This document shows positions 1 to 64,000 of a stretch of 64,000 bases of DNA, piece after piece. The notes under the pieces are model-generated. The model saw only the letters and a program-made list of their open reading frames with translations. It ran no database searches and had not been told where the DNA came from. This DNA is from a bacterium (lineage in GTDB: Bacteria; Actinomycetota; Acidimicrobiia; Spongiisociales; Spongiisociaceae). The first letter of the stretch is position 1, and every line of letters begins with the position of its first letter. The stretch spans positions 13,609 to 77,608 of the forward strand of contig JAPOQZ010000266.1 in NCBI GenBank assembly GCA_026710435.1. The letters run 5' to 3'. Position numbers and translations under genes: made by a program.

Positions 1-1343
1 TCCAGATGGTTATGGAGGTCCGTGACGATCCACCCGAAGGTTTCCCTGCCGGGTGTCTCCATGGCCAGGTTCACCTGCCCTCCCAGCCGATCCTCCGCTT
101 CGAGCAGCAGGACCCTGTGTCCGGCGCGCCCAAGCCCTTCGGCTGCCTTCAGCCCGGCCGGACCCCCACCGACCACTAGCCAGCGGTGTGGGGCCGCGGT
201 CAACTTCAGGCTCCGGGCGCCGAACTTCCCCTCGCGACCGGTAGCCGGGTTCACGGTGCATGCCACCGCGAGCCCCCGGAACACCCGCGATATGCACCCC
301 TGGTTGGCCCGGATGCAGCGGTAGACCTCGTTCTCGCGTCCTTCCCGGACCTTGTTCGGATACTCGGGGTCAGCGATCATCGTGCGGGTCATCGCCACCA
401 TGTCCGCCTGGCCGGTCCTGACCATCTCCTCGGCCTGTGCCGGATCGTTGAGTCCCCCGATGGCGAACGTGACCAGCCCCGGTACCGCTGCCTTGATATC
501 GGCCGCCATCGCCACCATGTGGCCGCTCGGGACATCCGAGGGGGCTATCTCCAAGCCCTTGTTGAAGCCGGCGGCGGACAGGCTCACGTAGTCGATGTAT
601 CCGCTGTCCCGGAGGGCGGTGACGATGGCGATCGTGTCGCTCACGTCATGGGCCCCTTCCAGGAAGTCGGTCATCCCGAGCCGGACACCCACCACGTAGT
701 CAGGGCCCACCGCTGACCGCACCGACTCGATGATCCTCATCGGGAGCCGGAGGCGGTTCTCCACCGGACCTCCGTACTCGTCCGTGCGGCGGTTGAACAT
801 CGAGGAGAGGAACTGGTGGATCAGGTAGCTGTGGGCGAAGTGGAGCTCCACCCCTTGGTAGCCCCCCGTACGGATGATCTCCGCCGAACTGCGGTAGGAC
901 TCGACCAACTCGTCCATTTCCTCCGGTTCCATCGCCTTGGCCATCTCCGATGGGTGCGGAGAGGGAATGGCCGACGCGCTCCACAACACGCGGGGGTCGT
1001 CGTTCGCGTCGCTGGGCATCATCATCCCCACATGGGCGAGTTGGCCGAAGATGACCGCCCCGTAGCCCTGGATCGCCGCGGTGAGCCGGCGATCGTACGG
1101 GATTCCCTCGTGTAGGTAGGCGAGAGTGGCCCCGCGCTGCGCTCCGGTCGGGTGTACCGGCCGGCTCCCCGTGATCATGAGACCGACGCCGCCGGCCGCT
1201 CTGGCAACCTTGTAGTCGTAGTCTCTCTGCGAAACGAGGTTACGCACCGAATATGCTTTGCCGTGAGCAGTCTGCATGAGCCGGTTGCGAACTGTCGCAT
1301 TGCCGATATCGAGAGGGCTGAACAGGTGCGGGTATTGCGTCAC
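1..1343 (-). CDS. NADH:flavin oxidoreductase, Old Yellow Enzyme / FadH-like with C-terminal FAD domain (runs off the window edge)
   Basis: Manual translation from GTG at 1343 (GGGAG RBS): VTQYPHLFSPLDIGNATVRNRLMQTAH...GVELHFAHSYLIHQFLS...NRRTDEYGG..ENRLR...CIRANQGC...VVGGGPAGLKAA. Absent from the ORF track because the stop is outside the window. Confidence 0.9.
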   Translation of the reverse strand, partial: MTQYPHLFSPLDIGNATVRNRLMQTAHGKAYSVRNLVSQRDYDYKVARAAGGVGLMITGSRPVHPTGAQRGATLAYLHEGIPYDRRLTAAIQGYGAVIFGQLAHVGMMMPSDANDDPRVLWSASAIPSPHPSEMAKAMEPEEMDELVESYRSSAEIIRTGGYQGVELHFAHSYLIHQFLSSMFNRRTDEYGGPVENRLRLPMRIIESVRSAVGPDYVVGVRLGMTDFLEGAHDVSDTIAIVTALRDSGYIDYVSLSAAGFNKGLEIAPSDVPSGHMVAMAADIKAAVPGLVTFAIGGLNDPAQAEEMVRTGQADMVAMTRTMIADPEYPNKVREGRENEVYRCIRANQGCISRVFRGLAVACTVNPATGREGKFGARSLKLTAAPHRWLVVGGGPAGLKAAEGLGRAGHRVLLLEAEDRLGGQVNLAMETPGRETFGWIVTDLHNHL

Positions 1344-1423
1344 GAGAACTCCCAACGGGCCGCTGCGGCACCCGTCAAGTTAGCCGCCCCGCGGTGGGTC
1401 CGCCCGGTCCGGACTCCGGGATC

Positions 1424-2863
1424 ATGAGTGACCGCAGCCTCGCTTGCGACGTCTTGGTGGCAGGTTCCGGGATCGGGGGGATGAGCGCCGCCGTAGCGGC
1501 CGCCCAGGCGGGGGCCGACGTGCTGGTGGTCGAGAAGGACATGACGGTTGGAGGCAACGCCCGCTGGGCGGGAGGCTTTGATATCGAGTCGGACAGCTTC
1601 GGCGGGATGCGTGACGGCAACCCGGAGGGCGATCCCGACCTGCAGAGGGCCTTGGTCCACGACTTCCCCGTGGCGCTCGACTGGTTGCGCTCCTTCGGAG
1701 TCAAGTTGGTGCCGGATCCCCTCAGCCCCGGTCGGTTCAACTACCACCCCCACCAGGGGTTGGGCGGCATTCGCATGTTCACCACTCTTCGTAGCCGCTT
1801 GGAGGCCGATGGTGGCCGCATCCTGCTCGGAACGGGGCTCGCGCACTTGCTTACAGGTGATCGCGGGGAGGTCGTTGGAGCAGTTTGTAGCGGAGACGGA
1901 GGTGTCCTCCGAGTCGAGGCGGGGGCAACCATCCTGGCGACCGGCAGCTTCAGCCGGAACACCGAGATGAAGGTCCGCTACTTCGGCGCGACCGGCGACC
2001 GGACCAGCTACTACGGCTCGCGCCATCACGACGGGGACGGGATCCTTGCCGCGCTAGCCGTGGGGGCGTCGCTCAGCACCGGTGTATCGGTCAGTACCGG
2101 GGGGTGCGTATTCGCTCCGCCGTTCGAACCGCCGGATGACCTGCGCGAGTTCCTGGGAGGGGGGAGCGGGCTCTCTGAGGAGGAACGACGGATGCCGGAG
2201 CCGGTTCCGTCAGGTGTACAGCGGCTCAGCCTCCGCCCGCCGATCTGGGGTGACGAGCCGTCGATCCTCGTGAACCTCGGCGGTGATCGGTACGTCGACG
2301 AGTCCTCCCGATACACGGTGATCGGCTGGGCGACTACCGGCCAGCGGGAAGGTCTGGGTTTCTGCGTCTTCGACCACCCGCTGTACGTGGAGTTCGAGGA
2401 GACCATCGAGGTTGCCCGAGGTTGGGGTGCTCGGATAGTGCAAGCCGACACGGTGGAGGAGCTTGCAGCCCGGCTGGCAGCCTGGCGCGCAACCCCGTCC
2501 TACAACGAAGGCGTCAACCCCCGACGGCTGGTGCGGACCCTCGCCGAGTACAACCTGGAGGCTCGGGGCGGTCGTCTCCACGAGTTGTGGCCACCCCGTA
2601 GAGAAGGTGGCCGACCGATCAACCGACCCCCTTTCTACGCGGCGCCAGTCGTTCAGGGCGTGGTGGACCCGGCCGGAGGGTTGCGCATCGACTCTGATGC
2701 CCGGGTCCTTGATCGGGGTGGAAGGCCCATCGAGGGACTGTTCGCGGCGGGTGCCGATGCCGGCCGCGCCTACACGAGGGAACACGGGGGCCTTGCCTTC
2801 GGTCTGATCTTCGGCCGCCGCGCCGGTGGGAACGCCGCACGCTCGAGCAGCGGAGGCGGTTGA
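1424..2863 (+). CDS. FAD-dependent oxidoreductase (FAD_binding_2; flavocytochrome c / ketosteroid dehydrogenase-like)
   Basis: DVLVAGSGIGGMSAA Rossmann motif, ILATGSF, GGLRIDSDARVLD..G.PIEGLFAAG, FGRRAG C-terminus. Confidence 0.85.
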   Translation: MSDRSLACDVLVAGSGIGGMSAAVAAAQAGADVLVVEKDMTVGGNARWAGGFDIESDSFGGMRDGNPEGDPDLQRALVHDFPVALDWLRSFGVKLVPDPLSPGRFNYHPHQGLGGIRMFTTLRSRLEADGGRILLGTGLAHLLTGDRGEVVGAVCSGDGGVLRVEAGATILATGSFSRNTEMKVRYFGATGDRTSYYGSRHHDGDGILAALAVGASLSTGVSVSTGGCVFAPPFEPPDDLREFLGGGSGLSEEERRMPEPVPSGVQRLSLRPPIWGDEPSILVNLGGDRYVDESSRYTVIGWATTGQREGLGFCVFDHPLYVEFEETIEVARGWGARIVQADTVEELAARLAAWRATPSYNEGVNPRRLVRTLAEYNLEARGGRLHELWPPRREGGRPINRPPFYAAPVVQGVVDPAGGLRIDSDARVLDRGGRPIEGLFAAGADAGRAYTREHGGLAFGLIFGRRAGGNAARSSSGGG

Positions 2864-2918
2864 CGAACACCGGCACGAGAGGCCGGGGTGAGATGGTCTT
2901 GAAGATTGCGGTGACACG

Positions 2919-2952
2919 AGAGAGGCGGCCCCGCTCGGCGGGCCGCCTCTCT
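2919..2952. terminator. Hairpin between convergent genes, likely intrinsic terminator
   Basis: AGAGAGGCGGCCC...GGGCCGCCTCTCT inverted repeat followed by T-rich TCGTTTGG. Confidence 0.65.
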
Positions 2953-2981
2953 TCGTTTGGTCGTTTGTGCTTCCGGTGCCT

Positions 2982-3893
2982 TCAGCGCCCGTACCCGTCC
3001 CATGGGCCGATCGAGCGTGAACGGTTGGGGATACCGGCAATCTCGGGTGCCTGCATCGGGTCGTCCGGGTCGTAGTTATCGGCGATTCCCTTGACGATGA
3101 AGTCGGGCTCGAGCGTCACCCAGTTGATCAGGTCCCCGTCGAGGCGGAAGATCCAGGTGGTGCCCTCTTCGTTGTCGGCGAGGAACGAACCATGCTTGAC
3201 CCGGGCGGGCCGCCAGAAGTAGACGCCGGGGGAGATTGGGCCGTAGTTGTAGGTCATGCTCCCCGACAGGCAGTAGGCCTCTTCGAACACCGGATGGTGC
3301 ATTAGCCGCTCGTCACCCCAGCCGGCCGGAGCGTGGCATACGAAGGTGCGGAAGCCCTTGGTCTGGTAGTTGGGGTCCCAGTCGAAGAAAAGGTCCTTCT
3401 TCTGGAGGAACTGCTGCGTGAGTCCCCTTTCGGGCTTGTTCTGGATGAAGTCCATCTTCTCGGTGTGCATGATGGTGAGCTCACCAGGTTCTTCGGAGAC
3501 CGTGTTACCGCCCTTGGGGACGAAATCGCTCTCGTCACGGTCGGAAATAGAGAAGCCCCAGTCGCCGTACTCGCGGAAAATCAGAACCTCGCTGCCCGAC
3601 TCCACTCGCATGTGCGGGACTCGCAGGCCCGCCGGAGCCCGCCAGTATCCACCCGGCCCGAAGTCGGTGTCGCCCAAATGGACCCGACCCTCGAGGACGA
3701 ACCACTCGGTGTCGGCGCTGTGATAACCGCCCGGGCGTCCCCAGTCGGATTCGAAGAAGACCTTGAAGGATCCTGCCCCGTTTTCCTCGTCGTAGGACAG
3801 GTTCTGTTGGCGTGCCCGACCCTCGCCGCGGGGGAGCTCGGGCGCATGCCAGATGAGGTCCCGCTGATGTACCATTTCGACGTGCGGTCGCAT
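2982..3893 (-). CDS. DUF4437-like bicupin protein
   Basis: MRPHVE start behind AAGGAG RBS; two cupin motifs (GYHSADTEWFVLEG, HHPVFEEAYCLSG...WRPARVKHG); paralog of 13209-13973. Confidence 0.75.
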   Translation of the reverse strand: MRPHVEMVHQRDLIWHAPELPRGEGRARQQNLSYDEENGAGSFKVFFESDWGRPGGYHSADTEWFVLEGRVHLGDTDFGPGGYWRAPAGLRVPHMRVESGSEVLIFREYGDWGFSISDRDESDFVPKGGNTVSEEPGELTIMHTEKMDFIQNKPERGLTQQFLQKKDLFFDWDPNYQTKGFRTFVCHAPAGWGDERLMHHPVFEEAYCLSGSMTYNYGPISPGVYFWRPARVKHGSFLADNEEGTTWIFRLDGDLINWVTLEPDFIVKGIADNYDPDDPMQAPEIAGIPNRSRSIGPWDGYGR

Positions 3894-4009
3894 ATCCACT
3901 CCTTCTCGCACCTTGCAGGGCCGAGTTTCGATTGCCGGAGGTCAGGTGTCAAGCGCGTCTCCGAGAAGGGTCGGCTACGCGGCGCGATCGTCATGGGAGA
4001 GGAGCCAGG

Positions 4010-4351
4010 GTGGGAATCACCGAGCTCACGGAGCAGATCCAGAGGTTTCTCGACTCGGTGCCGGAGAAGGACGATGTCCGGGCATTTTTGAGAGCGGTCG
4101 AACGCGTGTCGGACGTGGCGGTTCCGGTCTACGACGGGCCCGTGGAACTGCTGGTACCTCCGTCGGCAATCATCGGTAACGACGGATCGCCCATCATCAC
4201 CAAGGATGCCACCCGGGGCCAGTTGATCGATGCCGGAACCGGTTTCCGGACCAATGCGGAGAAGCTGATCTCCGAAGCGGGCCGGGCTATGTCAACCGCC
4301 ATCACGCTCGAGCAGTTGGCCGACAGCCTCGCCCCCGGACGGCGCCGCTAG
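4010..4351 (+). CDS. Hypothetical protein (113 aa)
   Basis: GAGGAG RBS before GTG at 4010, protein-like composition, stop TAG within the CTAG flanking the MITE. Confidence 0.55.
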   Translation: MGITELTEQIQRFLDSVPEKDDVRAFLRAVERVSDVAVPVYDGPVELLVPPSAIIGNDGSPIITKDATRGQLIDAGTGFRTNAEKLISEAGRAMSTAITLEQLADSLAPGRRR

Positions 4352-4454
4352 GTGGGTGCTGAACAATGACGATTGCTCGGGCCTGCCGCCCGCCAGCCCA
4401 GGCATTTTGCCGGCGGTTGGCAGGCCGCTGGTGGATTGCTCAGTACCCTCCTAG
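4348..4454 (+). mobile_element. MITE family A copy 1 (99 bp, IS5/IS1182-like ends)
   Basis: Ends G(T/A)GGGTGCTGAAC...CTCAGTACCCTC flanked by a CTAG duplication (4348-51, 4451-54); 5 more copies in the window. Confidence 0.85.
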
Positions 4455-5983
4455 GTGCCCAGCACTCCAGGGTTCATTATCCCGTTCGGGTCGAGGGTTT
4501 GTTTCAGGGACCGGACGTAGTCCGAATAGGTGTCGGAGACGTGACCCGCGAAGTCGTAGTAGCGCCCGATCTGGAAGTTGACGCTGCCATGATCCTGGTA
4601 GATCTGCGCCACATCGTTACGGAAGTCGGAGGCGACCCTTCTAGCCTCGTCGAAACGTCCCCTGCGGCGGGTTATGCCTTTGAACAGTGCTTTGACCGCC
4701 ATTCCTGAAGGTACCTTGCCGAGCATCTTCACGTTGCGGGGATCGAGTACGTAGGCCCTGCGAAGCGGGTCGAGTTCGTCCGGCCACACGATGTTCGTCT
4801 CGACAAGTATCTGTCCCTTGACGGCGCACATAAGGTGGTAGTGATACACGTGCTCGCGTTCGAAGGCCTCCGCGTAGGTCTCGGCCAGCTTGTCGACCTT
4901 CTCGGTCAGTTCCAGCACCGCCGCGAAAGGCACGATGCCATGCACCGGGGCCCACACCTCACCGTTGACCGTTACCAGCGAGGAGGCTATACCACCCACG
5001 AAACCCATGTACGGTTCGTCTCGCCACTTGCCTGCCAGTTCACCGGCCAGTTCCCGACCACCGTGCTGTTTCACGATGTCACGGATAGCGTCGGAATTGG
5101 CCGCCACTACCCCCGCATCCGTTCCCTCCGTGGAGGCGTGCAAGACCTCGGTGGCGCCGGCGAGGAAGGTGTATCCGGCCTTTATAAGGGAGTCGAGCCG
5201 CTTGCTGGACAGGTAGAAGACCTCGGTCGCCAGTCTCGAATGGGCTATCTCCGCCATACCTGCCAGGAGATCGCCCAGAGTGGGGAAGTCGAAACTCATC
5301 GATTGGTGGCCGTGGGGCTCGGGAATCAACTCCAGAGTGGCTTCCGTCTTGACCCCGAACGCTCCGCAGTCCCCGACGAACATACCGGTCAGGTCCGGCC
5401 CGTAGTAGCGGAAGTGACGCCACCCGTCGACATGGGCGCCCGAGCCGGTCCTTATCGCCTCGCCGGTCGGGGTCACCACCTCCAATCCGAGGAGCGAGTC
5501 ACCGACGGTGCCGTATTTGCCGGATCCGTACCAGACGACGTTATTAGATATGCATCCGCCCAGCGTCGAACCCTCACCGGACAGCGGACCCCAGAACGCC
5601 ATGCGGAGGCCACTGTCCTTTAGTGCCTTGTGAAGCTCCAACCACGTGCAGCCGGTCTGGGCGGTGATCGACATCGAGTCGGTGTCGATCTCGGTGATCG
5701 TGTTGAGCCGCGACGTGTCGAGCAGGATCCCGCCCGGGGTGATCGGTGTGTATCCGAGCGTGTAGGAAAGACCCCCGCCCCGAGGGTATACGGGCAGGGC
5801 TTGGTCGTTGGCAAGACGGACGACAGCGGCCACTTCCCCGGTCGTGGACGGCTGGACGACGAGGTCGGCCGAAGCCACCTCTCGCAGGCTCAGGTCGGTT
5901 CCGTAGTACGCCAGATCCTTCTTGGCAGCCGACACGTACCGGTGCCCGACGATCTGCTTCAGGTCGCTTTCCAGTTGCTTCAC
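4451..5983 (-). CDS. FAD-linked oxidase (FAD_binding_4, GlcD / D-lactate dehydrogenase-like)
   Basis: VVQPSTTGEV..V..AN...PVYPRGGG, STLGGCIS, LGLEVVTPTG, DLTGMFVG..GAFGV, LKQTLDPNGIMNPG. Confidence 0.9.
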   Translation of the reverse strand: MKQLESDLKQIVGHRYVSAAKKDLAYYGTDLSLREVASADLVVQPSTTGEVAAVVRLANDQALPVYPRGGGLSYTLGYTPITPGGILLDTSRLNTITEIDTDSMSITAQTGCTWLELHKALKDSGLRMAFWGPLSGEGSTLGGCISNNVVWYGSGKYGTVGDSLLGLEVVTPTGEAIRTGSGAHVDGWRHFRYYGPDLTGMFVGDCGAFGVKTEATLELIPEPHGHQSMSFDFPTLGDLLAGMAEIAHSRLATEVFYLSSKRLDSLIKAGYTFLAGATEVLHASTEGTDAGVVAANSDAIRDIVKQHGGRELAGELAGKWRDEPYMGFVGGIASSLVTVNGEVWAPVHGIVPFAAVLELTEKVDKLAETYAEAFEREHVYHYHLMCAVKGQILVETNIVWPDELDPLRRAYVLDPRNVKMLGKVPSGMAVKALFKGITRRRGRFDEARRVASDFRNDVAQIYQDHGSVNFQIGRYYDFAGHVSDTYSDYVRSLKQTLDPNGIMNPGVLGT

Positions 5984-6042
5984 GACTCACCTCCCTCGGC
6001 GGGGTACCGGTTCCAATGAGACTACCGCCAACCGGGTGTCGA

Positions 6043-6969
6043 TCACCGTCCTAACAATTCGAAGGTCTCGGCCATCAGTTCCTCGTCCCATGCTCCGATG
6101 GCCTGGAGGTAGAACCGGCTGACACCCGCCTCGGCCAAGCGGGCCATCTGCTCCGCCACCTGGTCCGGGGTTCCGTGGGGTAGCGAGCACTCCGCGAAGC
6201 TGGCCTCCAGATCGTCGGGATCCATCCTCCGGTAGGCGGCGCCCTCCTCCAGCCTTTTCCGGTAGGTCGTCCGGTCCGACGCCACGATCGCGGTTCCCAT
6301 CGCGCTTATCCGCACCGCTTCGGGCGAGCGCCCAGCGGCTACGGCGGCTTCCCTGGCCCGCTCGATCCGGATTTCGAGATCGTCGATCGGGACCAGCAGG
6401 GCCAGGTTGTATTCGTCGGCGTAGGTCCCCCCCAGGTAAGGGGACCGCTTGGGGCCGAATCCCCCCACCATCAGCGGGAGATCCCCTGTCGGGGCCGGCT
6501 CGACAGGCTTCGCGTCAAGGTAGTAGTGCTTTCCCGAGAATCCGGGTGGGGCTTTGCCGAACGCGGCCCGCAGATAGCGAAGCGCCTCCTCCAAGCGTTC
6601 CCACCGCTCAGGCCAGGGCGGGTAGGGGATGCCGAATCGTCGGTGTTCCTCCTCCAGCCATCCGGTTCCCAAGCCCAGGGTGAAGCGACCGCCGGACATG
6701 TGGTCGATGGTCGCCGACTGCTTGGCGAGAACCGAGGGGTGACGGAAGGTGATCGGGCTGACGAGTACCACCAATTCGATGCGCTCGGTAGCTCGGGCGA
6801 GCCCGGCCAGGATGATAAGGGTGTCGTAGAGGCCAGCGTCCTTACCGGCCATGGTGTGCACCAGGTAGTGGTCCGCCCGAGCATACGCAGCCAAGCCCTG
6901 CTTCTCGGCCCATCGGGCCGCGGTGACCGCCAAGCTGTAATCACCGCCCACCTGTATTCCGAATTCCAT
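6043..6969 (-). CDS. LLM-class (luciferase-like) flavin/F420-dependent oxidoreductase
   Basis: ADHY, LAGLARATERIEL..LVSPITFRHPSVLAK..ATIDHMSGGRFTLGLGTGW..EEH. Confidence 0.9.
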   Translation of the reverse strand: MEFGIQVGGDYSLAVTAARWAEKQGLAAYARADHYLVHTMAGKDAGLYDTLIILAGLARATERIELVVLVSPITFRHPSVLAKQSATIDHMSGGRFTLGLGTGWLEEEHRRFGIPYPPWPERWERLEEALRYLRAAFGKAPPGFSGKHYYLDAKPVEPAPTGDLPLMVGGFGPKRSPYLGGTYADEYNLALLVPIDDLEIRIERAREAAVAAGRSPEAVRISAMGTAIVASDRTTYRKRLEEGAAYRRMDPDDLEASFAECSLPHGTPDQVAEQMARLAEAGVSRFYLQAIGAWDEELMAETFELLGR

Positions 6970-7264
6970 CCGACCCTCCGGCTGTGAGTCATCAGCATCT
7001 GGGGGCTGATGCTACGGCAAAGGGAGAAGATCGGTTCCACCGACCGGTGGGGCAACCTCCATTCCTGTCATTCGGCGTCCTATTCGAGCGCAACGCCGAC
7101 ACCTCTGCTAGGACCGCCTTGTACAGCAGCTCAATCGCAGTGGTGGCGTGGGCCGCAGAGTCCTCCCAGTCGCACTGCTCATCACACGCAAGGGCATGAT
7201 GGGCTCGTGCGCTGCTACAGAGAGGCCGTGAACTCCTCGATCGTTTGGTCAGGTGACGAGACTC

Positions 7265-7472
7265 CTAGCCCTGATTCTTCATGCTTCCAGACACACCGAC
7301 TGCAGCATGCCACATCAACCACATCATCGCGACCGGGCTGGGCTTCACCTAAGGGTGCAGGTCGCGCCGGGCCGATACGATACAATCGACGGGGCCGTTA
7401 TCCCTGGTCAGAAGCAGATATCGACACGCCGTTCGCCCCAGTACAAACCCCCGCGTGAAAAATCGGGGCTAG
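7265..7472 (+). mobile_element. MITE family B copy 1 (200 bp, IS1380-like ends)
   Basis: Ends CCCTGATTCTTCATG...CGTGAAAAATCGGGG with a CTAG duplication (7265-68, 7469-72). Confidence 0.85.
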
Positions 7473-7638
7473 CCGAATACCTCTGGCTGCTCAGCTCTCC
7501 TATTCGCTCAAGCAGCTTGGTCAAGGGAGAAGTGGCACGACAGGCGATGTCGATCCTGGCCTGCCAGTCCAACTACTAAATCTGTATCAACTAGTAGGCT
7601 TTGTGCATTGATCTGAGTTTCCTCGAAGCTTGAGCTAC

Positions 7639-8976
7639 CTAGATGTCCCGCGTGAGGATGTCGACGAGTAGATCGGACGGGTAGAACCAGAACTGACGAC
7701 CAACGGTGTGGTGTTCCAGGAACTCGCGGGACTCTAGGTCGAGCAGATCTACCCGAGCCGTCTGGTAGGTGACGTTGTGGCTCGCACGGTGGCTTTCTAT
7801 CGTGTAAGAGCCGTCCGGGTGGCGGAGAGCATGGCTCAACAGAGCCAGTTGGCGGTGGTTGAGGCCGGGGACCTTCCGGAGGACATGCTCGACCGAACGG
7901 AGTTCGTCCGTCTTGCGTTCGAGATAGGCGAACAGGTGATCTATCGCCTTGCACAGCACATCGAGTTGATGCAGCAGGAAGTAGGTGAAGTCCGCATCGT
8001 CGGTCTCCACGTAAAGGAAGGCTCGGCCGTACTGGGCCGGCGCCTTCCGCAGGAGAGGTGAGATGGAGATGAACTCGGCCAGCCAGTAGTCCTGGCGCAG
8101 CAGTGATCGGTAGAACAGGGCTCGGGCGGTCCTACCGTTTCCGTCAACGAACGGATGAACGTATGCCAGGTAGAAGTGCAGAGCGATGGCCCGGATAACG
8201 GGGTGTACGAACGGTTGCTCGCCGACCGTGTTGCTCCACTCGACCAGGTCGCTGAGCAGGTTGTCGAGTTCTTCTGCGGGTGGAGGGCGGTGGAATACGA
8301 CGTCTGGATCGTGTGGGTGGCCGATGTCGACCCGCTTGTCTCCTGGCTGCTGGAACCGTCCTGCGTGATCGGGGTTGGCCAGAGTTCCCTCAGTCACCGT
8401 GCGGTGGAGATCCTTGACCATCTCGATCGACAGAGGGAGCGTCAGGTCCTGGGTGATCTGCTGCATGGTGAGGTAGTTGTTGACGACCATGCGCTCGGCC
8501 CGGGTGCGGGGTCTCCTGCGTGACCGAAGGAGGACCTTGGCCTCGCGTCTCGTGGTAGCAGCCCCCTCCAGAAGGCTCGATCCTATGGCCTCTTCCATCA
8601 GCGAGGTGACTACGTACCGGTCACGGGTGGCCGGGTTGGTGATCGCGTCCGGCGCCTCGACCCAACCGGCGGCATGCCGGTCGATCTTGTGGATCATCTC
8701 CTGGGCTTCATCGGTGAGGATGTAGTCGAACCTCCGTCCGTTCACATCCGTGAACGGCAACTGCTTGCGTCCTGCGGCCCGCGCAACCTTGAGTGCAAGC
8801 CACCACTCCTCGACCGAGAGGCCATCGGGCGATGGACGCCACCGGAGTTCGTCCCAATGAAGGTAACGACCGCCAACCGTGGAAGCACCGATGTGCTTCA
8901 GAACCGCCGAGGACCGCTCCGGGGGCAGTTGGGCGATCAGGGTCTGTACCGAAGGAGCGCTCTGAGGGACCTTCAC
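7639..8976 (-). CDS. Fic family protein with C-terminal HTH
   Basis: Canonical HPFVDGNGRTAR Fic motif; SSLLEG autoinhibitory (S/T)xxxE(G/N) motif; C-terminal wHTH-like segment (VTYQTARVDLLDL). Confidence 0.93.
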   Translation of the reverse strand: MKVPQSAPSVQTLIAQLPPERSSAVLKHIGASTVGGRYLHWDELRWRPSPDGLSVEEWWLALKVARAAGRKQLPFTDVNGRRFDYILTDEAQEMIHKIDRHAAGWVEAPDAITNPATRDRYVVTSLMEEAIGSSLLEGAATTRREAKVLLRSRRRPRTRAERMVVNNYLTMQQITQDLTLPLSIEMVKDLHRTVTEGTLANPDHAGRFQQPGDKRVDIGHPHDPDVVFHRPPPAEELDNLLSDLVEWSNTVGEQPFVHPVIRAIALHFYLAYVHPFVDGNGRTARALFYRSLLRQDYWLAEFISISPLLRKAPAQYGRAFLYVETDDADFTYFLLHQLDVLCKAIDHLFAYLERKTDELRSVEHVLRKVPGLNHRQLALLSHALRHPDGSYTIESHRASHNVTYQTARVDLLDLESREFLEHHTVGRQFWFYPSDLLVDILTRDI

Positions 8977-9077
8977 GTCTCTAGATCCTCCTGCATTTAC
9001 TAATTACATCTAGTTTAGTAGACAGAGCACCCATGATCTACTTATTCTTTTCTATTAGTACTGTTTACCTAGTTGAT

Positions 9078-9280
9078 CGTGGTCGGTCTGCGTTGCGGGC
9101 GGCGCGCTCTGGACCGCCATCCACGCCTCTGGCTGCTTCCTGCCTCCTCAACGTACCCTGCGGGTACGCCTTCGTCGGCAAGTCCTTGCCATAGACGCCG
9201 CTTGCGGCGCCATATCCCACCGCCGCCCCACAGACCAACCACGGGAGCCGTGGTTCCAAACGACTGTGCGTAGCGTGAAC
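9078..9280. repeat. Repeat family C, longest copy (palindromic element)
   Basis: Imperfect inverted repeat CGTGGTCGGTCTG / CAGACCAACCACG, internal hairpin GTACCC-TGC-GGGTAC, tail ...GACTGTGCGTAGCGTGAAC shared with 15137-15186 and 63438-63469. Confidence 0.55.
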
Positions 9281-9285
9281 CCGCC

Positions 9286-9469
9286 CTAGCCCCGACTTTT
9301 CGTGCGGGGGCTTGGACTGGGCGAGCAGTGGCGTGGGATATGAGCTTCTGACCAGGGACTACGGCCATCTCCACAGTCCCGTCTCGGCCCCCCGGCACTG
9401 GGGACCACCACATCATCGCAGCAACCCCCCACAAACAGGGCACCTTCAGTATGAGTGAATCAGGGCTAG
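9286..9469 (-). mobile_element. MITE family B copy 2 (inverted, internally diverged)
   Basis: CTAG-CCCCGACTTTTCGTG...TGAATCAGGG-CTAG; internal GAGCTTCTGACCAGGGA is the reverse complement of the family core. Confidence 0.8.
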
Positions 9470-9563
9470 TTTGTGGTCCGAGGGCTGTCGGACTTCGAAT
9501 GGTCTCGGGATCCGGCTCCTACAATCAGCTTCGGTCTTGAGGAAATCTCGACGGGAGGACCAC

Positions 9564-10436
9564 GTGCAGAGCGGTGCCGAACCACATCTCGCCCCTCGGC
9601 CGCTCGTGATCGACCCGTCGGTCAACTTCCGGCCCTCCACACGGCTCGGCCGGTACGGATACTTCGGGATGGACGACTCGGTCGGTGGGGGGAGCGCCGA
9701 GTTCTTCCTCGAGATGATGGAGGAAGGCGGGGTCGACATGGCCGGCATCATCGCCAACCGGGCGGCGGACGGCGTCGGCGGGGAGGAGATGGGCAACCAT
9801 GTCGACCGGGTCTCTCCGCTGCTCGAGTCCCATCCCGACCGGTTCTTCGGATGGGTCGGAATCAATCCTCTCCTGGGAATGGAGACCATCCGCTACATCC
9901 GGTACGGCATCGAGACGCTGGGTTTCACAGGTGTTCATGTTTACCCGCATTGGTTCGGGCTCGACATCAACCATCGCCGCTACTACCCCGTCTACTCGTT
10001 GTGCGCCGAACTGGGTGTCCCTATTGCCATGCAGGTCGGAAGCCAGTCGATGCGGTCGAGGGCGAAGCTGGTGGCCACCCCGGAGATGGTCGACGATGTG
10101 GCGTTCGACTTTCCCGAGTTGACCTTCGTGGCCATCCACAACGGTTGGCCCTACGAGCGGGAGACGGTCATGCTCGCCAAGAACTACGAGAACGTGTACA
10201 TCCTGGCCGACGGGCACCCGCCCCGCACGTGGCCGCCCGACATCATCGACTACATCACCGAGGCGCAGTGGTGGAACCGGGACGGGTCGCGGAAGGTCAT
10301 GTGGGGCACCGACTGGCCGGTGCAGCGGATGAAGGAGTCGCTCGACGAGGTGCGAGGTCTGGGGCTCCCAGACGATGTGTACAGCAGGCTGGTCGGCGGC
10401 AACGCGGTGCAGATTCTTGGGCTGGGAGCGGGATAG
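9564..10436 (+). CDS. Amidohydrolase family protein (Amidohydro_2)
   Basis: GGAGG RBS + GTG; HPDRFFGWVGINP, YYPVYSLCAELGVP, FPELTFVAIH.GWP, KVMWGTDWP, GGNA. Confidence 0.85.
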   Translation: MQSGAEPHLAPRPLVIDPSVNFRPSTRLGRYGYFGMDDSVGGGSAEFFLEMMEEGGVDMAGIIANRAADGVGGEEMGNHVDRVSPLLESHPDRFFGWVGINPLLGMETIRYIRYGIETLGFTGVHVYPHWFGLDINHRRYYPVYSLCAELGVPIAMQVGSQSMRSRAKLVATPEMVDDVAFDFPELTFVAIHNGWPYERETVMLAKNYENVYILADGHPPRTWPPDIIDYITEAQWWNRDGSRKVMWGTDWPVQRMKESLDEVRGLGLPDDVYSRLVGGNAVQILGLGAG

Positions 10437-11215
10437 TGGACCTCGGATTGGACGGGCGTGTTGTTGCCGTCGCGGGCGCCGGGATCGGCATCGGCAGGGC
10501 GGTGGCGCTAGAGGTAGCGCGGGGCGGGGCCGCGGTGGTGGTCGGCGCTCGGGATCGTGAGGCCTTGCTCGAAGTCACCGGTGCGGTACGAGCCTTGGGC
10601 GGCCAGGCTGGCGCAGCGGTCGGAGATCTCGCAACGGATCGGGGAGTGAACGAGTTGGCCCGGGCAGCGGTTGAAACCTTCGGGAGGCTGGACGGTCTGG
10701 TCTGCTGCGTCGGATCGACTCCTCTCGGTGACTTCTCGGCTGTGACCGACGGCCAATGGCAGCAGGCCTTCGAGATGAAGATGCTGGCGACCATCAGGGC
10801 GATCAGAGCGGCTCGCCCTCACCTGGCGCTGAGCGGTGACGGTCGGGTGGTGGTGATCACCGGTAACGCTTCCCGTGTTCGCTTTCCCTTCCTCCTCACG
10901 TCCACCGTCATGAACTCGGGGCTTGAGAGCCTGGTGTCGTCTCTGGCCGGCCAACTCGCCGGTGACGGGATCGCCATCAACGCGGTGTCGCCGGGTCCCG
11001 TCGACACGAGGCGGTACGAAGGGCTGGTCGAGGCGGTGGCGGTCCACGCGGACCTGGATCCGTCGTCGGCCCGCCGGAGTATCGAGGCCTCCATCCCGAC
11101 CGGGCGGATCAACCAGCCCGAAGAGGTGGCCCGCCTGGTCGCCTACCTCGTCTCACCCGCCGCGGCCTCGGTCACCGGGGCCACCTACGTGATCGACGGC
11201 GGCCAGAGCTGTTGA
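10436..11215 (+). CDS. SDR family oxidoreductase
   Basis: GTG overlaps the upstream stop; VAGAGIGIGRAVA, FGRLDGLV, INAVSPGPVDT, VTGATYVIDGG. Confidence 0.9.
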   Translation: MDLGLDGRVVAVAGAGIGIGRAVALEVARGGAAVVVGARDREALLEVTGAVRALGGQAGAAVGDLATDRGVNELARAAVETFGRLDGLVCCVGSTPLGDFSAVTDGQWQQAFEMKMLATIRAIRAARPHLALSGDGRVVVITGNASRVRFPFLLTSTVMNSGLESLVSSLAGQLAGDGIAINAVSPGPVDTRRYEGLVEAVAVHADLDPSSARRSIEASIPTGRINQPEEVARLVAYLVSPAAASVTGATYVIDGGQSC

Positions 11216-11311
11216 TGCGGCGAGGAGTGCCGGCCAACTGCCGAAGCTCTGCATCCGGGAACAACGACACCAATCCGTCCGTGTGCCAGGTAGAACGCCT
11301 CCCACAAGACA

Positions 11312-11521
11312 TCACGGAAGCCGGGACAGAATGATGGACACGGCGACGGCCATCGCGCCCAGGAGAATGCTCCCGAGACCAAGGAGAATGCCCACAATCC
11401 ACATGGTCTGGCGGAAGATCGTTTGCTCAACTCCCCGCAACGCCTCAGAGAGGTCACCTCGCACTTCTGCCTGGCGCGCTTCATCCTTGGCATCCACTAG
11501 TGACTCGGAGACGACGACCAT
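11312..11521 (-). CDS. Small membrane protein (coiled coil + C-terminal TM helix)
   Basis: GGGAGG RBS, 69 aa, hydrophobic WIVGILLGLGSILLGAMAVAVSII. Confidence 0.55.
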   Translation of the reverse strand: MVVVSESLVDAKDEARQAEVRGDLSEALRGVEQTIFRQTMWIVGILLGLGSILLGAMAVAVSIILSRLP

Positions 11522-11590
11522 CGCACCTCCCTCGGTATCTTTGACATGGATAGTCCGGTAGTTCAGTACAGAGAAGTTAACGATAGCTGT

Positions 11591-13135
11591 CTATCCGGAG
11601 AAGAAGTGCTCCCGCAGGTTGCGCTTCAACACCTTCATGCCGGCGTTTCGAGGTAGCGCGTCGATCGTCTCGTAGCGTCGGGGGAGCTTGTAACGGGCCA
11701 GCTGCGAGCGGCACAAACCGTCCAGTTGGTCCACCGGGAGTGGTTCCCCGGGGCGGGTGACGATCACCGCGGTTACCTGTTCGCCCCACCGCTCGGAGGG
11801 GAGCCCGATAACGGCGACGTCGAGGACCGCCGGGTGCCGCAGCAGCACTTCCTCGACATCTCGGGGGTAGATGTTGGCGCCGCCCGAGATGATCATGTCC
11901 TTTTTGCGATCGACGATGTAGTAGTAGTTCTCGTCGTCGACCATCGCCAGGTCGCCGGCCGAGAAGAATCCGTCTTCGGTGGTCGACTCGGCAGTGGCTT
12001 CCGGATTCTTGTAGTACCCGTTCATCAGGTAGGGGGAGCGTGAGTACAGTTCGCCGATCTCTCCGGGACCCACCTGGTTCCCGTCTTCGTCCACGACCCG
12101 CACCTCGGTCATGAACCACGCCGGACCTACGCACCTTTCCTTCCGCATGATGTCGGGTGGCCTCAGGTTGGTGACGATGGCCGCCTCGGTCGATCCGTAG
12201 AGTTCGTGCAGACCGACATCGGGGAACATCCCGTGCACCCACTCCTTGAGCGCCTGCGGGAGGGGCGCGGCGTTGAAGTAGATCACTTCCAGAGAGGACG
12301 TATCGAAGGACGAGATGGTGTCCTCACCGAGGGAACGGACTATGGCTGCGTGGGTAGGAACGAGGAACACGCTGTGAGGTCGGTCCCGCTCGATCATCGA
12401 CAGCAGGCCTTCCGGATCGAAGGCCCGGAGCATGGAAACGGTGCCTCCCGTGTGAACCGCCGCGTATGCGAAGGCGAACCCCGCCCCGTGGTACATGGGA
12501 GCCACCGCGATGGTGCGCCTTCCCGGCCCCAGGCCCCACTCCAGTGCGGTTGCGTAGAAGGTCAGGGTCCGGGAACGATGGCTGATGACCACTCCCTTGG
12601 GATTCCCGGTCGTGCCGGACGTGTAGGCGATGGCGAAGGGATCGGTCTCCGCCACGGGGATCCGCGGGTCGGTGCTCCCCGTAGTCCGGAGGGCATCCTC
12701 GTAACTCGACCCGACCTGTTCCCCTCCCATCGACAGCACGATCGCCGGGTCCTGGGACTCGATCGCATCAGCGGCGCTGGGGGCCAGCGAGTCATCGAGG
12801 ATAAGGGCCCGTGCATCCGAGTGGTCGAAGATGAAGTCGACCTCCGGCGCCGGGGACCGCGGGTTCAGGGGGATCATCACCATGCCCGCCTTGGCGATAC
12901 CGGCTGCCACCTCGCAGTACTCGAGCCGGTTGCCGCTCAGGAAACCGACGTGGTCGCCGGGTCGGAGGCCGGCTCCGATCAGGACGTTGGCGACTCGGTT
13001 GGACCGTTCATCGAGTTCGGCATACGTCTGGGCCCGGTCGCCGTCGATCACCGCGGTGGCGCTCGGTGTGGCGATCGCGAACTCACGGATACCGTTAGCT
13101 ATGTGGAGGTCCGCGCCTCTGGGAAGTATTGCCAT
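11591..13135 (-). CDS. AMP-binding acyl-CoA synthetase
   Basis: YTSGTTGNPKG, ELYGSTE, SAGDL, DRKKDMIISGGANIYP, LPRNAGMKVLK. Confidence 0.95.
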   Translation of the reverse strand: MAILPRGADLHIANGIREFAIATPSATAVIDGDRAQTYAELDERSNRVANVLIGAGLRPGDHVGFLSGNRLEYCEVAAGIAKAGMVMIPLNPRSPAPEVDFIFDHSDARALILDDSLAPSAADAIESQDPAIVLSMGGEQVGSSYEDALRTTGSTDPRIPVAETDPFAIAYTSGTTGNPKGVVISHRSRTLTFYATALEWGLGPGRRTIAVAPMYHGAGFAFAYAAVHTGGTVSMLRAFDPEGLLSMIERDRPHSVFLVPTHAAIVRSLGEDTISSFDTSSLEVIYFNAAPLPQALKEWVHGMFPDVGLHELYGSTEAAIVTNLRPPDIMRKERCVGPAWFMTEVRVVDEDGNQVGPGEIGELYSRSPYLMNGYYKNPEATAESTTEDGFFSAGDLAMVDDENYYYIVDRKKDMIISGGANIYPRDVEEVLLRHPAVLDVAVIGLPSERWGEQVTAVIVTRPGEPLPVDQLDGLCRSQLARYKLPRRYETIDALPRNAGMKVLKRNLREHFFSG

Positions 13136-13208
13136 TTCACCTCACAGCGTCGTCAAAACAGACTACCGAAGCCGTGGTGTCATCCGAGTTGGCAGCGGGC
13201 TCGAAGCT

Positions 13209-13973
13209 TCACTGCGGTGGCGGGAGTTCGTATCCGTCCACAGGTTCGTAGGTGTTGCCGATCGGTCCCCGTACGATCACGAAGAACATGCACCCGTCCA
13301 CCGAGTGCATAGGTCCGTGCACGTCTTCGGGAGGGTGAGCCAGGTAGGCCCCCTCGGTCATCTTTCCGAACGTGGTGTCGATCGTTCCTTCCAGGATGTA
13401 GACCTCCTCCGAGAAGGTGTGCCATTCCGTGTATGGGCTGATCCATTGCGGCAGCAGGCCGTTGATGGATGCTCCCTGCTGGGCGCCGGGGTCGTTCCGC
13501 AGCGCTTTGCGGGAGGCCCCGGCCGGAAAGTCGTCGAACCGAGGCGACTCCCATGGGACCTTCCGGATGTCCACGTAGGACACGTCTCGTTCGGGCTGGA
13601 ACATGGGGCCGGGCCGATCGGACGGATGCCAGTGGGGGGTCTCGGTGAATGAAGCGAAGACAACGGTGCCGGCGGCGGTGCGTATCGGCTCCCGGAGCTT
13701 CCCGGCCGGGTGGAAGGCGTAGCAGTGAGGGTGTAACGTCCGGTCGCCCCAGGTCATCTCGCCCTCGAGGTAGAAGAGGTCCTCGTCCGAAGAGTTGTAG
13801 CCGGTCTCACGCCGCTCGAAGCCAGGTGGAAACTCGACGATGGCCGTTACTCCACCGGTGTCAGCGTCCCGGCTGAGGGGCTTCATCCGGACGGGCTTGT
13901 TGCCACCTGGCAGGTCCAGTTCTACCCAGGCGATGTCGTCGACGTGGATGAAGTCGATGTGCGGACGAGCCAT
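13209..13973 (-). CDS. DUF4437 / ChrR-like bicupin protein
   Basis: MARPHIDFI start; EWHTFSEEVYILEG...HPPEDVHGP cupin motif; GGAGG RBS. Confidence 0.75.
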   Translation of the reverse strand: MARPHIDFIHVDDIAWVELDLPGGNKPVRMKPLSRDADTGGVTAIVEFPPGFERRETGYNSSDEDLFYLEGEMTWGDRTLHPHCYAFHPAGKLREPIRTAAGTVVFASFTETPHWHPSDRPGPMFQPERDVSYVDIRKVPWESPRFDDFPAGASRKALRNDPGAQQGASINGLLPQWISPYTEWHTFSEEVYILEGTIDTTFGKMTEGAYLAHPPEDVHGPMHSVDGCMFFVIVRGPIGNTYEPVDGYELPPPQ

Positions 13974-14005
13974 AGTGGTTCCTTCCTCCTTACTGGTGAG
14001 AAATC

Positions 14006-14854
14006 TCAGTTACCGGTGATGATGTACCCGAGGACTCGGTCCACGTTCTTAGGTACCCAGGCGTCGAATCCCGGCCAGGACCCGTACCGCGCACGGAGTT
14101 CATCGGTCACTGTCAGACAGACGTTATCCCGGAAGCGCTCGGTCATGGCGATTCCGTCCTCGCCGGGCAGGGGATTCTGGCCGCCACCCCTGCGGAACGC
14201 GGCCTCGGTGCGCTCGACGAGGTCCTCGAAATACCTAAGGTAACCGGTGACCCACTCCGGATCTCCCGGCCCCCGGTGCCCACCCATCACCGTGGCGAAT
14301 TCGAGTTCGGAAGCGGCCCGCAGGCTTCGAATGGTTCCCATGATGTCGGTGTCCGGGAGTTCCCGGTAAGGGGTCACGCCCGGTTCCACCAGATCCACGA
14401 AGGTGAGCATCGGTCCTCCGGCGGTCGGGAAGACAAGCGCCGAATTGGTGCGGGAGTGGTTCGGGCCGAAGTGATGGAGCGAGACGCGATAGCTGTCGAA
14501 CTCCAGCAGGTCGATGTCCTCGAGGTGGCGGGTCGGGGCCGGGATGTCCTCATCGCCGCGGTAGGCGAGCCAATCAGCCACAGAATGGTGGGCGATCACC
14601 TCCGCGTCCGGGGCCAGCACATCCGCGCCGGTTATGTGATCCCGATGGTCATGGCTGTACAGGATCCACCTGACCGGTTGGGAGGTGACCGTTCCGATCG
14701 CCTCCCGGTAGGCCCGGGCAGCCACCGGATCGATGGGGTCGGTGGCGATGACGCCGGCACCCGTGACCGCGAAGATGCTGGCGTAGAAGCCCGGGCGCCA
14801 GCGGAAGACGTGGGTTCCCTCACCAAGGTCTTCCACTGTCCAGATGTCGCCCAT
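14006..14854 (-). CDS. MBL-fold metallo-hydrolase
   Basis: SHDHRDH (HxHxDH), GPNHS, GGH; paralog of 42241-43098. Confidence 0.88.
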   Translation of the reverse strand: MGDIWTVEDLGEGTHVFRWRPGFYASIFAVTGAGVIATDPIDPVAARAYREAIGTVTSQPVRWILYSHDHRDHITGADVLAPDAEVIAHHSVADWLAYRGDEDIPAPTRHLEDIDLLEFDSYRVSLHHFGPNHSRTNSALVFPTAGGPMLTFVDLVEPGVTPYRELPDTDIMGTIRSLRAASELEFATVMGGHRGPGDPEWVTGYLRYFEDLVERTEAAFRRGGGQNPLPGEDGIAMTERFRDNVCLTVTDELRARYGSWPGFDAWVPKNVDRVLGYIITGN

Positions 14855-14863
14855 CGGTGAATC

Positions 14864-14970
14864 CTAGGAGGGTGCTGACCAATGACGATTGCTCGGGCCT
14901 GCCGCCCGCCAGCCCAGGAATAATGCCGGCGGTTGCCAGGCCGCTGGTGGATTGCTCAGCACCCTCCTAG
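14864..14970 (+). mobile_element. MITE family A copy 2 (99 bp)
   Basis: CTAG-GAGGGTGCTGA...TCAGCACCCTC-CTAG: perfect terminal inverted repeats and 4-bp duplication. Confidence 0.9.
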
Positions 14971-15136
14971 GACGCTCTGGAATCCTCCGATCCCCGGCTC
15001 GAATCACCGCGGTCTTCTGTGCTTGACTCCGTCACCGTCGAGCGAACCCACCGTTTGAGAGTGCTGCTTTAGATCCTGGGTACGCCTTTGAGAGTCGTGT
15101 TCCGAATAACTCAGTGTTCGGGCGACGGATCGCTTG

Positions 15137-15186
15137 CAGACCAACCACGGGAGCCGCGATACCAGCCGGCTGCGCATAGCGTGAAC
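15137..15186. repeat. Repeat family C copy
   Basis: CAGACCAACCACGGGAGCCG...TGCGCATAGCGTGAAC matches 9231-9280. Confidence 0.55.
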
Positions 15187-15265
15187 GCGCTCTTGTCTGG
15201 ACCAGGTACAAACGGAGAGTCCCGCCTATACGGGTAGTGTCATCCGGAAGCGTCCGGGAGCCAGG

Positions 15266-16054
15266 ATGACCATTCGCCGCAGCATCGTCGATACCCCGCA
15301 TGGCCAGCTTCATGTGCGGGCCATCGCCGGGGAGGGGCGGCCGCTGCTGCTCCTCCACCAGTCGCCCCGGAGCGGGCGCATGTTCGAACCGTTGATGGAG
15401 CGGGTCGGTCGCCCGTCCATGGCGCCGGACCGGATCGGCTACGGGTTCTCCGACCCGGGACCTACCGAACCGACTATCGAGACTTATGCCGAGTCCACCA
15501 TGGCGGTAGTTGACACCGCCGGGTGGGACACCTTCGATGTCCTCGGTATCCACACCGGCTCCATGGAGGCGGTAGCTATCGGAATCGGCTGGCCGGAACG
15601 CGTGAACAGGGTAGCCATCGTGGCGGTGCCCGTGTTCAGCTCGGAGGAGGCCGCCGAGATCGCCTCCCTGTACGCCGAGCCCCGGGCGGTGCCGGTCGAG
15701 GACGGATCCCACCTGCTCGAGTACTGGCAGGCCCGGCTCGTCTGGAGGGACCCTCCCTACGACCTGGCCCACCTCCAGACCCTGACCGTGGAGGAACTCC
15801 TCATAGCCGATCGGGCTCACATCGCCTACCGGGCAGTGGTCGGTTGGCCGATGCAGGAGAAACTTACGCAGCTAGCGGCACCGCTGGTGGTCTTCGCTCC
15901 GCACGACGATCTGGTGGTCCAGACTGCGCACATGCGGGACCGGCTTCCGGGAGGAACGGTCTACTTGGACCTACCCCACATGGATATGGACATCTTTCAC
16001 CGCCATCCCGACGAGATGGCATCGCTGGTCAGGAAGTACCTACCTGCTCGTTAG
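15266..16054 (+). CDS. Alpha/beta hydrolase-fold protein (G-x-H-T-G elbow)
   Basis: PLLLLHQSP, APDRIGYGFSD, DVLGIHTGS. Confidence 0.85.
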   Translation: MTIRRSIVDTPHGQLHVRAIAGEGRPLLLLHQSPRSGRMFEPLMERVGRPSMAPDRIGYGFSDPGPTEPTIETYAESTMAVVDTAGWDTFDVLGIHTGSMEAVAIGIGWPERVNRVAIVAVPVFSSEEAAEIASLYAEPRAVPVEDGSHLLEYWQARLVWRDPPYDLAHLQTLTVEELLIADRAHIAYRAVVGWPMQEKLTQLAAPLVVFAPHDDLVVQTAHMRDRLPGGTVYLDLPHMDMDIFHRHPDEMASLVRKYLPAR

Positions 16055-16140
16055 CCGGGAAGTGCGCCGAGGTGCCGGTGGTAGTGGTTGTCGGCAACGA
16101 GATCGACGCGCGGACGCTACTGGCTCCCCCGTACCGTGCC

Positions 16141-16962
16141 CTATCGATCGATGCGCCACCACACGGTGCAGTGGTGCCCCACCCGGTCCCCGACGTACAT
16201 CCGGCCGTTCTCCTCGGTGACCTGGGACTCCAGGAGTGGCCGTAACTCGGGGCGTCGGGCGATGGGCAAGGTCACCCGCTGCCCGTAGAAGGCGATAATC
16301 TCATCCCAGTTCCGGAACCAGAGGGTTGAAGGTCGTTCCCACCGTTCCACATCCGGGCGGATACCGAGTTCCTCGATGATCACCTCCACCAGATCATCGA
16401 CCGAAGGGCCTCCCGGCCGGTCGACACCGTGAACAGCTGTGAAGAGAGGCGCTGTAACGACTCGGGGGTGACGCTGCGTCATCTCGATCACAACGCCGCG
16501 CCGGGCGGTGTCGTTGAGAGCCCTGATGAAGGGGCCGATGCCCGGCACGTCGTAGACGACGTGGGCCGAGATGACAACATCTGCCTGCTCGACGTCGGCC
16601 GCTGCTTCAGGCCATCGTCCCCGGACCAGCCTGGCGGCAACCCCCAGCCGGGCCGCGTCCTCCTCGAATCCGCCGGCCATTCCGTCATCGGGCTCCACTG
16701 CGGTGAGGTTGTAGCCCAACTCGGCCAGCGGGAGGGAGGCCCGTCCCCTCCCCGCTCCGACATCAAGCACGGAGCCATGGTCACCGAGCAAGTTCCGGGC
16801 GATATCGCGGGTGACCGGGGGTGGTGCAGAGCGAGCAACCGCGGACATGCGTTCCCAGATCCAGGGTTGCCAGCCGTAAGGTGATTCCTCCGCGGCATCG
16901 AGCAGGCTCCGGGGGATCGCCCACGCCTCCAACTCGGCCCGCCAGCGATCGGTGGCTCTCAA
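16141..16962 (-). CDS. Class I SAM-dependent methyltransferase
   Basis: SVLDVGAGRGR motif I, LTAVEP, ADVVISAHVVY; TTG start behind GGAGG (alternative ATG at 16998). Confidence 0.85.
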   Translation of the reverse strand: MRATDRWRAELEAWAIPRSLLDAAEESPYGWQPWIWERMSAVARSAPPPVTRDIARNLLGDHGSVLDVGAGRGRASLPLAELGYNLTAVEPDDGMAGGFEEDAARLGVAARLVRGRWPEAAADVEQADVVISAHVVYDVPGIGPFIRALNDTARRGVVIEMTQRHPRVVTAPLFTAVHGVDRPGGPSVDDLVEVIIEELGIRPDVERWERPSTLWFRNWDEIIAFYGQRVTLPIARRPELRPLLESQVTEENGRMYVGDRVGHHCTVWWRIDR

Positions 16963-17139
16963 CCCTGCACCTCCTGGCCGGATCCCGGCCGCGGGCATCC
17001 CGACACCTTCACTCGCTCCATTCGAGGACACTCTATCCGCTCTGCAGCGACCATGACCCGGTATCCGGATCGGGCGCCTGGTCTCGAGATCGATGTACGC
17101 GGATCCGCTCCGGTCCACCGACCACCAACCGGTAACGGA

Positions 17140-18627
17140 TCACCGCCTGACGGCCGACCTGCGGATCAGGGGGAGGGCTATCACCACGCCGAGGGCGAAG
17201 AGGGCTGCAGCGATGAGCATCAGATCGCCGAAGGCGTCGGCGGAGGCCGAGCGGATCACATGCTCGACTTGGTCAGTCATCTCCCCGTCAAAGGTTGCAA
17301 AGCGGACCTGGGAGAGGTCGTATCCCGAGAGTTCCAGCCCCACGCGGGAGCGAAATTGGGTCGAGAACGTGGCCACGGTTCCGAATAGGGCTACCGACAC
17401 GGAGGCCCCCACCTGGCGCACCGCACTCAGGGAGGCGGTACCGGCCGAAGCGAACGTCGGGGGTACGCTGCTGACCACCGCAGTGCTCTCGGTGGAGAAG
17501 TGCCATCCGAGGCCGAGGCCGAACAGGGCGAGCGGAATGGTGATCATCATCGCCGAGGAGTCGGCGGTTGCCACGAGGCCCAGCCAGACGAGCGTCAGCG
17601 ACATGAAGCCCATGCCCGCGACGAGGGGGCGAGCGAATCCGAGCCGGTCGCTCACCGAGCCGGCTATGTAGGGGCTGAAGATCATCGGTACGAAGACGAT
17701 GGCGAGGATCACCGCTGCGGTCCAGGGGCTCATCGAGAGCAAGGCCTGCAGATAGAGGGTGATCAGGAAGAACACCCCGGTCACTGCGATGTTGACGAAT
17801 ACGCCTATTCTCAGCAGGGTTCCGAAGGATGATCCGGTGAACAGGGCCGGGTCGATCATCGGGTGGCTCGAACGTCGCTCCACCAAGACGAACGCAACAA
17901 TAGCCACGAGGGCCAACGCCAGGCTGCCCACGACGATCGGCGCTGTCAAGCCGCGCCTGCCTGCCTCGACGAAGCCGAAACTGAGGAAGAAGAGAGCCAC
18001 GGTGGCGGTTGCTATCCCTGGGTAGTCGACCGTGGTCTGGCGCCGTACTCGGTCGTCGGGAACGACCCTGAACAGCCCGAGCGCCCCGACGACGGTGAAC
18101 GCGGCCGTGGTCCAGAAGATGGAGGGCCATGCCAGGTTCTCGACCAGCCAGCCTGCCATCAAAGGACCGGCGATCAGGGCGCCGGAGGAGAGTCCGATCC
18201 ATATCCCGACCGCGCGGCCCCGCTCCCGCTCCGTGAAGACAACTCCGATGTTGGCGAGCGCATTCGGAAACAGCAGCGCCATGCCGAAGCCCTGCACCGC
18301 CCGTGCGCCGAGCAACGGTCCCACCGAGGGTGCGAAAGCCGCCGCGACCGTCCCCGCCAGGTAGAGCCAGTAACCGATGAGCATCGCGCGGCGCCGGCCG
18401 TACACGTCCCCCAGTGAAGCGCTCACCGGTAGCAGGGTGGCGTTGCCCAGTGCGAACATGACGGTGATCCACTGCAGGTCCGAGATGGACGCCCCCAGAT
18501 CAGCCCCCATCGTGGGCAGCGCGACGATGACCATCGTGCCGTCGAGGTTCGGGATTGCCAGCGCGGGGAGGAGGGCTACGAGCACCCACCACCGGTCGCG
18601 ACCGGACGGAGTGGGCGGTGACACCAA
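17140..18627 (-). CDS. MFS transporter (DHA2-type, about 14 TM)
   Basis: LDGTMVIVALPTM, LGDVYGRRR, ARAVQGFG, ERGRAVGIW, WPSIFW. Confidence 0.92.
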   Translation of the reverse strand: MVSPPTPSGRDRWWVLVALLPALAIPNLDGTMVIVALPTMGADLGASISDLQWITVMFALGNATLLPVSASLGDVYGRRRAMLIGYWLYLAGTVAAAFAPSVGPLLGARAVQGFGMALLFPNALANIGVVFTERERGRAVGIWIGLSSGALIAGPLMAGWLVENLAWPSIFWTTAAFTVVGALGLFRVVPDDRVRRQTTVDYPGIATATVALFFLSFGFVEAGRRGLTAPIVVGSLALALVAIVAFVLVERRSSHPMIDPALFTGSSFGTLLRIGVFVNIAVTGVFFLITLYLQALLSMSPWTAAVILAIVFVPMIFSPYIAGSVSDRLGFARPLVAGMGFMSLTLVWLGLVATADSSAMMITIPLALFGLGLGWHFSTESTAVVSSVPPTFASAGTASLSAVRQVGASVSVALFGTVATFSTQFRSRVGLELSGYDLSQVRFATFDGEMTDQVEHVIRSASADAFGDLMLIAAALFALGVVIALPLIRRSAVRR

Positions 18628-18695
18628 GGCACGTTACTACCTAGTAGCGGAGGCCGCGTGGCTGCGAGGGTGCTATCTTCCCGCGGGGCTCTTTT

Positions 18696-18791
18696 CTAGG
18701 AGGGTGCTGAGCAATCCACCAGCGGCCTGCCAAATGCCGGGGCTGGCGGGCGGCAGGTCCGAGCAATCGTCATTGTTCAGCACCGTCCTTG
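18696..18791 (-). mobile_element. MITE family A copy 3 (inverted, small internal deletion)
   Basis: CTAG-GAGGGTGCTGAGCAATCC...TTGTTCAGCACCGTC-CTTG. Confidence 0.85.
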
Positions 18792-18808
18792 GGGTCCGCG
18801 GTCGGAAC

Positions 18809-19543
18809 ATGACCGATGTCCGCTTGGAGGGTGACGTGTTCGAACCTTACGCACTCCTGAAGACCCTGCATATCTTGCTGATCGCCACCTGGTTGGGGAT
18901 GGACTTCGGCACCTTCATCTCCTACAAGAAGATGCGGGATCCGTCGCTCTCGATCGACACCCGCAAGCAGATGTATCGCGTGTTCGCGTTGATCGACATG
19001 GGTCCTCGGTCCTCGCTGGTCCTGATGCTGACCCTCGGAGTAGCTCTCAGCCACATGGGTAGCTGGGCCTTCGCCGGTGCCGGAGGCCGCGCCTTCGCCA
19101 TTGTCACGGCCATAGTCGGGATCCTCTGGGTGGCCGGACTGTGGCACCAGTACTGGGTCCATGAAGCTCTCCCCGACAATCCACGCCCGGAACTTCACGT
19201 CAGGGCGCAAAAGGTATTCCGCCCCGTCGACATCTGGCTGAGGGTGGGGCTGGCCGGGGGACTGGCGGTCGCCGCGGTGGTCTCCCTCGCCGGTGCGGAA
19301 GGACCGATCTACGCCGACTGGCTGGCCTGGAAGCTCATCCTGTTCGCGGGAATCGTCATGTCGGGTGTGGGGATCAGGATGTTCCTACCTGCGGTCGCGT
19401 CAGCGGTGAAAGACATCTTCACCAAGGGATCGACGCCTGAGAGGGAGGCGGCGCTGACCGAGGGATCGAGGCGAACCGTCCGGTTCGTCTACGCCATCTG
19501 GGTGCTGATCATCGCCATCACCTGGGTGGCGATCGCGGGGTAG
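18809..19543 (+). CDS. Uncharacterised multi-pass membrane protein
   Basis: About 6-7 hydrophobic helices; LHILL...WLGMDFG, D..PR, WLAWKLILF; paralog of 63522-64000; alternative GTG start at 18836. Confidence 0.75.
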   Translation: MTDVRLEGDVFEPYALLKTLHILLIATWLGMDFGTFISYKKMRDPSLSIDTRKQMYRVFALIDMGPRSSLVLMLTLGVALSHMGSWAFAGAGGRAFAIVTAIVGILWVAGLWHQYWVHEALPDNPRPELHVRAQKVFRPVDIWLRVGLAGGLAVAAVVSLAGAEGPIYADWLAWKLILFAGIVMSGVGIRMFLPAVASAVKDIFTKGSTPEREAALTEGSRRTVRFVYAIWVLIIAITWVAIAG

Positions 19544-19549
19544 TCCGAA

Positions 19550-19981
19550 GTGAGCGAACTCAAGGAACGCCTCACTCGAGTCGTCGGCGTCTGGGAGGGT
19601 ACCTACACGTCCGTGACCCCCACCGGAGAGTTGATCGAGCGGTACCGGAGCCGCCAGGAAACAAGTTTCGACGGCAACCGATGGCGGGAGCGCATCACCT
19701 ACTTCCGGGACGGCCGGGAGCCCGAAACACACGATTTCGCCGGCCGCTTCGAGGATGGGTTGCTCCTGTTCGAGGACGACGACATCCTGGGCGACACCTA
19801 CTTCGTGAGCGAAGACATCCTCGTGTTGCCGTACACCTGGAAGTCACGGCCCCACGAGAAGGTCGTCGAGACCGTCATCCTCGCGTCGGCGACGCACAAG
19901 GCGCGGGTCTGGCAGGTGTTCTCGGATGAAGAGTTGGTAAGGGTCATGATCATCAGCGAGCACCTGGTCGCAGTTCCTTGA
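19550..19981 (+). CDS. Beta-barrel (DUF3598 / calycin-like) protein
   Basis: GVWEGTY N-terminal G-x-W motif and alternating beta pattern; directly follows the membrane protein gene. Confidence 0.6.
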   Translation: MSELKERLTRVVGVWEGTYTSVTPTGELIERYRSRQETSFDGNRWRERITYFRDGREPETHDFAGRFEDGLLLFEDDDILGDTYFVSEDILVLPYTWKSRPHEKVVETVILASATHKARVWQVFSDEELVRVMIISEHLVAVP

Positions 19982-20170
19982 CATCATACGGGTTCACGAC
20001 ATGGGGGTTCCCACGCAAGCTGTTCTCGGGTTGAGTAGAAGTATGCGGACCAACCTGGCTTCTGTGGGGTTCGCCATTGAGCGTAGTAACCGGTGTGACA
20101 GCTATCCAGAGCCTCTCTCATCGTTATGCACTGGGTGTTCCGCAGCAGCTAACACCGTGCCCCTACGCAT

Positions 20171-21727
20171 ATGCTCGGCTTCGTTCCGTCGCGAGTGACG
20201 CGACCGGAGCGGCCATACATCGATCTTATCCAAAGGCGGGCCCTGACGTTCGCCCTTCTAGACAACACACGCGATTGGCGCCAGCGGGCGGTACATGAGA
20301 TCGTACTACGAGACAGCGACCATGTGTACGCCTCGACGGTGTACCAGATAAGGCTACCGCTGGAAATAGTTCAAGTCTTCGCGCCCTCTGCGAGAGTGGG
20401 GGATCTGGCGAGGGTTCTTCTCCCGTTTACCGTCCGGCCGAACCAACTACTCCTGAACGTCGACTTCGAGGGGATAAAGGACAAGCCACCGGCGCTGCTG
20501 CTCCGTCGCGAGATTGCAAAGCTCCAGGCCGAGTACTTAGCTCACGTTGGCGGGCGGCCTCTCGACGACCAGCCGCTGGCCCAAGAACTGTGGGAGGCGG
20601 TGTCGTCATACACAACCTTCTCATGGTGGGAGCATCTCGGGCGTACGAAACCACCCGCTTGGCGGCGACTATGGCCCCGATACTTGGACTCGTGGCGTCA
20701 GCGTGCCCTCGTCGCCTACCTGAACGATTGGCTCGACTTCAAGATCAAACCGTGCCATGTCAGCGACTGGTTGCTCAGGATAGAGGACGCGCGTGTTGCG
20801 TTGGTTGAGGCATTAGGGGAGGGCGAGGACTCAGACTCAGCCGCGGAGTGCATCCTGCTGGCGATTCCGTTCATGCCTGTTCAGATCAAAGGAGTCGCTG
20901 ACATCGATCGGAGAATCGACGCGTTCCGATCTGCTGTCATGGAGATGGATTCACGAACCCGTCAAGTCTTGGCGGAGTACGGACGCCGTTGGGAGGTATT
21001 CGTCGAATCGGTTGTGCCTGTCGGACAGGCCTGCTCACTAAGGCTGTCCGAGTAACGTCCCTGGGTAGTGGCACCCTCGCCGACCACTCGGCAGGCGGTC
21101 ATATTGCTCGGTACACAGTTCCGTGTCCCGATCCCGCGTTGGTTCCGAGTTTCGTCAACCATGAAGCAGGAGATTCCATTCGGCGATGCGGAGACTACGC
21201 ATGTTGAGATCAGGGCTGCGGATCACAGCGTGGTGATAGACCGGCCACGCATCCAGATCATTGAATGGCCTCGCATCAGCAACCTCGATGGTACACGTGT
21301 CGACTTTGCTGTCGCCGACGCTATTCGAGAGACTCCTGATGCCATCGCAATCTACGCCTCTACGCCCGATCGCCCGTACATTGCACGGATAATTGTTCGA
21401 GCCAGAGTCCGCTGGGTGCATCGTCTCCTGGTTATGTGTCTGCTCTTGCTAACGACAGCTACTGCAGCGGTGACGGTTGTTCTTCCCGAGAGTGCCGATC
21501 TGGTTGCATCCCTGGCGCTCCTGGTGTTCCCACTCACCCTGGCTGGCACAGTTGCCCTCGGTCGCGAGACGACCTCATTAGCCGAACGGCTCCTCCGCTC
21601 AAGGAGGATCGGTCTACTGCTCAGTATTCTCGTCCTCTGGAGCCTGACCCTGCTCCGGCTGCTCTCAAAGGCGGGCGTGGAGTTCGCGGAGTCTTGGTGG
21701 CACGCGGTGAAACACCTAGCCGGATGA
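20171..21727 (+). pseudogene. Hypothetical protein with C-terminal TM helices, split by one in-frame TAA (21053-21055)
   Basis: ORFs 20171-21055 and 21068-21727 share a frame and read ...LRLSE*RPWVVAPSP...; lower GC than the flanks. Confidence 0.6.
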
Positions 21728-21778
21728 TACGGAAGCCGGTAACCTGGGCTGACAACGTTGCAAGGCAAAGGACACACC

Positions 21779-21949
21779 ATGGCCAAGAACGGAGCCAGGG
21801 GCGGCGGTCGGTATGGTGCCGTATCGCGTCGGAGCCAAGTTCAGAATCCGAAGACCGGGGGCTGGCCGAAGCGGGACACCTCGACGGGGCGCTTCGTGGC
21901 AACGAGGAAGTCCGGCGGACCCTTCAAGGGCGTACGCCGCGAGCGCTGA
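21779..21949 (+). CDS. Small basic conserved hypothetical protein (56 aa)
   Basis: AAGGA RBS; MAKN...GAV..RSQ..NPKTG.W.KRD..TGRF...K..G.PFKGVR.E resembles a widespread small-protein family recalled from mobile islands. Confidence 0.75.
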   Translation: MAKNGARGGGRYGAVSRRSQVQNPKTGGWPKRDTSTGRFVATRKSGGPFKGVRRER

Positions 21950-22059
21950 GCCATTGGGTAAACCTTCTCACCGAGCCGGCTTACCCATGCCTGCGGACCG
22001 GTCGGCGATAATGCTCGCTTGGCCGGTTTGGTCATCCCGCTCTCGGTACATCGCTGCAG

Positions 22060-23052
22060 GTGGAGTCAAGCCGGTGTAGTTGGGCGGACAGCTCGGGGAG
22101 TGGTCGTATTCTGTTTTCCGAAGTAAGGCTAGGAACGATCTCGGTGGCGGACCTGGAGAGGTCCCAGGACTTCTATCACGGCGCATTCGGTTACCTGGCC
22201 AAGGGGACCGGTGTCCTGCGTGCTGAGGACGACGGCGGTCGGGTGGGGGAATCTTGGATGATGCCCGATGGCATGACAGCCCGCTTTGCGGTCGTCGGGC
22301 CGGCCCGCTGTGACAGTTGCCTGCTCCGCATCGTGGAGTTCGACGCGCCGGGTCAACCGATCTGGGATGACTTGCCGGCCGGGAAGGTGATAGGTCATTA
22401 CGCGCTGAACATACGGGTTCCCGAGATCCACACCGGCTGGGAGCGGATCGTCGCTGCCGGGGGGCGGATCAAGTCACCCCCGACGCACTGGCACCTGAGC
22501 GACGGCTCGGCCTGGGACTCCCAGATCTACGACCCCGATGGGATCCTGATCGATGCCTGGAGCGTGGAGGGGGAGATCGCGGAGAGGTTGGGAGCCGCGA
22601 TGGATCCGGCCAGCGAGTTGCAGACCATGGCACTCCACGTGGGTGATGCGGTCCGTTCGAAGGAGTTCTATCTGGGGTTCGGATACGGCGTCCTGTACGA
22701 CCAGCAAGTCAAAGGTCTGGAGGAGTTCTTCGGTGTGCCCGACGGTGTCGTCATGCACAACGTGAATCTGATCATGGAGCACACACCGGTCGGCAGGATG
22801 GAGATGAGCCAGTACCTCGGCCATCCGGGGATCGAGGTCAAGCCCCGGGCGGTTCCGCCGAACCACGGGATCCTGTCGGTCACCTTCGAGGCAGGCGATC
22901 TGCCGTCCGCTTCTGCCCATGTGGTCGACCTTGGCGCCGAGCCGATCGGGGGTCCGGCGACCTATGCAGTGCTCCCCTACGGACAGGTGGCGGCGTCCAC
23001 CTTCTTCGGACCGGACGGCGAGATGGTCGAAATCTTCGAAAGGATCGGATAG
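22060..23052 (+). CDS. VOC (glyoxalase-like) family protein, two domains
   Basis: TISVADLERS..FY, YDPDGILID, PPNHGILSVTFE, FFGPDGEMVE; true start probably near 22108-22111. Confidence 0.85.
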   Translation: MESSRCSWADSSGSGRILFSEVRLGTISVADLERSQDFYHGAFGYLAKGTGVLRAEDDGGRVGESWMMPDGMTARFAVVGPARCDSCLLRIVEFDAPGQPIWDDLPAGKVIGHYALNIRVPEIHTGWERIVAAGGRIKSPPTHWHLSDGSAWDSQIYDPDGILIDAWSVEGEIAERLGAAMDPASELQTMALHVGDAVRSKEFYLGFGYGVLYDQQVKGLEEFFGVPDGVVMHNVNLIMEHTPVGRMEMSQYLGHPGIEVKPRAVPPNHGILSVTFEAGDLPSASAHVVDLGAEPIGGPATYAVLPYGQVAASTFFGPDGEMVEIFERIG

Positions 23053-23056
23053 GGAC

Positions 23057-24472
23057 ATGGCAACCGTATGGGATGCCGTTGTCGTAGGAGCCGGGACGGC
23101 AGGCCTGCCCGCCGCCATATTCGCTGCCCGTCGCGGGATGCGGGTACTCGCCGTGGAGAAGAGCCACCAGGTCGGCGGAACCCTTTACCTCTCGGGTGGC
23201 CACATGAGCGCGGCCGGGACCCGCCACCAGGAGCGTCACGGGGTGGAGGACTCCCCCGAGGAGCACTTCCGCGACGTCATGGCTTTTTCGGAAGGCAAGG
23301 CCAACCGGGACCTGGTCCGTCTCGCCACCGGCAACGCCGCGGGCACTATCGACTGGCTCGACGATCTGGGCTTCGACTTCTCGCCGGAGTGCCCCGCTCC
23401 GACCGTCCATTTCCACCACAACCCCTACTCCAAGGCACGCATGCACTGGGGAACGCGCGCCGGGTACTCGATCCTGGACCTGGTGGTCCCGGAGTTCGAG
23501 TCCGTGGTCGCCGACGGCTCGGTCGAGTTGGCGCTCAACACCAGCCTTGTTGGGCTGGACCGGAGGGGCAATCGGGCATGGGGCGTTCTGGTTGACGGGC
23601 CGGACGGCCGGACGGTACACACCGCTCGGGCGGTTGTTCTCACTGCCGGTGGCTATACGGCCAATCCCGAAATGTTCAGGGATCTGAGCAGCGGCCGGCT
23701 GGTTTCTCCCGGGCTGCTCACCGTGACCGGGGACGCTCACCGCATCGTCGCCGAGTTGGGTGGAAGCCTGCGCAACGGTCACCGCTGGCTGCCGACCTTC
23801 GGCGGTATCGAAGATCCGGATACACCGCATCGGGCTGTTCACACCGACTACTGGGCATCCCTCGCTCCCCAGGTCCGACCGCCCTGGGAGGTCTACGTGA
23901 ACCGAGCCGGAAGGCGGTTCATGTCGGAGGAGGAGGGCGACGAGGTCACACGGGGTAGAGCCCTCCGAGCGCAGCCGGGTCAGGTCTTCTGGGTGGTGTT
24001 CGACGAGGCTGCCCTCGACCGCGCGCCACCCCTGCTCCCCGGCTGGGGTGCCGAAGGGGTCCGTTCCCGGGCCGGAGACTCCCCTCCACTGTTCAAGGGC
24101 GGATCGCTGGAGGACTTGGCGGCTGTGGCCGGGATCGATCCTGCCGGCCTCGTTGCGACCGTCTCGGCCTACAACGCAGCAATCGGTGGTGCGCCCGACG
24201 AGTTGGGGCGGAGGCACCTGCCCCTTGCCATCGAGACACCGCCTTTCTACGCGGTGGAGAACCATGCCACGACGCTGCGCACCCCGGCCGGCGCGACGGT
24301 CGACGCCGCTCTCCGGGTGCTCGACGCCAAGGGTCGTCCATTCGGCGGGCTGTACGCCGCGGGCGAGACTCTGGGTAGTGCGGTGTTCAGTGGTGGTGGA
24401 GCAGCGGCCGGGATGAGCATCACGCCGGCGATGACGTTCGGCCGGTTGCTGGGATCGAGCCTGATCTCGTAG
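23057..24472 (+). CDS. FAD-dependent oxidoreductase (FAD_binding_2)
   Basis: DAVVVGAGTAGL, VVLTAGGY, VDAALRVLD..G.PFGGLYAAGE, TFGRLLG. Confidence 0.88.
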   Translation: MATVWDAVVVGAGTAGLPAAIFAARRGMRVLAVEKSHQVGGTLYLSGGHMSAAGTRHQERHGVEDSPEEHFRDVMAFSEGKANRDLVRLATGNAAGTIDWLDDLGFDFSPECPAPTVHFHHNPYSKARMHWGTRAGYSILDLVVPEFESVVADGSVELALNTSLVGLDRRGNRAWGVLVDGPDGRTVHTARAVVLTAGGYTANPEMFRDLSSGRLVSPGLLTVTGDAHRIVAELGGSLRNGHRWLPTFGGIEDPDTPHRAVHTDYWASLAPQVRPPWEVYVNRAGRRFMSEEEGDEVTRGRALRAQPGQVFWVVFDEAALDRAPPLLPGWGAEGVRSRAGDSPPLFKGGSLEDLAAVAGIDPAGLVATVSAYNAAIGGAPDELGRRHLPLAIETPPFYAVENHATTLRTPAGATVDAALRVLDAKGRPFGGLYAAGETLGSAVFSGGGAAAGMSITPAMTFGRLLGSSLIS

Positions 24473-24497
24473 GTTTCTTTGATCGTAAGGAGTTCCA

Positions 24498-25643
24498 ATG
24501 CCTGAGAACGGACGCCGCGCTATCGACGCAGACTCCCATGTGGGTCTGGCGCTGGACACATGGGACCGCTTCCTCGATCCGAGCCTGAGGGATCATCCCC
24601 GGCGCCCCCGCTTCGAGGAGGCCGACGGCATCCACTACTTCCTGGCGGACCGGTACCGGTGGCCGTCGCATACGGGACGGTTGCCGTACCGCACCCCCTC
24701 CGGTTACGCGCCGGGTCCCCGGGGAGGCGTGGACGCCGACTACCGCATGGAGGACTTCATGGACCCCGAAGGAGTCGATCGGGGAATGCTCATGCCGGGC
24801 CGGTTCATGTCGGCGGTTTCCTACTTCGAGGACATCGAGATCGGCAACGCCCAGGCCAGGGCCTACAACGACTGGCTGGCTGACTTCTGCAGCTCCCACC
24901 CGAACCGGCTGTTCGGGTTCGGGGTGATCAACGTGGCCGATCCATCCGGGGCGGTGGAGGAGATGCGCCGCTGCGTCCATGAACTGGGTTTTCCAGCCAT
25001 CTACATGTCGCCTTCGGTGGTCGGACGGGATCCGGACGAGTACCGGGTCATGTCCGACGAGCACTTCTATCCCATGTACGAGGAAGCCGCCCGGCTCGAC
25101 GTTCCGCTGTCGATCCACGCCTTCAGCGATCCCAACGTCGAAGGACATTCCCACAACTGGCCGAGATCCGGCTCCCTTCTTTGGAGCGACATCGTCGGCT
25201 TCCCGTTCCAGGGCATGCAGGTGTTCGTCAACCTGGTGCTCGGCGGAGTGTGCGACGCCTTCCCCGAGACCAAGTTCGGGATCTTCGAATCGGGTCTCGG
25301 ATGGATGCCGATGGTCATAGACCGCATCCACGAACGTCGGGAGAAGTTCACCGAACTGGTCAGGATGGCGGCTCCGGACATGGAACTCCTCCCCGAGGAG
25401 TACATCCAGCGCCAGATCTGGATGGGCTTCGAGCCCGAGGATCCGTTCCTACCTGACTTCATCAAATGGACGGGGGCGCCGGAGCGGACCCTACTCTCGA
25501 TCGACTACCCCCACCTCGACTACGAGCCCGGCCAGCTCGAGGGATTCCGCGCCCGAGGCGATGTGTCGGAGGACCACATCAGGCTGGCCGAGTGGGACAA
25601 CTCCATCGAGTACTTCAAGTGGGAGGGAACAGCGGCCCGGTAG
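24498..25643 (+). CDS. Amidohydrolase family protein (Amidohydro_2, decarboxylase/hydratase-like)
   Basis: IDADSHV, ARAYNDWLADFC..P.RL, VPLSIH, GGVCDAFP..KFGIFESG.GW, SIDYPH. Confidence 0.9.
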   Translation: MPENGRRAIDADSHVGLALDTWDRFLDPSLRDHPRRPRFEEADGIHYFLADRYRWPSHTGRLPYRTPSGYAPGPRGGVDADYRMEDFMDPEGVDRGMLMPGRFMSAVSYFEDIEIGNAQARAYNDWLADFCSSHPNRLFGFGVINVADPSGAVEEMRRCVHELGFPAIYMSPSVVGRDPDEYRVMSDEHFYPMYEEAARLDVPLSIHAFSDPNVEGHSHNWPRSGSLLWSDIVGFPFQGMQVFVNLVLGGVCDAFPETKFGIFESGLGWMPMVIDRIHERREKFTELVRMAAPDMELLPEEYIQRQIWMGFEPEDPFLPDFIKWTGAPERTLLSIDYPHLDYEPGQLEGFRARGDVSEDHIRLAEWDNSIEYFKWEGTAAR

Positions 25644-25789
25644 CGGTCGCGCGGATAGCATTCACCCGGTTGGAGGTAAGAGTTGTCCGTTCCAGTCCGG
25701 TTGACCGGGGTCACCAAACGCTATGGAAAGGCGAGGGGGGTCATAGACCTCGATCTGGAGGTGCGGGCAGGGGAGGTTTTCGGGTACGG

Positions 25790-26074
25790 GGCCTCTCTGC
25801 GGGGGTGGTGAGCTTTGTGGCCGCCGGGTCTTACCTGATCAACTCCCTGGGAGGCTTGGTGGAGGGATTGGAGACTTTGAGGCCCTTCTCTCCCTTTTAC
25901 TACTCCGGCGCCTCCAATCCCCTTCGCAACGGTCTCGATGGTCGGCACGCTCTGGTACTGGCGGGGGCTGCGGTTCTCTTGCTCGGCCTAGCCGTGCTGG
26001 CCGTGCGCAGCCGCGACTTAGGGATTGGTGGGATACGACTGCCGGTACTTCGGGTCGGAAAGGCGTCCGGCTGA
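25790..26074 (+). pseudogene. 3' fragment of an ABC-2-type permease gene
   Basis: SYLINSLG..VEGLE.LRPFSPFYY...NPLRNGL...F/V.RRDL-like C-terminus; no start codon or N-terminal part found. Confidence 0.55.
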
Positions 26075-26127
26075 GTACCTGGCCGGGGTCACGGCGGACC
26101 GCTGAATCGCGCAGCCTCATCAAGTCT

Positions 26128-26333
26128 TCCTCACTCTTCCTGTTTCCAGGTAGACCCGTGGCAGCATGCACATCAACCACATCCATCGCGACCGGGCCTG
26201 GCATCACCCCACGGGTGCAGGTCGCGCCGGGCCGCGAACGGACAATCGAGGGGGCCGGAATCCCTGGTCAGAAGCTCGTATCCCACCACCTCATTCGCCC
26301 GGTGCAAACCCGTGGATGAAGAGTCGGGGCTAG
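26128..26333 (+). mobile_element. MITE family B copy 3
   Basis: Core GCAGCATG.CACATCAACCACATC..CGCGACCGGG...CCCTGGTCAGAAGC...GAAGAGTCGGGG-CTAG; left end eroded. Confidence 0.8.
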
Positions 26334-26345
26334 CAAACCAGCGCA

Positions 26346-26379
26346 AGAGAAGCGGCGCCTCGAAAGGCGCCGCTTCTCT
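26346..26379 (-). terminator. Intrinsic terminator hairpin downstream of the ABC substrate-binding protein gene
   Basis: Perfect 15-bp stem AGAGAAGCGGCGCCT-CGAA-AGGCGCCGCTTCTCT. Confidence 0.8.
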
Positions 26380-26400
26380 CTCACATGGTGAGGTCTTCGT

Positions 26401-28119
26401 CTAGGCGAAGCTCCACTCCTGCTGGCGGACGTGGTTTACCTGTAGCAGGCCCTGGTCTATGCCCTGCAGGTTGTTGGCATGCGCCGCAATCAGCGGCGGG
26501 TACACCGGGGGGACCGATACGGCATCCTCGGCGACGAGCCGGTTGCCTTCCTTCCACAGCTCGATCTGGCGGTTCACGTCGTCGGTGGCGTCCACCTCGT
26601 CGAGGATCGCGTCGAGCCGGGGGTTGTTGTACTTATGGAAGTTCGCCGGGTCCTGCGAATGGTTGACCCCTAGGACCACCCATGGGGTGTTCCCCGCCGA
26701 GTAGCCCTCCTGGCTGGCTACCGAGATCACGTTGAACCCTCCGGTGACCCAGCGGTTCACCCATGGGCCGCTGTCCAGGATGACCAGGTTGGCCTTCAGG
26801 CCCGCTGCCAGCCAGTCGTTGGTCATGGCGACCATCGTGTCCCGGGTGAGGTTGTCGTTCTGGATCACGACGTCGAAGTCAATGACATCGTCCTCGCCGT
26901 AGCCTGCCTGGGAAAGGAGCGCGCGTGCCTGCTCGATGTCCGGATCGTCCGGGTAGGGCCGGTAGTCGGGGTCGTACCCCAGGGAGGCCGAGTGGAGAGG
27001 CCCGGAAGCCGTTACCGCTTTGCCCTGGAAGACCACGTCGTTGACCCGTCGCCGGTTCATCGAGAAGGCGATCGCCTGGCGGACCAGCAGGTTGTCCGTC
27101 GGTGGGTTCTCCACCTGCTCGAACCACAGGATGTCCACCGGTGCGTTGGCCACGAGGGTGGTCAGGTTTGCCTGAGCCTCCAAGACGGGCAAGTCGCTGA
27201 ACCTCGGATCCCCTAGGTAATGGGACCGGCCACTGAGTAGGTTGACCAGGCGCGCTCCGGGATCGGGGACGAAGTTGAAGCGGATGTCCCTGATGGCGGG
27301 CACATGCCCCGACCAGTGGTTCTCGTTGGCTGCCAACGTGGCGAACTGGCCGTCCACGAACTCGCTGAAGACGTAAGGGCCGGAACCCATGTGGCTGTCG
27401 TTGACCTCGAACCAGTCACGGTGCCGGATGTTGATCAGGGCCATCTTCGACAGCAGGAAGCTGTACGGCCGGTTCAGGTTGAAACGTACAGTCAGGTTGT
27501 CAACCGCTTCTATCGAGTCCACCGCACGCAGGTGGGAGCGCCAGATCCCGTTGTTCTGGACGAACGTATACAGATCCGCCACTGCCTGAGCGTCGAGAGC
27601 ATCGCCGTTGTGGAACGTGACACCGTCCTTGATCGTTACCTCCACCGTGAGGTCGTCGATCTTGTTGGGCATGCCGGCTGCGAGCCGGGGGACGATGTTG
27701 ACGTTGCTGTCCCAGTCGTACAGCTTGTCCTCGACCATGTCCGCTATCCACTTCTGGTTCTGGATGTTCTGGACTGTCGAGTTGATGACCCTCGGTTGGA
27801 TACCCATCTCGAAGATCAGCGTTGGCTGGACAGCGGCCGGGGCCTGGGACGTCGTCGTGGCCGGAGCCGCAGTCGTGGTGGTGGTCTCCGGAGCCGCGGC
27901 TGCCGCGGTCGTAGTGGTCGCGGCGGCCGTTGTGGCCGGAGCCGTTGTCGCGGGAGCCACCGTTGTCGTACCCGAGTCCGTACCGCAGGCGACAAGCGTG
28001 AGGCCCGCCGCGCTTGCCCAGGCCGATGTCTTGAGGAAGTCGCGGCGGGACATCCCGAGGGCCCGCCGACCTTCCTCGATGACGGACTCCTGCCTCTCGC
28101 GTCTCTTACGCTCTGACAT
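26401..28119 (-). CDS. ABC transporter substrate-binding protein (family 5, Opp/Dpp-like), Tat lipoprotein
   Basis: SRRDFLK Tat motif, LVAC lipobox, Thr/Ala linker, GVTFHNG..LDA..V, GSGPY, VRQAIAFSMNR. Confidence 0.92.
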   Translation of the reverse strand: MSERKRRERQESVIEEGRRALGMSRRDFLKTSAWASAAGLTLVACGTDSGTTTVAPATTAPATTAAATTTTAAAAAPETTTTTAAPATTTSQAPAAVQPTLIFEMGIQPRVINSTVQNIQNQKWIADMVEDKLYDWDSNVNIVPRLAAGMPNKIDDLTVEVTIKDGVTFHNGDALDAQAVADLYTFVQNNGIWRSHLRAVDSIEAVDNLTVRFNLNRPYSFLLSKMALINIRHRDWFEVNDSHMGSGPYVFSEFVDGQFATLAANENHWSGHVPAIRDIRFNFVPDPGARLVNLLSGRSHYLGDPRFSDLPVLEAQANLTTLVANAPVDILWFEQVENPPTDNLLVRQAIAFSMNRRRVNDVVFQGKAVTASGPLHSASLGYDPDYRPYPDDPDIEQARALLSQAGYGEDDVIDFDVVIQNDNLTRDTMVAMTNDWLAAGLKANLVILDSGPWVNRWVTGGFNVISVASQEGYSAGNTPWVVLGVNHSQDPANFHKYNNPRLDAILDEVDATDDVNRQIELWKEGNRLVAEDAVSVPPVYPPLIAAHANNLQGIDQGLLQVNHVRQQEWSFA

Positions 28120-28327
28120 TGTGGACTGTCCCTCCTCCGCGCCGCCCGCGCGTCGCCAATACGACGGTCGCTGCGAATACTAACCCCTCCCCATTTTGCG
28201 TGTACTGCCTGGCTGCGACGCATCGGGTGCCTACGGCTAGCGTTGGGTGTAGGAGCATCCGTGGGGTTGTTGTGGCCGGGGGTAAGTCCTCGCTCAGGCT
28301 GTGGCAACGGGCAGCAGGGAGGTCTCG

Positions 28328-28987
28328 GTGGATGTTTTCGACGTGATGCGAACCCAGCGAAGCGTCAAGCGGTTCCGCTCCGATCCGGTCGATCGGGCGG
28401 ACATAGAGGCGATGATCACCGCGGCGACCTGGGCGCCCAACGGCAGCAACCGCCAAGCGTGGGAATTCATCGTGGTCGACGATCCCGTCACGAAGAAGGC
28501 CTTGGCGGATGTCTACCGGGATGCCTGGAATCTGCTGTACGAGCAAAGGAGCACCCGGCGCAGTTTCCACGACCCGCGAACGGCTCCGGCCAAGATGATG
28601 AGCGACTCGCAACACCTCTGCGAGCATCTCGAGCAGGTGCCCGTTCTCATCCTCGTCTGCATGGACACCGACCGGAACCTGGTTTCCACCGACGGCGTCA
28701 TGCGGATGTACTGGGAGGAGGGAAACTACACATCCACCCTTCCCGGCGTCCAGAATCTGATGATCGCCGCCCGCGCCCTCGGCATCGGGACCTGCCTGAC
28801 GACAGCCCTGAACGTGTTCGGCGAGAAGGCCAAGGACATACTCGGGCTTCCCGACGCGCTCCGCACCATAGCTCTCATCCCGGTGGGGTATCCGGAGGTC
28901 GACTTCAAGCCGGTCAACCGGATACCGGCCGAGGAATCGACACATTGGAACCGTTGGGGCCGACGTAGCCCCTCCGGGTCGGGGTAG
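28328..28987 (+). CDS. Nitroreductase family protein
   Basis: GGGAGG RBS + GTG; RSVKRF..DPV, ATWAPNGSNRQAWEF, QNLMIAARALGIGT, LIPVGYP. Confidence 0.92.
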   Translation: MDVFDVMRTQRSVKRFRSDPVDRADIEAMITAATWAPNGSNRQAWEFIVVDDPVTKKALADVYRDAWNLLYEQRSTRRSFHDPRTAPAKMMSDSQHLCEHLEQVPVLILVCMDTDRNLVSTDGVMRMYWEEGNYTSTLPGVQNLMIAARALGIGTCLTTALNVFGEKAKDILGLPDALRTIALIPVGYPEVDFKPVNRIPAEESTHWNRWGRRSPSGSG

Positions 28988-29024
28988 GGTCGGCGAATCC
29001 GGACGCGGGGGAGGAGGACGGCTC

Positions 29025-29705
29025 GTGCGGCACAGGATGTACAGGGGACGGATCGACTACGTTCATCGTTCCGACGGGGAGATCGGCCGGGAGTGGTTCA
29101 GTGTGACCGTCCAGCCCAACGGGGACCGGACGTTGCGCGCCCACTGCGAGATGGACGATGTGGAACTACTGCGCGACGTCGTGCAGACTCTCGACGGCGA
29201 CTGGCTTCTGGTGGACGTCTTCGTGAGGCTCACCCAGTATGGACGGTTCGTCGGGAGCGGCTGGTTCAACTTCGAGGATGACGGCATCCAGTGCGAGTCG
29301 GTCACCGCCGACGCCGGCCGCGTATCCCAGTGGGTTCCCACGGAGGGCCGGGTGCGGCTCTTTGCCAGCCACCCTCTGGCGGCGGACGGGATGCAGTGCG
29401 CTGGTTACGACCATGGATCCGACGAGCGGATTCAGACCATCCGTCCCTGGGCCAATCCGTCTCCCCGGCCGGACGGAGCTTCGGGTCCCATCGCCGCGAT
29501 CGGCAAGAAGGTAATCGAATATGTGGGGGAGGAGGAGATCACCGTCCCGGCCGGGACGTTCGAGACGCGGCACTACCTGCTCCATCCGTCCAGGCCCGAA
29601 TGGACGCCGCTGGAGACGTGGGTCACCGGACCCGACTACGTATTCGTCAAGTTGAGCTGGGACGTTCTGGAAGCCGATTACGTCTTGGCGGAACTGGAAC
29701 TCTGA
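29025..29705 (+). CDS. Conserved hypothetical beta-rich protein (DUF3108-like C-terminus)
   Basis: GGAGGAG RBS; EEITVPAGTFETRHY motif; in an operon with the hydrolase and VOC genes. Confidence 0.7.
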   Translation: MRHRMYRGRIDYVHRSDGEIGREWFSVTVQPNGDRTLRAHCEMDDVELLRDVVQTLDGDWLLVDVFVRLTQYGRFVGSGWFNFEDDGIQCESVTADAGRVSQWVPTEGRVRLFASHPLAADGMQCAGYDHGSDERIQTIRPWANPSPRPDGASGPIAAIGKKVIEYVGEEEITVPAGTFETRHYLLHPSRPEWTPLETWVTGPDYVFVKLSWDVLEADYVLAELEL

Positions 29706-31351
29706 TCGCCGCGGAGGCGGTACGGCGCCGGTTCATCGACATCGGTGGGCGGCGGCTCCAGTACCGGATCGCCGGTGAAGGGCCGCCGGTGGTCGTGCTC
29801 CACGACGTACCCGGCTCATCGACCCAAGTGGCCGGCCTAGCGGCCGAGTTGGCCAGAACCAGACGGGTGTACGTTCCGGACGCACCCGGTCACGGACTCT
29901 CATCCTCCACAGGCTCGGCCGAGGACCTGCCTGCCTTCTCCGAGTCGATCGTAGGGTTCGTCGAAGCTCTCGGTCTTGGCAGGGTCCCGCTGGTCGCCCC
30001 CGGCGTCGGGGGGCTCCTCGCGTTGACGGTGGCAGCCACCGACCCGGCGCGGTTCCCCGTCGTGGCCGACGACACCGTACTCACCTCCCGTGAGCGGCGG
30101 GTCCGGCTAGCGGAACACGGATACCCGTCTTTCTCCCCGCGTCTCGACGGCAGCCATCTTCCGGCGGCATGGCACTGGGCGCGAAGCCGCTTCATGTACC
30201 GGGCGCCTTCCGGTGGTACCGCCGAGGACCGGGTCCGGGCCGACCTTCCGTCTCCGGAATGGCTCAGTGACCTGGTGGTGGCGATCCTCCGGACCGGAGA
30301 CGGCTACGCGGACCTCGCCCGCCGGGCGCTGCTGCAGGATCCCGGTCCGGCGCTCCGGGCCTTGGAGGAAGGCGGCACGTTGCACGTGGCCGACTTCGGT
30401 CCTCCGGAATCCCCTTCGGATGCTGTCCTGCAGGCGGTGGAAGCCGTCGGCGATCTCTCGCCCGCTCCCGCACTTCCGTCCCAACCCGGGTCATTGCGCG
30501 GTTCCATCTCGCGGATGTTCGTCGACACCCCGCAGGGCCAACTGCATCTGAGACGATCGGGTAGCGGTGGTACGCCCCTGTTGATGATCCACCAGTCGCC
30601 CGGTTCGGCCGAGAGTCTGGAGACCATGATCTCCTGCCTAGCATCCGACCGGCTCGTCCTGGCGCCCGACACGCTCGGAAACGGCCACTCGGACAAACCT
30701 CCGGTGGACAGCGCCGACATCGGCTACTACTCCGACGTCTTGTCGGATGCCTTGAGCGAGCTGGGCATCGAAAGGGTCGACGTCTGGGGATCTCACACCG
30801 GAGCTCTCATCGCGATGGAGTTCGCCGTCCGGTATCCGGAACGGGTTCGGGCGGTCGGCATGGACGGGATCACGTTGTTCGATCCCGCCTTCGTCCGGGA
30901 GGCCCTCGCCAACTACTTCCCGCCTCTGGAGCCGGACATGCACGGGCTGCACCTCCTCCGAGCCTGGCTTATCCGTCTGGACATGTACCTGTACTGGCCC
31001 TGGTACAACCACACCGCCGCGGGCTCCAACATACGACCGCTACCCGATGTCGCAGCTCTGAAACAGTGGGCCGACGACCTGCTGGCGAGCGGGCGCAGCT
31101 GGCGCGTTGCCTACCGGGCCGCCTTCGAGTACCAGACTCGGGACCGCCTCCCGCTGCTGGCCCGGCCGACCCTCCTGGCCACGTCGCCGGTCGATCCGCT
31201 CCGTTTCTACTCCCAGGAGGCGGCACGGATCAGCAGCGCCGTCACGCTGGCCGAATCGGAAGGCTACGCCACTCCGGAGGCCTCGCGGCGCACCGCCGAG
31301 GTATACAGGGGTTTCTTCGACCGTCACGACGAACAGGAGTGCCATGTCTGA
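29702..31351 (+). CDS. Tandem double alpha/beta hydrolase-fold protein
   Basis: Domain 1 VVVLHDVPGSS..PDAPGHGLS; domain 2 LLMIHQSPGS..APDTLGNGHSD..VWGSHTGA; the apparent start is a CTG overlapping the upstream TGA. Confidence 0.85.
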   Translation: MIAAEAVRRRFIDIGGRRLQYRIAGEGPPVVVLHDVPGSSTQVAGLAAELARTRRVYVPDAPGHGLSSSTGSAEDLPAFSESIVGFVEALGLGRVPLVAPGVGGLLALTVAATDPARFPVVADDTVLTSRERRVRLAEHGYPSFSPRLDGSHLPAAWHWARSRFMYRAPSGGTAEDRVRADLPSPEWLSDLVVAILRTGDGYADLARRALLQDPGPALRALEEGGTLHVADFGPPESPSDAVLQAVEAVGDLSPAPALPSQPGSLRGSISRMFVDTPQGQLHLRRSGSGGTPLLMIHQSPGSAESLETMISCLASDRLVLAPDTLGNGHSDKPPVDSADIGYYSDVLSDALSELGIERVDVWGSHTGALIAMEFAVRYPERVRAVGMDGITLFDPAFVREALANYFPPLEPDMHGLHLLRAWLIRLDMYLYWPWYNHTAAGSNIRPLPDVAALKQWADDLLASGRSWRVAYRAAFEYQTRDRLPLLARPTLLATSPVDPLRFYSQEAARISSAVTLAESEGYATPEASRRTAEVYRGFFDRHDEQECHV

Positions 31352-32336
31352 ACACGGAACCGCTCTCGGGGTCTCCGTATGCGGGGTCGACAACCTCGAG
31401 GGATCGCTGGAGTACTACCGGGACCTGGTCGGCCTCGATGTCGTCGATAGGGGAACCTGGTCTGGTCGGGAGTTCGAGGATCACTGGCACCTGCCCGCCG
31501 GGAGTTCGGCCCGGACCGCCCTGCTCGGCTTCGGTGGCAGTCCTGTGGGCCGCGTACTGCTTCTCGAGTTCGACGCCTCCCAACGTCTGCGGGTACGGCC
31601 GCAGAAGGAGCGGGCCTTCTACGGGTTGTTCAACCTCAACTTCTACTGCTACGACATCCCGGCGGCGGTAGTGGAACTGAAGGAGCGCGGCTACGACGTG
31701 TGGAGCGATCCGCTCACCTACGATGTCTCGGCCCAGGCCGGCCAACCCACCGAGGTCCTGTACGACGGGCCTGACGGGGTCATCATCAACCTCGTCCAGC
31801 CGGCTGGCGGGGGAGGGACCGCCGTGGGCGAGATGAAGGCTTACCTGGACTCTCACGGTGTCACGCAGCGGGGCTTCACAGAGGTGGCGACCTCGTCCCA
31901 TCGGGTCAAGGACCGGGAGGCGGCTTTTGCCTTCCACCGCGATGTCCTCGGCCAGGACGTGTTCATAGACGCCACCCTCGGATCCGAGACCAGTAACCAA
32001 CTGTGGGCCCTCCCGGACGAGGCTCGTACGAGGGCTACGTTCATGCGGGGTGCCCATCCGTTCGGCAAGGTCGTCCTGAGCCAACCCCTCAACTACCGGC
32101 CACCCGACTTCGTCCCTCGCGCGGTCGCTCCCAACATCGGCTACCTGGCGATGGTGTTCCCGGTATCGGATCTCGGCACTGCTCTGGGTGCGGCCGACCT
32201 GGGTGACGACGGAGTAATAAACCCACCCGCGGAGATGCTGCTCCCAGGCGTGGGTAGGAGGGCCGTGGCCGCCATCAGGGCTCCCGGCAGTGGGGCACGC
32301 TACGAACTCATGGAGGACGAGGTCCCTCTGCCCTGA
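31344..32336 (+). CDS. VOC family protein, two domains
   Basis: AGGAG RBS; GVDNLEGSLEYY, GPDGVIINLVQ, APNIGYL. Confidence 0.85.
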   Translation: MSEHGTALGVSVCGVDNLEGSLEYYRDLVGLDVVDRGTWSGREFEDHWHLPAGSSARTALLGFGGSPVGRVLLLEFDASQRLRVRPQKERAFYGLFNLNFYCYDIPAAVVELKERGYDVWSDPLTYDVSAQAGQPTEVLYDGPDGVIINLVQPAGGGGTAVGEMKAYLDSHGVTQRGFTEVATSSHRVKDREAAFAFHRDVLGQDVFIDATLGSETSNQLWALPDEARTRATFMRGAHPFGKVVLSQPLNYRPPDFVPRAVAPNIGYLAMVFPVSDLGTALGAADLGDDGVINPPAEMLLPGVGRRAVAAIRAPGSGARYELMEDEVPLP

Positions 32337-32414
32337 GTCAACACAGCAACCGGAGAACGTCGGTTCATGGCGCATGCTTGGTCGCTGCGCCACCGTAGCT
32401 GTACAGTCCATCTG

Positions 32415-33455
32415 GTGCGGGGCGCCATATACCGGGAGTTCAACGGGCCGATCACGGTGCAGGAATTGCCCGATCCGCTGCTGCCCGACGACGGGGTACT
32501 GATCGAGGTGAGGGCTTCGGGGCTGTGCCGGAGCGATCTGTTCGCCTGGCACGGCCACGACCGCGACATCTCGTTGCCGCACGTACCAGGGCACGAGTTC
32601 GCCGGAGTGGTCGCAGGAGTAGGTGCAGGCGTAGCGCGCTGGTCGGTGGGTGACCGGGTGACCGCACCTTTCTGCTGCGGTTGCGGCGCCTGCGACCAGT
32701 GCGACGCGGGTAACGAGCAGATCTGCGACAACTACTTCCAGCCCGGATTCACCCATTGGGGCGCCTTCGCCCGCCTTTGCGCAATCCCCCACGCCGATAC
32801 CAACCTGGCGGAACTCCCGGAGGAACTGTCGTTCGAGCATGGCGCCATCCTCGGCTGCCGCATGATCACCGCTTACCGGGCCCTTGTCGAGCGGGCCCGG
32901 CTTGTCTCGGGCGAGTGGCTGGCCGTCCACGGATGTGGAGGACTCGGACTGTGCATGGTGATGATCGGCGCGGCTGTCGGCGCCCGGGTGGTGGCTGTGG
33001 ACATCGACGAGGACGCTCTGGCTCTGGCGAGGGCTGCGGGCGCGGTCTCGGCCGTCACCGCCGATCCCGACAACGGCCGGGCCACGGTGGGAGCGGTGCG
33101 CGACGCCACAGCCGGGGGCGCCCACGTGTCGGTCGATGCCCTGGGAAACGCCGAGGTGGCCGCCAACTCGATCCGGAGCCTGCGCAAGCAAGGACGCCAT
33201 GTGCAGGCGGGGCTGGTGGCCCGGCGTGCGACGGCGCTACCGATCGCAACGGTCGTGGCCAAGGAGCTCGAAGTGCTCGGAACGAAGGGGATGTCGGCTC
33301 GCCGTTACCCGGCCCTCATGGAGTTGATCCGAGCCTCGCGCATCGACCTGAGCCTCCTGGTCCAGCGGACTATGGGGCTTGGCGACCTGCCTGAGGCGTT
33401 CGAGGCCATGGAGCGCTTCGGTGGAAGCGGCGTCGCGGTTGTCAACGACTTCTGA
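32415..33455 (+). CDS. Zinc-dependent alcohol dehydrogenase family protein
   Basis: GLCRSD, PGHEFAG, CCGCGACDQC...C structural Zn cluster, VHGCGGLG. Confidence 0.93.
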   Translation: MRGAIYREFNGPITVQELPDPLLPDDGVLIEVRASGLCRSDLFAWHGHDRDISLPHVPGHEFAGVVAGVGAGVARWSVGDRVTAPFCCGCGACDQCDAGNEQICDNYFQPGFTHWGAFARLCAIPHADTNLAELPEELSFEHGAILGCRMITAYRALVERARLVSGEWLAVHGCGGLGLCMVMIGAAVGARVVAVDIDEDALALARAAGAVSAVTADPDNGRATVGAVRDATAGGAHVSVDALGNAEVAANSIRSLRKQGRHVQAGLVARRATALPIATVVAKELEVLGTKGMSARRYPALMELIRASRIDLSLLVQRTMGLGDLPEAFEAMERFGGSGVAVVNDF

Positions 33456-33568
33456 ACTTCAAGCAGGGGTCAGCGGAAAACCGACTCTCTGTCGACAGTA
33501 CGGTCGTGCGGCCAGAGAGTTGTACTCGAGCATCTTCACCAGACCTGACATCGTCAGATTGTTTATGG

Positions 33569-33672
33569 CAGGCTGCTGAACAACGACGATTGCTCGGGCC
33601 TTCCGCCTGCCGACCCAGGAGTCATTCCGACGATTGTCGTGCCGCTCGTGGATTGCGCAGTATTCCTCCTAG
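33569..33672 (+). mobile_element. MITE family A copy 4 (diverged)
   Basis: CAGGCTGCTGAACAACGACGATTGCTCGGGCC...GGATTGCGCAGTATTCCTC-CTAG. Confidence 0.75.
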
Positions 33673-34087
33673 TGTCCTGTATCGGGAGTTCGCTGGAGAT
33701 AGCCGCCTCCGCCTGACATGCACCGGTTCCGGGGGTGCCGAGACCGCGAAAACCGTCGAGGTGGTCTCCTCCGGCGGGCCCTCCCCCAACCGCCACCTCC
33801 TCGGCGTCGAACGCGTCCCGCCGTACCCTCTGCGAGGGGCTGGGTGGGCAAACATGAACCAAGTCACGGTCCGGTCGGTACCGGAAGCGGACCGTTGGCG
33901 CTTTGCGGTTATCTACAAGCATGCAACAGGCCTGTGACACAACCATCCCGTCGCATGACTGCACGTCTTCTGGACACAACCGAACTAAAGACTCGGGACA
34001 GTAGGAGGGGTGCGCGGCTTGCGACGTTTGGACGGCTGGATGGCTGCGACCGGCGGCTTTCGGCGTTCTTCCTTTACGGGTGGACGT

Positions 34088-35047
34088 TCAGACCGGGGGT
34101 GGGGAAGGGGTTCGGGAAGTGTGCTCGGCCGACAGCAGGGCTTTCCCGGAGGGGCTCATCAGGGCGGCCGCCACCCCTATGAGGGTTACCGCTCCGCCGC
34201 CGACATGGACCAGCGTCACAGTTTCTCCGAGGAAGAACCAGGCCATGGCTCCTGCCAGGAAGGGAAGGGCGAGGTTCATGAGCGGAGGTACGTTGGCCGG
34301 CACCCAGCGCAGGCTCCAAGTCAGCAGGATGGCGCCGAGGCCGCCCGGTATGACGACCAGGCCCAGGACGTAGAACATGTCGGTGCTCGTAACTTGCCAG
34401 ATGTCCTGGCGGGTGACGAGACAGAACAGCGACACGAACAGGGCGCTGACCAGGAGATAGCCCATCGTCAACGGCATGGTGTCCATCGTTCCCCTGGCCA
34501 GCTTCAGGGTTACGAACTGCAGCGAGTAGGCGATCACGGACACGACGCCCAGAGCGATACCGAATGGGTTGCCGTCCGCTCCGGTGGACCCCCCAAGGAT
34601 CACCACGGACGAACCAAGAATCGCCACCAGCGTCCACAGTCGGAAGCGTATGCCTGGACGTTCCCCGAACAGCGGGATGGCCCACAGCGCGATGAGGACC
34701 GGATTGAGCATGGTCAGCAGCGAGATGTCCGCAACGGACGTGAACTTGACCGCGATCATGAACATAGTGGTGGACACCGCATTGAAGAAACCCGCCCAAG
34801 CCGGGATCTTCCACTCCCGGCCGCCTGGCAGGGCGAGATCGAGACGCCCGGCTAGGGCGACCACTGCGAAGGTCACCGCGATCCCGATCCAGGAGCGCCA
34901 GAACGCGAACACCGGACCGCTCGTCGATGACGCTTGGACGAAGACCGGAGCGGTGCTGAAGGCGACCACCGACAGCCCGATCATTATCAGAGGTCGGCGC
35001 GTGCCGAGGTCACGCAGCCTTCGTGCTGCGGAGGGGGGGTTCAGCAC
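34088..35047 (-). CDS. EamA/DMT family transporter
   Basis: About 10 TM helices, AFWRS, TSVADISLL..LNPV, LFGERP, WFFLGET; start uncertain. Confidence 0.88.
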   Translation of the reverse strand: MLNPPSAARRLRDLGTRRPLIMIGLSVVAFSTAPVFVQASSTSGPVFAFWRSWIGIAVTFAVVALAGRLDLALPGGREWKIPAWAGFFNAVSTTMFMIAVKFTSVADISLLTMLNPVLIALWAIPLFGERPGIRFRLWTLVAILGSSVVILGGSTGADGNPFGIALGVVSVIAYSLQFVTLKLARGTMDTMPLTMGYLLVSALFVSLFCLVTRQDIWQVTSTDMFYVLGLVVIPGGLGAILLTWSLRWVPANVPPLMNLALPFLAGAMAWFFLGETVTLVHVGGGAVTLIGVAAALMSPSGKALLSAEHTSRTPSPPPV

Positions 35048-35134
35048 TTCACTCGAGTGCTGAACACGGTGCGGGGGTCGTTCTCCATTTCGCCCTCTCG
35101 GAGGGTGCGCGGATGGGCGGGCGCGACCTTCTCC

Positions 35135-35239
35135 CAAGGGGAGTGCCGAACAGTGACGATTGCTCGGGCCTGCCGCCCGCCGACCCAGGAACCATGCCGG
35201 CGATGGCAGGCGCTGGTGGATTGCTCGGCACCCTCCTAA
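35135..35239 (+). mobile_element. MITE family A copy 5 (diverged)
   Basis: GGGAGTGCCGAACAGTGACGATTGCTCGGGCCTGCCGCCCGCC...TCGGCACCCTC-CTAA. Confidence 0.8.
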
Positions 35240-35368
35240 ACTCTACGCAGTCCGCATGTGAAACACCGCCGGATGTTTCTGAGTTGTCGCTAAGCGTCGC
35301 CGCCACCGTTGTTCCCGGGTGAGCAACACCCCTCAGCGCGCCCTCCACGAGCGCCTCGCCTGGCTCCA

Positions 35369-36325
35369 TCACAGGGGTTGGCGGATCTCGAAGCGTTCCT
35401 CGTTGGGTCCGGCCAGGATCGCGATCCTGTACCGATCACCTCCCACCGGCACTTCCGATGGGCCGGCGAGGATCTCGTCGGGGTTGGCCCGGTCCAGGAC
35501 CTCGTCCAGGTCCGCCACATCGTGGGTATAGAGGGAGATTCCGAGGTTGCGGGGATGCATGCGACCTGTGAGCCGGCGTCCGGTGCCCTCGTAGAAGTGG
35601 ACGAGGAGGTACTTGCCGCTCGGGTCCGGCGGTGCATTGAATACCAGGAAGTGCATAGGTGTGCCGGGAGGAGCTCCCACCAGTTCGTTGGCGACGTCGA
35701 GCAGGTCGTCGGCGACGTCGGCCGCGCTGCGGACATTCAATCCCAGCACCTCCCCGTAGAAACGTCTACTGGTGTCGGGATCGTCGCATATGACCGAAAC
35801 CGTGGCGATCTCGCTGTAGCGGGCGCCGGGTGGTTGAACCCGGTGCGAGCTGGCCGGGTGGTTGACCGCCACCATGAGCAGGAAGGGAACCCCGTCCGGG
35901 CCGGTGAACAGCAGTTCCTCCGTCTCGGTAGGTCCGATCACGTAGTGGATCGGTCGCGAACGGGGAGGGAAGCCGGCGGCGGTCATCTCGGCGATGGCCT
36001 CGGCCAGGTCATGGTTCGCGTAGAAGTCGATCGCCTTGGGACCCACGTCCACGGCCGCGTCCGGACCGTCAAGGTCATCTCGCACCCGCTGCGTGGCAGG
36101 CGGGTCGTGTTCCACCAACCGGAGGTGGCCACTCGGGTAGCCCTGATAGGAGAGGTGAGTGACCCGCGCTGTGGTCTCCGGGTCCAGACCCCAGAGGTCG
36201 AGGAGTGGGCGGCTTGCCTCCCACTGAGACTCGATGCGAAGGCCTACCACGTCACGGAACAGGCGTAGGGCTGCCCCGGTTTCGCTTACACCGATGGTCA
36301 CTATCCGCAACGGTCCTACGGACAT
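35369..36325 (-). CDS. VOC family protein, two domains
   Basis: AAAGGA RBS; VTIGVSE, TGPDGVPF, SRRFYGEVLGL, AGPNEERFEI. Confidence 0.85.
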   Translation of the reverse strand: MSVGPLRIVTIGVSETGAALRLFRDVVGLRIESQWEASRPLLDLWGLDPETTARVTHLSYQGYPSGHLRLVEHDPPATQRVRDDLDGPDAAVDVGPKAIDFYANHDLAEAIAEMTAAGFPPRSRPIHYVIGPTETEELLFTGPDGVPFLLMVAVNHPASSHRVQPPGARYSEIATVSVICDDPDTSRRFYGEVLGLNVRSAADVADDLLDVANELVGAPPGTPMHFLVFNAPPDPSGKYLLVHFYEGTGRRLTGRMHPRNLGISLYTHDVADLDEVLDRANPDEILAGPSEVPVGGDRYRIAILAGPNEERFEIRQPL

Positions 36326-36362
36326 GTCGCGTCCTTTCCGGAGGATAGGTTCGATCCTACTC

Positions 36363-36569
36363 CGAGCCCCGATTGTCCATCGGGGTTTGCACCGGAGGAA
36401 CGGGGTGTGGGATGTGAGCTTCTGGCGAGGGACTCCGGCCCCCTCGATAGTCTCGTTTCGGCCCGGTGCCACCTTCACCTGTTGAATGAAGCCCGGCCCG
36501 ATCGCGATGGACTGGCTGATGCGGCATGTTGCCCCGGGCATGTCTGGAAACACGAAGATTCAGCGCTGG
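36363..36569 (-). mobile_element. MITE family B copy 4 (inverted)
   Basis: CCCCGATTGTCCAT...GAGCTTCTGGCGAGGG...CACGAAGATTCAGCG; its end supplies the TGA stop of the LLM gene. Confidence 0.8.
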
Positions 36570-37579
36570 GTACCTGCCAGGATCGCCTCGCGGAGTTCGG
36601 CTCTCGCCACCGCGGCATCCTGCCGGGTCAGCCCGAAGGGTTCCGGCAGGTGCGAGTAGAAGTTTCCGCATCCCACGGGCACCACCTCGTCAACCTCATC
36701 CACTGCCGCCAGATTCATCATGACCCGATCCGGCGTGCTGACCAGGATGAAGTCACGTACCAGATCGTCGGTCAGCAGCCGGGCCGCATCCTTCCAACGT
36801 CCGAGCCCCACGAGCCCGGCGAATTCGTCGCTCAGCTCCCGGCCCGCAGCTTCGGCGAGGCGCTCCTTGTACCAGGGCCTCGACATAGCCACGGTGAGAT
36901 CAGCACGCGCCAGGTGGAGTGCCCTCTCCTCGTCTGGATCCACGGAGACCACCATTCCCGTGCTGAGATGGAACGGCCGGGCCCGATCCCGGTTGACGCT
37001 GATAATGGATATCCGGTTCCGTAGGACGGGGCGGGCTGTCATGAGATGCAGGATCACGCCGTCGCTGTGGCGGGCCGCCCACCGGAGGGTCTTGGGACCC
37101 TGCGCTCCGATCACGACCGGGACCCGGTCCGCGCCGAGACCCAATCCCGGCGAAGCAGCGCGGTGGTGATCGGTCACTATCTCGACCGGTTCGCCGGCAC
37201 GTCCCCGCAGCACGGCTAGGACGCACTCGGTGAAGCTGCGCAGGCGCGCCAGGGGAGGCCGGTATCCCACGCCATGGGAGTGTTCGTTCGTGGTCGGTGT
37301 TCCGATTCCCAGGCCGAGGACGAGCCTGCGTCCGAAACTTGCGATGCTCGCGGCCGCGAGTGCGGTCTGGAGGGGTGAGCGGGTGGGCAGCGCGACTCCG
37401 ATCGAGAGCGGGACGTGCTCGGTGGCGGTCAAGGCCAGAGTGGCATCGACGAAGCCGTCCCGGCCCGGTACATCTGCCGACAGGATACTGCTGGATCGGC
37501 CAAGCTCGGCCCGTCGACAATCATCGAACCAGTCACGCGAAGACTCGGACAGCGCCCGGCAATAGGAGACATGTGCCAT
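36560..37579 (-). CDS. LLM-class oxidoreductase (divergent)
   Basis: LALTATEHVPLSIGVA..TRSP..TA.AAA, RLVLGLGIG, PVVIGAQGPK..RWAARHSDGV. Confidence 0.8.
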   Translation of the reverse strand: MAHVSYCRALSESSRDWFDDCRRAELGRSSSILSADVPGRDGFVDATLALTATEHVPLSIGVALPTRSPLQTALAAASIASFGRRLVLGLGIGTPTTNEHSHGVGYRPPLARLRSFTECVLAVLRGRAGEPVEIVTDHHRAASPGLGLGADRVPVVIGAQGPKTLRWAARHSDGVILHLMTARPVLRNRISIISVNRDRARPFHLSTGMVVSVDPDEERALHLARADLTVAMSRPWYKERLAEAAGRELSDEFAGLVGLGRWKDAARLLTDDLVRDFILVSTPDRVMMNLAAVDEVDEVVPVGCGNFYSHLPEPFGLTRQDAAVARAELREAILAGTQR

Positions 37580-37835
37580 TGGTGATCTCGTCTTCTCGTG
37601 GTCGGGCATGCGGAACAACACGTAAACGCCCGCGGAGTCCTGCTTGTTCCGACTATGGGAACCATAGCTAACGCCAGAGAATAACCAACGGACACAAGGC
37701 GAGGTGATGATCCGATACGATAGGCAAAGGTTCGAGGATATCCCCCGACGATCCTGGAAATGATCGCCGTTTACAGACTTTTGAACTAGAAACCTGTAAG
37801 AAGGTTGAAGCTGGTGGGGCAGAGTATCGATTCTC

Positions 37836-38442
37836 ATGCAATTGGACAACACGGATCTGGAGATTGTTCGCCTGCTAGGAGGGTGCTGAGCAATCCACCA
37901 GCGGCCTGCCAACCGCCGGCATAATTCCTGGGCTGGCGGGCGGCAGGCCCGAGCAATCGTCATTGTTCAGCACCCTGCTAAGTGAAGACGGCCGGGCAAG
38001 TTACAGCGATATATCGAAATCCATCAGGGTTAGCGCGGGGACCGTTCGCAATCGAATCAACCACATGCGCTCAGCTGGCTTTCTCCATGTCAAGGGATGG
38101 CTCTATCCCTATCGTTCTGGGGTTGGCGTCCATGCGATCCTGCTGGTCAAGGTTCGATGCGGGCGGGTCGACGAGGCAATTTCGGCCCTCGTAGACCTCG
38201 ACGAGACCGGCTACGTGGCGACTCCGGCAGGTTCCTGGGACGCAGTGGTCGACGTATTCTGTGACGATGTGGCGCATCTACGTCGGTTTATACACGACAA
38301 GATTCAGAGGATCGATGGTGTCCTGGACTTCTCCACCCATCTCGTAACAGAGACCAAATACGAGTCGAGCGTCAACTTTCTCGGAATCTACTCTGACTCC
38401 AGGGGTGGAACTGCTCCGTCAGTGCCCCCAACCCGAGTCTGA
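37836..38442 (+). pseudogene. Lrp/AsnC family transcriptional regulator interrupted by a MITE
   Basis: MQLDNTDLEIVRLL | 103-bp insert | SEDGRASYSDISKSIRVSAGTVRNRI...GSWD; removing the insert restores a canonical AsnC HTH. Confidence 0.88.
37875..37981 (-). mobile_element. MITE family A copy 6 (99 bp, inside the Lrp/AsnC gene)
   Basis: CTAG-GAGGGTGCTGAGC...GTTCAGCACCCTG-CTAA; near-identical to the reverse complement of copy 2. Confidence 0.9.
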
Positions 38443-38585
38443 CCAGCGCGGGGCGGGACTACCTGCCTGTGGAGGCGCTGGCGACCGGGTAGCATGAGGT
38501 GCCGCGGAGGCGGTTTCCGACTGTCGCCGGCCCGGAGAGTCCGTCCTTCGCATCTTGGTCAGAATGGACATCCCGGGGAGTACCG

Positions 38586-39512
38586 ATGATCTCACCTATA
38601 TCGGTTGCCACGATCGGGGTCAGCGACCTCGAGAGATCGGCCAGGTTCTACCGACACCTGCTGGATTGGGAGTTGGTGGCGGCAGGGGACGTGGACGGGC
38701 CCGATCTCGAGGCCCTATGGCGAATGCCCGCCGGCCTGCGTGGTCGGGCGGTGGTGATAGGTGCTCCCGGCACCGCCCTGGGTCGCGTCCGGCTCATCGA
38801 ATGGGCGAAGCCGGGAGAGATGGTGCGCGATCCCGCCCGGAACCAGGACTTCGGGCACTACGCCCTCAACTTTCGGGTTGGCGATCTGGAGTCGGTCTGG
38901 GAACGCCTCGAGGAGATCGGGGGCAGCGCCAGGTCGAGGCCCAACACATGGGTGGTGGCTGAAGGTATCCTCGCCCATGACTCGCTGTGCTACGACCCCG
39001 ACCGCATTACATGTGACGTGTTCGAGCTTCCCGACGAGGGCCCACTCGGTCCTCTGGGCGATCGCCCGTCCAGCGAACTCCAGACGATGGCGATCCGTCC
39101 GAGCGACATTGCTGCTTCAGTGGCGTTCTACCAGGGCTTGGGATATGAGGTTTGGTACGACCACAAGACCGACGGGATAGAGGGATTCCTCCATCTCCCG
39201 GAGGGCACCACGCTCCACAATGTGAACTTCCACATGCCGCGGCAGAGCCGTAACGGGCGCGTCGAGCTGGCCGCTTACCTCGGGTTTCCCGGAGTGCCGA
39301 CTTCGCATCTGGCGGTGCCTCCCAATATCGGCATCATGTCGATCACGTTCGAGAGCGATGACTTCGACCACGACGTGAGCCTCTTGGAGAAGGTGGGAGG
39401 CTTCCCGGTTGCTACTTCTGACGGGGTGGAGATCGTACCTTATGGGCCAACCAGGGTCGCCACGTACTTGGGACCCGACGGCGAGGCCATCGAATTGGTG
39501 GAGGTCGGATGA
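38586..39512 (+). CDS. VOC family protein, two domains
   Basis: GGGGAG RBS; ATIGVSDLERS..FY, GHYALNFRV, PPNIGIMSITFE, YLGPDGEAIELVE; close paralog of 22060-23052. Confidence 0.88.
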   Translation: MISPISVATIGVSDLERSARFYRHLLDWELVAAGDVDGPDLEALWRMPAGLRGRAVVIGAPGTALGRVRLIEWAKPGEMVRDPARNQDFGHYALNFRVGDLESVWERLEEIGGSARSRPNTWVVAEGILAHDSLCYDPDRITCDVFELPDEGPLGPLGDRPSSELQTMAIRPSDIAASVAFYQGLGYEVWYDHKTDGIEGFLHLPEGTTLHNVNFHMPRQSRNGRVELAAYLGFPGVPTSHLAVPPNIGIMSITFESDDFDHDVSLLEKVGGFPVATSDGVEIVPYGPTRVATYLGPDGEAIELVEVG

Positions 39513-40087
39513 ACATACGTGGGATTCCATTCGAGGAGATGGACTCCTCGATGCGCCGCAGGGCTGAGGCGGCCGCAGAACTCAGCGGCGACATGCGGTT
39601 CATCCGGGCAATAGCAGCAGCTCCCCACATGGTCGACTTCTACTTCGGCGGCTTCTACGAAGATGTGTTCTTCGGTGGCGAGGTTCCGATCATCACCAAG
39701 GAATTGGTCCGGCTGAGGCTCTCGAACCTGCACGGGTGTGCCTTCTGAAACCGCACCAATCCCGTCTCGGCGAGACGGAACGGAGTAAGCGAGGAACAGA
39801 TCGAAGCAGTGGCTGGAGACATCCGATCTGGTCCCTTCACCGAGGCCGAGAAGGCGGCTCTGGCTCTAGCCACGGTCCTGTCCAACGCGGTTCAGGATGG
39901 GTTGGTGGATGAACAGCTGGCGGCCGAGTTGCACCGCCACTACACGGACGGCCAGATCATGGAACTGGCGATGGTGATCGCCATACTCACCGGCATGGCC
40001 CGCATGCTGTTTGCCTTCGACCTCGCGGATCGAGAGCAGGCTTGTCCGGTCGGTGGTTTGTCCGGGGGTCAGAGCAACGACAACTGA
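39509..40087 (+). CDS. AhpD / carboxymuconolactone decarboxylase-like protein, predicted selenoprotein (CxxU, Sec at TGA 39746-39748)
   Basis: TKELVRLRLSNLHGCAF-TGA-NRTNP..ARRNGVSEEQI...FTEAEKAAL...HYTDGQIMEL continues in frame; hairpin just downstream of the TGA. Confidence 0.8.
39761..39779 (+). promoter_or_regulatory. Candidate bacterial SECIS hairpin
   Basis: CCGTCTC-GGC-GAGACGG, 7-bp stem with a G-starting loop about 21 nt after the in-frame UGA. Confidence 0.6.
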
Positions 40088-41115
40088 CTCGATGTTTCAT
40101 CCACGCACCGGAGGGGAGAGTATCCGGGCGTGAGGGCGTGAGAGGTGTCGAGGTAGACCTTGGCCTCGGGCGCGCCGCTGAACCGGCCGTGACTCCACCG
40201 CACCTCTACGTGCCCGTCCACACGCCGTGGTGTCCCAGAAGTCCTGTCCATGAGTTCGGCCCACCACCTGACTACGGGCTGTCCGGCGCTCGTATCGGGT
40301 TCTGCCTCGAATGCCCGGAACCCGTAACGCTGCCGGAAGTCCCATGGCGTACCGACCCGGAAGCGCACCGGCTGTCCGGCCGACGCCGTGCCCAGGATGA
40401 AGTAGGGCGCGGCTTGGAGGCGGAGCAGGCGCCACAGCATCTCCTCGCGCGCTAAACGGTCGGTGCCGAGAGCCCTCTGCCACCGGGTGGCAGACGCGCT
40501 AGAGACAGCCGCGCAGAACCGCCGGTAGGGACCGGCAATGTCAGGCGGCCACGTGCGTTCGAAGCGTCCCTTCAACCTGAGGCGGTCGGTACTGGTGAGC
40601 CGATCGAGAGTTGACGGAAGATCGCCGCTGCCGAAGTGCTTCCGGCATGCGCGGTACAGCTCCTGGTATTCGGTTGGGGCCGCCTCAAGGTACCAATCGG
40701 TCCCGTCCCCTCGGCGGTTGGCCAGCAGGCGGTCGAACAGGTGAGCGGGAGAGACGTTGTAGAGCACATTCGATCTGTATTTGCAGCTTATGAGGAAGAC
40801 GTAGTCGACGCGGAGATCAACGGGGATCTGCTCGTAGCCAGGGGGATTCTGGTTTCCTTTCCATTCAACCCTTTCCGGCACCCGATCCTTCAATCCGTCC
40901 GCTGACGACGCGAAGGCCCGACCGTTTTCCCAAGCGTCCTCGAACAGCTGGTGCTGTTCCCCAGCAGCCCGCGCATCCTTCAATTGGTTGAAGTGCCGTC
41001 CGGCGACGTTGAGCATCTCTCTCGGGCGCGCATCCAGGGCTTCGTCCAGGCACTCGATTCCAAGCATGGCCAGACCTGTAACGATCTCCGATATCTCGGT
41101 GCGGAGGCTGGCCAC
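40069..41115 (-). CDS. Putative type II restriction endonuclease (PD-(D/E)xK variant)
   Basis: Immediately downstream of a DNA methyltransferase gene; PVDLRVDYVFLISCK (D...SxK) catalytic-like motif. Confidence 0.6.
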   Translation of the reverse strand: MASLRTEISEIVTGLAMLGIECLDEALDARPREMLNVAGRHFNQLKDARAAGEQHQLFEDAWENGRAFASSADGLKDRVPERVEWKGNQNPPGYEQIPVDLRVDYVFLISCKYRSNVLYNVSPAHLFDRLLANRRGDGTDWYLEAAPTEYQELYRACRKHFGSGDLPSTLDRLTSTDRLRLKGRFERTWPPDIAGPYRRFCAAVSSASATRWQRALGTDRLAREEMLWRLLRLQAAPYFILGTASAGQPVRFRVGTPWDFRQRYGFRAFEAEPDTSAGQPVVRWWAELMDRTSGTPRRVDGHVEVRWSHGRFSGAPEAKVYLDTSHALTPGYSPLRCVDETSSQLSLL

Positions 41116-41194
41116 AATCCGATCGGCCTACTGCGAGCGGTTCGGCCTGGCGCGCCCAAGCATTTCAGTAGGCGTGGATGCTGTCCTGCCCATC

Positions 41195-42136
41195 TCAACC
41201 CTCACCAGTACCCGCCTGAGCTATCCGTGTCCTCGCCAGCTCCACGTAGGTCGGGTCGATGTCATAGCCCACCGCGCGGCGGTTGGCTTCGACCGCCGCC
41301 ACCAGGGTGGTACCGGAACCCATGAACGGGTCCAGCACCAGATCCTGTTCGTACGTGTACAACTGGATCAGGCGGGCTGGCAACTCCACCGGGAAAGGTG
41401 CCGGATGCCCGATCCTGCTCGCATGGGCGGGAGGAATCTCCCAGACATCCAGGGTCGCTTCCATGAACTCGTCCCGGCCGATCGTTGCCTTGTGGGGGAG
41501 TCCGTCCTCCCGGCGCCGGGCGGGAGACAGAGCACGATTGAACCGGCCCTTGCCGGCGATAACGACCCGTTCGGTGACGTCCCGCAAGACGGGGTTGGTC
41601 GGGCTGCGCCACGACCCCCAAGCGCAGGATCCGCTGGAGGCCTTGGCCTTGCGCCAGATGACCTCTCCGCGCAGCAGAAGACCCAGGTCGTCCTGGAGGA
41701 TGCGGATCACATCGGCGCTGAGGCTGCGGTATGGCTTACGTCCCAGGTTGGCGACGTTGACCGCGATCCGTCCACCTGGCTCGAGAACCCGCAGGCACTC
41801 TCCGAAGACATCGCGAAGAAGGGTCAGATAGTCGACGTAGGATTCGGGAACCTGCCGGCCCGCCACTGCCTGCTCGTAGTCCTTCCCGACGAAGTACGGC
41901 GGTGAGGTCACGACCAGAGCGACGCTGTTGTCAGGGAGTTGCTCCATCTTCCGGCTATCGCCATGGATGGGCTGGGGCTGGTCGAACCCGTCGGCCGGCT
42001 TGACACGATCGTCGGTAGACAGCTCTGGTGGAGCGAACCGGGCGTAGAAGGCGGAGGCATCGTGACCCTCGCGCCGGCCCGCTCCGAAGCTCGATGTGGC
42101 TGTGCTCCTCCGAGAATCCTGTGTGTGGTGCGCCAC
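41195..42136 (-). CDS. Site-specific DNA methyltransferase (beta class, probably m4C)
   Basis: VTSPPY precedes HPAPFP and LDPFMGSGTT. Confidence 0.93.
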   Translation of the reverse strand: MAHHTQDSRRSTATSSFGAGRREGHDASAFYARFAPPELSTDDRVKPADGFDQPQPIHGDSRKMEQLPDNSVALVVTSPPYFVGKDYEQAVAGRQVPESYVDYLTLLRDVFGECLRVLEPGGRIAVNVANLGRKPYRSLSADVIRILQDDLGLLLRGEVIWRKAKASSGSCAWGSWRSPTNPVLRDVTERVVIAGKGRFNRALSPARRREDGLPHKATIGRDEFMEATLDVWEIPPAHASRIGHPAPFPVELPARLIQLYTYEQDLVLDPFMGSGTTLVAAVEANRRAVGYDIDPTYVELARTRIAQAGTGEG

Positions 42137-42240
42137 GTATCATCTCCTCCCCACACCGATCTTACATGCTTGTCATTAGCCAGGTTAGGTCCCGGGTGTG
42201 ACAGGATGGACGGTCAGTGCCTGATCCCTCCTTGCGCCGG

Positions 42241-43098
42241 TCAATTGCCCGTTATCAGGTAGGAGAGGGTGCGGTTGGCATTCATCGGAGCCCACTGCTT
42301 GAAGCCGGGCCAGTGCCCGTAGCGGGGCCTGAGGCGTTCAGCCACACGGGCGCATGTCTCGTTGCGGACCCGCTCGGTCATCTGGACCCCGTCCTCGCCG
42401 GGTAGCGGCTTCTGCCCACCCATCGAGGCGAACTCCTGGGCGGAGATGTCGATGAGTTCGTGGAAGTAGGCCCGGTAGTCCTCGGCCCAGGAACGTTCGC
42501 CCGGGCCGAGATGGCCGCCCATGACGATGTCGAACTGCTCCTCCTCGAGAGCGTCGAGGGTGGAGACTATCCCGGCCAGGTCCGAGTCGGCCAGGTCCCG
42601 ATACGGGGCCACTCCCGGCTCGATGACGTCGGAGAACACCAGCAGCCTGCCCCCGTCGGTATCGGCGAACAGAGCGATGTTCGAGTCCGAGTGGTTGGGC
42701 CCGAAGTACTTGGTCCTGATGCTCACGCCGCCGAACACCAGAACCTCCTCGTCGGCGACCAGCCGGGTGGGGATTCGGATATCGCCTGCGGCCCTACGCA
42801 CGATTCGCTCCGCTGCCTGGGGATGGGCGATCACTTCCGCGTCTTCGCTGAGTACACGGGCGCCGCAGGCGTGATCGCGATGGTCGTGGGTGTAGACGAT
42901 GGCCACCACCGGCGCGTCGGTAACGGTTGAGATCGCGGTGCGGTAGGCCGAGGCGGCGTGGTCGTCGATCGGGTCCACGGCACACACACCATCCGGCGTC
43001 ACGAAGAAGGGACTGGAGTAGAACCCGGTCCGCCATCTGAAGACGTACACTCCGCCTCCGAGGTTGTCCACTTCCCAATCACGAGTTGTCGACGTCAT
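42241..43098 (-). CDS. MBL-fold metallo-hydrolase
   Basis: THDHRDH, FGPNHS, GGH; paralog of 14006-14854 (shared PLPGEDG..MTER..N, YxITGN). Confidence 0.88.
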   Translation of the reverse strand: MTSTTRDWEVDNLGGGVYVFRWRTGFYSSPFFVTPDGVCAVDPIDDHAASAYRTAISTVTDAPVVAIVYTHDHRDHACGARVLSEDAEVIAHPQAAERIVRRAAGDIRIPTRLVADEEVLVFGGVSIRTKYFGPNHSDSNIALFADTDGGRLLVFSDVIEPGVAPYRDLADSDLAGIVSTLDALEEEQFDIVMGGHLGPGERSWAEDYRAYFHELIDISAQEFASMGGQKPLPGEDGVQMTERVRNETCARVAERLRPRYGHWPGFKQWAPMNANRTLSYLITGN

Positions 43099-43211
43099 GA
43101 TCCTTCCTCACTTTTCCCTCCCCGGTATGTACAGGGCGATGCCGGATGATGATAGGTTTAGCTGGCTCACCCGTTCGGAGCGACCGGCGGACTCGTAAGA
43201 GGAGAGACCCA

Positions 43212-44183
43212 GTGACGTCATTCATCCTGCGAAGAGCGGTGGGCAGCGTGCTGGTGTTCTTCGCAGTGGCCATTCTCGTCTTCGCGATGATCCACCTCGC
43301 CCCCGGTGACATAGCTCAGCTCATGCTCGGAGTGAATCTCGACGCCACCATCATCGAGGAACTTGCCCAGGAACTCGGTCTGCGGCGACCCTTCATCGTC
43401 CAGTTCGGTTCCTATCTCGGTGACTTGCTGACAGGTGAGCTGGGGGAGTCGGCCTTCTCGAAGAGGCCCGTCTGGGAGATGCTCAAGGAGCGCGCGCCCG
43501 TCACCCTGGAACTCGGTCTGGTGACGGCGGCATTCGCCACGATCATCGCGCTGGTACTCGGTCTGATCGCTGCGGCCCTCCCCGGCAGTTTCCTTGACGG
43601 GCTGATACGCGTGGTGACCATCGTCGGGATCTCGATCCCCAACTTCTGGCTGGGCCTGGTCCTGATCATGGTGTTCGCCATCTACATCCCCGGGATCCTT
43701 CCGCCGGGCGGGTGGGTCGCCTTCACCCAGGACTGGGTTCTGAACCTCAAGAGTCTGGTGCTGCCCGGCCTCGTGCTCAGCGTCGGAACGGTCGCCGTGG
43801 TCGCCCGCACGTTGCGAGCCTCGATGCTCGACGCGCTCGAGCGCGACTACGTGATGTTTGCCCGTTCGATGGGGCTCAGGCGCCGCCGAGTGATCGGGAC
43901 CGTGGCCTTCCCTAACGCCATGCTGCCCACGACCACCGTGATCGGTCTCCTGGTCGGGTACCTGGTGAGTGGCTCCGTTATCGTCGAGACGGTGTTCACC
44001 ATTCCCGGCGTCGGTCAGTTACTGGTCACCGCGTTGCGGACCCAGGACATCCCGGTGGCGATCGGAGCGACCATGTTCGTGGCTGCCCTGTTCCTGTTGA
44101 TCAATCTGCTGGTCGACATCTCCTACGCAGTGCTGAACCCCAGAATCCGTGAACTGTACCTGCGGCGGGGAGCGGCCCGATGA
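43212..44183 (+). CDS. ABC transporter permease (DppB/OppB-like)
   Basis: HLAPGD, SIPNFWLG, RASMLD.L..DYV..ARSMG EAA loop, VETVFTIPGVG. Confidence 0.93.
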   Translation: MTSFILRRAVGSVLVFFAVAILVFAMIHLAPGDIAQLMLGVNLDATIIEELAQELGLRRPFIVQFGSYLGDLLTGELGESAFSKRPVWEMLKERAPVTLELGLVTAAFATIIALVLGLIAAALPGSFLDGLIRVVTIVGISIPNFWLGLVLIMVFAIYIPGILPPGGWVAFTQDWVLNLKSLVLPGLVLSVGTVAVVARTLRASMLDALERDYVMFARSMGLRRRRVIGTVAFPNAMLPTTTVIGLLVGYLVSGSVIVETVFTIPGVGQLLVTALRTQDIPVAIGATMFVAALFLLINLLVDISYAVLNPRIRELYLRRGAAR

Positions 44184-45118
44184 CCTCGACCTCAGGCGGT
44201 GCGGCGGGCGCCGACCAGACGGTTGCCCACCGACCGCGAACCTTCCGGCGCTCCCTAACCCTGGCCTTCCAGACCCTCAACCACAATTGGCTCACCAGGG
44301 TCGGGGCGGTCCTGGGTTTTGCATACATCCTGTTCGCACTGGTGGGACCGGTCCTAACCCCCGATCCGCTCCAGCAGAGCAACGACATCCTGCAAGGCCC
44401 GAACGGGACGTACTTCTTTGGCACCGACCAATTGGGGAGGGACATGCTGTCGCGTGCCGCGGCAGGAGCTCGGGTGTCACTCCTGGTGGCGATAGCGAGT
44501 GTGATCGTGGGGCTGCTGCTCGCAGTCCCGGCGGGAATGCTGGCCGGATTTCGCGGGGGGACCCTCCTGGACGAGATCATCATGAGGTCGGTGGACGTTC
44601 TACTGGCGCTGCCGCTGTTCGTGCTCGGCATGTTCGTCCTGGGCGTGTTCGGCACTGGCGATACGCAGATTGGTTTCCTGACCATCCCCGCTGCCTGGAA
44701 GGTAGTGGTGCTGATCGCCATCGCCGCGACACCCTTCTTTGCTCGCGTGGCGCGTGCCGCCACCCTGACCGAGGTCGAGGAGGACTACGTGGACGCACTC
44801 CGGGTGGTAGGCGTGCCGCGCCGGGTGATTCTGTCCAAGGAGATACTCGTCAATGTCCTGCCGCCGGTGCTGGTGCAGGCCTTCCTCTGGATTGCCATCG
44901 CCATCTTCGCAGAGGCGGCGCTCAGCTTCCTCGGTCTCGGGATCCAGGCGCCCCAACCCACCTTGGGCAACATTCTCTTCGACGCCACCAGCTACATGTT
45001 CGCCGGGGCGTGGTGGTTCTCAGTTCTTCCGGGTCTGGTGCTCCTAATGGCCACCGTCGCCTTCAACCTGGTGGGTGACGGCCTCAACGACCTACTGGAT
45101 CCGCGTCTCCGGCAGTAG
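44180..45118 (+). CDS. ABC transporter permease (DppC/OppC-like)
   Basis: FGTDQLGRDMLSR, EAALSFLGLG..P.PTLG, FNLVGDGLNDLLDPR; ATGA overlap with the upstream gene. Confidence 0.93.
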   Translation: MTSTSGGAAGADQTVAHRPRTFRRSLTLAFQTLNHNWLTRVGAVLGFAYILFALVGPVLTPDPLQQSNDILQGPNGTYFFGTDQLGRDMLSRAAAGARVSLLVAIASVIVGLLLAVPAGMLAGFRGGTLLDEIIMRSVDVLLALPLFVLGMFVLGVFGTGDTQIGFLTIPAAWKVVVLIAIAATPFFARVARAATLTEVEEDYVDALRVVGVPRRVILSKEILVNVLPPVLVQAFLWIAIAIFAEAALSFLGLGIQAPQPTLGNILFDATSYMFAGAWWFSVLPGLVLLMATVAFNLVGDGLNDLLDPRLRQ

Positions 45119-45161
45119 CGGAAGATCCCTCCGCCAGGTGAGTCAATCAGGCCTGAACGGA

Positions 45162-47006
45162 TCAGACCGGCAGCCACTTGATAGTCATAAGGAATACGTA
45201 GATACCGATGATCGCGAGACCTATAACGACTGAGAGCACTCGTTCTATCTTGGGGCTCTGTTCCACGGTTCGCGCGGTATCGCGGAACAGAACCGAACCG
45301 GTCTCTGTAATCAGAGGATCGTCACGTTCGGAGCGTTGGCCAAACAGATGAATAGTCATGAATACCACTACTGACGCGAGCAGCATCGATACTACATCGT
45401 TCAGTAGCGCAGGCCATGCGGCGGCTTCGGTACGGGCGAACACCGCCATACCTGCCACGACGAGCGCCGAGATGACAATTACTACCAATTCAGCCATGTT
45501 TCGTCCACGCTGCTTGCTGTTTACTAGCGTGTCAAGGCTTGCTTGCAGGCGCGCGGTTTCGGAACGGTCCAATCCGGCAATTCCTATCTGATGGCTTACG
45601 TATTCGTAGGCTTCGGTCAGTCTGGTGACGTCGTTGGTCGTGTTGATCGTACGAACACTCTTCAGCATCGTTGCGCGGTTCTCCTCGTCGGCCTGCAGTC
45701 CGACCAGTTTCCGATATAGCGCGTAGGTTTGCTGCTCTTCGTTGATCATATGGGCATTGAGGCGCGAGGTGCGGAACAACAGGATGAGAACGAACACAGT
45801 AGCGCCTGCACCCAACAATCCGTAGTAGTTGCCGAACACCGAAAACCATCCGTATTCGGGGATGTGGGTGAACCACTCATCACGCATATAGACGATGAAC
45901 CCGAAACCGAGCAGACTGAGGATGAGCCACCTAACATCGGCCCGTTCCTCGGATCGAAAGTTGATAAGGGCGTTCACCGCGATCACCGCAGTGGCACCGA
46001 TCCAGAGGAAGTCGGTTCGGTAGACGGTCACAGTAGCGAAGGATCCCAACCATATCAGAGACAGAACCGGGCGAAGATACTGTATGACGTTCACACCCAG
46101 GTGTTTAGTTTGCGGATTCGCGTAACGGAAAGCGATGTTTCCGAACGAACTGACTATCCCGGTAACAATTACCCAGATGACTGCAATCGATGCGAATCCG
46201 CCCAGATATATGCCCGGGCCGGTAAGTCCAGGAAAGAAGGTTAGGCCGACTATAAGACTGCCTAATATGCCAGCTACATTTGTTACTATCGAAACAGCAA
46301 GTATGCAGCCTAACTCATCCTTGGGATCGTCAGGTAATTCCGTCGTACCCTTGCATATACTATGGTACAAGGCCGTTCCCAACTTAAACCTAAAGGATAT
46401 CCAGGAGAGACAGACGGCCGTAGATGCTGCCAACAAGAGACCCCATAGGAGCTTCCATCCACCCCCTTCAGTCGTTATACCACCGCTCTGTGACAACGTG
46501 ACAAGCGCAATACCAGCCATAGCTGTAGCTATCAACAGCCAATCCTGCACGACCATAGTCCGGTAGCGACTACGAGTATCATGCCGTTTCTGATAAGCAA
46601 CGAAGAGGATAAGCCATCCGCCGGTAATAACGGTTACTAAAGCAGTATCGAGAAATAGAGTGGCCCAAACAAAGAGTGCCCAAATGAAGCCGTTTAGCAT
46701 TGCTGGCACACCATCACGTGTGGGAAGGCGCCGAACGATCCAAGTCCAGACGTCTCTACGTCTTATGAGGTCCGGGCAAGTCAACATTAGATAGACGAAC
46801 CAGACAATGGATATTATGAGGTGGAACCAGAATTGGAATACAAACGGGCCAACGGTTGTACCTACAAGTGCCACTACGAGCGGAACCCAAGACATCAAGA
46901 ATACTGAAACACCCATCCACGATGCCGCCCTTGTGTCCGGCTTCAGCCTCCTGATATCCATCATAAGGAGCCCTTCTGATTCCGTAGGGCCCGGCATCGT
47001 GGCCAT
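45162..47006 (-). CDS. Large membrane protein: EamA/DMT-like N-terminal part plus extra TM and soluble C-terminal region
   Basis: About 14-15 hydrophobic segments, GVNVIQYLRPVLSLIWL EamA-like segment; visibly lower GC; start may be the ATG near 46964. Confidence 0.65.
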   Translation of the reverse strand: MATMPGPTESEGLLMMDIRRLKPDTRAASWMGVSVFLMSWVPLVVALVGTTVGPFVFQFWFHLIISIVWFVYLMLTCPDLIRRRDVWTWIVRRLPTRDGVPAMLNGFIWALFVWATLFLDTALVTVITGGWLILFVAYQKRHDTRSRYRTMVVQDWLLIATAMAGIALVTLSQSGGITTEGGGWKLLWGLLLAASTAVCLSWISFRFKLGTALYHSICKGTTELPDDPKDELGCILAVSIVTNVAGILGSLIVGLTFFPGLTGPGIYLGGFASIAVIWVIVTGIVSSFGNIAFRYANPQTKHLGVNVIQYLRPVLSLIWLGSFATVTVYRTDFLWIGATAVIAVNALINFRSEERADVRWLILSLLGFGFIVYMRDEWFTHIPEYGWFSVFGNYYGLLGAGATVFVLILLFRTSRLNAHMINEEQQTYALYRKLVGLQADEENRATMLKSVRTINTTNDVTRLTEAYEYVSHQIGIAGLDRSETARLQASLDTLVNSKQRGRNMAELVVIVISALVVAGMAVFARTEAAAWPALLNDVVSMLLASVVVFMTIHLFGQRSERDDPLITETGSVLFRDTARTVEQSPKIERVLSVVIGLAIIGIYVFLMTIKWLPV

Positions 47007-47049
47007 ACACAGAGCGTAGAATACATCTTGGGACGGGTCGATCTACGCA

Positions 47050-47257
47050 TTAACCCTGATGTTCATGTTTCCCGACATACCCACGGCAGCATGCCACATC
47101 AACCACATCACCGCGGCCGGGCCGGGCTTTACCCGACGGGTGAAGGTCACGCCGGGCCGAGACGGGACTGTCGAAACGGCCGTTATCCCTGGTCAGAAGC
47201 TCATATCCCACACCCCGTTCGCCCCGGTAAAGCCCCCGCATGAAAAATCGGGGTTAA
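47050..47257 (+). mobile_element. MITE family B copy 5 (200 bp)
   Basis: TTAA-CCCTGATGTTCATG...CATGAAAAATCGGGG-TTAA, perfect 4-bp duplication. Confidence 0.9.
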
Positions 47258-47388
47258 TGGGTGCAAGAATGCACCTGGTTCGTACAACGGTGTCTAATAC
47301 CCGTTATCAGCTTGGAAGCCGGTCGAATCAGGGAAGCCTCGGTCCATCGTGTGTTCTGATCGCCATCGCGAGAGTGCCCATTGAGTAT

Positions 47389-48714
47389 TCAACTGAACCG
47401 CACGGCTAGTTCGGTTACGTCCTCGACATCTTCGAGGTTCCATAGGAGTTCGACGATCTCTCGGGCCTTGGCCGGACCGACGACCGGTACAGCCTGATCC
47501 AAGAACTTCCGTTCGCAATCGTCCCGGCTCATCGGTGCCAGTGGCGAACCGTGAAACCGGCTCCGGTGGATCGAGCGGGCGATGGTCCGACCTCGGGCCT
47601 TCACCTCCACCTCGTTCATCTCCGGGTCCTCGTGGGCGGCCACAGAGACGCGGGCGGCGATAGCGGCGCGTTCGGGCTCTCCCAGCCCGGCTGGATCAAC
47701 CCACGCCTTTCCGGAGGGGATATCCAGGAGGATGCTGGCGAATGCCAGCGGGATGCTGCCCTGGGCCTCCCAGAAGGTCCGGGGGGACGGGTTGGCAAAC
47801 GGTACGTAGATGTCCGGACCTCGGAACACCACCGCTTCCACCTCGTCGACCGCCAACTGCTCGCTTTCGATGATCCCGGCGAACAATTCGAGACCGCCCT
47901 GGAAGCCCCAACTGCCCACCCTGGGCTTCATCGAGAGACGGTCATGAACGGAGAGGAAACGGTTCGCGGAGTCAAGCATCACCTCGGCCCGGTACTCGTC
48001 GCCGATGGTGGCTTCGATGATGCCCGGCAGGCCCCCGCCGGCCTCAGCTGCCAGCAGGACAGACTGGAGCCCTATCTGGCAGGCATGCAGGTGGGGACTC
48101 ACCCGGTAGGCGTTCTCGTTACCCAGCCCGAACGTCACCTCCATGCGGGGAGGCATCGCGGTCACCCAGGCGAGGCCGATCGCCCTCTCGACCGTCTCGA
48201 GGTCGAGTCCCAGCATCCGGGCTGCGACCACGGCGGTGTTGAAGTACAGGTGGCGGCGGGGATGTCCCCGGTAGACGCTGAAGACCCTCTCGGTAGCGGT
48301 GGCCGCGTCGAACACGCGGGTGTTGAGTTCGTAGCCGAGGGCGGTAGCGGTGATGACTTCCCGGCCGGACGCGCCGACCATCTCGCCCAAGGCCAGTGCC
48401 ATCGCCGAGATCGGTGCGAACATGTGAACGCCCGGTCCCTGTTCCTCGAAGTCGGAGTCGGAAGCCATCTGGGAGTTGATGCCCGCGGCAAGGCCGGCCC
48501 CGACCCGGGCCCCGTCCCCGACGATCGTCGCCTGGGGAGGGCCACCTAGCGACCTGCCCAGCGCCGCGAACCGACGGTCGGCGATGTCGTAACTGAAGAA
48601 GGTGATGGCCAGGTTGTCGAGGGTGGCGCGCTTGATGCTCTCAACCGACTCCGGTGGAATGTCGTCGATCGTGGTGGTGGCGATCTCTTCGGCGAATGTC
48701 CGCGATACCGGCAT
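47389..48714 (-). CDS. MmgE/PrpD family protein (divergent)
   Basis: IPPE.VE..KR..LD, ASGREVITATALGYE, GSPLAPMS....RKF; GGAGG RBS. Confidence 0.85.
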   Translation of the reverse strand: MPVSRTFAEEIATTTIDDIPPESVESIKRATLDNLAITFFSYDIADRRFAALGRSLGGPPQATIVGDGARVGAGLAAGINSQMASDSDFEEQGPGVHMFAPISAMALALGEMVGASGREVITATALGYELNTRVFDAATATERVFSVYRGHPRRHLYFNTAVVAARMLGLDLETVERAIGLAWVTAMPPRMEVTFGLGNENAYRVSPHLHACQIGLQSVLLAAEAGGGLPGIIEATIGDEYRAEVMLDSANRFLSVHDRLSMKPRVGSWGFQGGLELFAGIIESEQLAVDEVEAVVFRGPDIYVPFANPSPRTFWEAQGSIPLAFASILLDIPSGKAWVDPAGLGEPERAAIAARVSVAAHEDPEMNEVEVKARGRTIARSIHRSRFHGSPLAPMSRDDCERKFLDQAVPVVGPAKAREIVELLWNLEDVEDVTELAVRFS

Positions 48715-48839
48715 GGGAACCTCCTTGCAGTTGGAGAGCGTGATTCGGCTGGACAGTTGGCGGAGTGAACTCCATGGATGGCTTCCCCATCACCGACCGG
48801 CGCGGAACCCGAGGGGGTGTGCGCTTCCCGGCGGCCTCC

Positions 48840-50558
48840 TCATGGAAGAGCGTCCTGCAGGAAGGCTCGGTACAGGGCGATCGTGCTCTCGGGTGACACC
48901 AACTCCCTGTACCGGCTGTGGATCGGGACGGCAAGGTCCTCCGTCTGCTCGATGCGGGCGGTTGGCAGGATCCGGGAAGCTGCTTCGAGGTGCACGATCC
49001 AGGGGTCGGTAGGCCGGGCACAGATGAGCATCTCGGCCTTGATGAGGGGCAGGCGCTCGGTGGTGGGATATTCCCAGAGGGCGACGAAGTTGTGGTGGTA
49101 GGTGCGCCCTCCTTTCAGGAACTCCACCAGGCTGTGATGGATGTCGGCCGCGGGAGCGAACCTGCCCACGCGTGTACCGGCGGCGGTCCGAGCGTAGAAC
49201 GGCCACCACAGCAGCACGTCCCTCAGGTAGTTCCAGGCCCAGAGGAGGTGCGAACCGTCCCACGAGGGAACCATCGGCGGTTGGTAGTTGTCGATGAAGT
49301 CCTGGCTCTCGTCGGGTGTGTATATCGGGATGCCGTCCAGGATCAGGTGACGTACCAGGGAGGGCCTCTCGATCGCCAGTTGCATGCCGAGCACCGCGCC
49401 GGTGTGGTTGCCGTACACGTCGTAGTCCTCGTGGCCCTCCGCATCGCACACTTCCCCCACCAGACGGGCTAGATCCGCCATATCAGGCTTCCCGGAGAAC
49501 GGCGCCGAGTCCCCGTTCCCCGGTGTGTCCAGCGCCAGCGCCGGCCGGTCGGCGCCCATCGCCCGCATGAGAGGTTCGAGCGCCGCGCCGGAACCGGGTG
49601 GCGATGCCTGCAGGAGCAGGAGGGGTCTCCCCTCGCCCGGGATGCGTCGCACGAGCATCTGCCCGGCCGAGGTGGCGACGTACCCCCGCTGGACGGTCCC
49701 CGGATCGAGCGCCGCCCGGCGCGGTGGCGGGGCGTCGGGCAGGTCGGGATCCGCTAGAAATGACTGAACCAGGTCGGCCAGGTCGGCCAGGTCGGAGGTA
49801 CGCCGCATCCTGATCTCGGCGTTCTCGACCCGATCCGGGAGGCGTCCCAGATGCTCCGCGAGCGGGTCGTCCGGACCCACCGTGATCATCGTCGGCACGG
49901 ACAAGCGGGCGAGGGCCTCGGTTGGCTCGTAGCGGAAGGACGCATGGTAGAGCTGCCAGTAGAGAGGCCCGGCCCTCATCATGTCCAGGACCTTGTCGTG
50001 CAGCCCGCCGGCCGTGGGCATGTCGAGCACTCGCCGCGCCTCGGGGGTCCTCCGGTACCAGGGCCAGAACAGCAACATGTCGCGGCGCATCGCCCAGGTC
50101 CGTACCAGATGGGACCCGTCCCACTGCGGTTTAAGGGATGGCGCGTAGTTGGCCACCAGGTCGGTGCGCTCGTCCTCCGTATAGGCCGCGAGAGCATTGA
50201 GGATCACGCGGTTGACCCGTCTCGCATGCCGGTGGGCGAAGTCCAGAGCCAGGGTGGCGCCTGTATGCGATCCGTAGAGATCGACCCGGTCCAGCCCCAT
50301 CCAATCGAGCGTCTTGGCCAGGGCGTCCGAGTAGTCGGCGCACGACGGAGCTGCGAGCCCGAGGCCCGCCGACTCGCCTGCTCCCGGGGTGTCGAGCGCG
50401 ATCACGGTCCTGCCGGTTGCGAGCTCCCGGATCAGGGGTTCGAGAGCGAACGAACTGCCCGGAGCCGGATGGAGCAGTACCAGCGGGGGACCGCTTCCCG
50501 CTCGCCGGTAGTGGACCTCCCGGTCGCCGACGTACCCGAAGTACTTGAGTATCCTCAC
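48840..50558 (-). CDS. Tandem double alpha/beta hydrolase-fold protein
   Basis: PLVLLHPAPGSS..ALDTPGAGES..LYGSHTGA and PLLLLQASP..ALDTPGNGDS..VYGNHTGA. Confidence 0.87.
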   Translation of the reverse strand: MRILKYFGYVGDREVHYRRAGSGPPLVLLHPAPGSSFALEPLIRELATGRTVIALDTPGAGESAGLGLAAPSCADYSDALAKTLDWMGLDRVDLYGSHTGATLALDFAHRHARRVNRVILNALAAYTEDERTDLVANYAPSLKPQWDGSHLVRTWAMRRDMLLFWPWYRRTPEARRVLDMPTAGGLHDKVLDMMRAGPLYWQLYHASFRYEPTEALARLSVPTMITVGPDDPLAEHLGRLPDRVENAEIRMRRTSDLADLADLVQSFLADPDLPDAPPPRRAALDPGTVQRGYVATSAGQMLVRRIPGEGRPLLLLQASPPGSGAALEPLMRAMGADRPALALDTPGNGDSAPFSGKPDMADLARLVGEVCDAEGHEDYDVYGNHTGAVLGMQLAIERPSLVRHLILDGIPIYTPDESQDFIDNYQPPMVPSWDGSHLLWAWNYLRDVLLWWPFYARTAAGTRVGRFAPAADIHHSLVEFLKGGRTYHHNFVALWEYPTTERLPLIKAEMLICARPTDPWIVHLEAASRILPTARIEQTEDLAVPIHSRYRELVSPESTIALYRAFLQDALP

Positions 50559-50578
50559 GGCACTCTGCTCCTTCGCTT

Positions 50579-52936
50579 CTACCTACCGGATCGACCGCCG
50601 TCCCTATCGAGTGAAAGGCCCTCGGCGACCCTTGCGAGCAGTGCCCAGGCGCCTTCCACGTCGAGAACGCGTGCGCCCACCGACTCGCAGGCTAGCGTTT
50701 TGTCGAGCACCCAGTCCCATTTGTCAATCTCCGGGTTCTCGATGGCCGCCGCCAGGTCGGCAGGTGCCGGGCGCGGCCCGTCGAGCAAATCACGGATCGT
50801 GGCTTCGAGGTCGCGGATGCATGTCCTGGCTATCTGGATGGCGGGTCCTTCGGCGGTCGCCGAGACGCCTTGGACCGATAGCGCCAGCGCCGCGGTGTGC
50901 AGGCTGCGGTCGCCCTTCCAAGGAAACAGCAGAACCTCTGAATCGCCTGCCAGAACCGAGGCGCCGTCCAGGCCGAATCGGTGGAACGCGGCCCGGCCCT
51001 CCGAGAGGAGGCGCTGCGCGTTCGGATCGAGCCACGCAGGTATGTCGGAGGACCGGTAGACGGCAACCATCTCGGCCCGAACCCGATCCGAGACGGCAGG
51101 GCTTTCACCACCGGAGAAATGAGGGACGCCCCCGGCGGCCCTCATGACTTGCACGACACGGGCCGGCTTGTCGACACCGGCCACTTTCCAGCGCTTCCCG
51201 GCGAAGATCAGCAGGGTGCCTTCCCGGAGGGGCTGGTAGATCGGGATGGTGCCGAGTGTCCTGCCGCCGCTCAGGACCCTCCACTCGTCGGCCGTGTGGA
51301 AGGCGGTGTAGAAGCGGTAGTTGTTGATCTGACGTTCACCGGCCACGCCGGGCAGCAGCAGGCCGTCCGCCGCTTGTATCAGGAGGTCGTGAGTTCCCAT
51401 CGCCCGGAGAAGTCGAGCGAAACGAGTGCGGTCGACGAGGTGGAAGGGACCGGCTCCGCATAGGGCGCGGTAGAGGTCGGCGGCGGTGGCACCCCCGTGC
51501 TGGGCGATCACCGACATGATCTGCTGGATCAGCGTCGAGTAGTTGAATCCGGGATCGGCCGGGGATTCGAGCCAGTTCCCGAGCATCAGGCGCACCATGG
51601 CGGTTGCCTGCACGATGTCGCAGCGCAGCCTGTCGACAGGGTGGGTGTCTTGGTCGACAGACCTCTCGGTGATGTAGAGGCGCAGCACCGCCGGGTCGTC
51701 CCGGCGTCCCGACCGGCCCAGTCGCTGCCAGAGCGAGGCGACCGATGGGGGCGGTCCGATCTGGGCCACGCTCTTTACCGTACCGATGTCGATGCCCAAT
51801 TCGAGCGTGGAAGTGCTCACCGCGGTTGCGGGTCGGGTCCGGTCCTTTATCCGCGTCTCGACCGTCTGGCGAATACCCTTGGACAGGTTGCCGTGGTGCG
51901 GCCAGAACTCGTTGGGTACCCGCGCGCGGGCGCATCGACGGGCGAGCAGGTCGGCATAGGTCTCCACGGCATTGCGGGTATTGGCGAACACCAGGTTGTC
52001 GTGGCCGCGTAGGTGCCTGAAAAGGTGCTCCGCGATCGCTCTCTGGGATTCCTCGTCTTTGGCCTCCCCTTCCACACCGGTCGATTCCTGTCCGACTTCG
52101 GCGCCGCTCCGATACTTCGGTGGCGGGGCTTCGTAGCCGCGCATCTGGAGCAGCAACCTCCGTCCGTCCAACTTCGATTCGACGATCAAGACATGCTCCG
52201 GGTCGGTCGGACGGAGGAAGGCGGCGGCCTGCCTCATGTCACCGAGGGTCGCCGACAGTCCGATGCGGGACGGCTGTAGGCGAGTGGCCAGATCGACACG
52301 GTTCATCAGGGATTGCAGCTGGACACCGCGCTGGGCGCCCAGGAAGGAGTGGAGTTCGTCGATCACCAGGTAACGCAAACCGGCGAACAGGCGCGGAACG
52401 ATGGGACCCCGGTTGACGAAGGTGGCCTCCAACGACTCCGGAGTGATAAGCAGCACACCGGACGGGTCGGCAACCAGCTTCCGCTTGGCTGTGGCCGGTA
52501 CGTCGCCATGCCAGCGATGGACGGGCACATCCAACCGTTCGCAAAGCTGCTCGAGGCGTTGATGCTGATCGTTTATCAATGCCTTCAGGGGCGATAGGTA
52601 CAGCACCTGCACCCCGGCGGACGGTTCGGACTCCCGTTCGTTCCAAGGGTCGTAGGCGTTCCAAAGATCCCGTTCTCCATCTGTCTTCGGGTGGATGGCG
52701 GTCGCCACCTTCGACAGGATCGGGAGAAAGGCGGCTTCGGTCTTCCCCGCGGCCGTAGCCGCGGCGACGATCACGTCGCGGTCGCCGTCGAGGATCGGGC
52801 CGATGGCACGCTCCTGGGCGTCATGCAGCGAGGTCCATCCCTGGTCGTATATCCAGCGCTGCATCCGAGGATGCAAGCGGTTGAAGGCCGCGGACGGGGA
52901 AGTATCAGAGACGGAAGTGGATGAGGTTGTCATCAT
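50579..52936 (-). CDS. sngC: Lhr-like DEAD/DEAH-box helicase, Shango system
   Basis: AATAAGKTEAAF, SPLKALINDQ, ITPESLE, IDELH, GLSAT, HHGNLS, TSTLELGIDIG, QRLGRSGRR; follows the TerB and ATPase genes; symbol assigned by gene order. Confidence 0.88.
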   Translation of the reverse strand: MMTTSSTSVSDTSPSAAFNRLHPRMQRWIYDQGWTSLHDAQERAIGPILDGDRDVIVAAATAAGKTEAAFLPILSKVATAIHPKTDGERDLWNAYDPWNERESEPSAGVQVLYLSPLKALINDQHQRLEQLCERLDVPVHRWHGDVPATAKRKLVADPSGVLLITPESLEATFVNRGPIVPRLFAGLRYLVIDELHSFLGAQRGVQLQSLMNRVDLATRLQPSRIGLSATLGDMRQAAAFLRPTDPEHVLIVESKLDGRRLLLQMRGYEAPPPKYRSGAEVGQESTGVEGEAKDEESQRAIAEHLFRHLRGHDNLVFANTRNAVETYADLLARRCARARVPNEFWPHHGNLSKGIRQTVETRIKDRTRPATAVSTSTLELGIDIGTVKSVAQIGPPPSVASLWQRLGRSGRRDDPAVLRLYITERSVDQDTHPVDRLRCDIVQATAMVRLMLGNWLESPADPGFNYSTLIQQIMSVIAQHGGATAADLYRALCGAGPFHLVDRTRFARLLRAMGTHDLLIQAADGLLLPGVAGERQINNYRFYTAFHTADEWRVLSGGRTLGTIPIYQPLREGTLLIFAGKRWKVAGVDKPARVVQVMRAAGGVPHFSGGESPAVSDRVRAEMVAVYRSSDIPAWLDPNAQRLLSEGRAAFHRFGLDGASVLAGDSEVLLFPWKGDRSLHTAALALSVQGVSATAEGPAIQIARTCIRDLEATIRDLLDGPRPAPADLAAAIENPEIDKWDWVLDKTLACESVGARVLDVEGAWALLARVAEGLSLDRDGGRSGR

Positions 52937-54260
52937 CGGACGCCGCAGTCTGGGTGGCCGGAGGGGCAACGTCGCCGGCCGGGAGCGGTGCGAGGTCCGG
53001 GTTCGTCTCCTGCTCGATATCGATACGATCGATCAGGTCGGACCAGTTCACGCCGGGATTCTGGTCGAGCACCGCGAGGAGGTTCACAAACTCCTTGATG
53101 GTGGTGCGCGGCGTGCGGAAGTAGGCGTCACCCACCCGGGACGCACAGTGTTCCATGAAAGCGGTCAATGCCTCGTCGGGTACGAGGTATGCGTCCGGAT
53201 CGCCGCTCGCGTACACGTGCCGGAGCTTGGTGAGCAGGACGTACATGTCCTCGGGGGACAGATTGGCGAGGCGCAACACCGGCCCCGAGAAGTCCACCAG
53301 CCCCTTGCGGGCAAAGGCGTTCTCGGCCAGGCGCGACTGCAGAGCCGGGTACGAGTAGAGGCCACGCCGGGTGTCGAACAGCATGTCAGGAGTGCCACTG
53401 AACACGAAACCGAGCCCCGCGGCGGAGCCCTGCAGGCAGTCGTTCAGTATGCGCAGAACCTGTTCGTAGTTGGAGTTCCGGGCCCGTGTGTGGGACATCT
53501 TGTAGAGATTCACCATCTCGTCCAGGCAGACCAGAAGGCCGGAGAACCCGGCGAGGCGGACGAAACGGGCGAATAGCTTGAGATGGTCGTAGAAGGTTCG
53601 GTCGTCGATGATGGTGCGGACCCCGAGCGCCTTCCGCGAATCGGTGCGGGTCGAGAACTCGGCGCGCAACCACCGCACCACATCGGAGCGCAACCGGTCG
53701 TGGCCGGTGTCGTGAGCACGCCAGTAGGCGGCGACAACTTCGGCGAAGTCGTACCCGCCGACGAGCTCCCGGAGATCACTGAGCCGCTCACGGATCACGG
53801 TCTCCGCGTCGATCCCTCGGGATCGGGCCGCGCTCAGGCTTGTCGTGATGAATCGTTCCACCACCGGCAGCATCGCACCGCCTTCGGGCTTCGCCCGCGT
53901 GGACAGGTTTCGCATCAGCTCGGCGTAGAGACCGCGTGCATGGCCACCGGTCGAGTAGAGCCGGCGTTCGGGTGACAGGTCGGCGTGGACGGTAACGAGC
54001 TTGCGCTCCAGCGCGATCGAACGGACCAGGTTGAGGAAGAAGGACTTGCCCGCCCCGTACTCGCCGATCACGAGACGGAACGCCGAACCACCGTCGACGA
54101 TCCGGTCGATGTCACCGACGAGAGCCGTCACTTCGTCGACGCGCCCGACCTGGATGTGCTGCTGGCCGACCCGTGGTACGACCCCGGCCCGTAACGACTG
54201 GATGACCGCGTCGCGGTCCCGTGGACGGATCCGGCCGGTAGCGTGTGTAACAGAAATCAT
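52905..54260 (-). CDS. sngB: DUF2791 (BrxC/BrxD-like) P-loop ATPase, Shango system
   Basis: IQSLRAGVVP..G..HIQVGR, IGEYGAGKSFF Walker A, LVCLDEMVNLYK Walker B, YSYPALQSRL; symbol assigned by gene order. Confidence 0.9.
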   Translation of the reverse strand: MISVTHATGRIRPRDRDAVIQSLRAGVVPRVGQQHIQVGRVDEVTALVGDIDRIVDGGSAFRLVIGEYGAGKSFFLNLVRSIALERKLVTVHADLSPERRLYSTGGHARGLYAELMRNLSTRAKPEGGAMLPVVERFITTSLSAARSRGIDAETVIRERLSDLRELVGGYDFAEVVAAYWRAHDTGHDRLRSDVVRWLRAEFSTRTDSRKALGVRTIIDDRTFYDHLKLFARFVRLAGFSGLLVCLDEMVNLYKMSHTRARNSNYEQVLRILNDCLQGSAAGLGFVFSGTPDMLFDTRRGLYSYPALQSRLAENAFARKGLVDFSGPVLRLANLSPEDMYVLLTKLRHVYASGDPDAYLVPDEALTAFMEHCASRVGDAYFRTPRTTIKEFVNLLAVLDQNPGVNWSDLIDRIDIEQETNPDLAPLPAGDVAPPATQTAASDDDNLIHFRL

Positions 54261-56668
54261 GTCAGCTCCTCCACAGCGTAGGTATTGAGTACGACAGGGT
54301 CATCTCCTTCGACAACCGGTTCCCCACAGGCCTCCATGGCGGTTTCGTTGATCACGTCGAGGGCGCTGTCCAGAAACGGCAAGCCCACCGACTCGGCGAG
54401 GCGCTCGGCGCTGGAGCGATCCCACTCCGACCGAGCGACAAGCTTGCGCATCAAGGCGGAATGGGCCTCGTCGAGTTCTCCGATCACCGACCCGTTCTCC
54501 AGACCGGTCGGCGACGGTTCCGGGGTGGGGATCGGGGCATCGTCGACGAAGATATCGGTCAGCAGCGCCGACACGCGGTCCGTCTCTGCGAGGCGGGCCC
54601 GAACCTTTTGAGGGTCCAGGGTTACCGGCGGTCGCCTGGCTGCAACCTGCCCGGTGTTGGGAACTGACCAGCGGGCGGTGGGTTGTGCATCCCTGACGGT
54701 TACGGGGCCATGGTCATCGATGTGGAGACCATGCACCCTCCGGTAGAGGTCGCTGGTGTCTAGGCCAAGATACCCGAAGACCTTTTCCAGAGCGGTCAGC
54801 TCTTGGCGGCTCACCAGCCCGTCGGCAGCAGCCAGGGGAATCAGAAAGCTGCCGATCGCAGCCCGATCCACCCTTGGGATTCGCTCCGCCTTGTGTTTCA
54901 TACCACGCATCCCGGGCCTCGAGGCGTCCAGGAACTCGACGTACGCAGCCAGCCGGCGTCGCTCGGCGTTATCCAGGCCGGCGATCCCCTCCAGCCGCTC
55001 CACGATGAGCTTGTACTGCTCGGGGCCGACACCGCCGTCCGCCCCGGCAACTATCGCAGCGACATGGACGATCGGCAGTGCGGTGCCATAGGCATCCGAC
55101 GGCGACTCTGCGGTCCCGCCCGGAAGCCGGAATAAGACTACCCGGGTACCCGGGTTGGGAATGGTGCCGCCGAACCGCACGTCGGGTTCGATTCCAACGC
55201 CGATTCTGGCGAGCATGGACGCCAACCAACCTGCCTCCTGCTTCGTCAGCTTGGCCACGTGTCCTGGTGACCACCTCTCCACCAACTCGTCCAAGGGAAC
55301 CACCGCGGTGGTTCCGCCCTCGAGAACCTCCGACGCCCAACCGCGTAGATCGTCAAGAATCTGGCCTCCGTGAGAAGCGAGCAGACACTCGGGGAGCAGC
55401 GAGAGCGCCGCCGCGGTCTCTCCCCTGCCGGGGTTCTTCCCGATGAACTTGCTGTAGGCATCGAGTTCGGCGTTGCACTGCTTTGCTATGTTCCTTAGCT
55501 TCTGCAGCGGATTGTGGACCCACCTGTCGGTCCACACGATGTCGGGTATGTTCCCCGCTGTGGCATGCACCGTCCCACCGTACGTGCCTTGAGTAAGGCC
55601 CGGCGCCAGGTCGAGACCTCTTGGCTGCTCGTATCGAGCGAAAGTTATCGTATGATCGAAGCCGTGTGAGGCTGTCCGGTACGAGACATCGATCTTGCCG
55701 GCCGGGCGACGGACCTTCATCCCGTCGGGAAACCTGGCTCTATGTCGGATGAGGAACAGTTCATCGAATTCGTCCGGACACCGCCTCGCAGGTGTCGCCG
55801 GCTTGACGCCAGGATGATGATGCAGGTAGCTGAGTCCCCACTCAGCCGGTACCTTCGAGCTCTCGGCCAAGTACTTTCCGATGCCGATGCGCACCGCGAG
55901 CGGGGTTTCCAGTATCTTCCGCTCCGGATCCCGCGGGATAGGTTCGATGTCCGTGTGTAGGCATAGCAATCCTTCGATAAAGGTCATGAACTCGGTTGCG
56001 CTTCGAGAGAAGATACGGTTGTGCCCGTAGATGTCCAGGAGACGGCGAACCTCGACGATGATCGCTAGCACGTCGGGATGGTCGACGTCGGCGCCGATGT
56101 CTGCGAGCAGGCGACGTTCGAGCCCATAGAAGAAGAGGAGCACGTACCCGATATGGGCGATCTTGTCGCGGCGCCCGCCCGCCAACCATCCGAGGTACGC
56201 GGCCCGAACGCGGGGGTGGGCCCGGTCGTACGACGGCCAGTCCTCGATCAGCGCGCCGTCCCAATCTGCATGTCTCCAGTCAACCGGGAGCCCAGGGTCG
56301 ATTAGGGATGGTTCGGTCCAGTATCCGCTCACCGAAAGGACTTCGCTGCCGACGTAGACCATCCCACCCTCGATGGACCGTCCCTGCACGACGATCCTCC
56401 TTCCAGCGGGAACCCAGGTCGCACGGCCCGGCTCGGATCGCACCGGTTCCGATTCGGATAGTTCGGATGGTGTCGACTCCGGGACTCCAAGACAAGTGGG
56501 ATGGCAATCACACGGGTGAGGTACCGGGCCTCCGTTCTGCCGTGTTCGGTTCCTGTTCCGCTTGGATCGCTGCTTCTGTTTTGCCCGCCGCCTATGTCTG
56601 GCCCGTTGATGTTGTTGTCTGGACCGCTTCCTCTGCTTGGAACGCTTCTTGCTCTTGGTCCGGCTCAC
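54257..56668 (-). CDS. sngA: TerB_N-TerB-TerB_C protein, Shango SngA-like (proximal copy)
   Basis: W.P.G..I.V.GR.IEGGMVYVG, EPSLIDP.L, WPSY, IGYVLLFFYGLERR, AADG, AET.RVS.LL.DIF, LD.INE. Confidence 0.88.
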   Translation of the reverse strand: MSRTKSKKRSKQRKRSRQQHQRARHRRRAKQKQRSKRNRNRTRQNGGPVPHPCDCHPTCLGVPESTPSELSESEPVRSEPGRATWVPAGRRIVVQGRSIEGGMVYVGSEVLSVSGYWTEPSLIDPGLPVDWRHADWDGALIEDWPSYDRAHPRVRAAYLGWLAGGRRDKIAHIGYVLLFFYGLERRLLADIGADVDHPDVLAIIVEVRRLLDIYGHNRIFSRSATEFMTFIEGLLCLHTDIEPIPRDPERKILETPLAVRIGIGKYLAESSKVPAEWGLSYLHHHPGVKPATPARRCPDEFDELFLIRHRARFPDGMKVRRPAGKIDVSYRTASHGFDHTITFARYEQPRGLDLAPGLTQGTYGGTVHATAGNIPDIVWTDRWVHNPLQKLRNIAKQCNAELDAYSKFIGKNPGRGETAAALSLLPECLLASHGGQILDDLRGWASEVLEGGTTAVVPLDELVERWSPGHVAKLTKQEAGWLASMLARIGVGIEPDVRFGGTIPNPGTRVVLFRLPGGTAESPSDAYGTALPIVHVAAIVAGADGGVGPEQYKLIVERLEGIAGLDNAERRRLAAYVEFLDASRPGMRGMKHKAERIPRVDRAAIGSFLIPLAAADGLVSRQELTALEKVFGYLGLDTSDLYRRVHGLHIDDHGPVTVRDAQPTARWSVPNTGQVAARRPPVTLDPQKVRARLAETDRVSALLTDIFVDDAPIPTPEPSPTGLENGSVIGELDEAHSALMRKLVARSEWDRSSAERLAESVGLPFLDSALDVINETAMEACGEPVVEGDDPVVLNTYAVEELT

Positions 56669-56856
56669 AACTCCACCTTCAGGTAGCTCCTGCCGGGGCC
56701 ACAGGAGGCGTGCTCTCCGGATCTAGCAGCTACGGCAACACGCTCATTGTGGTACGGGGGACGCCGGATACGTAGGTGTTCGCAGCGGGCCTTGCCCGGC
56801 AGATGCGCCGCGGCGTGGCAGTCTCGTGGACGCTTGCGGTCGGGTACACGGGTCAT
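56665..56856 (-). CDS. Possible 63-aa ORF translationally coupled between the two TerB genes
   Basis: Its ATG overlaps the upstream stop (ATGA) and its TGA overlaps the downstream GTG start (GTGA); no recognisable domain. Confidence 0.3.
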   Translation of the reverse strand: MTRVPDRKRPRDCHAAAHLPGKARCEHLRIRRPPYHNERVAVAARSGEHASCGPGRSYLKVEL

Positions 56857-59060
56857 GGATGGTAAGCCAGTTGCGCCAAGGCATAGGCATTGAGAACCAC
56901 GGGGTCGTTCCCCTCGACGACCGCTTCCCCCCAGGAGTCGAGGGCGGTCTCGTTAATGATGTCGAGCGCGCCGTCGAGGAACGGCAACCCGAATGAGCGG
57001 GCCAGTTCCTCGGCCGAGCCCCGATCCCACTCGGCTCGGGTGGTGAGCACCTCCAGCAGCTGCGAATGCGGCCTGTCCAGGCCTTCGATGATCGATCCCG
57101 GTTCCGGACCGTGTGAGTTCGACTCCGCCTCTGGTGGTAGATCGTCGTCCACGAAGATGTCGGTCAGCAGGCTCGCGACGCGGTTCGTCTCGGCGAGGCG
57201 GGCCTGGACTTTTTGGGGGTCCAGGGATACAGAACGGCGCCGCCCGGCGACCGAGCCGGCCTTGGGAAGTTCCCAGCGAGTGTCGGGCGCTCCCTCTCGA
57301 CCGGTGACCGGGCCGGTATCCCCCAAGTCGAGCGTATGGGCGCGGCTGTACAGGTGGGCTTCGTCGAGGCCCATGTGTTCGAACAACTTCTCCAGCATCG
57401 TGATCTCCTCGGGATTGACGGTCCCGTCAACTGCCGCCAGCTCGATCAGAAGACCCCCTACTCTCGGCAGATCGCCGGGCTCCATCGCCTTTACCCTTTT
57501 CTTGACTCCGTACACACGAGGTTTCCGGACACCGAGCAACGCCAGGTGTGCTCGCAACCTGAGCCGATCGGTGGCGTCCAGTCCGGGGATCCCCTCCAGA
57601 CGTTCGGCGAGAAACCGCTGCTCGGAGGGGTTGATCGTCCCGTCCGCGGCGGCCACCAGCGCACCCAGATAGACCAGTGACAGAGCGGCGCCGTACAGTG
57701 GAGTAGCTTTCGCGGGCGCACCCTCGGGAAGCGGGAACAGCACCGCTTGCGTACGGCGACCCGGCATGGGCGAACCGAAACGGACATCGGGTTCTATGCC
57801 CACTCCGATCTTGGCGAGTGTGGAAGCCAGGGCGAGGCCCTCGGTCTTGGTGAGTTTCTGGGTGCGGCCCGGCCACCAACGTTCCACCAGTTCATCGAGG
57901 AGGATCACTGACTTCCGGCCCCCGGCGAGTACCTCCGACGTCCAGGCGCGGAGATCATCGTGGACCGGACCGCCGCTCTCGGCGATGAGCACGTCGGGTA
58001 GCAGCCCGTGCGTGACCGGCGTCCCCACCCTGTCGGGGTAGCGTCCCACATAGCGGCTGTAGGAGTCCAGGTCATCGTCGCATTGTTCGGCCAACTCGTT
58101 CAGTTCGGTGATCAGCGCCGGCTCGAGCGCTACGTCAGGAATACCCTTGAGAGTGATGAACACTCCTCCGTCGAATCCGGGGGACGTCGCCCGGTAGGAG
58201 AGCCTGATCTTCCTGGCCGGCTTCGGTATCTGAAGACCATCTCCGAATCGCGCTCTGTATCGAAACCCGAACAGCTCGTCGAATTCGGCGGCAACGCGCT
58301 TGGACGGTGTTCGCAGCCGTCGCTCGGGATGGTGACGGAGGTAATGGAGAGCCCAACCGGCCGGGATGGGGGACCCCTTCGAGATACACTTGCCGATGCC
58401 GATCCGGATCGCTGCCGGAACGCCGAGCTTCACGCGACCGTCAACCCATGGGGAGGGCTGTACGTCGGTGTCGACCGACCGCACCCCCTCGATGAAGTCC
58501 AGCAGCTGACTGGCGCTCCGGGCGAATGAACGCTCCTTGTGATGGATGCCGAGGAGCCGTTCGATCTCGGCCAGGATCGTGGTGACCTCCGGAAGGTGGA
58601 GATCGGCGCCGAGGTCGGCGAACAGGCGCCGTTCGAGACCGTAGAAGAACAGCCACACGTAACCGATGGGAACCGACTTGTCACGGCGACCCCGGGCCAG
58701 CCACTTGAGATAGGCGGCGCGGGCGCGCGGGTTGGCCATTCTGTACGACGGGTTCTTGTTCACGGAAGCCCCGGTACGGTCCGGGGTTTTCCAGTGAACC
58801 GCAAGGTGAGGAACGATGAGGCTCGGCTCGGGTCCGCGTCCGTTCGCAGCCAGAGCGCCGTTACCGATGTAGACCATCCCGCCCTCGATCGAGCGGCCGG
58901 CCACGTCGATCCGTCCACCGGGAGGGACCCAGGTGGCCGGGCCTAGCCTGGATCGTCTCTCCGACCACCGGAGGTGGCCGCTGTCCCACCAGTAAGGCGT
59001 CGGACGGCCGGGCTCCGTGTTCCGTCCGGGACGGTTGGTCCTATGCCTGGGCCGGTTCAC
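56853..59060 (-). CDS. sngA: TerB_N-TerB-TerB_C protein, Shango SngA-like (distal copy)
   Basis: GTG behind an AGGGG RBS; same motif series (IEGGMVYIG, EPSLI, IGYVWLFFYGLERR, GIEPDVRFG, AADG.I..E, LDIINE). Confidence 0.85.
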   Translation of the reverse strand: MNRPRHRTNRPGRNTEPGRPTPYWWDSGHLRWSERRSRLGPATWVPPGGRIDVAGRSIEGGMVYIGNGALAANGRGPEPSLIVPHLAVHWKTPDRTGASVNKNPSYRMANPRARAAYLKWLARGRRDKSVPIGYVWLFFYGLERRLFADLGADLHLPEVTTILAEIERLLGIHHKERSFARSASQLLDFIEGVRSVDTDVQPSPWVDGRVKLGVPAAIRIGIGKCISKGSPIPAGWALHYLRHHPERRLRTPSKRVAAEFDELFGFRYRARFGDGLQIPKPARKIRLSYRATSPGFDGGVFITLKGIPDVALEPALITELNELAEQCDDDLDSYSRYVGRYPDRVGTPVTHGLLPDVLIAESGGPVHDDLRAWTSEVLAGGRKSVILLDELVERWWPGRTQKLTKTEGLALASTLAKIGVGIEPDVRFGSPMPGRRTQAVLFPLPEGAPAKATPLYGAALSLVYLGALVAAADGTINPSEQRFLAERLEGIPGLDATDRLRLRAHLALLGVRKPRVYGVKKRVKAMEPGDLPRVGGLLIELAAVDGTVNPEEITMLEKLFEHMGLDEAHLYSRAHTLDLGDTGPVTGREGAPDTRWELPKAGSVAGRRRSVSLDPQKVQARLAETNRVASLLTDIFVDDDLPPEAESNSHGPEPGSIIEGLDRPHSQLLEVLTTRAEWDRGSAEELARSFGLPFLDGALDIINETALDSWGEAVVEGNDPVVLNAYALAQLAYHP

Positions 59061-59423
59061 AATTCCCCTTTCAGGTGCCGTCTTCGGCCGGAGGGGAAGT
59101 GTCCGATCGGCATGCTGCCGCGAACGACCATTATGATAACGACATCCCACGACTCCGAAGAGTTTCAGGCCCCGCGAGGGTGCATCGCGAGGGTGCATAC
59201 TGTACGGATGCGTCGCAAAGGAGCGTGGATAGGTGCTCACTTGGGGTATCACCGAGGAGGCCAACTGCTGGGTCCGAGCGGATGAACAGGGGACATTCCA
59301 AGTGGAAACCGGAACTGTCTTTGCCGGGGACGGTCGCGGTTCTCCTATCCGCGCACCCTCTCAGATGACTGCACGCAGAGGATCACGTCGCCGAGGCGCT
59401 CGCCGACGCCCGATGAGCTTCCC

Positions 59424-60242
59424 GTGACCGGCATTACCAAGGAAATCGCTCTGTGGATCGAGACGATCCGTCCGGAGGCCATCGAGGACGGCACGCGTGG
59501 GGTTGTCTCCGGCTTGATCGACAGTGTCCTGACTACGACCGGCAAGCAGTGGGGTAACACCCGCCCGGATCCTGCTCCTTCCGGCGCCGACCCGTGCGGT
59601 TATGCCTACGCGTTGGCCTCCGGCCTGCGCGCAGATCCGCTGCCGGACCAGCATGCCCCCCTCATGGACCTCGCCGCGCCGGTAGTTGGAGCATCCCTCG
59701 CCACCGCGGCCCATCACCGCTGTTCGGGTGCATCGCTGGGCGCCTCCATTGTGGCCGGATGCGAGCTGGGTCTGATGCTGGCCGAGTTGGCGGGCGCGGG
59801 GGCTCCCCTCCTGTTCGCCCCGTTGGCGGCGCCCGCTGCTGCTGCGGCCGCCGCCAGAGTCCTCGATCTCCGTTCCGACCAACTCGTCTCGGCTGTCGGA
59901 ATCGGCGTGAGCAGTACGGTTGGCGCCGCCGTCACTACCGATGTTGCTTGGCAAGCGGGGAAGTCGGCTTCCAATGGGGTGCTGGCCGCCTTGCTGGCCA
60001 GCGAAGGCTTCACCGGCCCCCCGGATGCCATCGAGCATCCCCGCGGTCTTCTGGGAGCGGTCTTCAACGTCGGTTCCGCGGAAGGGAAGGCCACGTTCGG
60101 GAATCGGATAGCTGCCATGGGTCCGCTGGTTGCTTCGGCGCGACCGGACCCGGACATAGGAGCCGAGGTGGCCGGACTGTGGGAGTTGGAGAGGGCCGAT
60201 GCGTTGATTACCGCCGCGGTTCCGGACTGGAGACGACCGTGA
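59424..60242 (+). CDS. MmgE/PrpD N-terminal-domain-only protein
   Basis: APVVGASLA....SGASL...IVAGCE, QAGKSASNGVLAALLASEGFTGP..AIE..RG; lacks the C-terminal domain. Confidence 0.75.
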   Translation: MTGITKEIALWIETIRPEAIEDGTRGVVSGLIDSVLTTTGKQWGNTRPDPAPSGADPCGYAYALASGLRADPLPDQHAPLMDLAAPVVGASLATAAHHRCSGASLGASIVAGCELGLMLAELAGAGAPLLFAPLAAPAAAAAAARVLDLRSDQLVSAVGIGVSSTVGAAVTTDVAWQAGKSASNGVLAALLASEGFTGPPDAIEHPRGLLGAVFNVGSAEGKATFGNRIAAMGPLVASARPDPDIGAEVAGLWELERADALITAAVPDWRRP

Positions 60243-61573
60243 GCGCGGCCGCGGTTCTACCCGAGTTGGCGGACTTCGCTCTCGAACCCCTCGATCAGCC
60301 CGAGGATGTCCTCCACGCCGGTCGGCGCTCCCTGCTCAACGCCGTGGCGCTGGCGGTCGGAGCGGCCCGGCATCCTGCAGTCGAGGCTGCTTGTCGCGTG
60401 GTCTCGCGCCTCACGCGGAAGGCGGAGGCGTCGATTCCGGGCCGGCCTGATCGGGTGGAAGCAGAGTGGGCGGTCTTCGTGGGCGGAATAGCGGTACACG
60501 CCGAGGACTACGACGACACCCACCTGGCCACGGTCGTCCATCCCGGCGCGCCGGTAGTTCCTGCTGCACTCGCAGTATCCGAACTGTGCGGGAGCAGTGG
60601 GCGCGAGATGCTCGAGGCGGTGGTGATGGGGGTGGAGGTTGCGTGCCGGATGGGCCTCGGACTCGGGCCGGGTCACTTCGACCGCGGGTGGCACCTCACC
60701 GGCTCCACCGGCCGCTACGGCGCGGCTGCGGCCGCGGCTCGCCTGGCCGGGCTGGACGCGGCTGCGCTTGCCTCGGTCTGGGCCCGCTGCGCAGCCGAGA
60801 CGGCCGGGGTGCAGGCGGCGTTCGGCACCATGACCAAGCCGTACCATCCCGGCAAGGCCGCCTACGACGGGATCCTGGCCGTGCGGGATGCCCTGGACGC
60901 TCATCGGCCTCGTCCGATGAGCGCGGAGCAGGAGACAACTATGTTCCGCGCACTGGGTCCCGACCCGGATCCATCCAAGGTCATTGCCGGCCTCGGCGAG
61001 ACGTGGGAGATTGCGCGGAACACGTTCAAGCCCTATGCCTGCGGGATCGTGAGCCATCCGGTCATAGATGCGGCGGTCGAAGCCCGGACCCGCGGTGTGG
61101 ACGGGATCACTCGTGTCACGGTTACCGTCAACCCCATCGTGCTCGACGTGATGGGCGTCCAGGAACCCGCCAACGGCCTGGAGTCGAAGTTCAGCGTGTA
61201 CCACTGTGCAGCCATCGGTCTCCTCGACGGGATGGGAGGTCCTCCGCAATTCTCCGACGACCGGGTGAACTCTCCCGACACCGGCGCGCTCCGCCGTAAG
61301 GTCGATGTGGTCACCGACCAGAACATGGAGCGAGACGAGGCCCGCCTAGCGGTCGATCTGTCGGACGGGCGGCGGATCGACGTGACGATTGACCACGCAA
61401 GAGGGAGCGTCGAACGGCCGATGACCGACGAAGATCTCGCGTTCAAGGCTCGCGCCGTTATGCAGCCCGTCATCGGTGATGCCGCCGATGACCTCATCGA
61501 CATGGTGTATTCCGTCGAAGCCTACGGAGCGCGGGACATCACGCAGGTGGCTTCTGGAAGAGCTACGCGGTGA
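60239..61573 (+). CDS. MmgE/PrpD family protein
   Basis: HAEDYDDTH...HPG, FDRGWH.T, KPYHPG, FKPYACG...HP, KFS, RGS.ERPM; GTGA overlap. Confidence 0.92.
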   Translation: MSAAAVLPELADFALEPLDQPEDVLHAGRRSLLNAVALAVGAARHPAVEAACRVVSRLTRKAEASIPGRPDRVEAEWAVFVGGIAVHAEDYDDTHLATVVHPGAPVVPAALAVSELCGSSGREMLEAVVMGVEVACRMGLGLGPGHFDRGWHLTGSTGRYGAAAAAARLAGLDAAALASVWARCAAETAGVQAAFGTMTKPYHPGKAAYDGILAVRDALDAHRPRPMSAEQETTMFRALGPDPDPSKVIAGLGETWEIARNTFKPYACGIVSHPVIDAAVEARTRGVDGITRVTVTVNPIVLDVMGVQEPANGLESKFSVYHCAAIGLLDGMGGPPQFSDDRVNSPDTGALRRKVDVVTDQNMERDEARLAVDLSDGRRIDVTIDHARGSVERPMTDEDLAFKARAVMQPVIGDAADDLIDMVYSVEAYGARDITQVASGRATR

Positions 61574-62229
61574 ACGGAAACATCCAGGTCAGATCGGACC
61601 TCGCCGACAAGTGCTCACCCCCGGTTGCAGCCTTGGTGATAGTCGACATGGTGAACGACTTCGTACATCCTCAGGGTCTCACCGCCACGCGCAGCGGCCG
61701 CTCGGTTGACGCCGGTCGAGCTGCAATCGGGCCTATCGGCGAACTGGCGAGCGCGGCGCGATCGGCGGGTGTGCCGGTGGTGCATGTGCAGCACTCGACC
61801 CTGCCCGGGAACGCCAGCCACTCAGGGTCGTGGGTGGACGCTCGTGGACGGGCCACCTACAGCTCGCTCGACATCTGTCTCGACGGTACGTGGGGCCAGC
61901 AGGTGGTGGACGAACTGGCGCCCGAAGCGGGGGATCTGGTGGTCAAGAAGCATCGCTACAGCGGGTTCGCTCGCACCGAACTCGACGAATTGCTCAGGGA
62001 GCGGGGGACGGAGACCATAGTCGTTTGCGGGGTATCGACCAACGTATGCGTCGAGTCGACCGCCCGGCAGGGCTTCGACCTCGACTACTACGTGGTGATG
62101 CCAGAGGACGCCTGCGCCTCGTGGAACTCCCACTTGCATGGGGCGGCGCTGGAGACGGCCCGCCATCGCTATGCAGTGGTCTGCTCGGCGCCGGACGTGA
62201 TCTCGATATGGCAGGATTGGAGGCCATGA
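61570..62229 (+). CDS. Isochorismatase-family cysteine hydrolase (RutB-like)
   Basis: D-K-C triad: IVDMVNDF, KHRYSGF..T.L, GVSTNVCVESTAR. Confidence 0.92.
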   Translation: MNGNIQVRSDLADKCSPPVAALVIVDMVNDFVHPQGLTATRSGRSVDAGRAAIGPIGELASAARSAGVPVVHVQHSTLPGNASHSGSWVDARGRATYSSLDICLDGTWGQQVVDELAPEAGDLVVKKHRYSGFARTELDELLRERGTETIVVCGVSTNVCVESTARQGFDLDYYVVMPEDACASWNSHLHGAALETARHRYAVVCSAPDVISIWQDWRP

Positions 62230-63098
62230 GCAGATCAAGGATCCCCTTCGCCCAGTCCTGGAACCGGGGTCCGGTGGGACCTCCCGGCGGGAAGCCGGTC
62301 ATCGTTCACCTGGTCGTCAACCTGGAGTTGTGGCGTTTCGACGCCGCCCTGCCCAGGTCCTTGCTGCCCGCTCCCCATGGCGAGCCACGGATACCCGACG
62401 TGCCGAACTACTCGTGGGTCGAGTACGGTCTCCGCAGCGGTTTGCCGCGCATTATGAACCTGTTCGATACCTTCGGGGTGCCGGCGTCAGCCTCAGTCAA
62501 CTCCATGCTATTCGAGACTGAACCCGCCATCGGAGAACGGGTGGTAGCAGCCGGATGGGAGCTGGTCGGCCATGGAACCGAGCAGCGCTCCCTCGCCGCC
62601 GAGAGCGAGCACGACACTATTCGTACCACGCTCGACATGCTCGAAAGCTTCTCCGGAACGCGCCCGCGAGGGTGGCTCAGTCCGGGGCTCCAAGAGACGT
62701 TCGACAGTCCCGACCACCTGGTCGAGGCAGGTGTCGACTACGTCCTCGACTGGGCGGTAGACGACCTGCCTGTCTGGATGGATACCCGCCACGGGTCGCT
62801 GCTGGCCGTTCCCTACAACCTCGAGATCAACGACAGCCTCCTGTTCGGCGTCGAGAAACATCCCTCCAGGGAGTTCGTGGTCCGCCTCTCCGACACCCTC
62901 GATGTCTACGAGCAGGAGACACGGGCGGTTCCAAGGATCCTCAGCCTCGGACTGCATCCCCATATCATCGGGATCCCCCACCGTTTCAAGTACCTCGAGG
63001 AGGCTCTGAACATCCTGTCCGAACGATCCGATACCGTGTTCATGACCGGCTCCGCCATCAACGACTGGTACCGGTCCGCCGTGCCACCACCCTCGTAG
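62226..63098 (+). CDS. Polysaccharide deacetylase family protein (PuuE-like)
   Basis: VNLE.W, DVPNYSW.EYGLR.G, WELVGHG, RPRGWLSPG, DDLP, PY..EIND, LHPHIIG.PHR. Confidence 0.88.
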   Translation: MSRSRIPFAQSWNRGPVGPPGGKPVIVHLVVNLELWRFDAALPRSLLPAPHGEPRIPDVPNYSWVEYGLRSGLPRIMNLFDTFGVPASASVNSMLFETEPAIGERVVAAGWELVGHGTEQRSLAAESEHDTIRTTLDMLESFSGTRPRGWLSPGLQETFDSPDHLVEAGVDYVLDWAVDDLPVWMDTRHGSLLAVPYNLEINDSLLFGVEKHPSREFVVRLSDTLDVYEQETRAVPRILSLGLHPHIIGIPHRFKYLEEALNILSERSDTVFMTGSAINDWYRSAVPPPS

Positions 63099-63114
63099 CG
63101 AAAGGAAGGTGCCC

Positions 63115-63432
63115 ATGAGCGTCGTGAAGATCAACGCCATAACGGTGCCCGAAGGGATGGGGCCTGAAATCGAGAAGCGTTTCGCGGGAAATGCCCGCCA
63201 GGTCGAGACGGTGGAAGGCTTCGAGGGATTCGAACTCCTTCGGCCCGCGGACGGCGGTGATCGCTACTTCGTGTACACGAGATGGCGCTCTGAGGAGGAC
63301 TTCCGGCGCTGGATGAGTAGCGAGCGGTTCGCCAGAGGGCACGCACAGTCGGACCGTTCCTCCGGCCGACCTCCAGTAGCGACGGCGTCCGAACTCCTAT
63401 CCTTCGAAGTAGTCGAGTTGGTACGACCATAG
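63115..63432 (+). CDS. mhuD: ABM-family monooxygenase, MhuD-like heme oxygenase
   Basis: MSVVKINAI.VP.G.GPE.EKRFA...V...GF.GFELLRP..G..RYFV.T.W.S.E.F..W...HA...PVAT...LL.FEVV closely follows recalled mycobacterial MhuD. Confidence 0.8.
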   Translation: MSVVKINAITVPEGMGPEIEKRFAGNARQVETVEGFEGFELLRPADGGDRYFVYTRWRSEEDFRRWMSSERFARGHAQSDRSSGRPPVATASELLSFEVVELVRP

Positions 63433-63437
63433 GATTC

Positions 63438-63501
63438 GCGGTTCCGTAGCGACTGAGCGCAGCGTGAACGTGCCTAGCGCTGACTCTTCATGTTTCCAGA
63501 C
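63438..63501 (+). repeat. Repeat C tail followed by a truncated MITE-B left end
   Basis: GCGGTTCC..GCGACTGAGCGCAGCGTGAAC, then CTAG-CGCTGACTCTTCATGTTTCCAGAC (compare 7265-7292). Confidence 0.6.
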
Positions 63502-63521
63502 TTACCGGGAGGGCCAGGTTC

Positions 63522-64000
63522 CTACGGCTTGGCGATTCCCAGCAGGGCTAGCAGGGCCACCAGGGACCAGATGGTGAACACGAAGGGGTAGCTGCGGCGC
63601 ATGGCCGAGCGGAGGGTGTCGTTGACTTCCGGACTCGGTCCGTCGGACACGAGTTGGGCGAAAGCCGGCCCGAAGGGTTTGAGGGTGAGGCGGATCCCGG
63701 CGCCCGAAGCGACGATGATGCCGAAGAGGCCGATCTTCAGGGCGAGCCAGTTCTCGCTGAACGGTGCGTCCGTGATCAAGGACACGAGACCCGTGGCGAT
63801 CAGGACCAACACGAGGATCGCCCTGAACCACACGTCGAAACGCTCCGCGGTCCGGCCCGGCACGGTTCCGGTCTTGAAACGGATGTACCAGGTCAGACCC
63901 AGCCAGGCCAGTCCCAGTACCCACACCAGCCCGAGCCAGACGCCGGTGATCGGGGAGATCCCGGTCGCGGCAGCGAGCGAGAAACCGATCGGCAGCATCA
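63522..64000 (-). CDS. Uncharacterised multi-pass membrane protein (5' end outside the window)
   Basis: WLALKIGLF..I..SG.GIR...G..PE....L......FV..IW shared with 18809-19543. Confidence 0.75.
   Translation of the reverse strand, partial: MLPIGFSLAAATGISPITGVWLGLVWVLGLAWLGLTWYIRFKTGTVPGRTAERFDVWFRAILVLVLIATGLVSLITDAPFSENWLALKIGLFGIIVASGAGIRLTLKPFGPAFAQLVSDGPSPEVNDTLRSAMRRSYPFVFTIWSLVALLALLGIAKP

Follow-up and report, generated by a model that had tools for sequence, protein, structure and literature searches.

Selenoproteins of the CMD/AhpD-like superfamily with a CxxU motif were described in 2005, when the analysis of Sargasso Sea sequences by Zhang, Fomenko, and Gladyshev (PMC1088965), in its account of these families, gave 27 CxxU AhpD-like sequences (COG2128) and 4 CMD-domain sequences (PF02627). 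The corresponding section of the later analysis of GOS data (Zhang and Gladyshev 2008; PMC2398784) gives 299 members for AhpD-like 1 and 70 for AhpD-like 2 (pfam02627), and the relevant part of a 2026 review (PMC13188914) lists both families, with TIGR01926 for AhpD-like. A first reading of the DNA treated here, made from the letters without database searches (the sequence-only reading), had stated that knowledge of CxxU AhpD-like selenoproteins comes mainly from environmental data, with which these sections of PMC1088965 and PMC2398784 agree. For sponges, the passage on this subject in PMC5649159 reports that SelA and SelB co-occur in most of the symbionts' bins and are missing from most of their close reference genomes.

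The 64,000-nt stretch of DNA that we analyzed (the window) comes from a sponge-associated genus of Acidimicrobiia and contains what is very probably an intact single gene for a selenocysteine-containing CMD/AhpD-like protein. With the families described above, its product would share the PF02627 domain, a CxxU motif with Sec in the second position, widespread Cys homologs, a G in the apical SECIS loop, and a marine origin. Because such CxxU proteins have been described since 2005, the gene adds a member to an already known kind, and general knowledge of selenoproteins, for which both the family and the CxxU motif date from that year, is unchanged. The protein differs from the CxxU AhpD-like family in that it scores below the curated cut-off of TIGR01926 ("peroxidase-related enzyme"; 33.5 vs. 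81.8 bits) and so is not a member of that model, and it differs from the marine-metagenome CxxU families in that it belongs to an "HGCxxC/U ... CP" subgroup of about 190 aa, is encoded in a sponge-associated Acidimicrobiia genus, and has its gene coupled to one for a VOC-domain protein. Our searches of the literature on selenocysteine with sponges and Acidimicrobiia, and on "Spongiisocius", returned no description of this gene. It would give the sponge-symbiont lineage a concrete selenoprotein, whereas the passage in PMC5649159 names none.

Among proteins of known structure, the nearest by sequence are PA0269/AhpD from Pseudomonas aeruginosa (PDB 2ijc, 2o4d, and 7xw1; E value 2.6e-11) and then the reductive debrominase Bmp8 (PDB 6ohi and 6ohj; E value 6.9e-8), whose GCAYC and GCMYC motifs, respectively, align with GCAFU of the window protein. 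The AhpD-type proteins, which also include 6k40 from Deinococcus radiodurans and AhpD from M. tuberculosis (1knc; a weak structural match with an E value of about 1), have the all-helical core in common with the window protein (TM 0.58–0.70), and in PA0269 the redox pair corresponds column for column and a Glu likewise lies 12 residues before the first Cys. The window protein differs from the AhpD-type proteins by a predicted Sec in place of the second Cys and by an N-terminal extension of about 50 residues. With Bmp8 it shares the CMD fold, a similar length, a TM of 0.70, and a marine habitat, but its similarity to Bmp8 is no closer than that to AhpD-like proteins.

Reading frame, homologs, and fold

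The gene is located on the plus strand at 39509–40087. Standard ORF calling splits it into an ORF of 79 aa (39509–39748) and an ORF of 92 aa (39809–40087), whose starts are 300 nt apart and in the same frame. When the TGA at 39746–39748, which is codon 80, is read as U, translation from the ATG at 39509 gives 192 residues (...LSNLHGCAF-U-NRTNPV...) before the terminating TGA at 40085–40087. The sequence-only reading had joined the two ORFs in this way and had placed the TGA exactly at the second Cys of a CxxC motif (HGCAF-U-NRT), and we confirmed both the 192-codon frame across the TGA and the position of U80 three residues after C77. The CxxU redox motif accordingly occupies 39737–39748 and consists of Cys77 (TGT, 39737–39739), Ala, Phe, and the putative Sec80 (TGA, 39746–39748).

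In a search of 61 genomes for orthologs, we identified them in three other species (G001, G002, and G007) of the genus to which the genome of the window (G000) belongs, with protein identities of 82–84%; each has exactly one TGA, and it is found at the same codon. Two of these three assemblies are closed or nearly closed, G001 being a single contig. The remaining four genomes of the genus gave weak paralog matches or none. In a wider set of 67 related loci from one-per-species genomes, 39 had the HGC motif at its expected location, 25 had no motif match, and three were off-target matches. The three same-genus loci among these 39 have TGA in the column in question, and all 36 more distant loci have TGC or TGT, which is the pattern of Cys homologs that the sequence-only reading had asked to be looked for. 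In an alignment of 24 sequences (A2), leaving aside the query and one metagenomic protein (P0002), the 22 remaining sequences likewise all have Cys, and across this and a further alignment (A3) C77 is invariant and the column of residue 80 is at least 90% Cys.

The protein matches the Pfam CMD model (PF02627) with an E value of 2.2e-14 and 53.7 bits against a gathering cut-off of 23, and the match covers residues 46–122 and thus spans the TGA. Four NCBIfam models also matched, all below their curated cut-offs. The top one is NF053654 ("YciW-related (seleno)protein"; E value 3.2e-13, residues 61–159), which models a (seleno)protein from this superfamily but does not include the window protein as a member, at 49.8 bits versus a cut-off of 310; TIGR00778 (ahpD_dom) reached 23.8 bits versus 27.8. 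An AlphaFold2 model built from a 48-sequence alignment (mean pLDDT 93.5, pTM 0.89) has a single all-helical domain of nine helices that is continuous past the TGA, with helices 61–75 and 78–90 flanking the CxxU motif. The leading Foldseek matches of this model, at a TM of about 0.70, were the AhpD-like/peroxidase-related proteins 6k40, 2prr, 3c1l, and 2pfx together with Bmp8 (6ohj and 6ohi), and the Foldseek probability was 1.00 for 6k40, 2prr, 3c1l, 6ohj, and 7xw1. Judged by this domain match and the predicted model, the protein is a member of the CMD/AhpD-like superfamily with the AhpD core fold. Gamma-carboxymuconolactone decarboxylase (PcaC) was considered as an identity and rejected: none of the four NCBIfam matches is a decarboxylase model, and the neighbors examined include no pca genes that would point to a beta-ketoadipate pathway.

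AhpD in the strict sense is defined by a Glu ... CxxC ... His proton-relay motif, as described for the M. tuberculosis enzyme. The window protein has Glu65, placed as in PA0269 at 12 residues ahead of C77 and at least 90% conserved, but Asn84 occupies the column of the PA0269 His four residues past the second Cys, and the ahpD_dom score is below its cut-off. Because the His is absent, a strict AhpD-type peroxidase mechanism is not established for this protein.

The hairpin downstream of the TGA

A hairpin at 39762–39778 follows the TGA and has a 7-bp stem formed by CCGTCTC (39762–39768) and GAGACGG (39772–39778) that encloses a GGC loop (39769–39771). The sequence-only reading had described such a hairpin about 21 nt downstream; it is real, with the stem beginning 13 nt and the loop 20 nt past the UGA, and bSECISearch reportedly allows a loop distance of about 16–37 nt from the UGA. 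We estimated how often a comparable structure arises by chance by requiring a perfect Watson–Crick stem of at least 7 bp, and a loop of 3–8 nt that starts 16–37 nt downstream and has a G as one of the first two bases. These criteria were satisfied at 529 of 63,920 plus-strand positions (0.83%) and downstream of 10 of the 727 TGA triplets that the window contains. For DNA of 64% G+C, the 91 nt around the hairpin have an unexceptional folding energy (z = −0.31), which is therefore uninformative, and the case for the hairpin is carried by conservation and covariation.

Across the four orthologs, the 18 nt that run from CCC to CGG do not differ, synonymous sites included. Among codons 81–94, third positions are invariant in 10 of the 11 codons whose amino acid is conserved, compared with 38 of 73 such codons elsewhere in the gene (one-sided Fisher p = 0.014), and in the hairpin codons 85–90 they are invariant in six of six. 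Genomes of the same order additionally carry paralogous CMD genes with one TGA. We examined 12 of these loci and found that 10 have a Cxx-TGA followed by a hairpin, which in seven of them is in the same register as in the window; three (L117, L120, and L121) have hairpins in another register and were omitted from the alignment described next, and the last two (L118 and L119) had no Cxx-TGA under the criteria used. In the resulting alignment of 11 rows (A5), comprising the four orthologs and the seven paralogous CxxU genes, all 77 cells pair and five of the seven base pairs show compensatory double changes. None of 500 shuffles reached this covariation score, and in controls with the register slid only 30–51% of cells pair; because the 11 rows represent about three groups of relatives, the number of independent covariation events is small.

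The 36 Cys homologs provide a control for the protein sequence itself. None of them reaches six of the seven pairs in register, and a 7-bp hairpin of any kind within the permitted span is found in one of the 36. Together with the presence of the hairpin in all 11 CxxU genes of A5, this indicates that the hairpin tracks the TGA and not the protein sequence. Invariance, covariation, and this control uphold the earlier interpretation of the structure as a selenocysteine insertion signal, and the identification of the hairpin at 39762–39778 as a bacterial SECIS element is supported by these comparisons of sequences.

Selenocysteine machinery and the fate of the UGA

The sequence-only reading had called for a search for selA, selB, selC, and selD, and the genome of the window turned out to contain selA, selB, selD, and a tRNA-Sec, all scoring above the curated cut-offs. 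The adjoining selA (427.2 bits) and selB (344.9 bits) are on contig C124, selD (374.9 bits) is on contig C88, and the tRNA-Sec (73.7 bits), which ARAGORN also reports as tRNA-SeC with the anticodon tca, is on contig C237. The same four genes are present, again above the cut-offs, in G001, G002, and G007, and in G001, which is one contig, the ortholog lies on the same chromosome as all of them. The selD gene has its own TGA at the canonical site (SFSPGGG-U-ACKLGP), followed in G000 by a 6-bp hairpin with a G-first loop that starts 19 nt past the UGA; this combination indicates that the Sec system is in use, and two redoxin-like UxxC candidates elsewhere in the genome point the same way. At the same time TGA serves as the stop codon in 13 of the 16 ORFs with Pfam support that were examined in the window, the selenoprotein gene included, and so the codon is not reassigned.

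Of the explanations that compete with selenocysteine insertion, the one that survives best, while still being quite improbable, is that the UGA is read through without Sec, by a near-cognate tRNA that inserts Trp, Cys, or Arg, or that the hairpin serves ribosome pausing or mRNA stability. The observation in its favor is P0002, a metagenomic relative from a fifth lineage that is 82% identical to the window protein and 86% identical to that of G001 and that encodes Arg at the Sec column (HGCAF-R-NRT); it is available as a protein record only, and either the record may be in error or such a protein may be retained even where the redox residue is lost. Against readthrough of this type, the complete Sec machinery is encoded on the same chromosome as the ortholog in a closed relative, the position of the hairpin and its G-containing loop match those in the genome's own selD, the hairpin is found in register in 11 of 11 CxxU genes but in 0 of 36 Cys genes, and the column is that of a redox Cys in a CxxC motif, a classic Sec site in the account given in PMC1088965.

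Termination at the TGA, by which the locus would be a pseudogene or a split gene with a 79-aa product and a 92-aa product initiated at the GTG at 39809, is considerably less probable still. Standard ORF calling yields exactly these two ORFs, and gene callers truncate the relatives in the same way: all seven N-terminal metagenomic fragments that we fetched, as protein records only, stop exactly two residues past the first Cys (...HGCEF, ...HGCAF, and ...HGCAT, among others). A gene caller that meets a Sec codon yields fragments ending at "Cxx" in just this way, and the present analysis corrects a recurring database error by which relatives are stored in this form. Set against termination is the conservation of the TGA in four species, at dS values up to about 0.9, together with purifying selection beyond it: for all six pairs of the four orthologs (dS 0.3–1.2), dN/dS is 0.08–0.11 for codons 81–182 and 0.08–0.25 for codons 1–79. 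Residues 81–100, encoded after the TGA and ahead of the GTG that opens the 92-aa ORF, are nearly identical in the four orthologs. The low dN/dS past the TGA argues that the downstream part, together with the 20 codons ahead of that GTG, is translated in frame. In addition, the Cys homologs are single proteins of 180–200 aa, and the fold is one domain.

The weakest alternative, a sequencing or assembly error or the contamination of a genome that lacks a Sec system, is extremely improbable: although G000 is a metagenome-assembled genome of 270 contigs (95% complete, 7.6% estimated contamination) with the sel genes on contigs other than that of the window (C161), the same TGA recurs in three further assemblies, of which two are closed or nearly so, and in contigs of three other sequencing runs, and the single-contig G001 has selA, selB, selD, tRNA-Sec, and the ortholog on one chromosome, which removes the worry about contamination. 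The contigs in question (X5, X6, and X7) come from three runs not flagged as the source and show no difference at the TGA or the hairpin; two of them, X6 and X7, represent strain variants in which the gene has 12 synonymous and four nonsynonymous differences. The possibility of a read error had been raised in the sequence-only reading itself as one of the outcomes that could overturn its proposal of a 192-aa CxxU selenoprotein. Each of the tests it named for that purpose was run, and the proposal withstood all of them.

Under selenocysteine insertion, a ribosome that reaches UGA80 would encounter the hairpin 13–30 nt downstream acting as the SECIS element, SelB with Sec-tRNA(Sec) would insert selenocysteine, and translation would run on to the TGA at 40085. 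Selenium incorporation at UGA80 is thus predicted from the DNA. The product would be a cytoplasmic all-helical thiol/selenol oxidoreductase with C77-x-x-U80 at the place of the AhpD-type CxxC. By analogy with AhpD, Sec80 would act as the nucleophile that attacks an electrophile such as a peroxide, a sulfenic acid, or a disulfide, and Cys77 would resolve the intermediate to a selenenylsulfide that a cellular reductant recycles. This division of roles follows work on M. tuberculosis AhpD, and the catalytic functions of Sec80 and Cys77 are proposed on that analogy.

Gene neighborhood and possible function

Immediately upstream on the plus strand, at 38499–39512, is a gene for a two-domain VOC protein (glyoxalase/dioxygenase superfamily) that matches Pfam Glyoxalase (PF00903) in two stretches with an E value of 9.4e-15. 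In the three orthologous loci the VOC protein is conserved with a tblastn identity of 80–82% from residue 25–29 on, and because the conserved part begins near residue 25–30 the true start of the gene is probably near 38586. Its stop codon (TGA, 39510–39512) overlaps the ATG of the selenoprotein gene (39509–39511) in an ATGA at 39509–39512 that can be read directly in the sequence. The sequence-only reading had proposed coupling through this overlap, and the overlap is indeed real and kept in all three orthologous loci, where, as in all four genomes taken together, it is 4 nt or 1 nt long (ATGA or TGATG). Translation of the selenoprotein would accordingly be tied to that of the VOC protein encoded upstream, and both probably act in one process, a link that the arrangement of the two genes suggests.

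The order of the surrounding genes is also conserved in the three orthologous loci, with genes for an EamA transporter, a VOC-domain protein, and an LLM-class oxidoreductase on the minus strand, the VOC and selenoprotein genes on the plus strand, and, past these, genes for a 348-aa protein, a DNA methylase, and an MBL-fold protein on the minus strand; the gene for the 348-aa protein is missing in G002. The block is therefore syntenic across the genus and not island-like. Pfam and NCBIfam models identify the neighbors as assorted oxidoreductases, hydrolases, and transporters that form no recognizable pathway, and among those examined there is no AhpC partner gene. In one metatranscriptome run the only contig obtained was one of 179 nt at 39317–39495, which falls within the VOC gene and may stem from carried-over DNA; nothing was found over the selenoprotein gene in this run, which says nothing either way on its expression.

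The flanks of the Cys homologs, for which we scanned 68 ORFs from 36 loci, are clade specific. In one gammaproteobacterial group the neighbors are an LTD protein and a PMT_2 glycosyltransferase, in another group they are an SDR or thiolase accompanied by either a Rieske oxygenase or an E2 component, and the Planktophila-type loci have assorted neighbors. No VOC neighbor was found among these 68 flanking ORFs, and given that the contexts differ and none includes a VOC gene, no operon common to these loci came to light. The suggestion of the sequence-only reading that the selenoprotein works within a catabolic island is consequently not borne out: no pathway can be named among the neighbors, the block is shared across the genus, and the neighbors of the Cys homologs differ by clade without a VOC gene in any of them, so that a catabolic island is not established.

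A more specific function can be imagined for the pair of VOC and selenoprotein genes but is very unlikely: the two would form a module, peculiar to sponge symbionts, for detoxification that depends on selenium, for instance a reductive dehalogenase. In such a module the selenol would attack the halogen or another electrophile of a sponge-derived compound, for example a brominated aromatic one, in the manner of Bmp8 or of the Sec-dependent deiodinases, and the VOC partner would bind the ring or open it. Among the neighbors examined there are no bmp-type halogenase genes. If the module did exist, it would give a concrete chemistry to the enrichment that the passage of PMC5649159 cited above states for selA and selB among sponge symbionts.

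For the Acidimicrobiia group, the hairpin provides a putative SECIS element with covariation support that can be used to find the rest of the selenoproteome. A crude scan of the genome for a TGA with a redox motif and a hairpin gave 60 candidates, which at this high G+C content are mostly noise. The scan missed selD, whose stem has 6 bp. Two redoxin-like UxxC candidates located elsewhere in the genome were followed up from it.

Further known-type and probable selenoprotein genes of the window's genome: selD and two redoxin-like loci

The selD gene of the genome to which the window belongs (G000; contig C88, 2731–3657, locus L001) itself encodes a selenoprotein: it carries an in-frame TGA at SFSPGGG-U-ACKLGP, and 3′ of this codon stands a 6-bp hairpin whose loop begins with G. 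One TGA also lies within selD of each of the three other species of the genus that have orthologs of the window selenoprotein, G001, G002, and G007 (loci L106–L108). Two Redoxin/AhpC-TSA-like loci with UxxC motifs, L122 (contig C20 near 24384, FWAEW-U-PSC) and L123 (contig C216 near 16381, FWSPL-U-ETC), are probable additional selenoproteins of G000. Both have a hairpin 3′ of the TGA, and their N-termini consist of a lipoprotein-like signal followed by a long Thr/Ala/Ser-rich region.

Variation and conservation among CMD relatives

Near the C-terminus of the window selenoprotein, the pair C179-P180 (40043–40048) is kept throughout the subfamily; in the 24-sequence alignment of the protein and its homologs P180 is invariant and C179 is at least 90% conserved, and this cysteine could add a third residue for redox chemistry or metal binding. 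The metagenomic protein sequence P0002 (192 aa) belongs to a fifth ortholog lineage; it shares 86% identity with the G001 ortholog and 82% with the window protein, and it has Arg in the Sec/Cys column (HGCAF-R-NRT). A single transition separates TGA from the Arg codon CGA. In two related genomes a stop-free CMD gene and a TGA-containing CMD paralog stand side by side (G008, contig C19, 23642–24052 and 24301–24639; G059, contig C12, 31554–32009 and 32216–32554), and G008 has five TGA-containing CMD matches.

Genes flanking the selenoprotein gene

Between the genes for the LLM-class oxidoreductase (36560–37963, minus strand) and the VOC protein (38499–39512, plus strand) lies an AsnC/Lrp-type regulator ORF (37963–38442, plus strand) that has no tblastn counterpart at any of the three orthologous loci, where the LLM-to-VOC gap is only ~100 nt; this ORF was apparently inserted in G000 only. 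The longest-ORF starts of LLM and VOC were probably placed too far upstream, as judged from ortholog alignments that begin only at residues 121–129 and 25–29, respectively. Downstream, a gene for a 348-aa protein (40069–41115, minus strand) overlaps the selenoprotein gene convergently by 19 nt at their 3′ ends. This protein matches no model in Pfam or NCBIfam and is conserved in G007 (69% identity) and G001 (60%); no such gene was found at the G002 orthologous locus. Because its gene adjoins that of an N6/N4 DNA methylase (41195–42136, minus strand), the two possibly form a restriction-modification pair.

Follow-up and report, generated by a model that had tools for sequence, protein, structure and literature searches.

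A rare four-gene variant of Shango with two divergent sngA genes in a sponge-symbiont family of Acidimicrobiia

Shango, the described system closest to the locus analysed here, consists of three genes and gave 10-100-fold protection on plates according to the available text of Johnson et al. (10.1101/2022.11.11.516204); in the available portions of two sources, phage protection was shown for the P. aeruginosa and E. coli systems (10.1101/2022.11.11.516204; 10.1101/2022.05.11.491447). The function of TerB in defence was called unknown and membrane surveillance was proposed for it in the accessible parts of two reports (10.1101/2022.05.11.491447; 10.1101/2025.09.30.679545), and an in-silico preprint, likewise available in part, suggested that the acidic residues of TerB bind metal (10.1101/2021.07.23.453527). 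These partial texts held no mechanism for Shango, no evidence that SngA senses anything and no report of a double-sngA locus in the Shango and TerB literature; supplements and DefenseFinder tables could list some. Bunzi and Dionysus also contain a TerB domain with a proposed role in membrane surveillance and, in the portion of the source at hand (10.1101/2025.09.30.679545), have membrane or pore-forming partners, whereas SngA at the present locus partners an ATPase and a helicase. In Thoeris, loci with two ThsB sensors were reported to feed one ThsA, with paralogues of different spectra, in the excerpted text of 10.1101/2021.01.06.425286.

The window, by which we mean the whole 64,000-nucleotide stretch of DNA that was analysed, has, on its minus strand, the four open frames of sngA1, sngA2, sngB and sngC in this order, as read from its ORFs (Table 1). 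PADLOC matched them to SngA (2.8e-70 and 1.6e-69), SngB (2.2e-178) and SngC (9.6e-269), which upheld the preliminary description of a Shango-type locus with two tandem SngA genes. The locus shares with Shango the three protein families, their order on one strand (sngA2, sngB and sngC being adjacent), the coupling of the sngA stop to the sngB start, and intact ATPase and helicase motifs. It departs from Shango, described with three genes, in an additional full-length sngA that lies upstream behind a leader of its own, in the reciprocal signatures of the two copies and in an extra copy that can be unlinked in relatives. The genes had been described as lying on one strand with overlapping start and stop codons throughout; the shared strand and the overlaps of sngA2 with sngB (4 nt) and of sngB with sngC (about 32 nt) were borne out, whereas sngA1 and sngA2 stand 184 nt apart.

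Table 1. Positions of the four genes, the sngA1 leader and the spacer between the sngA copies within the window
Feature	Position	Strand	Description and basis
Leader of sngA1	59061..59160	-	CATAAT-type element about 80 nt upstream and purine-rich ribosome-binding-like site; DNA alignments
sngA1 (distal SngA, 735 aa from GTG)	56853..59060	-	ORF, Pfam, PADLOC
Spacer (184 nt) carrying the sngA2 leader	56669..56852	-	CACAAT element and ribosome-binding-like site
sngA2 (proximal SngA, 803 aa)	54257..56668	-	ORF, Pfam, PADLOC; stop overlaps sngB start
sngB (BrxC/BrxD-family, PF10923, ATPase, 451 aa)	52905..54260	-	Pfam, PADLOC, motifs
sngC (Lhr-like superfamily 2 helicase, about 785 aa from ATG 52936)	50579..52936	-	Pfam, PADLOC, motifs

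The boundary of sngA1 at 59060 is a GTG preceded by GAAAGGGG, a ribosome-binding-like site. Its product runs from TerB_N through a middle domain and TerB to a winged-helix TerB_C, and in both SngA1 and SngA2 the TerB_N, TerB and TerB_C domains each scored above the Pfam cut-offs. SngB retained intact Walker A (GEYGAGKS) and Walker B (LVCLDE) motifs, SngC retained motifs I, II (DELH), III, V and VI, and no nuclease domain was detected in SngC with Pfam or NCBIfam. The window's genome (G000) holds a single sngB, and no further copy of sngA or sngB was found in it. Pfam lists PF10923, which we take to be the DUF2791 named earlier for this ATPase, as BrxC_BrxD. Of the BREX type 2 proteins, BrxD was matched by SngB (PADLOC 6.2e-46; NCBIfam 155 bits) and BrxHI by SngC (1.7e-111), but these matches were far weaker than the SngB and SngC scores, the 155 bits lay below the BrxD cut-off of 350, and no further BREX gene adjoins the four genes. 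Several Actinomycetota loci (L056:10386-14210, L058:10431-14204, L061, L063, L069, L088, L089 and L094) have SngC frames of about 1200-1300 codons from stop to stop, against the usual 750-800 aa, and possibly carry a fused extra domain.

An assembly artefact was ruled out by run contigs over the locus. In a comparison that covered 4 of the 24 runs with matching DNA, the X4 contig bridged 56477-59912 with 0 differences, and one X9 contig spanned 49000-59361 with 413 differences (about 96% identity). One X9 contig, at a depth of 4.7, has single-base indels in sngC at window positions 51561 and 52638-52641, which may be assembly errors or may mark a broken sngC in that strain.

The two SngA proteins share 50% identity over 726 alignment columns with their Pfam domains complete, in keeping with the earlier observation that both TerB copies are full length, open and clearly different. 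The insert noted in the proximal copy was also present, at 26+4 = 30 aa relative to SngA1 rather than the roughly 35 aa first given, and predicted structures placed it in the loop of a beta-hairpin. Signature residues were counted over 19 A1, 29 A2 and 50 close outgroup proteins after removal of duplicates (8 rows dropped), and within the A1 and A2 clades these counts stem from a handful of ancestral changes and are not independent of one another. The two DG-x5-E motifs of TerB kept their full set of four acidic residues in 19/19 A1, 0/29 A2 and 48/50 outgroup proteins; the window's SngA1 has the complete set (D473, E480, D545 and E552), and its SngA2 has three of the four, with the change E551Q. 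Part of the acidic set was also absent in 22 of 89 distant single-copy SngAs. The loop insert occurred in every A2 protein (29/29) and in no A1 (0/19) or outgroup (0/50) protein. The Trp of a YWPSY motif was found in 0/19 A1, 28/29 A2 and 44/50 outgroup proteins, and a conserved Cys and Arg in 0/19, 29/29 and 50/50, respectively; the window's SngA1 carries N103, V256 and L531 in place of the Trp, Cys and Arg. The net charge of TerB_N ranged from +2 to +12 in A1 vs -3 to -14 in A2. The N-terminal tail of A2 is long and polybasic, and 7 of 8 locus sequences have CxC in it; the A1 tail is shorter and basic, with YWWD or YWWE in 5 of 7 (YWWD in the window's SngA1). On the evidence of these alignments, A1 and A2 have diverged reciprocally at conserved sites.

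The SngA2 core model reached a pLDDT of 89.9, with two low-confidence linkers before TerB_C. Its TerB region has the TerB fold, matching 2ou3_B with Z 12.6 (rmsd 6.1, 129 aligned), and TerB_C resembled winged helices in many matches of a middling Z 6-7 (best Z 6.9, rmsd 2.8, 66 aligned). Because the C-terminal region with TerB_C has a strongly negative net charge (-13 to -22), this domain would be suited to protein docking rather than DNA binding. The N-terminal 411 residues of SngA1 were modelled with a pLDDT of 94.1; a fold search with them returned nothing clear (best Z 5.1), and no viral structure matched them at E<=0.001. Foldseek with the whole SngA2 model gave no match at E<=0.001, and no PDB sequence matched SngA2 or SngB. 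SngA has no clear transmembrane helix, the best 19-residue hydropathy (1.5-1.7) falling inside the TerB fold.

We propose, at a probability of about 0.5, that the two SngAs are alternative input subunits on one SngB-SngC motor and answer to different infection cues. The tail, TerB_N, middle domain and TerB would together form the variable sensing or localising end of SngA, and TerB_C, an acidic winged helix on a flexible linker, would serve as the common docking module for SngB; TerB_C is the part most alike between SngA1 and SngA2, with A1-A2 identity peaking in the last segment compared (0.54-0.67) and at 0.33-0.45 in parts of TerB_N and TerB. Each SngA would recruit the shared SngB ATPase and SngC helicase upon its own infection cue, and SngB would then load or switch on SngC on DNA, so that phage replication is stalled. 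The anti-phage role assumed in this mechanism would carry over by analogy from the P. aeruginosa and E. coli Shango systems. The likeness to multi-thsB Thoeris lies in the logic only, with divergent tandem paralogues beside one shared effector, each sufficient alone in Thoeris. There is no homology, and Thoeris has a small-molecule signal and a demonstrated split in specificity, whereas sensing by SngA and a split between its copies are only proposed here. The alternative-input reading is supported by the intact paralogue clades, the purifying selection on both, the reciprocal changes between them and the presence of a single sngB in each genome.

The A1-type and A2-type proteins formed two clades that were sisters in wider trees. 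Joining both copies of one genome was rejected for G000 (p-AU 2e-42) and for G002 (p-AU 2e-6), the two genomes with a tandem pair, and with it a recent duplication within a genome. The SngB and SngC trees each showed one family lineage, with the A2-only loci as a supported subclade. The simplest history consistent with these trees would be that sngA duplicated once in the ancestor of the family and that lineages then repeatedly lost one of the two copies. By the Nei-Gojobori method with a codon bootstrap, pairwise dN/dS was 0.32-0.43 for A1 and 0.39 for the orphan A1 described below; for A2, it was 0.34 in the tandem pair and 0.28 between G005 and G006. Values for SngB and SngC were 0.08-0.13 and 0.21-0.27, respectively. 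As dS was high in distant pairs, the closely related G005/G006 pairs give the most reliable values; all bootstrap intervals for sngA lay below 1. By this measure both sngA copies are under purifying selection, and the neutral evolution of one copy, which had been named as an outcome that would speak against two working subunits, was found in neither. A pseudogene or neutral copy was ruled out by the open frames and the dN/dS values well below 1.

A duplicate can also be kept without a new specificity, both copies performing one function, singly or as mixed oligomers, for dosage or through drift-driven complementary loss of sub-functions. Such a redundant or partly partitioned duplicate would suit the recurrence of single-copy loci of either type, the exchange of tails and leaders between copies, and the ordinary extent of conserved-site loss. 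On their stems A1 lost 13 and A2 lost 7 of 188 conserved sites, and seven single-copy control clades lost 1-25, so that an unusually high loss on the A1 and A2 stems was not supported and the divergence itself is unexceptional, which also counts against the alternative-input reading. Redundancy is at odds with the persistence of copies at about 50% identity whose opposite signatures are fixed, in at least 19 and at least 29 distinct proteins. Loci with one type only speak against strict complementation, and an unlinked A1 orphan is still under selection. We regard redundancy as rather unlikely.

The leaders of sngA1 and sngA2, roughly 100 nt each, were homologous in DNA alignments, and the duplicated unit therefore included the leader. 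A scan with the sigma-70 consensus returned 0 full promoters; the CATAAT and CACAAT elements of the leaders may nonetheless function as promoters. Because each sngA has its own homologous leader, the four genes are probably not one transcription unit. The leaders of G002 (L015:13784-13920 and L015:11396-11530) looked swapped with respect to G000, its A1 leader resembling the G000 A2 leader and its A2 leader resembling the A1 leader of G000 and G001. Synonymous divergence between G000 and G002 differed twofold between the copies (dS 0.51 for A1 and 1.02 for A2), and the leader swap together with the unequal dS suggests recombination between the sngA copies.

Its own leader, the lack of coupling to sngB and the ability to sit at another locus are also what would be expected of A1 as a regulator or decoy, with the translationally coupled A2 as the working subunit. 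A1 could then compete for SngB and hold the motor off, or soak up a phage-encoded Shango inhibitor, and its loss of the Trp, Cys and Arg conserved in 88-100% of the close outgroup would fit such a change of role. However, in G001, G430 and G431 the operon looks complete with an A1-type gene as its sole sngA, and agreement with the family-conserved columns was no lower for A1 (0.86-0.91) than for A2 (0.80-0.86). A regulatory or decoy role for A1 is thus improbable.

Sponge metagenomes gave the best DNA matches to the locus, and sngA was present in 9 of the 29 genomes of the window's family, with 2 tandem, 2 split and 5 single-copy. The tandem pair lies at the same site in G000 and G002. At that site G001 has a single A1-type gene with sngBC. 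In G003, G019, G021 and G022, sngBC is joined by a single A2-type gene. Both split genomes, G005 and G006, have their A1-type orphan far from the A2-B-C locus, with one sngB each. Two further genomes reached through their loci, G430 and G431, have one A1-type gene with sngBC. The A1-only cassette in L024 and L029 is embedded in a gene array whose repeated members measure about 850 bp. In G001 (L014:11334-11954), about 620 bp absent from G000 separate the sngA leader from the MmgE/PrpD gene; this stretch is similar to parts of L024 and L029 and is possibly a small mobile element.

Over residues 41-672, the product of the single G001 gene shared 87-96% identity with its sister A1 proteins; over the last 58 residues its identity to them fell to 66%, against 88% to an A2 protein, and the gene ends at the sngB-coupled stop. 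As judged from these identities, it is an A1-body/A2-tail recombinant, the tandem having collapsed to one chimeric gene. An obligate heterocomplex of A1 and A2 in the tandem genomes could explain the complementary losses at conserved sites. It would also accord with A1- and A2-type proteins whose longest contigs have identical lengths in four further records (108569, 60384, 957816 and 319065), which suggests more two-copy loci. However, sngBC is accompanied by a single SngA type in seven genomes, one of them with the chimeric collapse; because each type stands alone with sngBC and because of the G001 recombinant, such an obligate heteromer is very unlikely. Alternative specificity subunits are favoured over it because the copies diverged reciprocally and each type occurs alone with sngBC. 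Gene content supports the sufficiency of each SngA type alone; the loss of one copy in 5 of the 9 family genomes with sngA counts against the alternative-input reading. The same two observations that favour alternative subunits bear out part of the earlier proposal that two specificity subunits feed one effector; the sensor role of SngA within it is itself a proposal, and the operon it assumed is probably not one unit.

The locus is flanked by genes for hydrolase and MmgE/PrpD proteins (Pfam), and these metabolic flanks, with no defence island in the window, also count against alternative inputs. A 572-aa protein with two alpha/beta-hydrolase domains (window 48840-50558, minus strand) lies directly 3' of sngC and is conserved in G001 and G002; elsewhere it is not part of the cassette. 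A 614-aa hydrophobic protein (window 45162-47006, minus strand), in a low-GC stretch of about 53%, had no Pfam, PADLOC or NCBIfam match. Because its gene is missing at the matching site of G002, the region is probably a recent insertion.

Metabolic flanks and a site common to G000, G001 and G002 are also compatible with a Ter-type stress or DNA-upkeep role of the locus, or of A1 alone, within the sponge rather than defence, and TerB domains were tied to stress response and possibly to metal binding in the available text of 10.1101/2021.07.23.453527. All three PADLOC profiles matched Shango strongly, however. The cassette is patchy in the family and occupies several different genomic sites, and G005 and G006 have a DNA methylase-ATPase set, an SNF2 helicase and a Schlafen AlbA_2 protein as neighbours. 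A role outside defence is therefore very improbable. The orphan sngA1 (L018:2285-8055 in G005; L020:1748-7677 in G006) sits at a variable spot near succinyl-CoA ligase genes, which in G005 holds C5 DNA methylase, HATPase/HEF_HK and Response_reg_2 genes and in G006 a TnpB/Cas12f-like gene and one for an SNF2 helicase. Loci with A2 only (L017:1144-4464, L019:1336-4973, L022 and L023) are flanked by Schlafen AlbA_2/HATPase_c_4, ATPase_2 and AAA_14-DUF4143 genes.

That double-sngA loci might already be catalogued as common had been named as an outcome that would speak against the proposal; a survey found them not to be common in the samples searched. Among 79 genome sngB loci, drawn from the best 80 of 106 confirmed, sngA was present in 74 and at least 2.5 kb of upstream sequence in 65, and the only tandem was L026 (= G002). 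The best 80 of 132 metagenome loci included 74 with sngA and 36 that were informative, with 0 tandems, and a metagenome scan with sngA1 gave no confirmed locus. The class sample had an sngA match in 4/401 genomes and the phylum sample in 19/401, with a double in G000 only in each; one match in these samples, in G517, was partial. No double sngA was found in the family of G433 (matches in 3/81 genomes), the class of G805 (8/401) or the class of G806 (10/401), where both genomes with several matches have a single gene, matched as two stretches of its frame in one and broken into three fragments in the other. The plasmid search yielded 680 records and 682 places. A full-length double sngA was not found outside the sponge-symbiont Acidimicrobiia family in the samples searched, and among those samples the duplication is confined to this one family.

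Read from sequence, the locus is a rare, lineage-limited four-gene variant of Shango in which both sngA copies are maintained and differently specialised. Its host is uncultured, the variant comes from one family, and duplication of a sensor was already known from Thoeris. Shango is nevertheless widespread and tested, and the sngA pair offers a natural handle on its mechanism; paralogues that share one motor form a test set for the specificity of SngA, the acidic residues of TerB and the domain that would dock SngB. More speculatively, the specificity of Shango may be modular, SngA being an exchangeable receptor that attaches to the common SngB-SngC motor by its winged-helix tail, a possibility that we hold only tentatively. 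The family would then have a two-receptor version that works in trans and is reshuffled by recombination, one receptor keeping the acidic site of TerB intact and the other having gained a loop and a basic CxC tail. If so, comparing A1, A2 and the natural chimera would map the trigger and the docking surface of Shango.
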